DNA of 64,000 bases from Botryllus schlosseri (Eukaryota): contig CM119381.1 in the NCBI GenBank assembly GCA_051294905.1, forward strand, positions 15,252,001-15,316,000, given 5' to 3'. The position numbers and the translations under genes are program-made. This document shows, in pieces, positions 1-64,000 of this stretch (position 1 is its first letter; every line of letters starts with the position of its first letter). The notes below the pieces were generated by a model. It was not told where the DNA came from. It made no database searches and saw only the letters and a list, made by a program, of their open reading frames with translations.

Positions 1-552
1 GAGTTTCAGGTTCCACCTTGCCAGACCCCCATCACTCGCATTTGTATTGACTATCAAGTTGATTTGCGTAGCTGTTGCTTTCGCGGCGACAATGAGCATG
101 AGCAGTTTAGCGTCATCGCTTCTTTTTACTCCTCAAATACGTAGCTGACGCTGTACTTGCGTGCTATCGAAATGATTCAGAGCTACTGATTTTTTTGTTG
201 TAACCGACATTCTTCATCCTCTGGCGCTGGCGGGGAAAAGACTGTGCTCCGTATCTGTTCCGTCGGTTTATTGCCTACATTTTCAAGCCTATTCCAAAGA
301 CCCATTCCGATTGACAGTGACTTCGACATTAGAAATGTAATAACTGTAAGCGATACATCAATATTGTAGTAACAAATTAGCAAATGAATGTTTCACTTGA
401 TATGAGCGTGAAGTGTCTGATATACTCTTATACACTTGGTGAATTCGGCACTCGGCACTTAATTGGTATGGATTAGGGTTTAGGTTAACGTTTGGATTAT
501 GGGCTGCCATCAGGTGCCAAATTCAACATGGAGTGTCGAAGTCACTTGTAGT

Positions 553-787
553 CAGAGGTGACCAAAGTACTCATCGTTGGTAGTTGGTACTCAAGTGGAG
601 TAGAAGCAACTTCGTAAATTCTACTCAAATACATATAGAAGTAGCGACTCCCAAGTAAGTATAAAATCAAGTTTAGGCATAGTTTTCCATTGAAAATTTC
701 TGAAAACTGTTATTAAGTAGAATTAGAAATGGTCTAAAATCATAACCACTTGACTTAGTAGAAGTACGACGTTACTGATCACCTCTG
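553..787. mobile_element. hAT-type MITE, family B
   Basis: CAGAGGTGACC...GATCACCTCTG termini; interior similar to the 14438 copy. Confidence 0.75.
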
Positions 788-2510
788 CTGGTAACCCCCA
801 AACCCTTGTCCATGGCTAGACCCCTTCCCCTATCTTGCCCTCGCATACGTAAAGCTATTCCAATCCCCGCTAACTAATCGATAGTTTTCTGCAGTATTGC
901 TGCGGTGATTAACCGGCAGATTACATGGAAATAGATGTAAGGCGCAATCAGGCGATAGCTCATGCGTAAATCCATTTGGTACCGCGACGCCGCTTGCATC
1001 CAATTACGGTAACCGTGACAGAGCCCGCAATCGCAAGTCTATTCGATACCTATTCCCTGGCCGCGCGGTGCCTCTTATTTGTGACATCGCGTAATTAATC
1101 TTGCGATTGGATTTCTGTATTCAATTGACTTACGGGAGTCCCACGTCGCCACGCGACAAATTGATATCCCCACTGAGACCCGTTCTAGCGGTGTCTTGTA
1201 CTGCCGGATTAAGTCGAAGACAATTGGCAGACTGCGACTCTTTATTAATGTCACTCTGGATAATTGTAACAGTGTTTTCGGGGGGCCGATTGGGGATAGT
1301 CACGCTCTTTTTTGACTTTCCTATTTCATCTTCTATTCCTTCACTTTCAATGTGCATGCCTCGTATTTACATGCTCCCGACCAAGGTGGGTGTCTGATTG
1401 AAAGACTATACTCCAAGTTGATTCGAAACATTCCTATCTTTTCATTGTATCGCAATTTTGTGTTGCTTTTAAATGACATAAATAGTAAATGAACGAACCG
1501 AAACCAGAACCACAACTTAGCTGATCGTGTTGAACTATAATTTTGATATTGAACACCTAGATCCGTCCAGGTAAAGATCTTTAAATAACCCATATGGCGT
1601 ATATGCCTGTAGCAAGCGTCTGGCGCGACGTATACACAATATACACCTGCGCATTCGATAGGGCAGCGGCATTCGGCGGTTACTTCACAGAAATATAATG
1701 CTATGGTGCTTTGTCGAAGAGTGAATGATCGAGTCGAGTTTAGTACGTACTTTCCAATTACGGTGTCGACTAATCCATGAAATCCGTGGAGATTTTTCTC
1801 ATTCCATCATGATGTCACCTGTTGTATGAGATTATTGTCCGCTATCAAGTCAGACTGGCTTGTATCAGAACCTTCTACACTGAGTGCTCTACACCTTCGT
1901 CAAAATGGGATACCATTAAAGTATTTTTATAATTTATTTCTATTCAACTTTTTTATTAATTTACAGATCTACAACTTTCTAACGGGATCGGACTCGAGAA
2001 GACATATCGTCACACTTTGTTTCACATATTTTCTGGCTTTTATCGTGTACATGAGTGTCTATTAGTTGGTAGTTACTATCTGATTTGTAACACAAGTATT
2101 TCACTGTGATCTGGGAATAAATGATTCTATTCTAAAATGTGATCTCTCTGGCGGCCATGACTCGTTTGCGATGCGACATCATACCGTTCCGCGGTGGATT
2201 TGAAGAATTCTGATATTGCGATCGAGACTATTTTGCTGAACACTTCGCCGAAACGCATGAGCCGCACCTTTGGATCAATTGTAAAAGTAGCCGCCCGACT
2301 CTTGTCCTTTACGGCCCTGCTTCAACGTAACAGCTTTTACGACTTTTCCAAATTTTATAGCCTGTCTCCAACGCTACGAAGCCTGGTAGTGGGAGCTTTT
2401 GCTGGAAAAGATATCGGTAACAAATCCACACGTCACATATTCACGCATTTAGCGCAGACACCAATATTACATGTATTACAATGAATATATTCGGATACTA
2501 ATATGTCTAT

Positions 2511-2872
2511 TAGGGCTGCATTTAAAACAAAGGCCTTTAAAAAAATTGTTTTTTTCAAGTTGTATCCTAAGCCATAATTGTGTAAGTACTTTCCAAAAAC
2601 ATGTTGTATGAGCCTACGGACGATTATCACCCAATAGCCGACGTATACGATATGGGATGGTTGGAACCCTCAAAATAGTCGGTTCAACAGCTATAGTACG
2701 TAGATATTTCGTCAACGGAGCTATATTTACCCTATATTTTCAATCGTCAATGTCAGTCCACTGTGACATCGCAATTGAATATTCGTGACATCATGGCTTT
2801 AAAAAAAACAATAAAAAATATGTTTTAAATAAGGGCCTTGTGTTAAACATGTTTGTTGTAAATGCAACCCTA
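2511..2872 (+). mobile_element. hAT-type MITE, family A
   Basis: TAGGGCTGCATTTA...TAAATGCAACCCTA termini; 8-bp TSD ATGTCTAT/ATGTATAT (7/8); multiple copies in the window. Confidence 0.85.
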
Positions 2873-5800
2873 ATGTATATGCTGCGAGAGTTGGTGATTC
2901 TTATAAGAGTTGCACCAACGGGTAACTGCGCGGAACATGGATTATTGAGTTTAAGTTAACATAACACTCACATAACACATTAAACGTACCGGATACGACA
3001 TTTGGTTGGCCACTAACCGTTTCCAAGCGCAATCCAGAAGTTAGCAGCATTTGATACTTAATCATACGATATATGAACATAACATATAATAAAAACAACT
3101 ACGAAGTTATACAACTTTATATTATTACATGTGCTATGAATCGTGAATGTCCGAATGCATCGGTTTCACCAGAACCGCCGTAATTTCATTTAAATTCAAT
3201 TGGTATATCGCTGGAGTTCAAGCACCAGACAGACGTATGTAGGAGTGGCGTAGCACAAACTCAGTTGGCGTGCATGATGAGACTAGCCTCCGTTCTGGAT
3301 CTATATTTCCTTTGACTTGAAAGTAATTTATGTTCCGATCGAAACTGCGTCCACCGGCGCTGATTTATCTGATGGCGATAGCGTCGCTACAAAAATGAAT
3401 TTTAATCAACCAAGTAGAGATATTTTGAGCAAGGATTATCTTCAGATGGCGATATGACAGCTACGTCTCTCCAGGGAACGCAGGACATTACCGTGTTTTT
3501 CGAGTTTTCAGTCACGACGGGAATTAACAAAGAAATATTGTTTTCTGCACTCTTGCCAAATCTATGGAATGCTTCCCATTCGAGTACTATACAGACCAAT
3601 GCGATCCTACTCCAATCCGGAACGACTAATCTCAAGGGTAGAGAATTACCTGTCATTTTCTTCTTAGCAACCGTGACGATTCGGTTAGGATTTAGAAGCG
3701 ATTAAAAACCGTGTCGAAAAGTATTAACGATTAGTATACCCATCATGACCATATAGCATCCAACCCATGATTTGGGACACAAGCTGCAAATTGTCCTAAT
3801 CGACCTGATAGATGCGACGCATATCCTGGTTTGAAATTTAGTTATTCTTGAGCTGTAGGCTACCAGGGATCGCATGTTTGTCTCCGAGTCGTACCAAGGA
3901 GCTAAAGTTATGAAGGAGGAAACCGACGATGCGGTTCGACAGCTTTCATTTCTGTACATTTGTCGATGTGAAATAATTAATCACAAATCGTGTCACTAGG
4001 TTCAATCGGCGACAAGGTATCCACATAGGCCTATTCTTAGGCACGGTCAATTTTTTTCTCATCAAGGGGTCCGACTTCGAATGCTCCTTTTCTCGCCGTG
4101 TCCCCTGGGAAGGCATGATTGAATTTGATATACCGCCGCTCCTTCGTACTTGACAAGCGGTTAATGCGTCCTTTTGCCATTCCATCTCGGTATCGGCATG
4201 ATTTTCGAGTTTTCCGTTTTATTCTCGATGGTTATGGCATGATGCAAGGCACATGTCGGTAACGTTTTTTGGTAAACTGTCGGTGAACTCGCCACTCACG
4301 CGGTAACGGATGCCCACCTCATTGAGCAACAGCCTCATGTAGAGTTATCTTTTGAGATGTTCAACTTTCGACATTTGCACTGCGTGTGGGGCTGGCGTTT
4401 TATCGCTATGCCGCGGTATGAATACAAAATGGCGATTTTCATATCGGTCGTAGTGGATTGTACGCGTGCTATTCTTTTATCATATTTGTAAGTCCGGTAA
4501 TTACATTACCCTTCACGATTTCACACGGTTTGCCTTCTGGATTTTGTGTTCTTTCCTTGGAATGTTGGAAAAGATCCCAAGCTTTGAACTCTGATAACCG
4601 AATTTATGAAAAATAGAAAAATGACCAGTTTCACTATATATCTGTAGGCTATATAGACCCATTTGCTGTCATATCGTGCCTTTTTTAGTCCGATATCTAT
4701 GGTGAGTCAAATGGCGAAATTTTGCAATTTTACTATTTTGCTGACAAATCATGTAGGCTACAATAGCCCCCAAAGGCCCGAATACAATACGCATTGCCTA
4801 TGCACGTGGACACGGTGAATCACATATCTGTTTACGAAAATTATTACAGTAGCGTATTACGATAATTGTGCTTTTTCGGGCACTTTAAATTGATATCAGG
4901 CCAACGTATTTTCCGAGGTAATATTCCCCACCTGCCTTGTGCAACGACTTACTCCATAATTTGGCATCAAATTCAAACTACGTGTTTGCATTCAAGGAAA
5001 TGTATTCAGTATGTGATTTAACATGAAGTGAACAATGTTCATATGTCTATCGGTATCCCAATTAGATAGATACTTAAATATATTTACCTGAGACATATTA
5101 TCACAATGCATATAAAAATTGTATATAAGCTATTATACATTCGCGAGCATTTCCACACTTAGCTTACTTTACAAAACTCAAATATCGTTTAGAGTATCAG
5201 ATGTGGTTTGTGATAGATTGGATTATTGATATTCGCCAGGGAGTTCGCCATCGTTGTGCAATTCTCAATTAGTCCGCCGCTTCGCTCATAAGTCCTTGTT
5301 TCTACGCGTTTGCGATGCGAATGCAATAAAGACACCTCCTTCAATTAAATTTAACATGCGGTCGGGTGATAAGGCGGGTGAAGTTCATCTGGAAGTAACC
5401 CGGCGTGCTCTGTAATTTTCTCCTAAACTCCGCGTGATTTAATTTTGTCCGTATGTTGGACCAACACCGCAAGTTTTCGCTTTTTTCGGAAATTTACTAC
5501 CATATGGATATAGAGACGTTTTTGGCGTTAAGCTTATAAGAATATCAACTTTTCATTCCTATATTATTATACAGTATCGACCTAATCACGGATAATATAA
5601 TCCAATTTACAGATACGCAGCGCGTGTCTAAAATCCCATTCTGTACACGGGTACTTGCTTTAAATATGGCTCATCTGTGAATGTGTAATTTGATCTGTCA
5701 TATCAAATTGTATGGTTGTGGTCAGATTATGCACTTGAAGTAATGATGCGTGCCACTTACAGGTGGGGGCCGGCATTCAGAGGGTATATTTTTGCGAACG

Positions 5801-7388
5801 TCATTTTTTTTTCAACAGAAAGAAAGTCCGAATATGTATTGTTGGAGGATTGACATTTACGCCAAGCGTTGGCGCAGTTGTGATATCTTATTGAATATAA
5901 TTGAGTGCGATTTTATTGGGTATGGATAGCATAGGCAGTAAACTTCCACGGCGTTCACTAAATTTCATTTTCCCTGCCCACCCTTCTTTTATTACTTACA
6001 TTTTTATGGACCATCAGGCTTTATTTAATTGATGGAATCCACGGAATATAGTTTTAAGTAATCTATGAAAGGACGATAAACATTTCCGTGTTTCTATTGC
6101 GAAAATAATAAACTTTTGTCACCTTATCGATTATAATAGCAAGCATAATACAACCTAAAATAGAAATTAACGCTGATGATTTCTAGGATCTTATTCTCTT
6201 GTTATGTTGGTCTCTTACGCCACTTTGGACATAGTTGTATTTGCCGCTAAATTAACATTGTAAAATCCTATCAGTTGGAGACAGGCTATAGATGTCAACT
6301 GGGCCACCTTCCTCACCTTCGTTAGTTTATTCGCATTGATTTTATGTCGCTTGGCGCTGTTACCAATTCAGTTCAATTTCATTGCGTTTTATCTGATTAA
6401 TGCAAAAGGAGATCACGTAAACCTAAAAGAAATTTAGGGATCTGCGGTACGAAATGTTGAACAACCTCTGCTCTAGGCGTACGCATTCCTTACTATAACT
6501 ATAAATTTTGCTATGACAACTCGGCGAAACCAGTTCATAGTTTTATTTTCCTATAATATTCTCCGCATTCGGTCCATTTGAATATCTCAATCGTGAATTT
6601 TTTGTCATTGATTGAAACTCGAATTTTTTTCTATTCAACTGGTTATGCTGTAGCGAATATTTCTTTCAGAATTCATCAACAAATATGATTTTATTTTATA
6701 ACAAATCGCTCAAAAATACACAAAAAAATCACAGCGTTGGACGATGATACATTTTTCATCACATAATTCAGTATATCATTTTTCCCTGCTAGTGAAATCT
6801 ATAAGAAGAGATGTAAATTTAGAAAACTTACGCCTTAGATATTGTAGCATCTGCAATGATCTGAAATCTATTAATCTGAATTAATTATATGGTCTACACC
6901 AGAAGTGGGCAACAAGTCGGGGAAGAAGCGCCGCAATAATCACAAGAGCAATGGGCACACGAAAACATCACTTCGCTTCTCCGCATATACTCTGACCTAT
7001 GATTAACCAGAATCATTTAAAAATCTCACCATATGTATAGCGTAGCCAGAATAAAAATATGGCAGTTGAAAAATTTTAGGAGCAAAAGAATTTCAACGGC
7101 ATCATGATTCACATGATTCAAGGATGCATTAGCGCATATACGTAATATCGCGTATTATAATAAACACCGGTGACGTTACAACGACGAACGAAAACAGAGA
7201 GGGGCATAAGCTGGCCATTGCACCTAGCGTACTATTAAAAATCAAAACGCTATTTTTTCATCTTCATATTTTGCTGGGCTGGGCATTTTCTCCTGGCATT
7301 CCTATGCCATTCCTCTTTCTCATAACACGAAGAAATGCGAATGTGTTGGTGTGAAATTGGTGGTGTACACGGCTGTACAAGTGTACAG

Positions 7389-7805
7389 TAGGGCTGTTCA
7401 AAAATAACTTTTTCTTCCGGATTCCAACCATTCAGTGATTAAATTGTCAGGTTACCCTAAAAAACGCTGCACACCATATTTGGTTCGTATTATCCACCAA
7501 TCAAGGATCATCTGAGGATTATCAACGAAAAACTCCAATAACTCCACTTCTACTAGTCCAAATTGAGTCAATTTTTTTGCATCGTGTCTGAAGACAGCTC
7601 AACAATTTCATGGGGTTGACAGAAAAATTCGAAATTTTTTTTTTGAATTTTCCTGTATAAATTAAAAATTTTAATTGGATCCGCGGAGCCCTATACTTGT
7701 TAGAATTGAACCAAATTTGGTGTGCAGCGTTTTTTAGGGTAACCTGACAATTTAATCACTGAATGGCTGGAATCCGGGAAAAAAAGTTATTTTTGAACAG
7801 CCCTA
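7389..7805. mobile_element. hAT-type MITE with ~98-bp inverted arms (family C)
   Basis: TAGGGCTGTTCAAAAATAACTTTTT...AAAAAGTTATTTTTGAACAGCCCTA; near-identical arms; TSD GTGTACAG/CTGTACAG (7/8). Confidence 0.9.
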
Positions 7806-7955
7806 CTGTACAGTGTACAGTACTACAATATGGTTGTATTTTTCACAGTACTTCGATTAGCAGCAATACGCCAAACCTAATTAGCTATCAACCAATAACA
7901 TTTGTCAGCAGCTAGACCCTTATGGTCTGTTTCAGTTTAATCTTTCTCTAGTTAG

Positions 7956-8318
7956 TCTGGTTCGTGCGCCACTGTATATGGCATCAATGCAAGATGGCTT
8001 GTGAAATTTTTCGGAAGAGCATGTACTCTCTGTCCGAACATACAGGTATATACAATAGATAGATGTAAGGGAGGAAACACTTTCGGAAATGCGAAAACAG
8101 TTTGGCCCGAATTTACCGTAAATTCAGCTGGTTCATGCCGGTTCTATAAAACAACCTCACGACATTTTATAAGATCAGCGAACCGGTTAGGAATACCGGT
8201 TATTGTCAATCACTTTTTGTACAATAGAACCGACGGTCAAAATTTGAATCCGGCCAATGCTGTAAACCAGAAATGCACACCCAATGATAATGCTAATGCA
8301 CCGAATCATTTCGACTAG
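7956..8318 (+). CDS. Candidate terminal exon of an unidentified small Cys-containing protein
   Basis: Pyrimidine-rich ttag acceptor, 120 open codons to TAG, AATAAA at ~8442 and ~8449. No recognisable family; upstream exon not found. Confidence 0.35.
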   Translation, partial: SGSCATVYGINARWLVKFFGRACTLCPNIQVYTIDRCKGGNTFGNAKTVWPEFTVNSAGSCRFYKTTSRHFIRSANRLGIPVIVNHFLYNRTDGQNLNPANAVNQKCTPNDNANAPNHFD

Positions 8319-11300
8319 TGACAACAAATATAAGCCCACACACCGCAACATAGGCTAGTAGTTTCTAGCCAGTTATTGTAATCTTAAAGTAGTGAGGAAA
8401 AGGTTTAAAATGTCATTTTTAAATTATCACATAACTCAAATAATAAATAATAAATTCTCTACGTTGGGTTTCAGAAACTATCGGTAGCGAACGTTTAGTG
8501 GCTAATGGTGCTGATGTGTCCAAAATCAAAACAATTCAAAACTTTGGCGTAAAGAGCCACAAAAATCACTGGTATGCAGTGGAAGAATATCTTGCGTGCT
8601 GTGCTGCAACAATAGACAATTCAACATGCAATATTGGTCAAATTATGTATCCTGCCACTAATTGGCCATATTTCTAATGAGAAGTCTTTATAGCAATCTA
8701 TTTTTATAGCGGTAGATCTATTTTCTGATAAATATTAATAATATTATACTTTGGCATACCAAATGTCGTCTGTGCAGAGAGCATGCCAAATCCTAGATTT
8801 AATTGCTTATCATACTGTGCGTGATACGCTAATTGTGCAGATATATCTGATTCCGTATATTGTTCGAAATAAGGAATAAAAATTATGAATCTGTAAAATA
8901 TATGTGGTTCTGTGATATTTGAGACCAAATACTGCACCGGAAATGTGTCTAATATGCATACTTGTGCTTGATATCTAGCAAGCATCTTACGCGACTTTTG
9001 TCTGTGATTGTTTCAAAATAGAGAATGGTCGCTCGCATGATTGATCGGGCAAGACTCATGTAAGCAATGATGGTTCGCGTCTTCTTCGGCAATCGTGCGA
9101 CATAATGTCGAGGTAATTCTGACACGATTTTATTATTTATGACACCTAATGCGAAACGTCTAAACTCGCCACGACCCTTCCACTGAATGCATAACTGTCA
9201 AGCGGAAAGACTAATGAGAAAAGTGGGTGAAAACGTGTAGCTTAGTTTGAAGATAGTATCCTACAGGTAAGCGTATATACAGGTCATAGATAGTAAACTC
9301 GCTAGATATTGCGACCAGTATCAGTATTTAATGTGATTCATTCCAGCGCACTAGTTCTGTTTTGAAAATGATAATCTCAATCAAAGCCGATACGTGTTCT
9401 TGCTCATTTGCGATATACAGTCCGGATGGAGGCCCGAGCTTGTTTAGAAAGGAAGATCTGTGGATGTTTCATCGTGAAGTGTCAAATGTCAATTTTTCTA
9501 GCTTTATTGAGCCTTCCATCAAAGTCAGACGCTTGATTCGGTCAGCTATCTACGCTCAGCTTAAGCTTCAGAGGTAACGTAAATTGAAGCGGCATGAGTT
9601 AACTCTAGATACGGTACATTGGTTCGGTATAGAAAGCCGCTGCGCTGTTTTATGATTGCCCTATAACGCACGTTATGTAGATCTTCCAACAACGTTTCTC
9701 ATCGCTCTACCACATAGCCCATCTATACGCCGCTACGATCCGAGATAGGGTAATGAAGACGAATCATCATTACGTCGCGAAGCACGGAGGTATCTGTCAT
9801 CTTGCAGTCCCGCACCAAATTTTAGTTCATTTGTGGGGCAAGCAAGCGTGTATCTGCAATATCTCATGTGCAAAGAAAACTGTAGGAATACTGTAGTTCA
9901 GTAGTAAAGAACGGAAATCAAACGGTAAGTACCCTACATGTACGTCTTGGTTGAATTTGTCCGGTGCTCTTTGAGTTTGCATACAGGATTACACTGAGCT
10001 CTGAGCATGTGAGCAGTGGGCAGAGTAATTTCAATTCTATCAAAGATGACGTGATAAACTTAGTTTTGCGGAAATTTGTATTACAAATGCATAGCTTCTC
10101 TAAAATATCTCCTGTTTTATTTTGTATCTTTGTTCATTTTGCGTCATCGTTGTGTGTAGACTCCGTAAGACTTATCGTGATACGCGCAATAATCACGATT
10201 TGCCGCGCGCACTTTCTGTGACCTTGAAGTGTCTGATTTTATATCGGCTGGCTGTGCGCATCAAGCAGTCATCAATTCTTAGATTTAGGTACAATTATTG
10301 CTTCCTATACAGAGAGCAATTGTCGGGTCACGAACTCGGCATATCAGCCGCGGCGTCTCTTCAGCTGATGAACATTTAGATAATGCTAAATACCAGGTGA
10401 CACAACGATTCGAAGCGGTTTGCATTTCGTAATTCAGGTATTGAGATTTCCCTTTGACGTAGGCTTGCTCGTCTTGTTGTTCAAGGGTTTGGGTCAACGA
10501 AACCGTGCCCTTGCAGGTAACCTTGGATGATTTTCGCGTTTTTTGTGGCAATGATTTCTACTCGTTCTTCATATACCCCGACTTCGGAAATATAGCACGA
10601 CTTCATACGTAGCTCGACGCCTACTGTACTTAACTTTGTCTATGCTTTATTGTGTTTTATTATCAGCAAGCATTTTATGACCATTTCGAGGCGTTGCTTT
10701 ATTCAGTTACTGGCTCTGTGCCGCCATTTTACCCAATGTCAAAGAGAACCTAACCCAGATCAACGTTGTATATAATTCTCCCCCTGTCGTTGAAAGCTAT
10801 CTCCGGTAAGAGCGGCGTGTCTTCTTCATTCATGTTAAAATGTCACAGACTGCCATTTTAGAGATTGCGTGGAAATTCTAGGGATCTCAAAGTTCGTGAT
10901 TTGTCATTTTGACAGGCTTGTTAAATTAGGTATTGATCAAGGCTTATAAGATATAGATCATATTCTGTCGATGAATTGCGAGTCGTGTGCTGTGCAGACA
11001 GCGAGGCCATGTTCAGGCCTGGAAAGTCAAAGGAAGTCTGAGTTATAGCTTCCAGGTAGGATTGAGGTAATTACACAAAGCGATTGTCAGGTGTCAATCT
11101 CCTCTACCGATCCGGACTGTGTTAATCAGATCCGCGACTGAAATCGGAAAGTAACATGCAGAACGGAAGATAAGCGTTGCCTAAGGTGGTTCGAAATAGT
11201 GTCCGCTGTTATTTCTGAGATGATCTTGATCAATCTGCTTAAGACAAGACATGGCGAGATCCTGTAAACAGTCTATCCATTTCATGTCGCCGCTTTTGCC

Positions 11301-12502
11301 ACTTTGGCGAAGCAGGCTTTGCCAAAGCCTTCTGAAGTCTCGCGAATTCGTCGGAGTATTATATCAATATTTCATAAACAAATCGACTTTTTTCGTTACA
11401 AGGCAACTTTGCCATATAGTTAGTACGAAATGATCTACTTCTGAAATATCGAGAATACGAGCGACTTTTAGTAAGATGTGTTGCTTTAAATATATTTCGA
11501 ACTACAAGACCATGATATCGTAAACCGCTTATTCGACAATAATGGTGTAAAGAGAACTTATCCTTGGTGGTCCTGCGTTCTCTATTCATGATGGGTAAAA
11601 GTAATCATGACATCGTTTGTATTTCTGATGCAGGCTGTATGCGCTCGAAAGTGCTGTTGATAGCTCCAACAAAAGGGATTAATCGAGCCACGATGATATC
11701 CACATCATTTCAGTTTTAATACAAAATCGCCATCGCCCGAAAAGAGGTTTATGAGAAGGGGTGGACATATGTCTCATTGAGCGTACTTCACAGTTTACAC
11801 GGAATATGGTAATCACTGCCAAATTATAGAAATTTGTTCGTAGGCTTCAATTTATTTTACCATAATTTTGGATGGGACAATCTGTCCTAAATACTACGTA
11901 TTTATCGAAAATAATATTTATATGGTATGGGATCTTTCTCTATGTTCCGGTTTCTAACTTTCGCCTAATCAAGTGAAACTACTAATTATCTGGCAGCCAT
12001 GATCATGATCAATTTACAATTGTACAAATGTACAAGTGTACAGATACATTGGGCACTGAGCAGGAACAACTTGTCCGCGATCAATTTCGCCAAGTAATAA
12101 TAAACCACGGCTTGGCAAAATCGAGAAAGCAATGCTAGTTGTCCGCTGCATTAAGGACAATTCGATGGTTTTGTGACAATACCTATTTCATTACACTTTG
12201 TGACAATGCTGCGTGTTGATCAACTTCTCAGAAATGCCACCTGCACTAACGCGTTTAGACGTTTACTACATCCTTGGAGGTTAGTACACTACTAGGGCTG
12301 TGGACAATGATTCGAGTACTCAATCTAAGTCGAGTATTAATTCTAATGATTTGAGTCGAGTAATGAAAGAAGAATTTTTCGAGTACTGAAATTGCATGCA
12401 TATTGCCACTAAGAGTCAAGTTACCGAGGAGAATTATAGTTTTGATAATCTTTTCCACTGCTGTAAAGGCTGTAAACCTCGATTGGTCGTATTGCAGCCT
12501 CG

Positions 12503-13311
12503 AGGGCTGTTCAAAATTTCCAACCATAGTAGAAGCGAAGTTCTTGCAGTGGAAACTTTTAGATTTACTATAAAAAAAAAAATCTGTCCACCCCATAATA
12601 TTGTTAGGCTGTCAGGGAACGCCGAATATGCCTCAATTCTAACTAGAAGCGAAGTTATTGCAGCAGAATTTGGATTTGAATAAAATAGTATTTACGGTGG
12701 CTAACTCGTTCGTTATTTATTATAGAATCATATAATTAGAAATTTTTCAACTGGAATAACTTCGATTCTAGTTGTTGGAATTGAGCCGAATTTGGTATGC
12801 ATCATCTTTACTGACAGCCTGACAATTTCGTGGGGTAGACAGAAAATTTTGAAGTATTATTTTTTATACAATAAATCCCAAACTTTCTACTGCAAAAACT
12901 TCGCTTCTGTGTGGCGAGATAGTGTAGTGGTATAATCCATAGCTGCAACAACAATGGGTTGCGGGTTCGAGTCCGACCGTGGTCGGCTCCGGAATTCCTA
13001 CCCAAGTGTTGGAGGTTTATCTAGGCTCCTTCTCGCCATCTCATCCGTGTAAGCGGTGTCTTATAAAAGCCCAGAAGTGGGCCGTGCTACAAGTCGGCAG
13101 CGACGGAATAAAATGATAAAAATTGGCCTGGTGTAAATGACCATAGTAGTCGACAAACACCATGAATACCACAAACAATAACAACAACAACTTCGCTTCT
13201 ACTGGTTTGAATTAAGCCAAATTTTGTGTGCAGCGTTGTTTTAGCCAACCTACTATTTTCATCAAATAGCCAGAGAAATTTGAAGAAAAAGGCATTCTTT
13301 GAACAGTCCTG
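12503..13311. mobile_element. Degenerate family C-related MITE hosting the SINE at 12909
   Basis: GAGGGCTGTTCAAAA...TTTGAACAGTCCTG ends and internal blocks shared with the 7389 element. Confidence 0.6.
12909..13188 (+). mobile_element. tRNA-derived SINE, full length, inserted in a hAT-type MITE
   Basis: A box TAGTGTAGTGG (12920), B box GGTTCGAGTCC (12964), (AAC)n tail, 12-bp TSD AACTTCGCTTCT at 12897 and 13189. Confidence 0.92.
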
Positions 13312-14146
13312 TCACAAAGCTACACGCGTAAGTGGAAATTACATATCTGTCGTGTCAAAGTCGTGATCAAAGCACAAAGTACAATGAAATAGTTATGGTC
13401 GAATTTTTTTTTAACGTGATAGAGAACTGGTGTTAAATATTCTTTCTGGTCGCATAATAGCTACATATTTTGATTTTCCACATCATTCATGCTATTGTCA
13501 CGTAATAACGAGTGATGCTCGAATACTAGACTCGAAGCCTAGAACTCGATTCAGAATCAAATCACTCACGTACTCGAATTTGCCCAGCCCCTGGATGCGA
13601 CCAATCGAGGGTTTCAAGGCTTCCACGCTGGGAAAACTATCGAAAATACCATCGGCGTTGATAATAATATAACTGATAGTGGAGGGGAGGAGAGGGGCGT
13701 ATAATTACAGGACTCAGTTTATAAATAAACAAGTTTTCGACGCTGTTCCAGTAAAGTAAATACGCCGTTACTGGCAACATGTCGTATATGTGGTGTGTTG
13801 CTCAGGGTATACGTTATTCGGCTCGCGATGTTTCAAGAGCATGCAGATTTGACCTCGAAAGCATGAATTACGTGTAAAGCTAATCAACAGTTTACAATTT
13901 TCGAGTGCAAACAAAATAAATAAGTCGATCCGCTTCGCGCATTGTGATTGCCGAGCGTAAGGGCATACAGAACGTAAACGCGATTTTGTTGATGGGTTAC
14001 AATTCAAAATAACCTGAAATAATCAGCGATGGTCCAACAGAAGTATACCACATTACACAATAACTACACACTTAGTTCACTTAGTAGTATACGCCCGGGA
14101 ACACCGGTCAAGAAACACTGATCCAGTGAATAGTTGTGTTTTAGTT

Positions 14147-14375
14147 AGTTGCGGATTTTTAAAGGTCGTTAGTTCTAGTTCTAGTTGTTGTGTTTTTAAA
14201 GTGATTAGTTCCAGTTCTACTTCTAGTTGCGGATTTTGAAAAGTGGGTATAGTTCTAGGTTTATTTCTAGTTGCGGATTTTGAAAAATTGGGTAGCTCTA
14301 GCTCTAGTTCTAGTTGTGAGTTTTAAAAATTGAGTGGCTCCAGTTCTATTTCTAGTTCCGCTTTTTGAAAATCCA
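14147..14375. repeat. Degenerate minisatellite, ~6 units of ~37-44 bp
   Basis: Repeated TAGTTGCGGATTTTGAAAA...(T)AGTTCTAGTTC. Confidence 0.75.
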
Positions 14376-14437
14376 GTAGTTTGTACAAGTCTGGCGATGG
14401 ATGTAACTGTAAACAACAGTGAAGACATATACCTACC

Positions 14438-14703
14438 CAGAGGTGGTCAGTAACGAAGTACTTCTACTTTTTGAAGTACTTGAAGTAGATTTTGCCCACT
14501 CACACTACTTTTTAAGTAGTTATTATTTTAGACTATTTCTACTTCTACTTGACAGTTTTCAGTTTTGCAGGCAAAAATAGCCGTAGAATACCTACTTACA
14601 TACTTACTTGTGAACCACCATTCCCACTTCTACTTGAGTAGAAATTCCGGCGTTACTTCTATTTCTACTTGAGTAGCGACGGTGACTACTTCGACCACCT
14701 CTG
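14438..14703. mobile_element. hAT-type MITE, family B
   Basis: CAGAGGTGGTC...GACCACCTCTG termini; TSD TACCTACC/TTCCTACC (7/8); interior rich in AGTAGAAGTA-type motifs. Confidence 0.85.
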
Positions 14704-15812
14704 TTCCTACCAACCTATCGCAGTAAAGGGTAACGAGAAAGGAACATTGCATAAAAGTTGATATCTCGATACTGGACTCCGATGCGAAAACAGTAATAGT
14801 ATCGCACCACCTGTGATTTAGAAGAAACTGTTTTTTGTTCAACGACGATGCCGCGCGCGGGCGGCCGTCGGAATTTGTAATATTCGGGGTTCCCGCGCGC
14901 TGCACTTCGTTATCTCGATTGCGTAGAAATCTTATAATTCCGCGTGACAAGCTTCATTAAATAGTTCTCCGCAAACACCATTCCGTAGATTGGCGATAAG
15001 GCGATATAAATCATGAGCACTGCCTTTCATCTCGCGAATCGCCAGAAATGTAAACTGCGGGTGTCACCGTGTCATGCGTTCGCGTGACGTTTCGGCTTCT
15101 CGAAGACGGCCCAATGGGCGCGCAGGACGGTTTGATCTCGCTGCCTCCTCGTCGTATATCACGAAGCGCAAACACGGCCCTTATTGGCTTGTGTTCTTCT
15201 GTTTAGGATTAATAGCCGCGTCGATTCATGCGGCACTGGCGGCTTGAGTTGTGCAAACGGTAACCCGTTTCGAATCAGCAATAACCTTCAGTTGGGCGGA
15301 TTTAATATTTTTCAATCTAAATCCTGATCCGAAGTTGAGATTTGAATCAAAGTCCGTGGAGGGTAATGTCTAAGATTTGATTCAAAAGTCCCATGGAAGT
15401 TGTCAACTATTGGAAACTCCGCGTCCAAATCTAAATCCGGCCTCAAAAGCAAAAAATCTTTAATTCAAAATTCGCCCAATTCGCTCGACATCTCCAAACG
15501 TAATCAAAAAGGTTTCAAAAATGGTGCATGTACGGCATGACGTCACGTGATCAATTTGGCATCACAAATCTTATGACGTGATACAATTCATTCAGCAAAA
15601 CTTGGGGTCCGATAACGCCTCTAACACACTAATTTCATTCCCAATAGTTTATGGATTTTGCAAGACGCTTCCGGTTTTATGTGCTTAAAACTGCGCTACA
15701 TAATTTAACATTGTCCCGTCCTACGTATGCGCATTGCGCATGCGTGTGTTCACGTCTCTGTTTGCTGTGTCTAATAAATCGTCACTTGGTAGAAAGCAAT
15801 TATTATTTGCAG

Positions 15813-16173
15813 GGCGCTGAAGTCGTATGATTGGATCAGTCAAATGAGATTTCAAGCCAGAATACTGATAAAGTGTGCAGCTATAGCGTATAGAACAATC
15901 ACAATTGTATATTTTCACAATGGTTATGCGACCTATCAGTTGGCCACTTTCGATCAATACCCGAACATCCAATTCATGATATATTGCTGTACAAAAATAC
16001 AACCGAAACCTCAAGGCTTCAGCGACAGGTGTAACGGTTGGCAATCGAATAATCCCCTTGCTAATCTTCAACCTAATTACAATCCCGAATGTGCAGATTC
16101 GCCCACCAGTGGAATGATTAATATTGTGATTGCGAATTGCCATCAAGCATTGTATCAGACTTACTCCATCTAA
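15813..16173 (+). CDS. Candidate exon of an unidentified Cys/Asn/Tyr-rich protein
   Basis: tattatttgcag acceptor, ~120 open codons, and an in-register antisense ORF (15721-16308) of the kind real coding sequence often casts. No recognisable family. Confidence 0.35.
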
Positions 16174-16832
16174 CGCGGACGGATTTTTAAAATAATTGAA
16201 CTCCATTTTTGCGCTGGCAACACGCCATTGTCGAATATCGGGGGAGTGTTGCCGGCGAAAAAAAGCGAGATACAAAAGATAAACCCGACAGGTACACCGA
16301 ACGTGCATTACCCTGGAACAAGATCACTTGGTCTTTTGATGTAAAATATCGCTAAATTCAATCGATAGAGCCATGACACGGTGATGCAGTCTATGTAGAT
16401 AAAGTACACGTCTAGCTTTTCGGACAGTTTGTGACCATTCATGCATCAGGAATCGCCCGCCTGCGTGGTTCATTAATGTCATATCCTGTCGAGCGGTGAT
16501 TGGATTATAGATTTTATGTCATATCATAAAAACAAAGTGCGGGCACTATATTGCAACATAACAAGAGGCTTTTGGAGGGCTTTAATCCCGGGAATTCTAT
16601 TATCTCGGAAGAGAAAAAAGTTTGATCCAAGGCACACGTGGACATGTGATTATACTGTCGAACGCAAATTGGTTCATTAACTTCGAAATAAGATATTGAT
16701 CGCATCAGCAGTCCATGCGTGCCACTTGCATGTCACGATTGTAGAAGAACACAGTCCCATATTGGAATCAAAATATAATATTTCTATAATCGTAGCTCTA
16801 TGGATATCATGGTATATCAACTCGGTGGTGCC

Positions 16833-17009
16833 AATACAGCGCCTTCAAAAGCCCGGAAGAAGAGAGAGCCGAACTCTTGAAAGATGGCAGCTAAAGATCA
16901 CGTTGAAGGAGCAAAAGCAAAAAGACATCTGACATTAATGAAATTCATGTACTGGGGGCAAATGACTTTAATAGCGATAAGCGCCAATGATGTGTTAATA
17001 AAACAAACA
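16833..17009 (+). mobile_element. Short retroposed 3' fragment (truncated LINE or mRNA retrocopy)
   Basis: 14-bp direct repeat AACTCGGTGGTGCC at 16819 and 17010; the insert ends in AATAAAACAAACA. Confidence 0.65.
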
Positions 17010-18669
17010 AACTCGGTGGTGCCCGTGGTGGTCGCAAATATATTAAAATTGTTATTCTTCCTTTAGAATGGCATACTGAACAATTGAACATACGTTTTAA
17101 ACGCAATACTCAGTTAATCTAAAATCTGAATACTGTCCGGCTCGTTACTTTCTAAAAATTTCGTATTCCGGATCCGAGGTGAAAGATAAGAGAGTCCGGA
17201 AGGATCCTGATCGACATTTCCGTTCAATACATAATGTCGCTACAGGCCGTGTTTTGAGTGGCATAAAAATGTCTAGCGACTATTTTCCGCCGTTCTAAAG
17301 CCATGTCACGGTCTGTATTACAGTAAAATATTTCAAGTCAGAAATTGTTTAGGGATATGTTTACACTAAATACTTATTCGTCTAATCTAATGAGAGTTCC
17401 AATCTGACGTCACAATACTTACAGATTCAGTTTCACGCTCGTACGGAATACTAAGCCGAAGGAATTTTTAAATAAAGTTTTTGTTTATGTGTATGAGATG
17501 TATGAGATGGTGGATGTTGAAATTTTGAGGAAACAATCTGACTCAAAACGTGATATATAAATCGATAATATCACTACTTCGTCGTCTGTTGCAAGTACAA
17601 TTATAGCCTGACCCACCGTAGAGACGTACTCCGTACTGCAAGTCCAGGAATAAATTCGACAAAGTAGCTATTTGAGGCCGTCCAGGATATGGACTGGGCT
17701 ATATTCACGGCCAAAAAATCAGGTCAGCGTACCATTACACCGCCTCGAAATACATTTCAAGGAAATCTCTTGAACTAGCCTAATTCCAAGTATACATAGC
17801 CACATCGAAATAAGATGAATATGTAACATGATTAGCATTTGTGTAACTTCCCAAGTACAGATCAATGCAATTTTCTTGGAAAGCGGTACTGAGCACTGTA
17901 CGGTGCACGTGAAAGAATTTCAATGCATACACGCGGCGCGGCACTTATAGCCTATTGTCAGAGGGACATATTACGCGTCAGATTTCAATCGACTCGCTCC
18001 AATATTCCCGATTTCCTTCCTATAAATTCTCATACATATATAAGCAGTCCTTGTGCATAGAAAATATATATTTAAGTCTGTATTTAATTCATTAATTAAG
18101 AGTATGGCGCCGTGGATAATGTTCTCTCAATCTTCTGTTGAGGACTGTGGATGACGATATTGCTGAAAGAAAATGTCTTCGTTCCAACACTGTTGTTTTA
18201 AACAGTGTTTTGAAAATATGCATTTAAAAAAATGTTTCTTTTTCAAACGTTGTATAATTATGCCATAATTGGGTAAATACTTTCGCAAAAACACGAAGTA
18301 TGAGCTTAAGAACGATTTGCACCCGATATAGTCGGCGTATACTATATGGAATGGTTGCATCCCTCGAAATCGTCGTCAGCTCAACAGTTATATCACGTAA
18401 ATAAAGATCATTGGTACAGAATGGGTGTTCTGATGATGATGACCACCGACCTCAAAATGCTGCATAACGATGTAGTCCTGGTTTGAGAGAGGTTCGGTCC
18501 GTTTATGACAGGATCAGAAACCTTTTTCGTCAAAGGAGTCATATTTACCCTATTTTGAATTGTCAATGTCACTTCACTGTGACGTCACAGCTAGATTCGT
18601 GACGTCATGACTAAAAAACACAATAAAAAACATGTTTTAATCAAAGGTTATGTTTTTTTTGTTTTAAAT

Positions 18670-19402
18670 CAGGGGCGGGCAACTTCTCCAGTCGGTGGGC
18701 CGGATATAGGAACATTAAGTACTTGGCGGGCCGGATTGCTGAATCCATACATTATTTGCCCATTTATTCACATATGCATTTTACATGGAATAAATCGAAC
18801 TTAATGATAGTATTTTAACGAAGCAAGTTCAAAGCACATTCTCGCCGATAATGACGAAGAGAATGCGGATTTGAGAACAGCATTGTCATGTGGTTCTCGA
18901 ACTTTTTTGAACACGCACCCCTTTTTGATAGTGAAAAATTCCGCGCCCCCCCCACCCTTATCGTGATATCACAAATATCAAGGAGGTGAATCAGAATTCT
19001 AGCCATCCGAACGGATAGTTTATTGGCATTATAGTTATGGTTATTGATGAGAGAATTCTCAAATATGAAATTCCGACAATAGATACAGTAAACAGCATGA
19101 GCTCGAGGTAAATGGCGCGGAGCGCGAAAATTTTTTCAGTTAACTGTGACTTGGCGCCCCCTTCAGATGCTTTCACGCCCCCCAGCTTGAGAACCACTGT
19201 CATACATGCACCGCCATGTTCGCTTTTCTCTGATCAATCAACACAAGATGCAATTTGACGTAGTAAGCAAGTAGTGGGGAATCTCAGCAAACTGATAGGC
19301 CGCGGGCCACATTATCATGTAAGACGGGCAGCTGCTCGCGGGCCGGACAAAATGCCGTCACGGGCCGGATCCGGCCCGCGGGCCGTATGTTGCCCGGCCC
19401 TG
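18670..19402. mobile_element. Non-autonomous hAT (Charlie-like) element
   Basis: CAGGGGCGGGCAAC...GTTGCCCGGCCCTG termini, subterminal GCGGGCCG motifs, perfect 8-bp TSD TTTTAAAT. Confidence 0.88.
18887..19199. mobile_element. Small hAT/Charlie-like MITE nested in the 18670 element
   Basis: (CA)TGTGGTTCTCGAAC...CTTGAGAACCACTG termini; TSD not recognisable. Confidence 0.6.
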
Positions 19403-22400
19403 TTTTAAATGCAACCCTAACTATTGTCTGTAGTCCAGTCAAAGCGCAGCAGTCTTCATCCAAATGCGGCACGTTAGATTTCGGGAAATTCATGCTCATC
19501 TGACTTTCCCCATTGGTTGTCACTTCATGCTGCAGGCGCGATACGGATTGTGAAATCATGGGGTATCACACTTGTCTGCGTATTGACTGTTGGGCCACAT
19601 AGCCAGCGAATATGCGGACATTCCTGGTACCGATATTCCGATTTTTCCTTGCACATTGTGGTATTAAACCATGTAAATTAATCACAGGTAAAACTGTCGT
19701 GTCGGTGTATGATAATACATTTATCAGATTCAGCACCTCGATTGATAATAATTTGACGTATTAATTGTCCATACCACGCCATCGCTTCACGTCCGCGACT
19801 CAATTGCAGGGCCACTTTAGTACTACCTCTTCTAATCGTGTGATATATTGGTATATCTGCAACATGTCAAATTTGCGTACCAAAGTAGATCGTAATATGC
19901 CTTTCGTATGTTGGTAAATCGCATTGAATTGAGTTTTATATAAACTGTAGACTGGAAGCTGTTGCAGACAGTTACACGGCCAAGCGTGTATGAGATTATG
20001 CCGCGCACGATATTACCTGCATTATGGATTCAACGTCGATTTGGTAATCTGATTAACCAGAATAAATAAACGCGAAACGATATATCTGGTCACGAAAAGA
20101 TTTGCTTCTGCGATAACCTATAAGTACGTAAGCATAAAACAATTATTCAGCTATTCCTTAGACGGCATTAAGACGATTACTCGACATCTCGCCTTTGATG
20201 TGTTTCAACTTGATTCGAAGGTGCCATTCAAACTGACAACATCGTTGTCTTGGTGAAAGGCTGTCGTCTTGCGCGTTGCGAAGATTACGAGATCGCTAAC
20301 CGATATTTCGCAGCGAATATCTGCGTTGCGGGACCGCTAATTTCCTGCGCGATCGCTTTGGATACGTTTGCGGTAGCCGATGCTCGAAAAGTTGGTAATT
20401 TCGCTGCTATCTAATCTTTCATCATTGTCAAAACTCGTAAGTTTACGGAATACGAGTACTTTACAATCTTGGCCTTCGACCACCCGCTGTATTATGCTGT
20501 GACCGTTCTCGTTACCCTGACTGTCCCTCGTACATGCATCACGAAGGCTAATACTGCGTTGTTTTACGTGCCATGATTTGTTCATTCTAGTCTTCCTTCT
20601 TTTATCTCGATCAATCAACTGTGCCAAAGGTTAAGGATTATTACATTTACAGTAAGTGTTTCACCGCCTGAAATACATCTCGCAGTCGAGGAGTCCAACA
20701 CTAGTGTGATTCCTCCACGATTATATAATTAGAACCTTTACTGAACAAGGTGGAGTCTGAACATAATAATTTCCCGTTATTGCTGACATGGACGCAAAAG
20801 TTACACACAAAGAGTCATTTCGAACTTGCAGCTGTCGTTGTCCTCTTCTAGCAAACCCGACTACGGTATTCATATGCAATCATACACGCGCAACAGTCAT
20901 GTCCACTAGCTATTGCCAGTGTCACTTCGTGGACAGATAATCATTAAACGAGTATGGCTTCAGGATTGGCTATGTTTGCTGCATACATCATGTGTTTTTG
21001 CTGGTAGCAAGGTCTGGAATTAGTAGAAGATCAGCTTGTTGTACACCCCATGCCTTGCGAAATTTGACAAATCACAGGAGATTAGATCTTTTCGACATCC
21101 GCTATATCTTCCGGTTTAACGCAACGAAGTAAAGTGATAAGTTGTATCGTATGACAGTCTCCAGACAAATATAAAGTTTCGCCATGCCGAAGAAAATATC
21201 TATGGCACGCGGACAGACGTAAAAACGTACACACCCCGTGTACTTGAGTGATAAGGCCGGTCTACACCGTTTGGGGATCACGATGTGCATGTCGGTCATT
21301 TGCGTATGTATCATGGCCAATTGGCCATGGTTAATAGTCCGGGAACATCGTTCGTTACGTGTGTTGAAAGGTGTGAGTGTCTATACTGATGGTCATAGTA
21401 TAGCCTACTGTCCCCATCAATGCCGTAAAAACCAATGTATGAATGCAGACAAGTTTTTCCTCTCGCATTTGAGATGGTTATGTTTTCTTTATGACGTCAT
21501 CATGAAATCACCACAACTCTTCTTGACTCGAATTATTTTCGCCGTGCCAAACCTACGCACTGGATGTGCTCTCTGGGCTACGGATTAGTGGGATAGTGAG
21601 ATAGTTCAATCGGACATATGTTTTACTTGGAAGAGTGGCTCGAACGGCAATGGCGATGAAACGGTAGAATGGCTCGCCTGATTAAGTCAGTTGTCACTAG
21701 TTTATGGCGTGCTGCAATCCTTTATCAGTAGCAATAGACTGGATGCATCCGGAACGTAATTTGCAAGCGGAGCCACCCTTAAGTAAACCCTTCTTAGCGT
21801 TAACCTGAGATGGTTACTTTCATAATGATCGCAGCTCACAACAAAGGCCATTGCCCAGGCATGTAACTAACTTGTATACCGCTGCGAGATTACTAAATTA
21901 AATTCAGTAGACTTGTCAAAGTCTTCCTGTCTCTCGTGACAAACTGAAACCGTGGCCTGTAAACATTCTTTACACGTCATTGCGGTTTCCATCTCTTCCT
22001 TCCAAGCCGGGAAGTTGGTATGGCAGGTCTAACCCGATTTTATTGTTTTTGACAAATGATCGCTTATTTAATGAGATATCAGTTTCTGACAGAAGTGTTC
22101 GTTTTTAAATCCTAACGCATGTCGTGTGTGGTGTAGAATAGTTAATATTGAATTGTCTTATTGTATCTGGATGCGGTTTTACCGCTATAGTAATTAATTT
22201 TGAATTAATCTAAAGCACAGAAATTCGATATGTATTTCCGGTGACTTGGGTTATTCTTATATATGTCTCTGCAGTTTGTGTGCAACGATTCTGAAATCCT
22301 ATAATCGTAACGTTAAAATTGTAGATAAACCCGCTTATAAGCAAGTTTTATGAATCAACTTTGTTTAGGAGAAACATTCTATAAGTGTGAACTTCAAAAG

Positions 22401-25279
22401 CTGTTCGCAATATATGAAATAAATATAGTAGAATAGCTAAACTATCAACTCACTTTAAATACGTAAGCTCCAAGACAGGCATATTGACATTTGAATGATC
22501 CATCTTTCCCCCAAAACAGAAATTGGACATTTATTGGTTCCAGTCATTGGCCTATGTTCAACTTTCAGACCAGTTCCGTTAGTCCCGTTGCCGATCATTT
22601 TGTTTTGTCAATGTAGTATAACAACTTTCTTGGCGCTATTATTTTCCGTGATTTGGCCAGGGCATGAGGTCCAAGTTCTTTTATAAAATACCGGTTATTA
22701 TTGTTGTTATCTGTTAAAAAGGAGTGGTGTAAATCGCATAATATGATGCTGTGCTAAGATGTCAAATAGCCCTAATGTTATTATATTCTCACCTCTCGCA
22801 ACACGAGACAGTAAATTCAGCCACCGTTGAGCTGGAACTATATATAGATAACACTTATGTTAAATGGCAAATAGACCAAGAATTGTCCATTTTTGCCACG
22901 ATATATCTGTCTGACCGGTCGCTAATTGATTTGTGACTTCGCTGTGATTTTTGCAAAGAAGACAGCGTACAGATGTTTAGCCTACTTCGAAAAATTCACG
23001 ATAAGATAAGTTTAATCTAATTTTCCAAACTTTCAGGGCATAGATCTCCACTGTCCACGAGTTGTATGTTACTTAGTATGGGTTGGGGTCGTGACAATTC
23101 GCGGTAGTGCATGGTTATTGGTTACTTTCCGAATTTCCACCTTCCTATCTTCTAAATGACACAAAACCAATTACTATTTGTGTTTAAATGATTATTTATC
23201 AGGGGCCGTGAGTCTTCTCCAAACAAATATTTAATGAGGAATTAATTTTTTGCTACCATCACGAACCATGTTCAAGACCATTACTTGGTTGTCGGAATCA
23301 GTGTAGGGTTCACGAAATTGGATATGGAGTCGGGAGACAGAGTTGAAGTTTGAACGGAGTGGGTAAGATTTGGTATCCTCGACACTATTGATCGAGAGTC
23401 AGGAGTCCTAGTGGACATATAATTTTTCCCGACTCGCAATTGGATAGTAGTTTCCACTTATGGCTTGTGTTGGGAATCAGGGTTTTGAGTATAGTAAGAG
23501 TCGGAGTCGCAATTCCGTTCATGTAATAATAAAAAATAGAAGCCGAGCTCGTCAATTCAAAACTAGCTGACTCGTGAGTAAGAATCAGAGAAAATCTCGC
23601 AATAGTCTTATACGACTTCCCAGCCCTGATCAAGACCCCGCTATGTTGTCAACTTGGAGGCGTAAAGTTGAATGGTGGGATTCGGATTAGGGCTCGAACC
23701 ATAAAATATTGTTGTTCTCGAATCAGCTAAGCATTTCCCAATTATTTTCTCAAATCATTTCGAATTCGATGATGCCAAACCGGGCGTTATTCACAAACAT
23801 AATGTGTGAATGTATGTCATCATAGGACAGCATTCTCACTCAGAAGTTGGGGTGTATTCAACATCTATATCTACGATCAATCGCATCGATGAAGCTGCTA
23901 ACAATCTTCCCGCATTCGCTTGACCTCACACAATACAAGTCGCCATATTCACCGATATTTCGAGCACGCGATTCCTTAGCATGAAACACTTAAATATATG
24001 GATTGAAGATAGGACTAGGATTGGGATGGGGTTATGGGCGGGGCATGTGATAGGGTTGGTTTTGGAGATAAAATGTAACATGATGAAATATCTGACAACC
24101 ACTTAATCACATATTCTCCATGTAGGGCCAATCATACTCCAATCCAAGATACTATAATCGATACTTCCAAGAGTCATGTCAGTTCACTGCAAGAAGAAAG
24201 ATTGCAGGTGATCGGTGCCTGAATTGGAAAATAAAGGCACGGAATCATTCCCATTCCCACAGGCACACATTCAGCGCAGTACAGTGTGTCCCTTCTAATA
24301 TCAGTACAGGCGATTAAGCAACATGTGTGTACACAAAATTTTGTAAGCAATATCCTAGACTTGTAGAACTGAGAGTCCCACGGCCGGGCACAGATTTATC
24401 AAACCAGCCTGGAATCTGTGATGATATCCCGTCTCCCATTTTACTCGACCCACACCTCAATTTATGCCATCACTCATCTGATCAACGCTACGTTCCCGAA
24501 ATCCCAGCCGATATCCAATGTATCAGCGATAATGACGGGAAGCGAAATCCTGCCGGGGTGGTCTCACTTAGGAATGTTTACTATCAGTTTGTTTAAACAC
24601 ACGAATTCGAATCATCCCTCGTTCTTCTTCCTTGCGAGCAAGGCTATCCCGTGTCTAACTGCCATAGGCTTCCGTACGTGACAGCGGATCCTGTTTGCAT
24701 CCATCCCATCCAGCCAGCTCGCCAATCGTGCTCCACGACAACTGCCCCGCGGTCTCGGAAGTCTATATCAATGGTGACCCCGTGTATCAGGTGAAGATAT
24801 GTCGTGGGTTGAACAAAAACAACATCCACCGTAAATTGAGCGAAACAGGCCAACATAGACGAGCGTCGTATCAACAGACGTGGTAGCTACCTCAGTCGAG
24901 AGTCGTAAAAGGGATGGCGTTCTGCTTTGGCATTTTCACGCTTCGCGGAATCGCTGTAGGGGCTGTTAATAGCCAAGTAGGACTTTTGAGAGGTCAACGA
25001 ACGGTCAGGCCGCGATAACGAGTTTTAAGAGTCGCTGAAGAGTGGGAAAGAATCGCACAAACACATACCAATACAACAATTCATTTCGAAAACACAAGGA
25101 CCTGATTCGCTACCGTGTAGCCGTCGGTTTTTTATGATGATTTTTAGGTAGAGAGCGTGTGAGGACTACAAATTCGATTATGTCGCGTTTAAAATGAAGA
25201 CCTTGTACCGGCAGGATGCGGTCAACGGTCGTAATTCTCGTGAAAACTGAGAAAGAGCCTGAACTGAAGATGTTACGGT

Positions 25280-25400
25280 ATTGTTTTATAAACTGACGTC
25301 ACGTGGGTTCACCGGATTCGTGTATTCGGCCTGTACTCCCATATTCGCAGCAGCTAAAGAGTTGTGATCGGAAATAGACAAAATGGCGTCCCCACGATCA
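25280..25400 (+). promoter_or_regulatory. Candidate Meis proximal promoter motifs
   Basis: Overlapping CRE/E-box TGACGTCACGTG (25294-25305) and YY1-like AAAATGGCG (25380-25388), ~500-600 bp upstream of the ATG. Motif match only. Confidence 0.35.
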
Positions 25401-25901
25401 ACTAGTCACATTACCTTCCAAGGGCGTTATCACAATATTATTTATTTTAGGCGTTTGTTCTGAAAAGACGCGCATCGTCGAAGGTACATTAGGAATTGTA
25501 ACAATGGATTTTTCAACAGCTACGAATTATCTAATGAGAGCCACCGTCGAATTGAGTCCGCAAATATGCCTTTATGATAACGCGCCTCGTACGTTTACTC
25601 ATGTGATATGATGTGATCCGATAGGAATTGTGTGAAAATGATTTGTTTGTGTGACTTGACTCGTTTTACTATCCTTCAATCACGCTGGCGTATTTTGACT
25701 ATTGAGCCGGCGAATGGTATTGTTGTTCTCATTACTATGTATCTTCATGTCTTTAGATGTATATATAATATATTCATTTGTAATATATCATCGCATTGCT
25801 CGTTTCTCATAGAGCATTTTTGCGGCCGGTCGACTTTCAAATAAGTCGGGATTGGGATATAAGTCGACAAAAACAGGAGCTACGTACAAGCAATCTTTTG
25901 C

Positions 25902-25913
25902 ATGGCTAGTAAG
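25902..25913 (+). CDS. Meis: Meis coding exon 1 (MASK)
   Basis: ATGGCTAGTAAG followed by a GTAAGC donor; 4 codons, phase 0, joins exon 2 as MASK|YDDPMGHY, paralleling vertebrate MAQR|YDDLPHY. Confidence 0.75.
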
Positions 25914-27276
25914 GTAAGCTGGTCGTTGACAATATTCAGGCGATTGATATTTACTATAACATTATTGAAAGTGACTTTGTCGAAATTCGCAAGTGGTTTT
26001 CGTAAAAGTATATTGGTTATGAGTCCTCGCCGCAAGGCGCTTAGGTCGTCAGTCACCGCCGAGCTGCGAAATCATGCAAAATCATCAATCAATTATGCAG
26101 CGATTGAGAGGAGCATATCTAAGACAATACAATTGCTAGCGCTATACCAATAGAATTAGGGTCTTCCTCTGTTCGCAGATTCTAAAGGCTCGCATAACCC
26201 AAACACTGACACCTGCCACAATTGATTTGGCCTGTTGTTTGCCGAAGATTATTATTCCTCTATTCTTACTCAGAGCCGTTGACACCAGACGGCCCTAGTT
26301 GGACGATGGCATTAATTGCGTTGACGCTATGATTATTCCGGCGGATTGTGGTAGCAGAAAGACTTTGACCACCGCGAAGACGCGGAAATAAATTATCGTT
26401 CAGGAGAGCGAAAGCTCGCGCTGCTTCGGCGCCACTGACGGCACCGTAATCGATGCGTGAAAATAAAGCGATAGTGATAGTACGCAGTGTTATTCAAGCG
26501 AATATTGCGAATTTTTATGCTCTCGTCGCGAGAATTGAAACTGTACGCAGGAAAGCGAGCTCTACGCTCCGAGAAAAGGATAAAATATTATCGTCCGTAG
26601 AAAAAAAGAGAATAGCACCGATGTTGTCAATCGAGGACAGACGTCGCTTAGCAATGTGCAAGAGTTGGATTAAAATGGAGTCATTCTCGGCCTCCACACC
26701 GCGATCATAACAGTCGAGGCTTATTGTAACACATCCGTGCTAATGCAAGGATACTTTTGCAGCTTGTAGTTGTAGAGTGTGAAGGACTCGGAAACGTGCA
26801 GGGTTTTCAACGTTCCGAGGTATCGCCGCATGTCTAATTAAACGAATAAGCGCTTGCGGATTGTCAGTGCAAGTTTGCCGTCGACACTTATTGCTCGAAA
26901 TTCTTCTAATGAGGACTATTGGCGAGTGGTGAAAGCGGGAGAGTGAATAACCGTTAAAAATCTGCGATTACCCGCCGGATAGAATATAGATTAGTTTACA
27001 TTCGGCAAATCGTGGATGGCTGCTACAGTTTGTGTAAGTTCGCCTTTCAGCAATTAATGATTGCATGCGTCGCAGTATAGATGAATGTTGTTTATAATTC
27101 GTACTTCCTATGCGCCATAGCAAGTGATACAATGTTGCTGTAATCGCCATTTTGAACTTCACGATGACAATACGTAACCGCGCAGAATCCGCACTTGATA
27201 TTAGGTTGATAATTCATAACCAAACTATTGAACGCTTTCCATTATGTCCAGCTGTATAATGATCGTTTCATTTCAG

Positions 27277-27542
27277 TACGACGACCCGATGGGACATTAC
27301 AGTGGGATGTCTGATATAAACGGAAGCACTTCGGGGACCGCTGGAATTTATGGCGGCGATTTGAATCGTTCAATGCCGCCGGTTTCTCATCTAAATCACG
27401 GTCCACCATTGACGCATTTTTCGTCCGACACCCAGTCACGTCCTATTCACAATACACAAAGCACAGGTGGATCGGTGGGCGATGACAGAATGAGCGAAGC
27501 AGACCAAATAGTTTTGAAAAGAGATAAAGATAGTATATATAC
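27277..27542 (+). CDS. Meis: Meis coding exon 2
   Basis: tttcag acceptor; YDDPMGHY...HLNHGPPL...LKRDKDSIY matches the Meis N-terminus (HLNHGPPL, LKRDKDAIY); AC|gtgagt donor, phase 2. Confidence 0.95.
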
Positions 27543-28527
27543 GTGAGTGACGTGCTTAATAACATATATCTGAAAGGACTGTACGCTGTAGAGTGTTCAG
27601 TGTGCAATGTACATGGATCGGGGCATCGTTAATCCTCATTTTTCGCCACGCCAAATTTTTGACGCATGCAGAATAATAGTCAGAACGCGGCAGTTCTGGA
27701 AACAAATTTCGCTTGAATTGACAGTAGTATAGTAGTTTAAAGTTTCATTAAATGACATTGAAAATTGTATTATTATAATCAGTTACAGCCGTCATTCCGT
27801 AATGTTCCAAATTTGAATGCAGAACTATTACTTAGATCACAATCACTGTCAATATAAATAGTTTCGCTGCTAGCAAGTAAACTTCCTATATTAATGTGGA
27901 GTAACGAGTAATGACTTACTTTTAGTTAATAATTTGTATGCTACCTGTATGAATAAACCGTTCACTGCACCAGAAATCAGGTGAAATGCCCCCTTCAAGT
28001 TGAATTGTTTTCTCGTAACATACTACAACCCAATTTTTCGGTTAAAGCTATCCGTGTTTGGGACCAGAATATATGTTTTGATTTGCATTTTGTTTCTTTT
28101 TCTTGTCGGATAAGTGTGATAGTTGTCGATTTTCGGACACTGACCCTTGTCAGCTTGCTGTTCGGCTGTTTTGTATAATGGAACGATGGTGCGCCACAAA
28201 AATGAACGGATGTTGGTCGTCTTATCACCCGGATTACCATTCATTAAGTGATTATTATTACCCTGGTTAAATGGGACAAGTAGCGATTGTAGGTAACAAT
28301 CCCCCTTTGGTGCCTAGTTGGTGGATGTTTACAGAAAATCATAAATTACATCCTCGATTATATGCTACTTAGGTGTCGTTTCATTAAACTGTTGAGGTTT
28401 TTCCATTTCTTTCGATTGTTATACCTTCCATGATTAACATTTGACTGTACGTCCCACGCGCTATGATGGTCGTTATATCTCACGCATGTCAACTCGGGCA
28501 GTAGTATTATAATGGTTGCATTTCCAG

Positions 28528-28669
28528 GCATCCATTATATCCTCTACTAGCAACTGTTTTTGAAAAATGCGAACTAGCGACGTGCACGCCCTACGACTCC
28601 GAATTCTCCAATACCGATGTCTGCTCATCTGATTCGTTCAACGATGATATCGCCCACTTCGCTAAGCAA
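28528..28669 (+). CDS. Meis: Meis coding exon 3 (MEINOX/HM domain, part A)
   Basis: tttccag acceptor; (T)[47 protein letters not shown]; gtgagt donor; 142 nt. Confidence 0.97.
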
Positions 28670-30158
28670 GTGAGTTTTCAATTACCGTTCGCCGTAGAGA
28701 CTCCTGCTCATCAGAAAGTTTATCACCAGTGATATGGCATGGATATGTCCCACCAAAAGAGTTTAGATACATTCTGGTATAGACACATTCCTGTGCATAA
28801 TTCAACAATGTTGGAAAATATGACATACTCATTTGCTGTTGTATGGGCATTTAATTTTAATTTTTATTGTCCTAGTATCTATGACCAATTTATACCGGGA
28901 TACTTGGACCGGCCTATAATCGAATTTTTGGGGGTGGGTGACGTTAAATATCGCTCGCGGGAGTAACGCGATCATTACAGATATGTTCAGTGGAATTTGA
29001 GTCCGTGATAGTGGTGCGCTCACTTAAAATATCAGTCAAGTCTTTGATAATTTGCTCTGCTATATAGAACGAAAGACGTAGATACAATTTTATAGTGTGA
29101 GCTTTGGTTTTGACCTGCATGGAGGTGATGGGATTGAGCTATACATATGTATATATAATTCAGTATCTTTGGTCGGCCTGGTATATTTGCAATCATGCGA
29201 TTTAGGAGCTCAATTGAACCCCAGAGTGTAGCTTATTTATTCTGCCTTCAAAGTACTGCTTGACATTTGGGTATTACAGCTCTCGTGACCGAGTGGTAAT
29301 CGCCATTTTGGACAAGTGCATATTGTGTTAGCAGTCGTATACAAATGCGATATCGCTTGTCATGTCGTGGGCGGATAATATCCTGTTCATTACTAGTCTT
29401 TGTACAAGCGCCCTTTGACACAATGACATTGACAAATGTCAATTACGGAATCGTATTCGCGGCCGCTGTACGTTAATCACCCGCGATTCATTAAATTTCC
29501 AACTGCCTTGCTGTAGCATTACTAACTGACGATAATTGTAGCCGGGTCGTTAATCTCTTAACTTAATCCCAGCTGCAAGGATCGCTTCGCTCCATTTTAT
29601 TGTGTCACTAATACGGAAAGCGATTCCACTCTGCTAACTATGACGAAGGGTGAAGCGAAGGTCACCGCGACGAGAGACGTTCTATATTCGCCACCACCCA
29701 ATCTTACTTCACCTCCGGCAAATTGCAGAACGTGCCGTAAAATCAAGTCTAGTTATCCCGTTGCGACCAAGCTAATGTGACGCGAGGTGTAGTCGGCACA
29801 TGGCATTACAATTTACAATCCTTGTAATTCGGATTGCATTAGCTCATCTCGTAAGTTGCTGAGTAGAGACGGCCTGGATACGTTACTTTAAAATATCTTG
29901 ATTCGTTACACTTCGAAATCGTGTCCGATACGGGTACGGTGGAGATTATGTGAACGCGAGAAAATCGTGATCCGCTACTATCCCTACTCCCTATTGAATT
30001 AAACTGTGTCGGGTGCGGAATTATGTGAAACATGCGTGTAGTGCCATTCGATTAAGCCGTGTCGAATGATGCGCTGTTGAAAGCAACTTTGAAACGCGAC
30101 AGAGGGTGCATTTTGCAGTATTTCCCCACGTATACTGATCCATCTATTTTCATTTCAG

Positions 30159-30215
30159 CTTGAAACGGAGAAAAGACTGATATCGTTAGATCCGAACGAC
30201 GAAGTTGATAAGTTG
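30159..30215 (+). CDS. Meis: Meis coding exon 4
   Basis: catttcag acceptor and gtaag donor; 57 nt, LETEKRLISLDPNDEVDKL, alignable to vertebrate IRAEKPLFSSNPELDNL; phase 0/0. Confidence 0.88.
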
Positions 30216-33200
30216 GTAAGACTCTGTTCATCTTCATCGGCCCCGTTGTGCTATGCTGCATATAATTTTGTGTGCTATGTATACTTAACTAGAAATTTAG
30301 GATGTTATTTTTACTTCTACTTCTGATTGAGTGCTACGTTGATCACCTCTGTGCAGTTCCTACAAGGCTGCCTGCTTGAATGAAGCCTTGATATTACGCA
30401 TACGTACTCTTCGCCTTCACTCTATGTATTGTATACCATTGCCTAGGACTTTTAGGTTGAAGTACCGGTACTCATAACATATGCGACTCTTTGTAAATGT
30501 TTTGAATATGTGTAGAGGTGGTATTCACCTTGATTACGTCTGCTTATGCTTGAAGCCTATCTTGTTATTAAGTCTATCAGAAGTTGTTCGTATGTTAATT
30601 ATGGCTCGGTCGGTAAGCTCGATTTTTGACGGCAATCCCGATGACTGGTCGCGCTACTGCATTGGAAATTAGGCGAATAATATCGATTTTAAATAAAACC
30701 ACCGATCAAAGATGGATAAAAACCACCCAATCGCTTTGAAGTAACCTCGTCGAATCGCCGATGGCATCAATTATGTCGTGATGTAAGCATGACGACTGTA
30801 AATTCGCACGAGAACAATACACCTGACCCCCGGCTGTGGGTTCTTCATGCCGTTAGCAGCGCACCGTTGAATACTGTAAAATCCAAATTTTATCCTTTAA
30901 CCGACACCAGTGTCGTTATACAGGCTTTGCTGCCATTTACTCGCGTAAAATGCGTATCTTTGTTATCGATAGATCATTTTCAGATCGGATATCTCATTAA
31001 GGAAATGTAACACTGTCCTCATAAATAACCCGCGTAATCGCGCGAATTTGTGCGACAATATCAGATGCGTATCGCTGATCCGTTGGCGAATGTGGTCGGA
31101 ATGTCTTGAATCTGGCTTATGGTATTTTTCTCGCTTGCGAAAAGAATGATAATTCCTATAAGCCACTGTTCAGGAAACCTCTACTGTATAGTTAGAGTTA
31201 GAGGAAAATTAGGTCGGGTTTTTTGGGTTCGGACCAGAACCGGGTTCCACCGATCAATGACAATGTATTATAGTTTTCGGGCGGAAGCTGGCCTGGTTCA
31301 GGTTCCATCTCCACCTCTGGTTAGAAGGCGCGTGCAGTTCATATATGTGGTCATCAACGATCCCTAACCTTACCAGAGTGCGTTAATTAGTCCAGTGTTA
31401 GCCTGTGAGGTGTGCTTTCATGGCCTTTGAAATGGATGTCGGTGTCCACAAAGGGATTTGACACTGGGTCGGGGCCTACGATGTTATCGTACCATTACTA
31501 AGCAGTTGACATTGCCTCGTCGTTTTAAATACTGGATGTCTAATCATTTCCCAAGAAATGAGTCGAGAAAAACGATCACAGTCACGTGATTACGTTCGTT
31601 GTGCCGTAATTTAAAGCTACGTTATGGTGCTACTGATTTTGCCCGTGTCGTTTGACCGCAATGGCTTAATGAGGAACAATATATTTTTAACGCAACTATT
31701 GAAAACACTGTTGTTGTCACTTGTAAGGTACAGTACCGAGATTTATTTCATTTTTAGTATTAGGGATTGATACGCAACGCTGGTGACGGTGGATTTATAC
31801 CATAAGCGATGTCGCTAGTTTTAACGTGACGTGACATTATAACCTTCAACCAATTTGCACAGCCTGAAACGAATTAACCGACGCTGAGTGCGCTATCACT
31901 TTATGCTTATACGGGACTTTTTCTTACGTTCCCGGTGCGTCGCAGTCTGCGACGATGTTGGGAAATTGTCACAATCATTAACCAATTAATGTCGGGATCG
32001 TCTAGCTACAATTTGTCATCCGTGAGAATTTTCACGATTGTATTCGCGCGACAGTACTAATGCTGAATCACGCGCGAAAGCATAACTCATCACGCTGACT
32101 GACAGCCGGTGACAAAGTGGCGTGCGCGATGATAAATCCGAGAATTTATGGGCGACCATTGGACTATTAACTACAATTGACAGTATGGCGGTGATTCTGT
32201 ATGAAATGGTAAATTTTTGCGTAACTTTTAGCGGACGATTTAGATCGCAGGCGGTCATTAACGAACTAGCCTACTTCTGCATTTACGGAGTACTCAAGTA
32301 GGTTTATCGTACTTGCACAGGCCAAATGCGACCCGCAGACAAAAATTGTCCGTTCCGCGAAATATGTATAATTTAGCTTATAATCTGGTTCGTATAATCC
32401 AATCTTAAATGAGCCGAGAAAGGGGACAAAGATATGCATATGGTGACTTTTTATATTAACATTTCAAACAAAATCAATTCAATAACGTAAACAAATGTTT
32501 GCACTTTCAAGCATTAATAATTTTAATGTGTAGTCGTGGAATTTTATTGATATCTGGCCCTCTTGTCACAAAGGTTGCACAAACGCACACCCCCGATTTA
32601 AATAATCACTTGAACTAAATATTCGAGTACGATAACCAACTGAGATGCGGAGTGTGCCATGATTATGCTTCCAAATACAAGTTAACTTCAGGGCAGTATT
32701 GTTCAGTCCTTCTTCGAAACGTTATATAAGAAACGCATTTTTTCTATTGCCTAAATATATTTGGTGCTTTGCAGTGTTTGTTTATTACTATAGTGCTATC
32801 CGTCACCAATTCGATAATGCCATGTTTTGTATACCAATGTAATTTCGCCCGATAAAATCTCCACCGGCACCACCGGCTAACGGGTATTGGCTCGTAATTG
32901 AGAATGCTCTGGTGTTCGGGCAACGGAATCGGGCAAAGTACATGTCGGAACGTGCGGTATGGTATACTATGAGATAATTTACCGGCGTAGCTAGGTAGTG
33001 GACGGGCATTAATAACAAGGCGCAATTGGTGCGATATTATAGTTCAGCTAAACGTCAAATGAAACACAATTTTCGTAGCTCGAACCTTAAATTGATATTT
33101 ATTCCGCTGGTGTTTCGTACAGCGCACAAATATTGTACCGGGGCCTGTACGATGACTTCGTAAGTTATCATGGGCCCAGGCCCCGATTCTCCAGTTTTCG

Positions 33201-34664
33201 AGAATTGTCGTTTTCAAACAATATCATAGCTACAACGAATACTGACGTCAAAATCGTTCTCGGAATCGCGCCGTTTGAAGCGCCGATTGCCAAAACTGTG
33301 ACGCTACGCATAAGATTGATAAGCGATATTATGATCGAGCGAGGCTACGCTGACAATAATTCGGGGTTGAGCAATCAGCTTGAAATAGCGGGGAGATGAT
33401 TTATTTTAATCACACACGTTCATGGGATTCAGAACAACTGATTCGTGGCAATTATCTACAAACACCGTCGGCTTACTGGAAACATAACGCGTGCATACCT
33501 CTTGAGTATACAGATTTACATCGATACTGGCGTTATTTTAGGTATAGTCGCGGATAAGATTCGATCCTTTGTCTTAAGGACGAGTAGCCCGAGACCACCG
33601 ACAAGGCGTAACTGTGCAACTCAAACTCCCGGGCGCTTTGCCGATGATAATTGGGGTGGAGATAACCGTTGTGTTTTGGCATCGTAGTAGCCGTCGCTTT
33701 CATCACAACACAACTTCCGTCGATAAAATGAGAGACGCATTTTAACTCTCGCCAAAGTATGAAGTTTTTGGCCGGCCATGCCAATGGAATCAACATTTGA
33801 ACTAAAGCACGATATGCGAATACGTTCGCTTCACTACGAAACGACAATCGTATCTTCATTTGTTCATACGACTGTGCTGTATACGTGCAGTCAAATCTGA
33901 ACTGCAAAGATTTTGCTTCAGAATTCGGACATAATGGTAATTTCTTAGTTGGGCGCTTGGTGTTATTAAATTATTCGCAAATGTTATCCACAATACTAAT
34001 TATTGTGTTTATGGTGGCAGAATAGTAAAAATAATTAATACTCCTATATTATTGTCTCAGAATAGTAACAATTTGAAATACTGGACGGTGGGTCATAATT
34101 CCAAATGTACTTTTTCAAAGCAGCCGACTCCTTCCGGACCCTGACCGAATTTTTGGCATAACGTAGGGATACATTACTTCCAATTGAGCTCCATCGATGG
34201 TCTCATTCGAGCCTTATAATTTGTTCCATCTCTGTTATATTTTATGACATTTTGTCGCGTCTTTGTTGAATAAACTTCTCACTAGGGTGTTGGGCCTGAC
34301 TATGCCCATTCAATCCATTTTGACAAGGCAAGGTACCATCGTGTATACATGGCTGGGCTAAAAGTAATAAATGCCAGCATGTGTTTTCCAGATTCCGTAT
34401 CCAACATATTGATTTCTCTTACCACTTTCACAGACATGAATGGATATTTCTTATTATTCTATTTTTATAGTCTTGTTTGTTCTTGTTGTGGCTGATTAAT
34501 TTAATGTTTTTCTTACTTAGTGGACAGGGCACCCTCCTTACTACACTGAATGTACTATATTGCTACTGTAAACCGTGCCGGACGTCTGATATCTCCCTGG
34601 TTTTTCTTAATATTGAGAAAGAACAGAATGACACAAATCGTATTATTTCTCGCCCTTTTTGCAG

Positions 34665-34715
34665 ATGATATTGTCCATTCAAGTTCTCAGGTTTCATCTG
34701 CTGGAGCTAGAAAAA
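34665..34715 (+). CDS. Meis: Meis coding exon 5 (MEINOX part B)
   Basis: tttttgcag acceptor; [17 protein letters not shown]; gtagg donor; 51 nt. Confidence 0.97.
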
Positions 34716-34777
34716 GTAGGTTTACCGAATCGCGATCGCAAAGTCATCCGTTATTTCTCGAACTTTATGCGTTTCAG

Positions 34778-34921
34778 GTTCACGAGTTGTGCGCGAATTT
34801 CACGCGCCGGTATATTAACTGCCTGAAAGGGAAAATGCCCGTGGATTTGGTAATGGACGAACGGGACACGTCGTTGAAAACGATCGAGGGTCTTGATCAA
34901 GTGACTTCCGCTGCCGACCAA
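34778..34921 (+). CDS. Meis: Meis coding exon 6
   Basis: Follows a 62-nt intron; [48 protein letters not shown]; gtaag donor. Confidence 0.97.
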
Positions 34922-37545
34922 GTAAGCTTTTATTGCATCCGTGCGAAAAGTTTTGGTCATATATCCGTGTATAGGTGGAAGTGGAATTCACCAACCGTGA
35001 TTATGTTTGATTCGGGATCAATTCCCTCTGAATTACAATGATTTGATCTTTGATGAAATTTGATCGTGGTTGGTGGTTTCTATCATATACCACCAGATTT
35101 TCAAGCAGTGTTGTCATGGATTGCGCCATGAAGTTGCGAAGTGATCAACGTACTCTTTTCCTGCGCTATGATTAGTTTTTTGGGGTTACTGTTGTCGATT
35201 GACAGTGTCATGATATCTGTGGTCATTTTACGCCAGGTTCCATACCCTTGCTCCTGTTCCTGATCTAGCTACTTTGAACACTTTCCAATTTCGCTTTAAG
35301 CTTTCGTAAGGCACACTCGGCGAGGAGGTAGCTAAACCTTAAATCTTGTGACCGAAAACGATTGGTGTTGCACCTTGCAGAATAGGGCACTTGTGTTCGA
35401 GTTATTAGTTGTGGTTGGTACTTTTTAACTATACTTTTGTAACATTATGGTAGATGATATTACAATAGGTTGGAACGTATGTAGCCTTTTCCGTGTTCGG
35501 GAGACTAAAGCGGTGTCATACAATATGAATCCGAATAAGTAAATCCGTCTTCATCAAGCCTAGTTTACCACTTATTGTTGACACTAAGCAGGGACATGCT
35601 AGATGGAAAATGTTACAAGGAAGTCTCTGACATGACCTAAGAACCGATGCTAAGGTCTCTCGGCCTGAAAGCGAACGCCTAAATTATTGTGACGTCATAT
35701 CCGTGATCAGCAACTTCTAATCGTGAAAATACACCGGAATACCCACCTGGACTCGATAATCATGTTGAACCATTAGAGATACGCAGCTATTAGGCTCAAT
35801 TTAGCAGGAATATTGCTGTACTCTGTATCGGCTCTGATTCAGATCGTACGTAATTACTTATCGGTTTTCCGTCGAAAATGCTGTACAAATATGGTGTTTG
35901 GGGTCAGAATCGTAATATCCACTGTAAAAACAGGTCTACGTCCTTTTTACTCAGCATTTAAGAATGTTAATTTTCTGGTATAAATCACGCTGCATTGGTA
36001 CCATCGAAGCTGATATGATACCACACGAACGGTCCGGCGGGTTTTATGACGCGAAGATCATAATCGCAACGGTATCAAAACGATCACAATTCATGCATCA
36101 TTTGAAAATGCCTCTTTTAAATTCCGTATGATCTAATGTTCCTGGAAGCCTATAGACACTTTCTGAAACGTCCGATGTAATTGATGCTATAATATCTAGG
36201 TATTGTAGTATGTGCCTTTGCAATTATCTAACTATCTGTCAACGTCGACACCGGTTGCCCGATAAGCAGAAATCATGGCATGATCGCTGATCTTTGTGTA
36301 AATGTCTGATTATTTATCGTCAAATCTTGAACAGATAATCATCCCAACATATTACATGCAGGTGCCCTTACCGCATGCATATTGAATGTTCAGCGTATTG
36401 GCATTGTTTTAGTTTGAAAATTCTCATGTTTAGAATATAGAATCTTTAGTTACTATGTGTTCAGGCAGCGCAGTTATCCACAGTAGGAATACCTAATGCA
36501 GGTATGGACAAATGCCTCCTGGCTACCGAAACAAGATCGCAAGGACGATCGGTCATGATTTTACGTCTTCCTAACTTAAATCCGATATCTGACTGTTAAA
36601 TATTGTTAAGTGAGTCAAGCCGTTGTTTATTTTTTCAACTTCTATTATGTTTGATACGCTCCTTTTCTAGTCTTCTCGATTTTGATAATAACTGTCCCGC
36701 GACTTCGTTTCAACGCTCTTGTTTTGTTGTCGTCACGTAACAATCATACCCTTTTACGCATCGATAGCTACATTGTTTCTGATCGCCAGTCCAGTTTTGC
36801 TGCGACTGTACGGCGCACTCGTGCGCTACGCTGCGCGGTAGCGCATTCTCGATATGAAACTGCTTACAGGCTTTTATAAAATTTGGCGTCCATGTTGTTC
36901 ATGAAATGCTGTATTTAAGCCAAGAGCCTGAGTCATTTCGTACTTGAACTGACGTATGTCACGTATGGCCTTGTATTGATGTTGATTATTCCGCATTTCC
37001 AATAAAAGACATACGCATCCCACTGTCACTTTCCACTGGCCGGGTCAAAACATTGCGACACTGATGTAATTTGAAGGTTACGCTGTGACGTAAAAGCAGC
37101 TATTACGTCGCGCTTCCCGCCGAGACTGACCCCTCAGAGGTGCTGAAAGTGGTCAGGGTTGGTACCAAGGTAGTAGAAGTGACGTTGGAAATTACTACTC
37201 GATTTTCAAGACATGCCATTAAGCTATACTTGAAGTCGAAGTAGACAGTCAAAAGAGTATTCAAGTAGTTTCAAAGTAGATTTGGTCAAAGGATCGCTTG
37301 CTTTGCTGGGTTAATCTTCGCAACTAACGTAGAATGACGATAGTGACACTAGAAATAGGTACACTTTTCGAAAATATATTCAGTTACCGTGGTACACGGG
37401 ATATTTCATCCAGTTTTTGTACCATTTTCACTCATACAAGTTATACAAATACATAGCAAAATATTTTATCCTTTTCGAAATCCAACGTTCAAATAGTGAG
37501 TAGCTGTGTATACAAAACTGTGAAGTGGAAGTACCCTGTCTAAAA

Positions 37546-37809
37546 CACTGGTCTCAAACTCAAATTTGGTCGCCGGCCAATATCCTAGTATTTAATGACG
37601 CCGCGGGCCGCAGCATTAATAGCAATATTCAATGTATTTAGAAGTATGCCTTACTTGGCGGGAGGAAATGCATGGTAGCGTTTGAAAATGATGTGATAGT
37701 AAAGTTTGATGAGAGTAGTTTCAGGTTTTTGGAGTAGTTTGTAAATATGAAAAAGAGATGGGGCGGTCCGTACAAAATGTTCTTGCGGGCCGCGTTTTTT
37801 AGACCTCTG
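37546..37809. mobile_element. hAT-type MITE
   Basis: CACTGGTCTCAAA...TTTAGACCTCTG degenerate termini, GCGGGCCG motifs, TSD GTCTAAAA/GTCTGAAA (7/8). Confidence 0.7.
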
Positions 37810-39022
37810 GTCTGAAATATATCCGTACTTGAGTAAGTAGTGCAAGAAAGCTATATCTACTTGAGTCATCCGACAAAGTAGAAGTAATTCGTTACTGACC
37901 GTATTCGCAGGTAAGCTTATGAGATTAAGACAATGTCAAGCATCCCATGAATAAGGATTGAAGCGCTGAGATACTTGTCGCCAAGCTATCATCTCTCGCG
38001 CTTTCTTATCGCAACCGCGCAAACCGTATGTCCACACGCCGACCTCGCGTACAAACGCCGCCGGCCCGTTTGAAGTCGATCGGTCGTGATAAATTATTGT
38101 AGGAGTACATTACTCATTATATTGCGTTAAAACAATCAAAGCGCACAGCGAAGGAGGCGATCCCACCTTATACGAGATTTGTCCATTAGTAAATTCTGTC
38201 CCGCTTGATAAATACAGATTTTATTGCTCTTCGTGCCTGCACTTTCGACCCGGCCCGGCGCTCGACGCGATGCGAGCGCGGGGCGGTTTTATTTAATCGC
38301 TCGCAACGCGGGGAATTTCGTGGCGTCTCGAGGATATCAAAAGTACATTGATCACTCCAAGACAATCCTTACTCATCTCATCCCGCATATTGCACCCGTT
38401 TATTAATCACTATTAACAAGATACATGAAACATGCCGTACACACTCGCTTTCAAGTTTCGTCGAGAAATGAGCAGTCGGGCACGTAAATACCATGCTTTT
38501 TGACGTGAGCATACATTGCGATTGGATAATGTGTACACGGCCGCGGTATGGAGATCGTATAAGGCAGATGCCACGAAAAGGTCGATATATTGCAACAAGG
38601 AAATTATCGTCACGCGGAATTCTTGTAATTCAGTTTCAACGTTTGGGAAACGGCTCCTTGTAATGAACTTCAACTATGCTACCGTTGACTCCGCAATCGT
38701 AAACTTATCATAAACACCTTATTTAATGATTGTTTGTGGTGGCGATTCGATTTTACATCAATTTGTCTTTTGTTACGTGTAGCCTACTTCACGATAAGTG
38801 CAGGGTTAATAGCGTGATGAGTAGTGATTTGATAGTGCACATTATCACACCAATACAAAATACACAATAAGATTACGTGTAAATTACATTGAAGATGAAG
38901 TCTTAGGCCTACCGTGGGATGTTCTTCCTAAAACGAGATACTCCTCTTCGTTCCCACATCGATCGCTACAGTTTTGGGATTCATAACTTCTTAACTGGCA
39001 TTGTGACATTTTGTTCTGGAAT

Positions 39023-39271
39023 CAGGGGTGGTCAGTAACGAAGTACATATACTTTTCGGCGACCTCAAGCTTGTTTTGCCTACTTCCTTTACTCGCTCGG
39101 GTGGTTATGTTTTTTGGCTACTTACACTTCTATTTTACAGTTTTCAGTTTGATAGACTAGACTAGGTCTAAAATACGTACTTGCTAACTTGGAAATCAAC
39201 TTGAGCATAAATTATCGACGCTCCTTCTAGATCTACTTGAGTGCCAACGATGGCTGCTTTGATCACCTTTG
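39023..39271. mobile_element. hAT-type MITE, family B (degenerate)
   Basis: CAGGGGTGGTCAGTAACGAAGTAC...GATCACCTTTG. Further fragments lie near 37135, 44704, 46290, 47664 and 57570-57783. Confidence 0.7.
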
Positions 39272-40983
39272 TTTATTTGGTAACATTTTGACCATATAGT
39301 TCTGGACTTTAATCTCAATCACGATATGTTGCTTGTATCATGGAATGGTCCATAGATCTCAGCTTGTGTAGTACGCGGTTAGAGTCGCAGGTATTATGCC
39401 GATACATAATCAACAACACTGCATACATTGGGTTCAAATAGTGCTAGATGTAACTGGGCGTGTTTTCAATGTGTGGCCATGGCCAATTGGTCACACTAAC
39501 CATGGTGATACTCACTTACTGTGACTAGTTCACTTATAGATGAACCATTCTGAAGCTGGTGCTAGCTAGGAAATGGTATAGTGTCTGCAATCGTAGGACA
39601 ATATGGGGGATGTTCAATTGTCCATACGTTTTTCGACATTGCTTATCTCAAAACCATGAGTGTGCCAATTCGCGATTCGCCCACCTGTAAATTATTTCGC
39701 CTTCACCACGTTGCGCCCGGTTCGCTATCGGGCCTGGATTGGGCTCTGGTTCCTTTTGTTATTAAGTTCGTTTTTCAAAACGATTCAAGATTGCGATAAA
39801 ATGAAAAGACAGGAAGGTGTCAAAACGACTTGGAGTAGTCTTTCAATCAATGTTCAAATCATGATCACTAGGTTCTATTTATACATGGCATGCCTTTGCG
39901 GCACATCGCCGTTTTATGCCCGCAATCTCGGTATCACCAACTCTTCTTATTCTCACATGTATTTCACGAAATCGACAGATTATTTCGGATAGTACAGATA
40001 AGCCTACGTTGGCGGTCGCACGTGTCACATCATCATTTGTACTGTTTGTGAAAGAGATATTGGTACAGCGCTCGCGCAATGTCAGTTTACGCGTCGTCGC
40101 CTGAGGGGATTTGAGAGGCGTACTAGGAAAGGCTCTCGACTCGGTTTGAAGACCGCTTCGAGTATTCGCAGTCACACCCCCGGCCTACAATACTATGGAC
40201 TCGCAACGCCGAGATACCTCTATCTTATAACCTGGTTTCATAGCACTGAAAGCCCCACATCGTTCGGGCTTAACCGGAGAGTCACGTGAGTGGCGCTAAT
40301 CTCCTCTCGCTTACCCTTTGTGGCCGGACACAATGTGTAGTTTGCGGATTCGAATCAAATGACGCACTTGGTGTCGAGTGGCATCTACATGTCGCGTGTC
40401 AAGTGCGTTTGGAAACCTTACGGAAGTGGAGCGCGCGTGAGAGTTAGCGGCGGTGTCGCCAGTTTGTTTAGGGTGATGCGAAAATTCGTTATTTCGACCG
40501 CGTTTACCTGCCGCTGCAAGTCACCGATACGTTACAATAAATATCGCGCTTCGGGACAATGCGTGTGTCACCACTAATTTGCGTATTAACAGATGTACTT
40601 ACAACATATTCAAATCCAAATGCAAATCAACACCTAATTTGGTAATGACTCAAGTATGTTCAATTGTTCAGCCTTGTATTAAAAGGGATGATAATTACAT
40701 ATGTCGATTGTCCAAGTAAGACAGCTGACCAAATCCAGCTGCGCAAAAACCCTCTTCGATAGCTGCAGACTAAACACATAGGGAGATGATAGTGTTGCCT
40801 TGCCCGCAGTTCTGTGGTGGAGGAGTACCATTATGGTGATGCCCGAATATGGTGTGGCAATGCTGCAGAGTTGCGAAGCGCCAATAAACTTGAAATAAGT
40901 ACCGCTTCTATGAGAGTTGAGAGATCATGTGATAGAGTGATACGCATGGAATCGACACGATACCTAACCGTGTGCTCCCAAAT

Positions 40984-41133
40984 TGTTTGTTTGTTTGTTT
41001 TGGGGTATTCATGGTGTTTGTCGACTGCTATGGTCATTTACACCAGGCCGATATTCTTCATATTTTCCGTAGCTGCCGACTTATAGCACGGCCCACCTCT
41101 AGGCTTTTGTAAGACACCGCTGACGCGGATGAG
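40984..41133 (-). mobile_element. 5'-truncated SINE copy
   Basis: 3' 150 bp of the same family; 14-bp TSD GTGTGCTCCCAAAT at 40970 and 41134. Confidence 0.9.
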
Positions 41134-42761
41134 GTGTGCTCCCAAATGAAAATTTGGATACCTTGCTGATACGATAATTCGTGACAAAACGAGTATTGCC
41201 AAATGTTCTCAGGCGAAACTGTTAGAACTTTTTACTATACAGCGCCGAAATGAAGTATCGTTCGTTTGGCCGTGCAATTAATGAGAATAATAAAACCGTG
41301 TGTCACGGTGTGTGTCCTCTTCCTCTCATGATTTATGCAAACTCAAAATAAACATCGGAAATATGGTCAATTCATTCCCGCGATGCGCTGCACCGATACT
41401 GAATGTATTGCGTCTGCCTTCTACGATTCGATACCCGTAGAGCAGTGTGGCATCGCGGGGTATATCTCGTTTGAATCTTGCGCTGTTGCGCAGACCACTT
41501 ATCTAGTCGGTCACGAAGTATACTTCAACTTTGAAGAAGGAGTATTTTCACTACTTACTTGACTGGATAAATTTTCGGAGTAATTCTACTTCCACACACA
41601 TCAGTGTTTGACACAAAGCTGCTTACATGTTCCACTTTGGCTCTTTGGCTTTGCTAGAGTATAGGAAGTCGTTTTGGACTGGTTTGCGTCACTTTGGGGA
41701 GTGAAATTTTCATATACACCGGGTCAAAATCGCACTTATTTCAAGTGTCATTGGCCGTTTTGCGTTGGTCGCGAAGATGACCTCTGTAATGTTGCAAGTA
41801 GGCAACCCCGATTGACTGCTCAAAGTTACCAAATTTACTTTTCAAAACAAAACCAATTCCTAGAGTACTTTTAGGACCTTTGATTTTATGTTTCTACTTA
41901 AAGTAGTTTTAGCATGTCTCATGTCTGTTACTACTGCTTGTAATTTAGTAGAACGTTATGGCAATAATTTGTTTGAGTGTAATGGTCGATGCTATAAAAT
42001 ACAGTTTTATATCGGAATTGGCATGCGTGCTCTAGAATTAGGATATTTCGGCGCGTATGCATTCTCCGCGTCTTCCAGTTGGGCGGCAAGCATGACATTT
42101 CTCTTATGAATTATTCACTTTGCTTTCAAGCGAAATAGCAGGTAGATCGAGTCCTCAGATTGGGCCGCGATGACTAAATGTGATGTATGAGATAAAAAGT
42201 GAAGCCAAAGAGGCCGCGTCGCCGCGCTGAAATATTCATTGCATAAATCATCGGCCGTTGATGGCGATAATACCACTGCGACCGACAATGAAGTGTGCGC
42301 GCGGGGGCCGTTGCCACTGCGCTGCGACCGATCATGTATACGCAACGCATGCAGAAATAGAATTAGAGGGTGGTATATCCATCACGGGTCCCTTGACATG
42401 AATTGCGTGGCGAGATTGATGCGTTCCATAAGCCGATGTGAATTTGCGTTCGAAATTTCTCTTCTCTCGATCTCTCATGTGGCCCGGAAGAAGTTTTCGT
42501 TTTCATTTGTCTCGCTTTTGGTTGTGGTGAGATGGTCGGCGAATCTACATATTGACAAATGGTTGCGCAATGCGCATGCGCACCCACGCAAATCATGCTC
42601 CGTGACGTCCATTCAAGTCAGAGTCCTTCTACTTGGGTAGTCAGAGTACTTCTCCCACGTTGGGAGCCACTGGCTTAGACTCAAGCATTCAGAATTGTCT
42701 GGCTCTTTGTAAAGACGCATTGTGTGTCAACTGTTACAATTACAACAACTTTCTTATAGAT

Positions 42762-43595
42762 CAGGGGTGTCAAACTCAAATTGCGTCGCGGGCCGGATTC
42801 AAGCCTTCAAATCACTGGCGGTCCGGACCAGTCAACTGATTCCAAAATATTACCTCGTGCTCTTGCTTTCCACTTGAATACCATAAAAGCAAAAATAGAT
42901 GACACACGGACCATAGCGTTTTTAAAGGAGCAAGTCGCAACACCTTTATTCGCGAACAACGGAATTGGCAAAAATACTATGATTGTCCGGTTGAATACAG
43001 TTAAAAACAGCTCAAACAGTGGCGTTAAAGACGATCTAATTTGGCGTAATCTGGCGTTAACCTGCATATGCGTTGTGACGATACAATATTTTAAATTGGA
43101 AAGGCGGACGTTCGAATTTGGTTTATTATTATTAACCGCGAGTCCGGTTTCTCCCATGTCTAGGGATCTATTGGGTCGAAAGTGACACAGCAATGCGACC
43201 ATAGATATTTCAATTATATATTTGCGCAACCAATACATATTTCTGAGTAAACTGCATATCACGGTCCCGCACTGGTGTTTTCGCTTCTGTGAATAACTAC
43301 TTTTTGGTCCATATTTGTAAAAACTCTGAACTTAGTGTGCACTTTCGTCCTTCTTGAAATTGGATATAAATTTCACCGACTTGATACTAGTGGTAACTTG
43401 AGTGGAACCACGGCACCGTAGTCGTGGGGTTATAATGGTGCCTATGAACATGGAAGTATTTCCTGCAAAAAATCGCAAAAAATCTCAATATTTGTAACAA
43501 ATATGCTGGATAATATAAAAAAATTTCAAATCTACTCAGAATTGCTTCGCGGGCCGGATGAAATCGTCTGGCGGGCCGTATGTTTGACACCCCTG
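42762..43595. mobile_element. Non-autonomous hAT (Charlie-like) element
   Basis: CAGGGGTGTCAAAC...GTTTGACACCCCTG TIRs, GCGGGCCG subterminal motifs, perfect 8-bp TSD TTATAGAT. Confidence 0.92.
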
Positions 43596-44276
43596 TTATA
43601 GATATATAGAACAAAACAAATTTCTCGGTAAATACCCGATTGAATATGAGTCGATCGGTTAAGGTTCTACTAAATCGGCCCGCATCACTGACTCACCGTG
43701 CGGTTATCGAACGCGTCGGCGCAGGTGCGAATATTTGCGACTACGCGCAGAAATGCGTCCCGATACACGGGATTGAGGCAGATTATCGTCGAAACGCTAA
43801 GCAACCGAGAATGGCCGGACGGTTTTTAGCTTGAAACAAGCGGCTTATCTGCTGTAAATGCTGCGCAGAATGCGCATCACGATTCCGTTATTGCACGCGT
43901 TTACCAGTATCGAGACGAGACCGCTGTTATTGAGTTTCGGGTTGTAAAATGTGAAACAGAGGCATGCGACGTCGCGATGAGTACTGTGTTGTGAGGTTAA
44001 CCGTGATAGATTGTATCATAGTAGATTGTTTTGCATATAATCGACTACTTTGCAAAATTACCATTACCAAAGTTCTCTCTGACAAAAGAGCGTGTCATAA
44101 ACAGTGATAAACTGAACAAAGAATACTCCGGCGTATCAAGTTATTGACGTTAGAAACGTCGGATTTGTGAACCTCCATGCTCCAACTCATTCATTATTAG
44201 ATCAGAAGTATTAGCACCGCTCGACACTCGCAAGTCGCAATGTCCGCATTATGTGGAGTGTACGATTACGTGTGAT

Positions 44277-44688
44277 TGGGTTGCATTTGAAACAAACATG
44301 TTTAAAACAAAGGCCCTTGTTTAAAACATTTTTTAAGGCCATGACGTCACGAATATTTGATTGTAACGTCATAGTGGATTGACATTGACAATTGAAAATA
44401 TAGGGTAGACATAGCTCCTTTGACGAAACATCTACCTACTATAGCTGTTGATCCGACTATTTTGAGGGTTCCGACGATCCCATATCGTATGCGTCGGCTA
44501 TATCGGTTGGAAAATGTCCGTAAGTTCATACATACAACATGTTTTTAGAACGTATTTACACAATTATGGCATAATTTTACAACTTAAAAATAAACAATTT
44601 TTTTCAAAAGGCTTTTGTTTAAAACAGCCTTTAAAACACATTTCAAACAAAGTGTTCTAGACAACCATTTGTTTTAAATGCAACCCTA
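44277..44688 (-). mobile_element. hAT-type MITE, family A
   Basis: Reverse-complement copy with both termini; TSD degenerate. Confidence 0.8.
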
Positions 44689-45364
44689 CGTATAACACGT
44701 TACCAGAAGTGGTCAGTAACGTTGGTCAGTAACGAAGTACTTCTACTTTTTCGTAGTACTCCAGTACATTTCAACTACTTAACGCTACTTACCTACGTGG
44801 TCATGTTTTTAAACTTCTACTTTTTCTTGGTCAATTTGTTAACCCAAATTACGTTATTATTCAAATGGTCCTAAAACGCCTACAAAACGGTACACTTGTA
44901 CTATTAATCGAGTATAAATTCACGGCGTTCTTTCTACTTCTGCGTGAATAGTGCCGATGATTACTTTGCCACTTCTGACCAGGAGAATTATTCGTTATGA
45001 CAGAATTTCGTGCTCACTTTCTGTTATTCTGCTAGGATCCTACTTGGAGCGGGCAGTAATCGTTATTTCGTCATTCCTTTCTCAAAATTTTGATCTGCTG
45101 TCAATCACGCGCTTGTATCATGTTATAGTATGTGTTGTAGCTGGAACGAAAATTTGTAGGGGCCACAAATCGTCGGCGATAACGTTATCCAACCTACATA
45201 GTATGACGTCTCCAAATTTCATTCTCTTATGCAGTCTCATCTCAAACATTATAATATTATTGTATTCGAAGATGTGTTTGATGCTCTCAGGCTCAAGGAA
45301 GAAAAATGATTGTAATCGTGAATACATTTCCGTGAAATCGTGTTCGTCCACCGCGCGATTTTGC

Positions 45365-45595
45365 TGTAAGTAATCGTAATCGCGAGTTTCAATCGTCATT
45401 CTAATCGCAATCGATTACATTGGTGCAGTAATCGCCGCGTGTCTGGCTGTGACTTGTGTGACAAGGCAATGTTATGGCTCGTGTGGTGACACGGGCCGTC
45501 ATTTTGCGCAACCGCGTCAACAAACAGCCGAGGTGATATTGATCGCCCGTTACTAACCATTTGTTTCTGCGCTGTCTAACTAATCGGATTAAATC
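45365..45595. promoter_or_regulatory. Candidate intronic enhancer, TAATC/GATTA cluster
   Basis: Seven TAATC/GATTA pentamers (45371, 45377, 45402, 45413, 45429, 45581, 45587) in non-repetitive, CpG-rich sequence. Confidence 0.35.
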
Positions 45596-46792
45596 GCATT
45601 TCGGTTGCCCGCTGATTGTAGTCAACTTTTGCGGGGTGTATGAACGCGGCGCACGCTTTTACGCGATATATATATTTATCTAGTCCGCGTCGCTTACGGG
45701 GGTTGCGAATAATGACCACACATGCGCGGCATTGTCCTGTGACGGATATCGGAGGGGAAATAATTGTTGTTCGCGGAGTTGGGTGTGTCACGGGTGATTG
45801 GATGGCAATAATAGTTGTGTTCTTATGTGTTCTATCGCCCGCTCCCCGCTTTTTGAATAACCTCAGATCCACGGTAGCTCAGGAATCGGGAATCCGGCTT
45901 AAGGTGTCTACAGCGTGACGAAAAGCAATTTTCTAAAACGGACGGGATTATCCGAATTCCTAGGCGATCTGTGACGCGGGGTACGGTGGTAACGGTAGCG
46001 TGAAAACAAACCGATATAGGAGGACTTTAAAAAAAATATCTGCCCAGGGCCTACTATATTCATAGTATAGTAGGCCCTGATCTGCCCTTACTGTACAGAT
46101 TATGCCTCGTCGCTCGTGTCGTATCCAGTTGAATTATGCGGCGCTAATGCGGGAATCGAGCTAATCTTATAATATGTTGTAATGTTGTCGTGGATTATGC
46201 CGTTTACCACATGATACAGTTCGTTTTATAAGTGTGTAACCATTGACCAACTAAGGATGAGTACGAACATGAAATACATGCATGAAAAGGTGATCAGAGT
46301 AGCTATCGTTTGTACTCTAGTAGAAGTAACGTCCTGAATTTCTACTATAGTGCGAGTAGAAGTAGCTCTTTCCAAGTAAGTTATAAAGTAAGTATTCTAG
46401 GCCTAGTTGTGCCTGAGAAACTGAAAACTGTTATGTAGAAGTGGGAATTAGTCTGAAATCATAAGTAGTTCAGCACAACCCACTTGAGTACAATGAAAAA
46501 AGTACTGCGTTACTGGCCACGTCTGCGTGCATAAATATACATGACCAGACAGACTCTTCTGTGCTGGCCGTTGTTGGCCAGGTGCTTGTACAATGTACAC
46601 TAGCTTGTTTGTGTTATCTGACTGGATGCGGTATTGGTGCGAAGTATGATGCAATATTTATTTCCATCTGTTTTTTTTTAAATTTTACAATGGCCTGCTA
46701 TGATCATTTGATCTCGGAAGTTTTTCATATTGTCGTTTCCGGCGTAGCATTTGTGCTTTGATTTTATCCCCAATCCGTTTCTGGATTCAGTT

Positions 46793-47072
46793 TGTTTGTT
46801 TGTTTTGGGGTATTCATGGTGTTTGGCGACTACTATGGTCATTTACACCAGGCCGATATTCTTGTTATTTTCCGTAACTGCCGACTTATAGCACGGCCCA
46901 CCTCTAGGCTTTTTGTAAGACACCGCTGACGCGGATGAAGTGGCGAGGAGGAGCCTAGGTAAACCTCCAACACTTAGATATCGGAATTCGGAAGTCGACC
47001 TCGGTCGGACTCGAACCCACACCCATTGGTGTTGCAGCCGCGGATTATACCACTGCGCTATCTCGCCACCTG
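46793..47072 (-). mobile_element. tRNA-derived SINE, full length
   Basis: Reverse complement of the 12909 family; (AAAC)n tail; 13-bp TSD TCTGGATTCAGTT at 46780 and 47073. Confidence 0.92.
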
Positions 47073-47292
47073 TCTGGATTCAGTTGAATTTAAGATATAT
47101 AAATCCTGTTTACTGCAAGCTATCCTCGTGACATCGCCACAAATGCCGCGCGTTCTTGAGTTTCGTTTGCCTTTACAGACACCGTTCAATTTTTCAACCC
47201 TGTTACATGAAAAGACAGGCAAACGGACTAGCTTGGTTAGAGAATTCGCTAGTCGCCTGCCGCGAGCCAAATTTCATTCTCTTCTTTTGCAG

Positions 47293-47461
47293 TCGTTTTT
47301 CGGGCAAGATTTATCAAGCGTCACCGGCCCGGAGCAAGCCACGGGCGGATCGACCACCGGCAACTCGGCCACCTCTTCCTCAATCAATCACCACCACCCG
47401 TCTCAATCGCAAAGCGTTCATTCGATGAATAACCTCAATTCTGAAACGGCGAGTCCAACAG
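47293..47461 (+). CDS. Meis: Meis coding exon 7 (Ser/Gly/His-rich linker)
   Basis: cttcttttgcag acceptor; SFFGQDLSS...GGSTTGNSATSSSINHHHPSQSQSVHSMNNLNSETASPT; CAG|gttggc donor gives the phase 1 that exon 8 requires. The 3' boundary is less certain. Confidence 0.8.
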
Positions 47462-50400
47462 GTTGGCAGGGTTTCGATTTTCTTTGAAATGTAGATCTAT
47501 AAAAGCGTGAATGCGGTCCTGGATTTCGTTTGCTTTGAATGGGAAATATTGTTTCTGGAATGGTACGACTGCTATGTGATATAAACCCGGCCCAATCGCG
47601 AATCCAGGAAAACGGAAGGGGGGTAAAATTGCTGCAAGGATGTGACCTTTGGTTTCCTGCATGCAGAGGTGGTCAGTAACGAAATACTTTTACTTTTTCG
47701 GCTATTTGCAGTATTCACTCACACATATTTAGGCTTAATACTTTTATTTTGAAATGTGGAAGGTAGTTTTGTGATTAGAGTTTCTCGTCCCTTTCAGCCA
47801 CGGCTGGATCCTTATGACGATAACGGATGGTTCAGGGACTTCGGAATTGCTCTGAAATATCCGTATACTTGTCGATATAAGTTCATACTGGATATAGGAA
47901 GTTGAGATTACGGATCTGCTCCGGATATCCAAGAGATTACTACGGCTTCATTTAAGAATCCTAGTAAAAGTAACAAAATGTGAGAGATTTCGTAGTGGGA
48001 TACCTTATTGCACAAGATAGTATCTTTCCAATTCGGCTTTACTATGAATATCATAGAAATCTTCTCTAAACTCGTTAACATAGGTGGAGTCGAACCGAAT
48101 CGAACTCAGCTCGAACCCGCAGATTATTGTTAAGGTCTGATGCGAGTCCGGTAACTGGTACAGATTTTCTATAGTTGATCAACCCGGGTTCATGAGGCTC
48201 GATTCGCCCCGAAATAATCCACATAGGCTAGTCGAATCCCGAAAAGTCAGACTCGACTTTCCCCTCTGCCTTTATCTGTAGTATCAGAAGCAGGTATATC
48301 TTGTCACCACACGCATCTATGGAAGTAAATCTTGTAGAATGTTTGTCGTTGAATAGAGGCGAAGTTTGTGGTGATTGGCTTTATCTCAAATCGCAAGCGT
48401 AGCTTACGGTCGTCTTGTCATGTTTTCGAGTTGGTCTCGGCGTGCTAACTGCCAGCAGGACTCATTCTGCTCCGAGACTATATAGTTATCTTATGAAGAT
48501 TTGCATTCAAATATTATAATTTCAAGTCACCTACTTAAGGAATTGTGAAGTTACCATGACCTTGGTTTTCTGCATACCTACGACGGAATCAGAATTAGGT
48601 TTGGACAATTGGCTCCAATCGGTGTTCTACCCTTGGTTACCTATCGCTATCGCACCTTTCTGAATCAATGGCATTCGTGCCTTATCTGTATTATGACGCG
48701 CGGTGCCGTGTGGCTCAAGTTGTATGATATTTGTTCGGGTCGATATTCGCCGATAAGGGCATCACTTTTTCAACGTCGATTACGCCGGCATTTGGAACAG
48801 ATGTCGTGAATTTTGATCCTGACGCCGATATAATTCATCCGACCACGAAAGTGTATAAAATTGCTCCACTATCGGCCTGTGGTTGGAGGCAGCATGCTCC
48901 GTGAGCCAGTCTATCATCGTTACTTGTACTTATTGTGGATTCGTGACTTTTTCAAGCGCAGGAGGCGATTGTCATTCTATTCATATCCACCAGTTTGCTA
49001 ATATAGATGATCGACTGTGTATGTGTGTCTACTGTCTATTTGTCTTGTGTATTTGCTGCAGGCGGTGATATCGGGCAGTATACGAATTATTCCCGGACGC
49101 ATATCTTACTCCCACGCGATAGGAAAGGGGTGTGGTGTGATAGAATGTCTGGGCACGTTATATAACACCGGCCAATTCGATTGATTTTGGGAGCTGTCCA
49201 AGTCGGCATACGCGACAATGTCATCGAAATGTTACGCGTGACGAGTCGCTTTACAAATAGCGAAATCGAGCCGTAAGTGGTTCGATTCAGTTCCGAATAT
49301 TATGCTTCGAGTCAATTCGAGTACCACTAATCCCATACTGGAAGACAGACTAGACCTGTCCAAATATGTACTATTTCTGTGAGCACGAAATAAATTATGA
49401 CAATTCTATATCATAACGACAATTCTCGTTCGAAAAGTAATAATAAGTTGCGTATAATTTCGGTACTCCAAAACACCGGTTCTAGTTATTCGACATGAAT
49501 CATAGAAATGGATACTAGATTCGGATTCGAACTCAGCCCTATTTATTAACTACTATAAAGCCCGGCGACGCAAGGCATTCAAGGCAGTCATCTTGTGGCT
49601 TTGCCCCTGCACTGCATCGGTAATTATTATCCTTCCGTATTTACGGGGCATAAATCATCAGCGGCGATTCGTGATCGCTGGTCCGTCAATATTTGTCGAT
49701 GGCACACTAGGTAAAGCGCCGCACTGCGTCGCGACCCGGCCTCGCCTTTGATATAGCGTTCGCTGGAGTTTAGCGGCGGGTGTAAAGTCGCTTGATTTAA
49801 TTGCGGTCGCAAACAGCCCGGCGCGGCGATAAATACCGTCCGTACAACGTGATTGTAAGTCATTGATCTTGCTGGTAGCCGCCGTAAATTCAAATTGTCT
49901 TGCGGTATTTGATGGCGTTTCGCAGATCTCATTAAAGCCATCGAAATGTCATTACGTGGGTGCATCGGGTGAATAACGATGGTCACGTGCCTAGGTTTTC
50001 CATGCACAAAGTACACATGTTTCTTTGGTTGTTGTTCGTTTGAGAGGAAGAAATGTATGATTGTGTAATTAATATAGCTATACTTGGATGGATTATTTAG
50101 TTGTATTAAGTGTGAGATGAATTATTGTTAACCGTATCGAAATAAATAATACTGACCATCAAAACACAACTGATTAGAACTGAAGAGAGACGGTCCAGTT
50201 TAACACCAAGACCGCCAAAGTGCATTAATGTAGCGGTCGAACTCCACTGCTGCAGTGAAATGGAGATTCGAGGATTTCGCTGGCCGTTGTGTACAGTCGA
50301 CAAACTTGAGATCGGCACTTTAGTTCGATAATCATGAAGAGAATACGTAATTCCCATATACACAAGCGCCAGGCGTTTCCGCACGGCGCTGGACCTGCTC

Positions 50401-50621
50401 TGGCCGCATCTCCTGGGTATTTTGAAATCGATAGAGCATAAATATTTTATTTTCCGCCGTCTCACCGTACGGCAGTTTTGAATATGATTTCCTCCGCCGT
50501 GCGTACGCGGGGAATAAAGTTTTGCGGTCGAAAAAAACTCCTTTACGGTCGTGCATGAGTGATCATTTGTCATTATCGAGAATCGACACGGCGGTACGTC
50601 GCCGCTTTCCAGATTGAAAAC

Positions 50622-51100
50622 GGGTGCCTTTATTTTGTACATGCAAGCTAATGAAAAGCTAATGCAGCTAATTAAGCTAAGGAAAAGCTAATTAAGCTAA
50701 TGAAAGGCTAATTAAGCTAATGAAAAGCTAAGTAAGCTAATGAAAAGCTAATGAAAAGCTAATTAAGCTAATGAAAAAGTAAGCTAATGAAAAGTAAGCT
50801 AATGAAAAGCTAATGAAGCTAATTAAGCTAATGAAAAGCTAAGTAAGCTAATGAAAAGCTAATGAAAAGCTAATTAAGCTAATGAAAAAGTAAGCTAATG
50901 AAAAGTAAGCTAATGAAAAGCTAATGAAGCTAATTAAGCTAATGAAAAGCTAATGAAAAGCTAATGAAAAGCTAAGTAAGCTAATGAAAAGCTAATGAAA
51001 AGCTAATTAAGCTAATGAAAAAGTAAGCTAATGAAAAGTAAGCTAACGAAAAGCTAATGAAACCAGCTAATGTAAAAATGAAGCCAATGAAGCAAGGAAG
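50622..51100 (+). repeat. Left TIR of MULE, tandem array of AAGCTAAT(GAA/T) units
   Basis: 9-11-bp units read directly; the first ~220 bp are the exact reverse complement of the right end. Inner boundary approximate. Confidence 0.95.
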
Positions 51101-51278
51101 TAAGTCCAGATTAGTATTTTGCTCATATGATTCTGGATGTATCAAATCCGAAATTTTAAATCCAAGTTTAGAATCTGGATATTCGATTCTCAATAGGGAT
51201 TTTTGAATTATGATTGCAATAGTGCCAATTCAGACCTAACTGCACCCTGCAAACCGGAAGATTTGACGGCACCGACAG

Positions 51279-51542
51279 GTTTGTTTTGGGGTGTTCATGG
51301 TGTGTCTCGACTACTATGGTCATGGTCATGGTCATTTACACCAGGCAATTTTCTACATTTTTATTCCGTAGCGGCCGACTTGTACAACGGCCCACATTCT
51401 TGGCTTTTATAAGACACCGCTTACACGGATGAGATGGCACCTAGGTCCTAGGTAGGAATTCTGGAGCCGACCTCTGTCGGACTCGAACCCACAACCCATT
51501 GGTGTTGCAGCTGTGGATTATACCACTACGTTATCTCGCCAC
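51279..51542 (-). mobile_element. SINE copy inside the MULE
   Basis: Same head (GTGGCGAGATA...GGGTTCGAGTCC in reverse complement) and 3' end as the other copies; internal deletion; no clear TSD. Confidence 0.88.
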
Positions 51543-52329
51543 TACATACAGCGGTGATCTCTGACGAAGTTTTTCTGCCTACTCGGTGCTAAAGTGCCAG
51601 CATGCCTAACATGATAATGTGGCCGGTTATGTTTGCAAACTGAATTTGATAGCGTGAACGAACATGAACATTGAACATCAACGACGTTTCAAAGGGAGTT
51701 CATTTCTTGATGGTAATTAGTTAGGAAGGCAAGGAGGATTTGAAAACAGCATTGTCTCACAAGCTCCAGCATGCCTGCTATCAATCAACGCATCATACAA
51801 AACTGGATTAACCCGTTTCGGAACGCGATATGTCTGGTAAACCGAATTCGCGAGGATATTGGTTGCGGGCTTGACAGTAATTTTTATTTTACAAATAAAC
51901 TTCACATCATGATCGACAGATTATAATTTAGATTATTGATCGTTTTCTTTAGAACTGAATCATTCTGCGCATAATTTCAAAATTGGGAAGACTTCTTTTT
52001 CGTTACCTTTGCGAAACCTAAATGACGTACTAGTGAGACATCGGCACCATTGTCATCCTGATAATGAGCAATGAGTAAACTAAAGTTGAAAACGTCCGGA
52101 TATGTACTACTTTGTAATTGCATATATTTGCTGCGCTGAATTGGGATATTCACGTATCATTTCTGCTTTATAATATTTCACAGGGAGGGGCAAGGTATAG
52201 CCTATCGACTAGCGAGTCGTAACGCATTCACGCTCGTGATCTTTTATTATAATATCCGACAAGAATAATGCTTAACTAGCGCGGAATATACTTGACTAGT
52301 TCCGCTTTAGTTCGCTTGAATATAGCCTA

Positions 52330-52585
52330 TTCACAGCTCCGCAGCTGCAAAACGAATTGGTTGGGGGTTCGAATCAGGCCCAAGTCGGTTCCAGTATTCC
52401 TACCCAAGTGTTTCTGGTTTAGGGTGTGGGCTTGTACTGCTCGTACGATCCGCGTAGACGGTGTCTTGCAAAGGCCCCGACCCATAATAGTCGGTGGATC
52501 AGGAACCGTAATAACGAATACCAGCCTGGTGTAAAATGACCAATGACCATCCTATAGTTGTAGAAACACCATTAATACCAACCTA
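52330..52585 (+). mobile_element. Diverged SINE-family copy inside the MULE, upstream of the ORF
   Basis: GCTGCAA...GGTTCGAATC...TTCCTACCCAAGTGTT...CGGTGTCTT...GCCTGGTGTAAAATGACC...AAACACCAT blocks are collinear with the 12909 copy. Boundaries approximate. Confidence 0.75.
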
Positions 52586-52906
52586 CTACGTTAGTGTGAC
52601 CACTGATAAGTGTGACTAACTGTCTCTAACATTAATTTTGTAATTCACATATCGATACATTTGTACGTGTACTTGAGGTAGAGTTGCAACGTCACCACGT
52701 CACCACAGAGTTAACATGTGTTTATCAAAGAACCTGATTGTGACGTCCCCTCGCTTCAGAAATTGTGCAAAATTTGCAACTTTCCCCGCGCGGCAGCGCT
52801 CGTAGCAATCCCATTGGGGTCATCATTTGAGGTAGCGAAGGACAGTGGAAAGGATAGCAATTCTCATTGTTTTTTCCGCAACAACGTTGCGTTTTCGTCT
52901 TGGATT

Positions 52907-55882
52907 ATGTCTCATCCTTGTACTGTTTGCGGACTTGATTGTTTAAAGTCCGACGAGTACGTCGAATGCTACGAATGCAACAGATACTCTCACTGTTCTT
53001 GTGCGAAGATCGGTAGCTTCAATGAGCGGAAAATCCAGATTTTCATATGTCGTTGTTGCATATTCTTCGAAGGTGAATTCAATTATGAGTGGGCATTGCA
53101 ACATATTAGAGCAAATCCGGAACATTGTACAGCTATAAAACGGATTCTTCGTTTGTATAAAGTACTCGAGCCTGATCGGAGCATGCCAAATGAGGCAGCA
53201 GTAGTGGATGAGGTTTCACTTATGATTTTGAAGCAGTTTCATTATATCATCACCACGGATCACACGGCCTTGCGAGTTGATGGCGATGGGAATTGTTTTT
53301 ACCGCGCAATGTCGCTTGCCTTATACGGCACTGCGAAACACCACTTGCGCTTGAGGCTTCTGACCGCGCTCGAAATTATTGAGCATCCGAAATATTATGA
53401 CGAAGACGCAGAGGGATTTGTTGACCTTATAGCTGACGTTAGAATTGTGTCATCGCCTTATGCCAGTCTGGTACAAAAAGCAAGCATTCCGGGGCATTGG
53501 TCCGAGATGATGCATATTTACGCATTGAGTGCCGCCCTTGGCTCCGCGATTCGCTCATATTATCCGTCAACATTGGCAAATGAATACCTGACAGAACCGT
53601 TCACGCGCAAATGTTGCGGCCGGGGTGTGTCGAAATTTGCCATACCAGTTGCGACTCTGATGTGGACACAAACTACCGTGCCCACGACAAGCAATCCATT
53701 TCGACCGAATCACTTCGTGCCAATCATCAAAATCACCGATCTGATTTCAAGTGATCCAAATAGTTTATGCGAATCAAAACTGAAATCGGAGGATCAGAAA
53801 AGCGACATTGATAAGCCGAATGTACGCGAAAAAGACGACATTGACAAGCCGAATATACGCGAACAAGACGACTTCAAAACGTTTCATAAGAGCGAACTTG
53901 GCGATGTGAATGCTAATAAACAACAGCATTCGCTCCTAGAAAGCAGTATCCTAAGTGAAGATTCGCCTATTGACCAAATGAATGGGGAACAGATGAATTC
54001 TGAAATAGGAGAAGTTGCTGACGGAGACAAAACCAAATCAGTTCTACCTAACCTGAACAATGAGCTGAACAATGAAACGAAGCTGCCCTTTAACGAGTTT
54101 TTGAAAATTGAGGATGTGGTGAAAAAAATTATGGATTGTAAAAACGCCCTTTCGAAGATTCCTCCAGGACGGAAAGACAATTGTTACATTATCGTTGATT
54201 TTAAAACAAACATACTTCGAAAGGCTGCTAAAATTCATCGCATATTTTATGATGACATGGGAGCTTGGACGAAAACCAAGCAAACATATTCATATTACTT
54301 GAAGACCGAGGACCGACTCAGGTATGTATACAAGCCGCGGTGCCACAGGGGTGCTATTTGTACCCTAAAAATGAAGGAGTACTTGCCGTTATCACCGCAG
54401 CCTTCTCCAGGTGACGTACTCATGGTTGGGCGATACTACGCTAAATCAAAGAACAACCCTGGTTACGAAAAACGTATAAGCTGGATTGAAAGCGGACCAT
54501 CGGATCCATGTAATGTGTGTATCGTGGAGTACAAGGGTATATCTGGGGACTGCAGTCCACACGGAAACAGCTCTGTGAACTTTCAAAATTACATCCGCAC
54601 TCCGCCCAGCACTATTGAGAAGATAAAGGAAAAGGTTACATACGGGACAGGAAAGCGAGTTTACGTTGATCTTCAAAATGATTCCGAAAGTATTTCGCAA
54701 ATGCCTCGGAATATAAGTCAGATCCACCACACTAAGCACCGGGAAAAAGTAAGCAAAGAAGGGCACAGTAGCCTGTCGCGAGACTGTTATGCAGACGAAC
54801 TTTTGGATGTCATAAACATGATGCACACGGAAAAATTTGTGAGAAGAGTCATCCATTCTCCAGCAAAAGCATCCAGCATAATTGTATACACCGATGATCA
54901 AATAACAGATCTTAAAAAGATGTGTTGTACTGGAAAAACTGTACTTGGAATTGACAAGACATACAACCTAGGCAATGTGTACGCTACTGTAGCAGTTTTC
55001 AAAAACGTGAAGATGATTAGCACCAGAACGCAGGAAAATCCGATTTTCATTGGTCCCATATATCTCCACCATAGGTCAGATAGAGGGACATTTAACGACT
55101 TCTTCAGTCATCTTAGCTCCGTTATAGGAGGTACTTTCGATCACCTTGTCGTGGGGACAGACGACGAAATTGCACTACACTCAGCAATAGAAAATTCGTT
55201 CAAAAACTGCAAGCACGTTCTCTGTGTCAATCATTTAAAGACAAATTTGGTCGACAAACTTCAGCACGGCATCGGTGCAAGCAAGCATTTGAGAAAAAGT
55301 CTGGTGAATCAAGTCTTCAATCTGTTGGATAGCAAGGACGAAATTGAATTTAATCGAAGAGAAGAAGACCTACTCACTAGGTGCCATAGCATATGCCCAA
55401 TGCTGGTCACATACTTACAAAATAGATTGCTACCGTTGTTGCGAAAAAAGGTCTGGCAAATGCGTAGCTTTATCGGCGCCGAGCACAAATGGTTCACCAA
55501 TAACAACTGCGAGAGCATGAACCATGTTCTCAAGCGATTGACAGATTGGAAAAAGAAAAAGTTACCAGATCTAATTAATCTACTCAAATCAGCGATCACT
55601 TCACAATACTTGGATGTACGAAAGAGTATCACAGGCCGTGGTACTTTTACCCTTGCTGAGAATTGTAAAAATTATTTGGTATCTCCTTGGGATTGGGACG
55701 ACATGCCAAAAGACGAGCAAGACCGTTCATTTCAGCAGTTAATGAATTTTCCCGCCCCGACAGCCTGTAAGCTGCCTAAATCATTATCACTCTCCACTGA
55801 TGGGCAATTGATGGCGCATAATCCTTCGAAACGAAGTGGCAGCAAGCCAGGAGGAACTAAATGCAAAAGAAAAGTTCGTTGA
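52907..55882 (+). CDS. MULE transposase with N-terminal PHD finger and OTU domain (991 aa from first ATG; frame open from 52715)
   Basis: PHD C4HC3 (CTVC...CYEC...HCSC...CRC, 52919-53059); OTU GDGNC (Cys 53294) and PNHFVP (His 53711); MULE motifs GIDKTY (D 54953), GTDDE (D 55160), CVNH (CxxH, 55223-55234), NCESMN (E 55511); basic C-terminus. No stops or frameshifts. Confidence 0.93.
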   Translation: MSHPCTVCGLDCLKSDEYVECYECNRYSHCSCAKIGSFNERKIQIFICRCCIFFEGEFNYEWALQHIRANPEHCTAIKRILRLYKVLEPDRSMPNEAAVVDEVSLMILKQFHYIITTDHTALRVDGDGNCFYRAMSLALYGTAKHHLRLRLLTALEIIEHPKYYDEDAEGFVDLIADVRIVSSPYASLVQKASIPGHWSEMMHIYALSAALGSAIRSYYPSTLANEYLTEPFTRKCCGRGVSKFAIPVATLMWTQTTVPTTSNPFRPNHFVPIIKITDLISSDPNSLCESKLKSEDQKSDIDKPNVREKDDIDKPNIREQDDFKTFHKSELGDVNANKQQHSLLESSILSEDSPIDQMNGEQMNSEIGEVADGDKTKSVLPNLNNELNNETKLPFNEFLKIEDVVKKIMDCKNALSKIPPGRKDNCYIIVDFKTNILRKAAKIHRIFYDDMGAWTKTKQTYSYYLKTEDRLRYVYKPRCHRGAICTLKMKEYLPLSPQPSPGDVLMVGRYYAKSKNNPGYEKRISWIESGPSDPCNVCIVEYKGISGDCSPHGNSSVNFQNYIRTPPSTIEKIKEKVTYGTGKRVYVDLQNDSESISQMPRNISQIHHTKHREKVSKEGHSSLSRDCYADELLDVINMMHTEKFVRRVIHSPAKASSIIVYTDDQITDLKKMCCTGKTVLGIDKTYNLGNVYATVAVFKNVKMISTRTQENPIFIGPIYLHHRSDRGTFNDFFSHLSSVIGGTFDHLVVGTDDEIALHSAIENSFKNCKHVLCVNHLKTNLVDKLQHGIGASKHLRKSLVNQVFNLLDSKDEIEFNRREEDLLTRCHSICPMLVTYLQNRLLPLLRKKVWQMRSFIGAEHKWFTNNNCESMNHVLKRLTDWKKKKLPDLINLLKSAITSQYLDVRKSITGRGTFTLAENCKNYLVSPWDWDDMPKDEQDRSFQQLMNFPAPTACKLPKSLSLSTDGQLMAHNPSKRSGSKPGGTKCKRKVR

Positions 55883-56761
55883 GCTGTAACTAAAGAAAAT
55901 CAAGTTCATAAATGCACTGTACATTTGCAGCAATTGTGCCTATACTGCCAGCATGAACAATTGAACATATACAACATGTACAACATTTTCTGTCTGCAAG
56001 TACTGAAATCCCTGTCCATATTGGCGTATTTCCTTTCGTTGTCGTAATTTTCTGCAAGTGAATGCTCAGTTTCGTTTTATATGTTGCTATATTTTTCAAT
56101 ACAGTGTTACGCTTGCTCGTGTTTCAAAACTGAAAATTATCACCCAATGACATGAACAGCAAGGATGAGATGGCGTATTTCGGTTTCTCCCGAATGTGAG
56201 GTTGCCTCAACGAACCGGTGATCCGCTAAATGAGTTGACAGATTTTTTCACGACGGATTCCTTTTCTGTCGTTATCGTACCTTTTTAACCAGACTGGATA
56301 TCGGCACTGATGTTACGCGCCTGCGGCTATGGGTTGTCGGGACAGCTATCGTTTGGTAGAGTACAGGTTTAACCAGAGCAAACAGTTCGCAGGAGAGAAA
56401 AAGTTCTATAACTGGTCTAGTTAAGCAATGTAGGGTCAATATATTTTGTAAAGAGAAAGCTACGTTTTCATTGGCACAATGTTCAACCTAAAATCGGCGA
56501 TGTGTAGTGGTTCCAAATATAATAATTTTCATAGTCATTGGGAACGATAAAGTAGCAACATTTTCATAGTCGTAAATGAGTATATCACGAGTATTTTCAA
56601 TAATATCGCGAGATAGTACTCGCAGCATAGTTTATTTATAAACGAGGCTGGCATTGATGTCGGTTAATAATTATTATTTCAAAGATACCAATTCAGCGTC
56701 AATCAACAAACGCACACATTTAGCAATTGCAATCAGCGAAGTTTTTCGATGCGTGGTGTTC

Positions 56762-57219
56762 AATTAGCTTCCTTGTTACATTAGCTTCATTAGTTTTTCA
56801 TTACCTTGTTTCATTAGATTTTGATTAGCTTACTTTTCATTACCTTAATTGCTTTTAATTAGCTTCATTAGCTTTTCATTAGCTTACTTTTCATTAGCTT
56901 ACTTTTTCATTAGCGTAATTAGCTTTTCATTAGCTTAATTAGCTTAATTAGCTTTTCATTAGCTTACTTTTCATTAGCTTACTTTTTCATTAGCTTAATT
57001 AGCTTTTCATTAGCTTAATTAGCTTCATTAGCTTTTCATTAGCTTACTTTTCATTAGCTTACTTTTTCATTAGCTTAATTAGCTTTTCATTAGCTTTTCA
57101 TTAGCTTACTTAGCTTTTCATTAGCTTAATTAGCCTTTCATTAGCTTAATTAGCTTTTCCTTAGCTTAATTAGCTGCATTAGCTTTTCATTAGCTTGCAT
57201 GTACAAAATAAAGGCACCC
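56762..57219 (-). repeat. Right TIR of MULE, inverted AAGCTAAT array
   Basis: ATTAGCTT units; matches the left TIR and degenerates inward. Confidence 0.95.
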
Positions 57220-59990
57220 ATTGAAAACGGCTGGTTCTGGATACTGCAAAGTGGTTATTTATACAACTATCTCTCTCTACGGTCGATTGAACAATTTTCA
57301 CGGTTGCGTTAACAGCTGAACACTCTCCTTACTTGCAAATTCGCGCTACATCGTTCCGATTCGTTTTTAATATTCAAATTTTGAGTGCCGTGGGATCTCG
57401 CTCGTTTTCACGTGGCATGCACGAAATATGCAAAATTTGTATGCACTCTCAATTCAAAGTTGAAACCTGTATGCACTCTGCGTACCCACACCTACAGTCG
57501 CACAAGCATTAATATTTTCATATCTGCAAAAACAAATTTCAATGGTGTATCGTACCAACAGAAGCGGTCAAAGTCGTCACCTGTGATACTCAAGTAGAAG
57601 TAAAATTTCGAAATTTCAATTCTATTGCAAGTAAAAGTACCTCTTTCCAAGTAACTGAACAGTAAGCATTCGTGGCCTAGTTTTGCGTAAAGGACTGAAA
57701 ACTCTGAAGTAAAGTAGTGCAAGTACTCAAATATGATTACAGTACTCCAAATAAGTATAAGTACTGGTCAGTGACCACATCTGAGTACCATATACACATT
57801 CAGACAGACACCTCATAGAACGGTAAAGGTCACCGTCTTTCTCAAGGAGTTCAATAAGCAAACAATGCGGTGCCGTAAATTTGCATATGAAACGATTCTC
57901 TGGAAAGAGGAGTCGAAGCTCTGTTATTCTATTAACTTGTGATTCGGCCTATTCAAGCCGGCTCTAGACGTGTGAGGTATATCGAGGTCGTTGGCGCGTA
58001 ACAGCCTCATTAGCAGCGGCGCTCTTGCACTTCGATTGCCAACAGATTCGTTATATGGAGAGATAGACCCTACTATGATGTAAATGACAGCATTAAAAGA
58101 CCGGCTCATGCCTAACTCTACCGGAGAAACGGCAAGCGCTCGTACCACGTCTAGACAAGACGTTGTCGTTTTTCTGCATGCTAAAGGATGGCCGATTTGT
58201 TTAAGCCTCTCCCCATTAGCGGACGATTCATCATATCGAGATTATCTTGTATGTTGACAGAACGCGCAACGGTTGCCATTTCGCAGCCCGAAGCAGAGGG
58301 TGGCCAATACGGTAGCGAAAACGGGCGATAAGTTACCTTTGTCGCGCAATGCGTAATTTTTTATTTGCAGTAGGGCGCAAAGCATATTTTAACGGCTGTC
58401 GTCAGTACTCCCCGCCTTATCGTGATTCGATCATACACGCAGTCTCATAGGAAATAATGACATTATTCTGTATGATTGACATATTGGGTATGTTCGACTG
58501 GTAGAAAAATACAGGCGCGCTGTCTTTACATGACAGTTGTCTCGTACGCCCGATGATGGCCACATCGCGCTGAACCTTGGGTGACCCTCGGTACGAGTGT
58601 AAGCCTTGTAAATTCTTTAGGGACATCGACGCGGGCCGTGAACCATTGTCATGCTGTGGTGATTCGGGAACTTTGTTTGTCGTACGCCAGCTTGAAATCT
58701 ATTTGTGAAGGCTTCTGTTATTATTGCTTGAGCTTCTGTTTACCCCGAGAGGTCAGTTGACGGAGAACGCTGTGCAAACATTGAAATGCCGTCTCGATTT
58801 TGTAACGTTGCTCCCAGCGATGTAGATTGCAGATGAAGATGGGTAGCGTGATCATCCAAAAATGCTGAAAACCGTGCGCGACTTGCTGACGACGCGGTTG
58901 CTGACATTCACCTTTGACCTCATAAGCGCGTTGCCACTTTTTGCGATGTTTCAATACTCAGATTCGTAGGTTTGATGGCCTACCAGAACGTTTCCACAAT
59001 TAGTCAGCCAACGTAAACATTTGTGTTTTGTAACATGAAACTGATATTGATATATCCACTGCAAACCGGGACTTGGTTTACGCTTGCAGAGGCACAACCG
59101 GTTGATCTTGAAACCCCGATTAAAATGGCGCGCGTTCTCCATTTTGTATCCGGGTCGTATGCGGCGTGTTTACCTACCAGGCGCACACAGATTTCGTTCA
59201 CTAAATACCAACCTATGTACTAGGGCTGCAATACAGCGCTAGATTAAATCCGGCATTGCGTAATCGCGCCTGGAAGCCTGTATATCGTCACGTTTGCCAG
59301 ATAGCAGAGCCCCGAGAGTGGTTTCGGGACAAGGGTGCAATTAAATTATAACTCAGGAACTTGAAGAAAAGTGGAACGAGTTCATGCGGTGCGCATAAAT
59401 ATATGCTACATGCTTGTAGTCCGGCCGCTGATTAATGCTCGGGAATTACTCTAAATATACTAGTATTCGTAAAACAAGTTTCCGTTGTAGTGGCCTCTGA
59501 TGTCATCATCGATTACGTAAAGAGGCACAGTCTGCTTCTGCACTAAAGAGATAATGTCGATCTGTGTGATTTTGTTGGGATGTTTTTATGCGCTTCCTCA
59601 TATATCCATACCTGCCATTCACTGGCAGGCAATGTCCGATCCGTAAAGTACTTCTGGCTGGATCGGAATTGGCGATAAAAGTCCCCTTTACGCTTCTCAA
59701 ACGTTGGAAAATGCCCGCTCTCGGGGGACGAAAGCCAACCCGCTGCGTTGCCGAATAGCTCTTAGCTCGGATGGGGTTAATGCGTTACGCGGAAATATTG
59801 CAAAATTCGATGGAAGTGTTAATTATTCAAGCAGTCGAGATTTCTTACGGCGTCGCTTGATTCGAAGTGATTCGGCGGTACCGACGTCACGTGCCACTAG
59901 TGGAATTGTTTCGTCACAAAAGTCCACGTTAGCGTGTTATCCGTTCGTGAAGTCACGTGACTCATGTGGTGGATGCGTTTTGTCTTCCAG

Positions 59991-60139
59991 AGAGCAACCT
60001 AGAAGGAAGCACATACTCAGGGGAAGGAGCGGGCGATGACAACGATTGCGATCCGTGCAAGAAACCTCAAAAGAAAAGAGGAATATTTCCTAAGCAAGCC
60101 ACTAACACAATGAGGCATTGGTTGTTCCAAAATTTAACA
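59991..60139 (+). CDS. Meis: Meis coding exon 8 (homeodomain N-terminal half)
   Basis: tgtcttccag acceptor; (E)[49 protein letters not shown]; gtacgt donor. Confidence 0.97.
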
Positions 60140-61111
60140 GTACGTATATCACTACTCTCTCTCTCTCGCTCTCTATAACGTGACGCGCACGGGGCTGCGA
60201 CGTGTTGCGTCGTCTCACCGCCAGATATGAGCGGGTACAATATTTCCAAATTTAAATTTAGAATTCATTTCTTATCAAGCCCGCGGCCATATCCGGTAAT
60301 GACTAATATTCTATTCGAAAGTGCATAAAAAGTTAAAATAGTTCTAAATTCCAAGTCAAAATACAGCTTCAGAAAAATCGCGTATCCAGATCTGACCCTA
60401 ATCCAGCCTAGATTTCCAAATCCGTTTTAAAATATCCAAATCCATGCTCATTTATCAATGACCTTGGCCATTGATACTTGTGAACCGACGATTTACCTTC
60501 CTGGCTCAACTATGTTTCGTCATGAGTGTGTAGCTTACCTGTGATACCATGAACTATATGGTGTTTTATGCGTTCAAGATCAACCCTATATCCTCGCTTT
60601 AGATAAATTCTTCTAAATTTGACAACGTGCGCAGTTGACTTATGCATAGTCTAGTTATTGATACAACTTTCATGTCGTCGAAATGCTGCATCACGCAGTG
60701 GATCAAATGCGGAACCCCTAGTGAGAAAGATATATGGTGGTTATTGCCTTTTCCACCATGGTCAGATGAGATAAAACTTTTCGCATTCAATGGCGAGGTT
60801 TACGTACGATTCAGGCCGTGTCATTGGAATGGGACAGTCAGGCACAAGGCGCAATATATCAATTGGTTACCCAATCATGGCATAGTTCTGAATGGTTGTG
60901 TCTACGAATAATTGATTGTTGACTTCCATATAGCAAACTCCATAAGCGAAGTATATTTCCAGGGACTTTTCATCATTTGAAAGAATATTAATTGAAAAGT
61001 CTGAAAACGGAATTCCCTGTCGCCATGGTCACAGCCTTTTAAAAACCAGAACACAATCAGACGACAACGCAATTTCCAAGAGATTTCCTGTTACATTATT
61101 GTAAATATGTG

Positions 61112-61545
61112 TAAGGTTGCATTTAAAACAAATGGTTGTTTAAAACACCAGGCCTTTAAAAAAGAATTGTTAAGTTTAAGTTTAAGTTGTAAAATTATTC
61201 CATAATTGTGTAAATAATTTCCAAAACACATGTTGTATGAGTCTATGGACAATTACCCCCCCCCCCCCCCCCCCCCGATATAGCCTATGTATACGATATG
61301 GGATGGTTGGAACCCTCAAAATAGTCGGTTCAACAGCTATATCATAGCATTTTTAGTATACATATTTAGGGTTGGATTTAAAAGAAAGATGTTTAAAACA
61401 AGGCCCTTGTTTAAAACATGTTTCTATTGTTTGTTTTTAAGACGTCACGAATATACAATTGTGACGTCATAATGGATTGACATTGACAATTGAAAATATA
61501 GGGTAAATATGGAGCTTCTTTGAAAAAACATCCACGTACTATTAT
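61112..61545. mobile_element. Family A MITE with its 3' half inverted
   Basis: 5' half on + (61112-61341); 3' half on - (61367-61543). Confidence 0.8.
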
Positions 61546-63028
61546 CCATCTAGCCGTCTGCGTACACACTCACATCGCCGACAGAGTACATTATAAGATA
61601 GGATTTCCGTAAATTGCTGTCGTGCAACTCGTTGACCCGACTCCACATTCGCCACTCGCTTACGAGCATTACTGGCGATAAACAGGTTATGTAATAGCGA
61701 CAATATCGTCGAAAGTATCGGACAAATGGCAGGAGTAATTGAGCTCACTGTAGTCGACATAGACGTTTATTTTCCGATTTAGCGATATCGACCCAAGTTC
61801 AACATTAAAGCAGACCTTCCTTGTCGATATCAAAGCCGCGGTACTCCATGGGTGGTCCAGACTACTTAGTACTCTCGTTCCTGTGTGATTGCCGGCATCG
61901 CAACGAAACAAAAACGTAACCGGTAATAAACCAGGTATTTCCGTACCGCGTAAATACCGCGCTCTCTCGAAAATTAATAAAATCTCAATCCGTCAAAAGG
62001 TAAAATCTTTTCACGACGAAGCGACCCGTCTCAAAGTCGGAACCTTGTCATACATCATTTAACTCTCCGCCGCGGAGAATGGTATAATTGTGTAAGCCGC
62101 TCTTAGGGCCCGGTAAAAGCTGTAGGCAAAAAAGTTTCCGCATCGGAAACGGTACAAAAATCAATCCTGAAGAGAATCGCGCGGCCCTCTACACGGGTTT
62201 TATCGATTTCGCGCATATGCGGATTACACGACAATTTGACAGGCGAAAATAAATAGTAATCAGTCACCGGGGCGGATTCAAAGAGCACAACAAAGCCGCG
62301 CAGCGCCCCGTCGATTGTTGTCGTCGGCCTGAGCGCGATTGATCTGCCTGCGCCTTGTAGGAATCGCCTTAGGCACCGTCGACTGCATTGTATCTATATT
62401 TTTATACTTATACTTATCCTTATCTGCACGAACAGGTGCACTGTAAATACATGGGTGGAAAATAGGTGTATTTACCAGATTTCCTGCATAGCGTATGGCA
62501 CAAATCCGACTATTCCGACCCATTCTACTGGGCGAAAGCGAGTCGAATACACCAAGACTTGTGGAGACATATCGCAGGGGTGTTTGTGGGTCCTGTTTAT
62601 GTGTACTTCTACCATTTTACCGCTTCTGATGGTGGTACACAAAAGCAGATCCACCCCACATCTGGGATAGATCTCAATAAGAATTGGTATGTGTGCATGT
62701 GCATGTGCACTGTGCAGGTTTGCATTGTATACGTAGCGGATAGTTTGCTTGCACCGGTCGTCGGAAACGTGACTGCTACATTTTTAGAATGTCCCACTTG
62801 GTCAAAGATCGTGGTGTCGGTTAAAACGAGCGTATGCTTAGCCTTGGTGTGGTGGCCGTATGTTTACCTCGTGGCCAGCTTGCATTTCTGTAGGATTAGC
62901 GCTAATACCAATTTGAACTGATGGCATGAATTTTGGTGTATCTGTCTGTCTTTCTGAACAGTTTCCTGCTATAAACTCTCCCTTCATCCAGTTTGCTACT
63001 AAAACACTTACTCGCTAAGTGATTTGAC

Positions 63029-63390
63029 TTGGGTTGCATTTAAAACTTATGGTTGTTTTAATCACAGGCCTTTTTAAAAATGTGTTTTTTTAAGTTGTAA
63101 AATCATGCCATAATTGTGCAAATACTTTCCAAAAATCCTTTTGTATGAGCCTACGGGCAATTACCACCCGATATAGCCGACATACGATATGGGAGGGTTG
63201 GAACCCTCAAAATAGTCGGTTCAACAGCTATAGTACGTAGATATTTCGTCAAATGAGGTATATTTACCCTATATTTTCAAGTGTCATGTCAATGTCAATC
63301 CATTATGACGTCACAATTAAGTATTCGTGGCGTAATGGCCTAAATAAACATGTTTGTTTTGAGTTGATTTTTGTTTTAAATGCAGCCCTA
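63029..63390 (+). mobile_element. hAT-type MITE, family A
   Basis: Collinear with the 2511 copy; TSD GATTTGAC/GATTTGTC (7/8). Confidence 0.85.
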
Positions 63391-63800
63391 GATTTGTCGC
63401 TGATATGATATATTCCAAGGTTTCGGATTGTAGCAACAATCGGCTGCATTGCACGCAGATATATGCCTCCATCTGCTTTTCTTGATCAAGATACATCCCG
63501 TACCATGGTGGTAATCATTGGCTTGGTCAAGAAGCAAAAGATGCTCTTTCCTCACAAATTTTATATTTTTTCGATGAGACTCATTTCTTTGGTTACATCA
63601 CAATGTATCGGTCACGTCACTTTACTGTCGAACATTTTGCACCTTTAAATTTATCAATCTCCCTACTCCCGTTTCCGGTGACGAAAAACTCTACTTGGAA
63701 ATCAACACCTCAATGTTGCCACATTACATCGTAAACCGGACCGAATCGCATTCTCGCCATTGCGAGAATTCTCTCAAGAACCGCGCGAATTCTTTTTCAG

Positions 63801-63877
63801 CATCCCTACCCGTCCGAAGAGCAGAAAAAAACGTTAGCCAGCCAAACAGGACTGACGATACTGCAAGTTAATAACTG
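63801..63877 (+). CDS. Meis: Meis coding exon 9 (TALE PYP loop, helix 2-3)
   Basis: tctttttcag acceptor; [25 protein letters not shown](W); TG|gtgagt donor; 77 nt. The remaining exons lie beyond the window. Confidence 0.98.
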
Positions 63878-64000
63878 GTGAGTACCCTGCGATATTGATG
63901 AGAAGGCTCTGTTTCGCCACGTCACGTCTGATTAGCCTGACGGCCGGTATCTAGGCTCCGGCTGCTTGCGTCTCGATATAGGCGAGCCGTGGGAACATTT

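Follow-up and report, generated by a model that had tools for sequence, protein, structure and literature searches.

A 64-kb window of Botryllus DNA (the whole stretch that was analysed) contains a transposon-like locus whose single long gene appears to join a chromatin-reader domain, a protease and a transposase in one protein. A sequence-only reading of this locus had proposed that it is an intact Mutator-type (MULE) transposon encoding a PHD finger, an OTU protease domain and a DDE transposase, and had raised the possibility that this combination is new. We asked whether the structure, the domain assignments and the novelty of the element hold up, whether the PHD and OTU domains belong to the transposon or merely travel with it, and what such a protein might do. 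The features of the element are collected in Table 1.

Table 1. Features of the Botryllus PHD-OTU MULE and its flanks, with positions in the window.
Feature	Position	Strand	Details
Transposon	50622-57219		6598 bp, one copy
Target-site duplication, left, ATTGAAAAC	50613..50621	.	Read directly; identical to 57220-57228
Target-site duplication, right, ATTGAAAAC	57220..57228	.	9/9 bp same as left
Left terminal inverted repeat	50622..51100	+	24-nt unique tip (GGGTGCC...), then ~40 tandem units
Non-coding region 5' of the gene (promoter and leader presumed)	51101..52906	+	No ORF >80 aa
PHD-OTU-MULE transposase ORF	52907..55882	+	991 aa and stop, uninterrupted from first ATG
PHD-type zinc finger	52919..53059	+	Residues 5-51, C4HC3
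Helical extension and OTU cysteine protease	53084..53755	+	Residues 60-283; D127, C130, H269
Acidic disordered linker	53756..54067	+	Residues 284-387; pLDDT ~30; family identity 11%
Beta-rich domain, putative DNA-binding	54068..54601	+	Residues 388-565; CG-1/WRKY-like fold
MULE RNase H-like DDE core	54824..55606	+	Residues 640-900; D683, D752, E869, C773-x2-H776
Internal 3' non-coding region	55883..56739	+	No ORF, no domain match
Right terminal inverted repeat	56740..57219	-	Same tip and inverted repeat array

The element has MULE-type ends built from short repeat arrays

Mutator and MULE transposons are recognized by target-site duplications of 9-11 bp and by long terminal inverted repeats, and the Botryllus element, present in the window as a single copy of the PHD-OTU MULE, has both a 9-bp duplication and long inverted ends. 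The perfect duplication described in the sequence-only reading is there on direct inspection, with ATTGAAAAC on either side of the 6598-bp element. A 27-nt tip, GGGTGCCTTTATTTTGTACATGCAAGC, occurs in the window only at 50622 (+) and 57219 (-), against a chance expectation of 0. Read inward from these tips, the left and right ends are identical for 221 nt and are then separated by a 31-nt indel, beyond which their likeness extends to ~480 nt; an inverted-repeat search reported arms of 275 nt with 95% identity. The ~220-bp terminal repeats of the earlier description were therefore correct as a stretch of exact identity and too short as a measure of the arms, which run to ~480 bp.

Both arms consist of arrays of 9-11-nt units with the core AGCTAAT, a motif found 33 times in the left arm, 29 times in inverted orientation in the right arm and 6 times in the remainder of the window. 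These units are probable binding sites for the transposase. Domain searches of the non-coding region between the left arm and the gene (51101..52906) gave no match. The insertion lies near a Meis-type homeobox exon, and a single insertion is uninformative about targeting.

The gene had been described as one open ORF, and it is: 991 codons run without an internal stop, and the protein aligns end to end with two homologues (P0026 and P0071, residues 2-985 in both). Pfam matches, profile searches and AlphaFold modelling support the proposed succession of PHD finger, OTU domain, linker, DNA-binding region and DDE core, and the AlphaFold model is confident for each folded domain. The linker contains a 33-bp tandem repeat at 53798-53872.

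The transposase core is of the MULE type

In MULE transposases the second catalytic Asp is followed by a C/D-x2-H signature. The Botryllus protein carries C773-V-N-H776 at 21 residues past D752, a motif conserved at 85% or more in 107 sequences, and the catalytic residues D683, D752 and E869 are conserved across the family. The D-D-E and CxxH residues picked out in the sequence-only reading are thus confirmed, and both Pfam and fold matches accord with them. The Pfam MULE model scores the Botryllus copy at 24.1 bits (E 5e-5), below its cut-off of 27.6, and homologues at 31-33 bits, over that cut-off; Transposase_mut matches the Botryllus copy at E 1.2e-3. When the DDE core was searched with Foldseek, it matched the transposase of ISCth4, an IS256-family element (E 7e-7), and the fold matches of the full model were FAR1/FHY3/FRS proteins (FAR1/FRS E 5e-12), Kluyveromyces lactis alpha3 and NOF-FB. 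Ginger1 and Helitron elements also carry OTU domains, and an origin from either was rejected in view of the 9-bp duplication and a catalytic core of the MULE/IS256 type.

A PHD finger and an OTU protease domain precede the transposase

The eight zinc ligands of the PHD finger (C5-x2-C8-x12-C21-x2-C24-x4-H29-x2-C32-x15-C48-x2-C51) have canonical spacing and are invariant in 9 of 9 family members. Pfam PHD (PF00628) recognizes the Botryllus copy only weakly, at 13 bits against a curated cut-off of 24, and scores a Styela homologue above that cut-off, at 26.8 bits. Among solved PHD fingers, the family profile matches Pygopus best (E 1.2e-9) and also matches those of DIDO1, MLL, BPTF and TAF3, with E values ranging from 1e-9 to 1e-5. 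Despite the weak Pfam score of this copy, the PHD call made from the sequence therefore stands on its full set of invariant ligands and on the family profile. The family consensus resembles Pygopus in having a Tyr before the first Cys and a Trp before the His ligand; at these methyl-lysine-pocket positions of reader PHD fingers, the Botryllus copy has His3 in place of Tyr and Tyr27 in place of Trp. A PHD finger was seen in just 18 of the 64 OTU-bearing homologues of the alignment, a scarcity that may reflect gene calling or genuine loss.

The OTU assignment proved sound by domain search, by fold and by the catalytic Cys and His. Pfam OTU (PF02338) matches at 25.9 bits, exceeding its cut-off of 23.3, and the region is modelled with a pLDDT of ~95 as an OTU papain-like fold. 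Foldseek aligned this model with OTUD3 and OTUD1 (TM by target 0.71-0.75), its nearest solved folds being OTUD3, OTUD1, DUBA and Cezanne, and the profile of family alignment A1 matched OTUD1 at E 1.5e-7. The GDGNC and PNHF motifs are invariant in A1. Both the catalytic Cys motif, D127-G-N-C130, and the catalytic His, H269, are kept (codons of C130 at 53294 and H269 at 53711); D127, C130 and H269 do not vary among 14 sequences, and across 107 their conservation is 85% or higher. Most OTUs have the third triad residue, an Asp or Asn, two positions after the His; in the Botryllus copy H269 is followed by Phe-Val rather than by x-Asp/Asn. We think it somewhat more likely than not that the domain has isopeptidase activity towards ubiquitin or a ubiquitin-like modifier and that it serves the transposon.

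A beta-rich domain probably binds DNA

MULE transposases have an N-terminal zinc-chelating DNA-binding domain of the WRKY-GCM1 type. At residues 388-565 the Botryllus protein has a beta-rich domain whose sub-model reaches a pLDDT of 92. A Swiss-Prot fold search with this sub-model returned 13 CAMTA CG-1 domains as best matches (E from 1.5e-4, TM 0.42), followed by WRKY and NAC domains at E ~0.1-0.2, and alignment of the full model placed the domain onto the N-terminal regions of FAR1/FRS proteins. Solved structures gave no match to residues 388-565 by sequence profile and a best Foldseek E of 0.27. These moderate fold matches suggest that the region is probably a DNA-binding domain; a possible homology with CG-1, as found in the CAMTA transcription factors, is a weaker lead than the resemblance to Vertnin described below.

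Cys451 is shared by 93 of 103 homologues and could form a candidate metal site with Cys485, His508 and His552. The Botryllus copy has Met at position 451, as do three further homologues, and Gly in place of His508. Because only about half of the family has all four residues of the putative tetrad, it is not essential, and no four-ligand metal site is conserved across the family at residues 388-565.

The fusion is conserved across animal phyla

Searches with the protein matched 4152 cluster representatives at E<=1e-3, of which 389 reach E<=1e-30, and many of the listed homologues match the transposase part only. Named homologues come from Lingula (a brachiopod), Pinctada (a bivalve), Penaeus (a shrimp), Branchiostoma (amphioxus) and the tunicates Styela and Ciona. 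The Styela clava copy has GGGTG tips, ends composed of 10-nt units and a 9-bp duplication, CCGAGTGTC; a Ciona homologue is a protein with OTU and DNA-binding domains and without the DDE core. Since the PHD-OTU-transposase fusion is conserved across phyla, it is a family trait and no accident of one copy. Mean pairwise identity is 35.7% in the OTU core, 36.1% in the DDE core and 11% in the linker, and the identities of the OTU and DDE cores rise and fall together (Mantel r 0.47, a value reached in 0 of 2000 permutations).

Two homologue loci (L001 and L002) had no convincing inverted ends near the gene and no PHD coding just upstream, and the Lingula gene (L004, spanning 10.5 kb) was accompanied only by a 53-nt inverted repeat with copies 17 kb apart; these three loci were left out of the evidence for transposon structure. 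The Botryllus copy deviates at 9-11 of ~85 highly conserved columns, Cys451 to Met among them. This deviation, 10.7% of conserved columns (rank 45 of 55), puts it towards the divergent end of the family range.

Alternative readings of the locus

The anatomy of the element, the fold and key residues of all its domains and the conservation of the fusion across phyla are shown here, and we consider it very likely that the locus is a young, structurally complete, autonomous-type cut-and-paste MULE from a conserved animal lineage with N-terminal PHD and OTU domains. There is some chance, which we regard as the lesser one, that this particular copy is a recent insertion, intact in structure and yet dead or crippled, whose DNA-binding domain is damaged and whose PHD finger has degenerated, and that a better copy moved it in trans. 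The changes at Cys451 and His508 in the candidate metal site, the 10.7% deviation and rank of 45 of 55 at conserved columns, and the PHD score of only 13 bits would all fit such decay, but all 991 codons are open, every DDE and OTU catalytic residue is kept and AlphaFold is confident for every folded domain; Met451, moreover, is shared with three other homologues, and about half of the family lacks a complete metal tetrad.

It is very improbable that the OTU and PHD domains are passengers, host fragments captured as in Pack-MULEs and without a role in transposition. MULEs are known to capture host fragments (PMC6446971), and many homologues match the transposase part only, as might be expected of passengers; however, the position and order of the module are constant in at least five phyla, and its catalytic motifs are invariant despite an overall identity of 30-36%. 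The OTU domain is also conserved as strongly as the DDE core, with which it co-diverges, and in two distant hosts it shares the transposase reading frame and is enclosed by the inverted ends. That the OTU domain is mainly a self-processing protease, cutting the linker to free a PHD-OTU factor from the transposase, likewise seems improbable to us. The 104-residue disordered linker between the OTU domain and the remainder of the protein invites this reading, as does the precedent of the OTU-like proteases of some RNA viruses, which both process polyproteins and remove ubiquitin. The linker, however, is unconserved (11% identity) and contains neither Gly-Gly nor an LxGG-type site. With no conserved cleavage site in evidence, self-cleavage is unlikely; the nearest solved folds are, in addition, those of cellular deubiquitinases.

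A possible mechanism and its implications

For an autonomous-type MULE of this kind, we envisage that the beta-rich domain would bind the AGCTAAT-core arrays at both ends and that the DDE core would excise and reintegrate the element, giving rise to 9-bp duplications. More tentatively, the PHD finger would anchor this complex on a histone H3 tail, and the OTU domain could act where transposition takes place to keep ubiquitin off the transposase, or off chromatin or repair proteins nearby. Such putative chromatin-reader and deubiquitinase roles for the two domains are plausible, whereas the ideas of the sequence-only reading that histone marks guide insertion, that H2A ubiquitin is removed at Polycomb loci and that the Meis locus is involved gained no direct support from the analysis. 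If the OTU domain is needed for transposition, or guards either the transposase or the chromatin around it against silencing, repair choice or degradation that depends on ubiquitin, it would make a general host-transposon interface visible. An intron-free gene of 991 codons, defined ends and relatives in Styela, Ciona and amphioxus make the element a convenient experimental substrate.

The OTU module resembles the vertebrate regulator Vertnin

In a Swiss-Prot fold search with residues 60-292, the best matches were to residues 8-260 of Vertnin from six species (E 5e-9 to 4e-8), which are 20-22% identical to the transposon segment. Vertnin outranked all canonical OTU enzymes, the match taking in the helices before the OTU core, and a feature search also brought up Vertnin clusters (score 0.78). 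Vertnin (VRTN), which regulates development in vertebrates, has an inactive OTU-like domain that is devoid of catalytic residues (PMC10318531); it has HTH_Tnp_1-type and 'Vertnin_mid' domains where the transposon has its beta-rich domain and DDE core. The fold search with the 388-565 sub-model did not match Vertnin. A profile search with OTU alignment A5, admitting proteins of ~700 aa and E values up to 10, returned family members only and no Vertnin, so that the link is drawn solely from the fold and feature searches; in the literature searched, no paper ties Vertnin to a transposon.

We tentatively raise the possibility, itself rather doubtful, that the transposon OTU module and its family-specific N-terminal helices represent the ancestor or closest sister of the dead OTU-like domain of Vertnin. 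If this is true, the N-terminal half of a protein that controls vertebral number and dorsoventral patterning would have come from a transposon protease module by domestication. Together, the Vertnin and CG-1 resemblances, if real, would amount to two more host regulators built from transposon parts.

Comparison with known systems

The possible novelty suggested in the sequence-only reading is weakened by published descriptions. MuDR-6_HM, a Repbase MULE of Hydra magnipapillata, stands in group 14 of Table 1 of Dupeyron et al. (2019, PMC6446971) with an 'Ovarian Tumour Gene' motif. Bao et al. (2010, PMC2836005) discuss OTU, Ulp1 and PHD domains in Ginger1, MULE and Helitron proteins and propose that the ubiquitin pathway takes part in transposition. 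The PHD-OTU-MULE design is thus already catalogued in outline and its novelty is limited. Compared by its table description, MuDR-6_HM is like the Botryllus element a MULE with a single ORF and an OTU motif, but it is listed without inverted ends, target-site duplication or zinc finger, whereas the Botryllus element has inverted ends of ~480 bp, a duplication of 9 bp and a finger of the PHD type. This table entry was the only one that literature searches on OTU domains with MULE or MuDR elements turned up, and we found no functional study of OTU-, Ulp1- or PHD-bearing transposases.

MULEs with Ulp1 or PHD domains include the KAONASHI/KI-MULEs of Arabidopsis and MuDR elements of hydra and lancelet (PMC2836005). 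Like the Botryllus element, Ulp1-bearing MULEs and Ginger1 combine a DDE transposase with a papain-fold protease for ubiquitin or a ubiquitin-like protein, sometimes with a PHD finger. The protease of these MULEs, however, is Ulp1, which acts on SUMO, rather than OTU, and Ginger1 has an integrase-type transposase with a C-terminal protease, whereas the Botryllus element has its PHD and OTU domains N-terminal to a MULE core. Rehavkus elements have a transposase PHD finger, minisatellite repeats and a 9-bp duplication, all of which the Botryllus element has in some form, and the Drosophila NOF-FB protein from the same Rehavkus/NOF/Foldback branch is a fold match (E 1.9e-9), although FAR1-type proteins match better; unlike the Botryllus element, this branch has no reported OTU domain. 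FAR1/FHY3/FRS proteins, K. lactis alpha3 and ZSWIM1/3, which are domesticated MULE transposases, and ISCth4 share the fold of the DNA-binding-type region and DDE core, but none of these host genes or IS256-family bacterial insertion sequences has a PHD or OTU domain. Set beside these systems, the element belongs to a wider pattern in which MULE, Ginger1, Helitron and IS5-like transposons have independently joined proteases for ubiquitin or ubiquitin-like proteins to their mobility proteins.

A well-preserved Mutator-type element with a conserved PHD–OTU front end

The element is a MULE whose transposase carries a conserved PHD–OTU front end. Its position, first proposed by a sequence-only reading, was upheld by the end sequences at 50622 and 57219, and the 27-nt tip occurs at just these two sites in the window, where none is expected by chance. 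The perfect 9-bp target-site duplication reported by the same reading was also recovered, and its estimate of ~220 bp of terminal identity holds for the 221 nt that are identical from the tips but understates the arms, which after a 31-nt indel (about three repeat units) remain alike to ~480 nt; inverted-repeat detection returned 275-nt arms of 95% identity. Each arm comprises a unique 24-nt tip followed by an array of 9–11-nt units, and the 7-nt core AGCTAAT has 33 copies on the left and 29 inverted copies on the right, against 6 in the other ~63 kb that make up the window. A recent insertion is indicated by the identity of the tips, the flawless duplication and the uninterrupted frame.

The proposed domain order (PHD, OTU, linker, DNA-binding-type region, DDE) is borne out by agreement among Pfam, relatives and an AlphaFold model that draws on 107 sequences of the family (mean pLDDT 82.9). 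OTU exceeds its curated Pfam cut-off (25.9 versus 23.3 bits), MULE and Transposase_mut score slightly under theirs in this copy and PHD is weak (13 bits in this copy); relatives and structure lend support to these weaker assignments. Homologues have nothing that corresponds to the 63 in-frame codons upstream of the ATG, and their PHD fingers, too, begin at most 12 residues after the first Met.

Features of the element, with residues numbered along the 991-aa transposase
Feature	Window position	Strand	Residues	Remarks
Target-site duplication	50613-50621; 57220-57228			ATTGAAAAC, perfect, 9 bp
Left end	starts 50622	+		GGGTGCCTTT...
Right end	stops 57219	-		exact reverse complement of GGGTGCCTTT
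Single ORF	ATG 52907; stop 55880-55882	+		991 codons
PHD finger			5-51	C4HC3 ligands
Helical extension and OTU	53084-53755		60-283	AlphaFold, pLDDT ~95
Disordered linker			284-387	AlphaFold
Beta-rich central domain	54068-54601 (sub-model)		390-560 (full model); 388-565 (sub-model)
RNase H-like core with helical insertion			565-950	AlphaFold

Structural relationships of the transposase domains

The eight Cys/His ligands of the PHD finger show canonical spacing and are invariant in 9 of 9 family members compared. Searched against solved structures, a profile of nine family fingers matched Pygopus (E = 1.2e-9), then DIDO1, MLL PHD3, BPTF and TAF3; the finger of the Styela homologue scores above the Pfam cut-off, and a Pygopus-type PHD family is recorded for both the Styela and Lingula proteins. 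Two aromatic residues shared by the family and by Pygopus-type readers, a Tyr preceding the first Cys and a Trp preceding the His ligand, are replaced in this copy by His3 and Tyr27, which leaves it a candidate reader of methylated lysine.

The OTU model superposes on OTUD3 and OTUD1 (TM by target 0.71–0.75), as well as on DUBA, Cezanne, otubains and nairovirus OTUs, and this copy has D127, C130 and H269, none of which varies among 14 sequences and each of which is kept in 85% or more of 107. H269 is followed by Phe-Val, whereas most OTUs have the third triad residue, Asp or Asn, two positions after the His. The top Swiss-Prot structural match to residues 60–292 is Vertnin from six vertebrates (Vertnin residues 8–260, E = 5e-9 to 4e-8, 20–22% identity), which outranks all canonical OTU enzymes and includes the helices preceding the OTU core; a feature search also brings up Vertnin clusters. 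Vertnin is recorded among OTU homologues that lack activity (PMC10318531). Elsewhere in the protein it has HTH_Tnp_1-type domains, which match nothing in the remaining transposase, and no Vertnin–transposon link was found in the literature searched. We regard this modelled resemblance as a lead.

The C-terminal two thirds of the model share their fold with FAR1/FHY3/FRS, Kluyveromyces lactis alpha3, Drosophila NOF-FB and ZSWIM1/3, and match IS256-family transposases, including the solved ISCth4 complexes; the core carries the catalytic residues D683, D752 and E869 together with C773-x2-H776. Modelled separately (pLDDT 92), residues 388–565 had no counterpart among solved structures by sequence-profile and fold search. 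Against Swiss-Prot models, their first 13 matches were CG-1 domains of CAMTA factors from plants, mammals and a nematode (E = 1.5e-4 to 6e-2, TM by query ~0.42), followed by WRKY and NAC domains, and Pfam CG-1 weakly matched 7 of 90 family members. A DNA-binding role for the modelled central domain is therefore likely. No link between CG-1 and a MULE DNA-binding domain was found in the literature searched, and we treat the resemblance as a lead.

Departing from the family at 9–11 of ~85 highly conserved columns, this copy ranks 45th of 55 overall, in the divergent tail. One such departure lies in the central domain, where Met stands in place of Cys451, a residue that could join Cys485, His508 and His552 in a metal site; since only about half of the family has all four residues of this putative tetrad, lacking it carries no decisive weight in this copy.

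A probable old fusion carried along with the transposase

An exhaustive HMMER search recovered 4152 cluster representatives with E-values of 1e-3 or lower, of which 389 reach 1e-30 or lower, the best being 33–40% identical. Named members come from Lingula anatina, Branchiostoma floridae, B. lanceolatum, Styela clava (three near-identical copies), Ciona intestinalis, Pinctada imbricata and Penaeus vannamei; every one is annotated as uncharacterized or hypothetical, and several show the complete PHD–OTU–MULE order. In S. clava (OZ123525.1), the homologue locus L003:3176-11280 is a transposon of like build, ~8.1 kb long, with a 9-bp duplication (CCGAGTGTC), ~750-nt arms of 10-nt AACTGAATAC units, and tips that start GGGTG (GGGTGTTGTC). 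Its gene contains introns, whereas the B. schlosseri copy is a single uninterrupted ORF.

In pairwise comparison, family members are on average 35.7% identical over the OTU core, 36.1% over the DDE core, 35.0% over the central domain and 11% over the linker, and OTU and DDE identities co-vary across the 42 proteins with all three domains (Mantel r = 0.47, 0 of 2000 permutations as high). Repeated capture of host fragments does not fit this even OTU/DDE conservation and co-variation; one old fusion, maintained by selection and passed on together with the transposase, does.

Three further loci were observed. The C. intestinalis protein P0196 (LOC108950575, 676 aa) has the family OTU, a long repetitive acidic linker and a CG-1-like domain without the DDE core; it represents a copy that was truncated or else a derivative lacking the transposase. 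P0009 (ABW185_19850), an OTU–MULE homologue filed as bacterial in a Sedimenticola sp. MAG, is clearly of animal-transposon type and probably comes from host sequence that was binned together with that of a symbiont. Large opposite-strand genes, among them one that combines a protein-kinase domain with a YqaJ exonuclease domain, adjoin homologue P0005 on a Logan SRR8789034 contig (L001:3575-11578) and may be part of another mobile element.

Proposed mechanism and alternatives

We propose that the central domain would bind the AGCTAAT arrays of both arms as putative binding sites, and that the DDE core would perform cut-and-paste transposition with 9-bp staggered integration. On balance, we favour the OTU as a putative active isopeptidase serving the transposon, while the PHD finger would tether the protein to an H3 tail. 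Such an enzyme might act on the transposase itself, on histones carrying ubiquitin, or on factors of repair or damage tolerance at the break, all of them candidate substrates. That the OTU might instead be a self-processing protease acting on a polyprotein is less likely, because the linker has no Gly-Gly site and is poorly conserved across the family. Within the linker of this copy lies a 33-bp tandem repeat (53798-53872, 2.3 copies, 90% matches) coding for the repeated peptide DKPN-V/I-RE-K/Q-DD.

The isopeptidase had earlier been conjectured to act on H2A ubiquitin at Polycomb-marked loci such as Meis. The only basis for this is that a Meis/Pknox-type TALE homeodomain exon (window ~63800, +; start of the homeodomain, ...LQVNNW) lies ~6.5 kb downstream of the element and shares its strand. 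The element is probably within an intron, and a single insertion is no evidence of targeting.

Relation to known systems

The architecture had been put forward as possibly new. The explicit PHD–OTU–MULE order with ends and duplication was not described in the papers searched (Repbase and Dfam lying outside that search), but an OTU-bearing MULE is already published: Hydra MuDR-6_HM carries an 'Ovarian Tumour Gene' motif and, unlike the present element, is listed without inverted ends, duplication or zinc finger (Dupeyron et al. 2019, PMC6446971). The same authors attribute to Rehavkus a minisatellite and a PHD finger, along with ends that reach 400 bp and duplications of 9 bp (Dupeyron et al. 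2019, PMC6446971). OTU, Ulp1 and PHD domains are documented in Ginger1 transposases, Ulp1 in hydra, lancelet and plant MULEs and OTU in animal Helitrons, and the ubiquitin pathway has been proposed to participate in transposition (Bao et al. 2010, PMC2836005). Given these precedents in MuDR-6_HM, Ginger1, MULEs and Helitrons, the B. schlosseri element is a well-preserved example of a kind already known.
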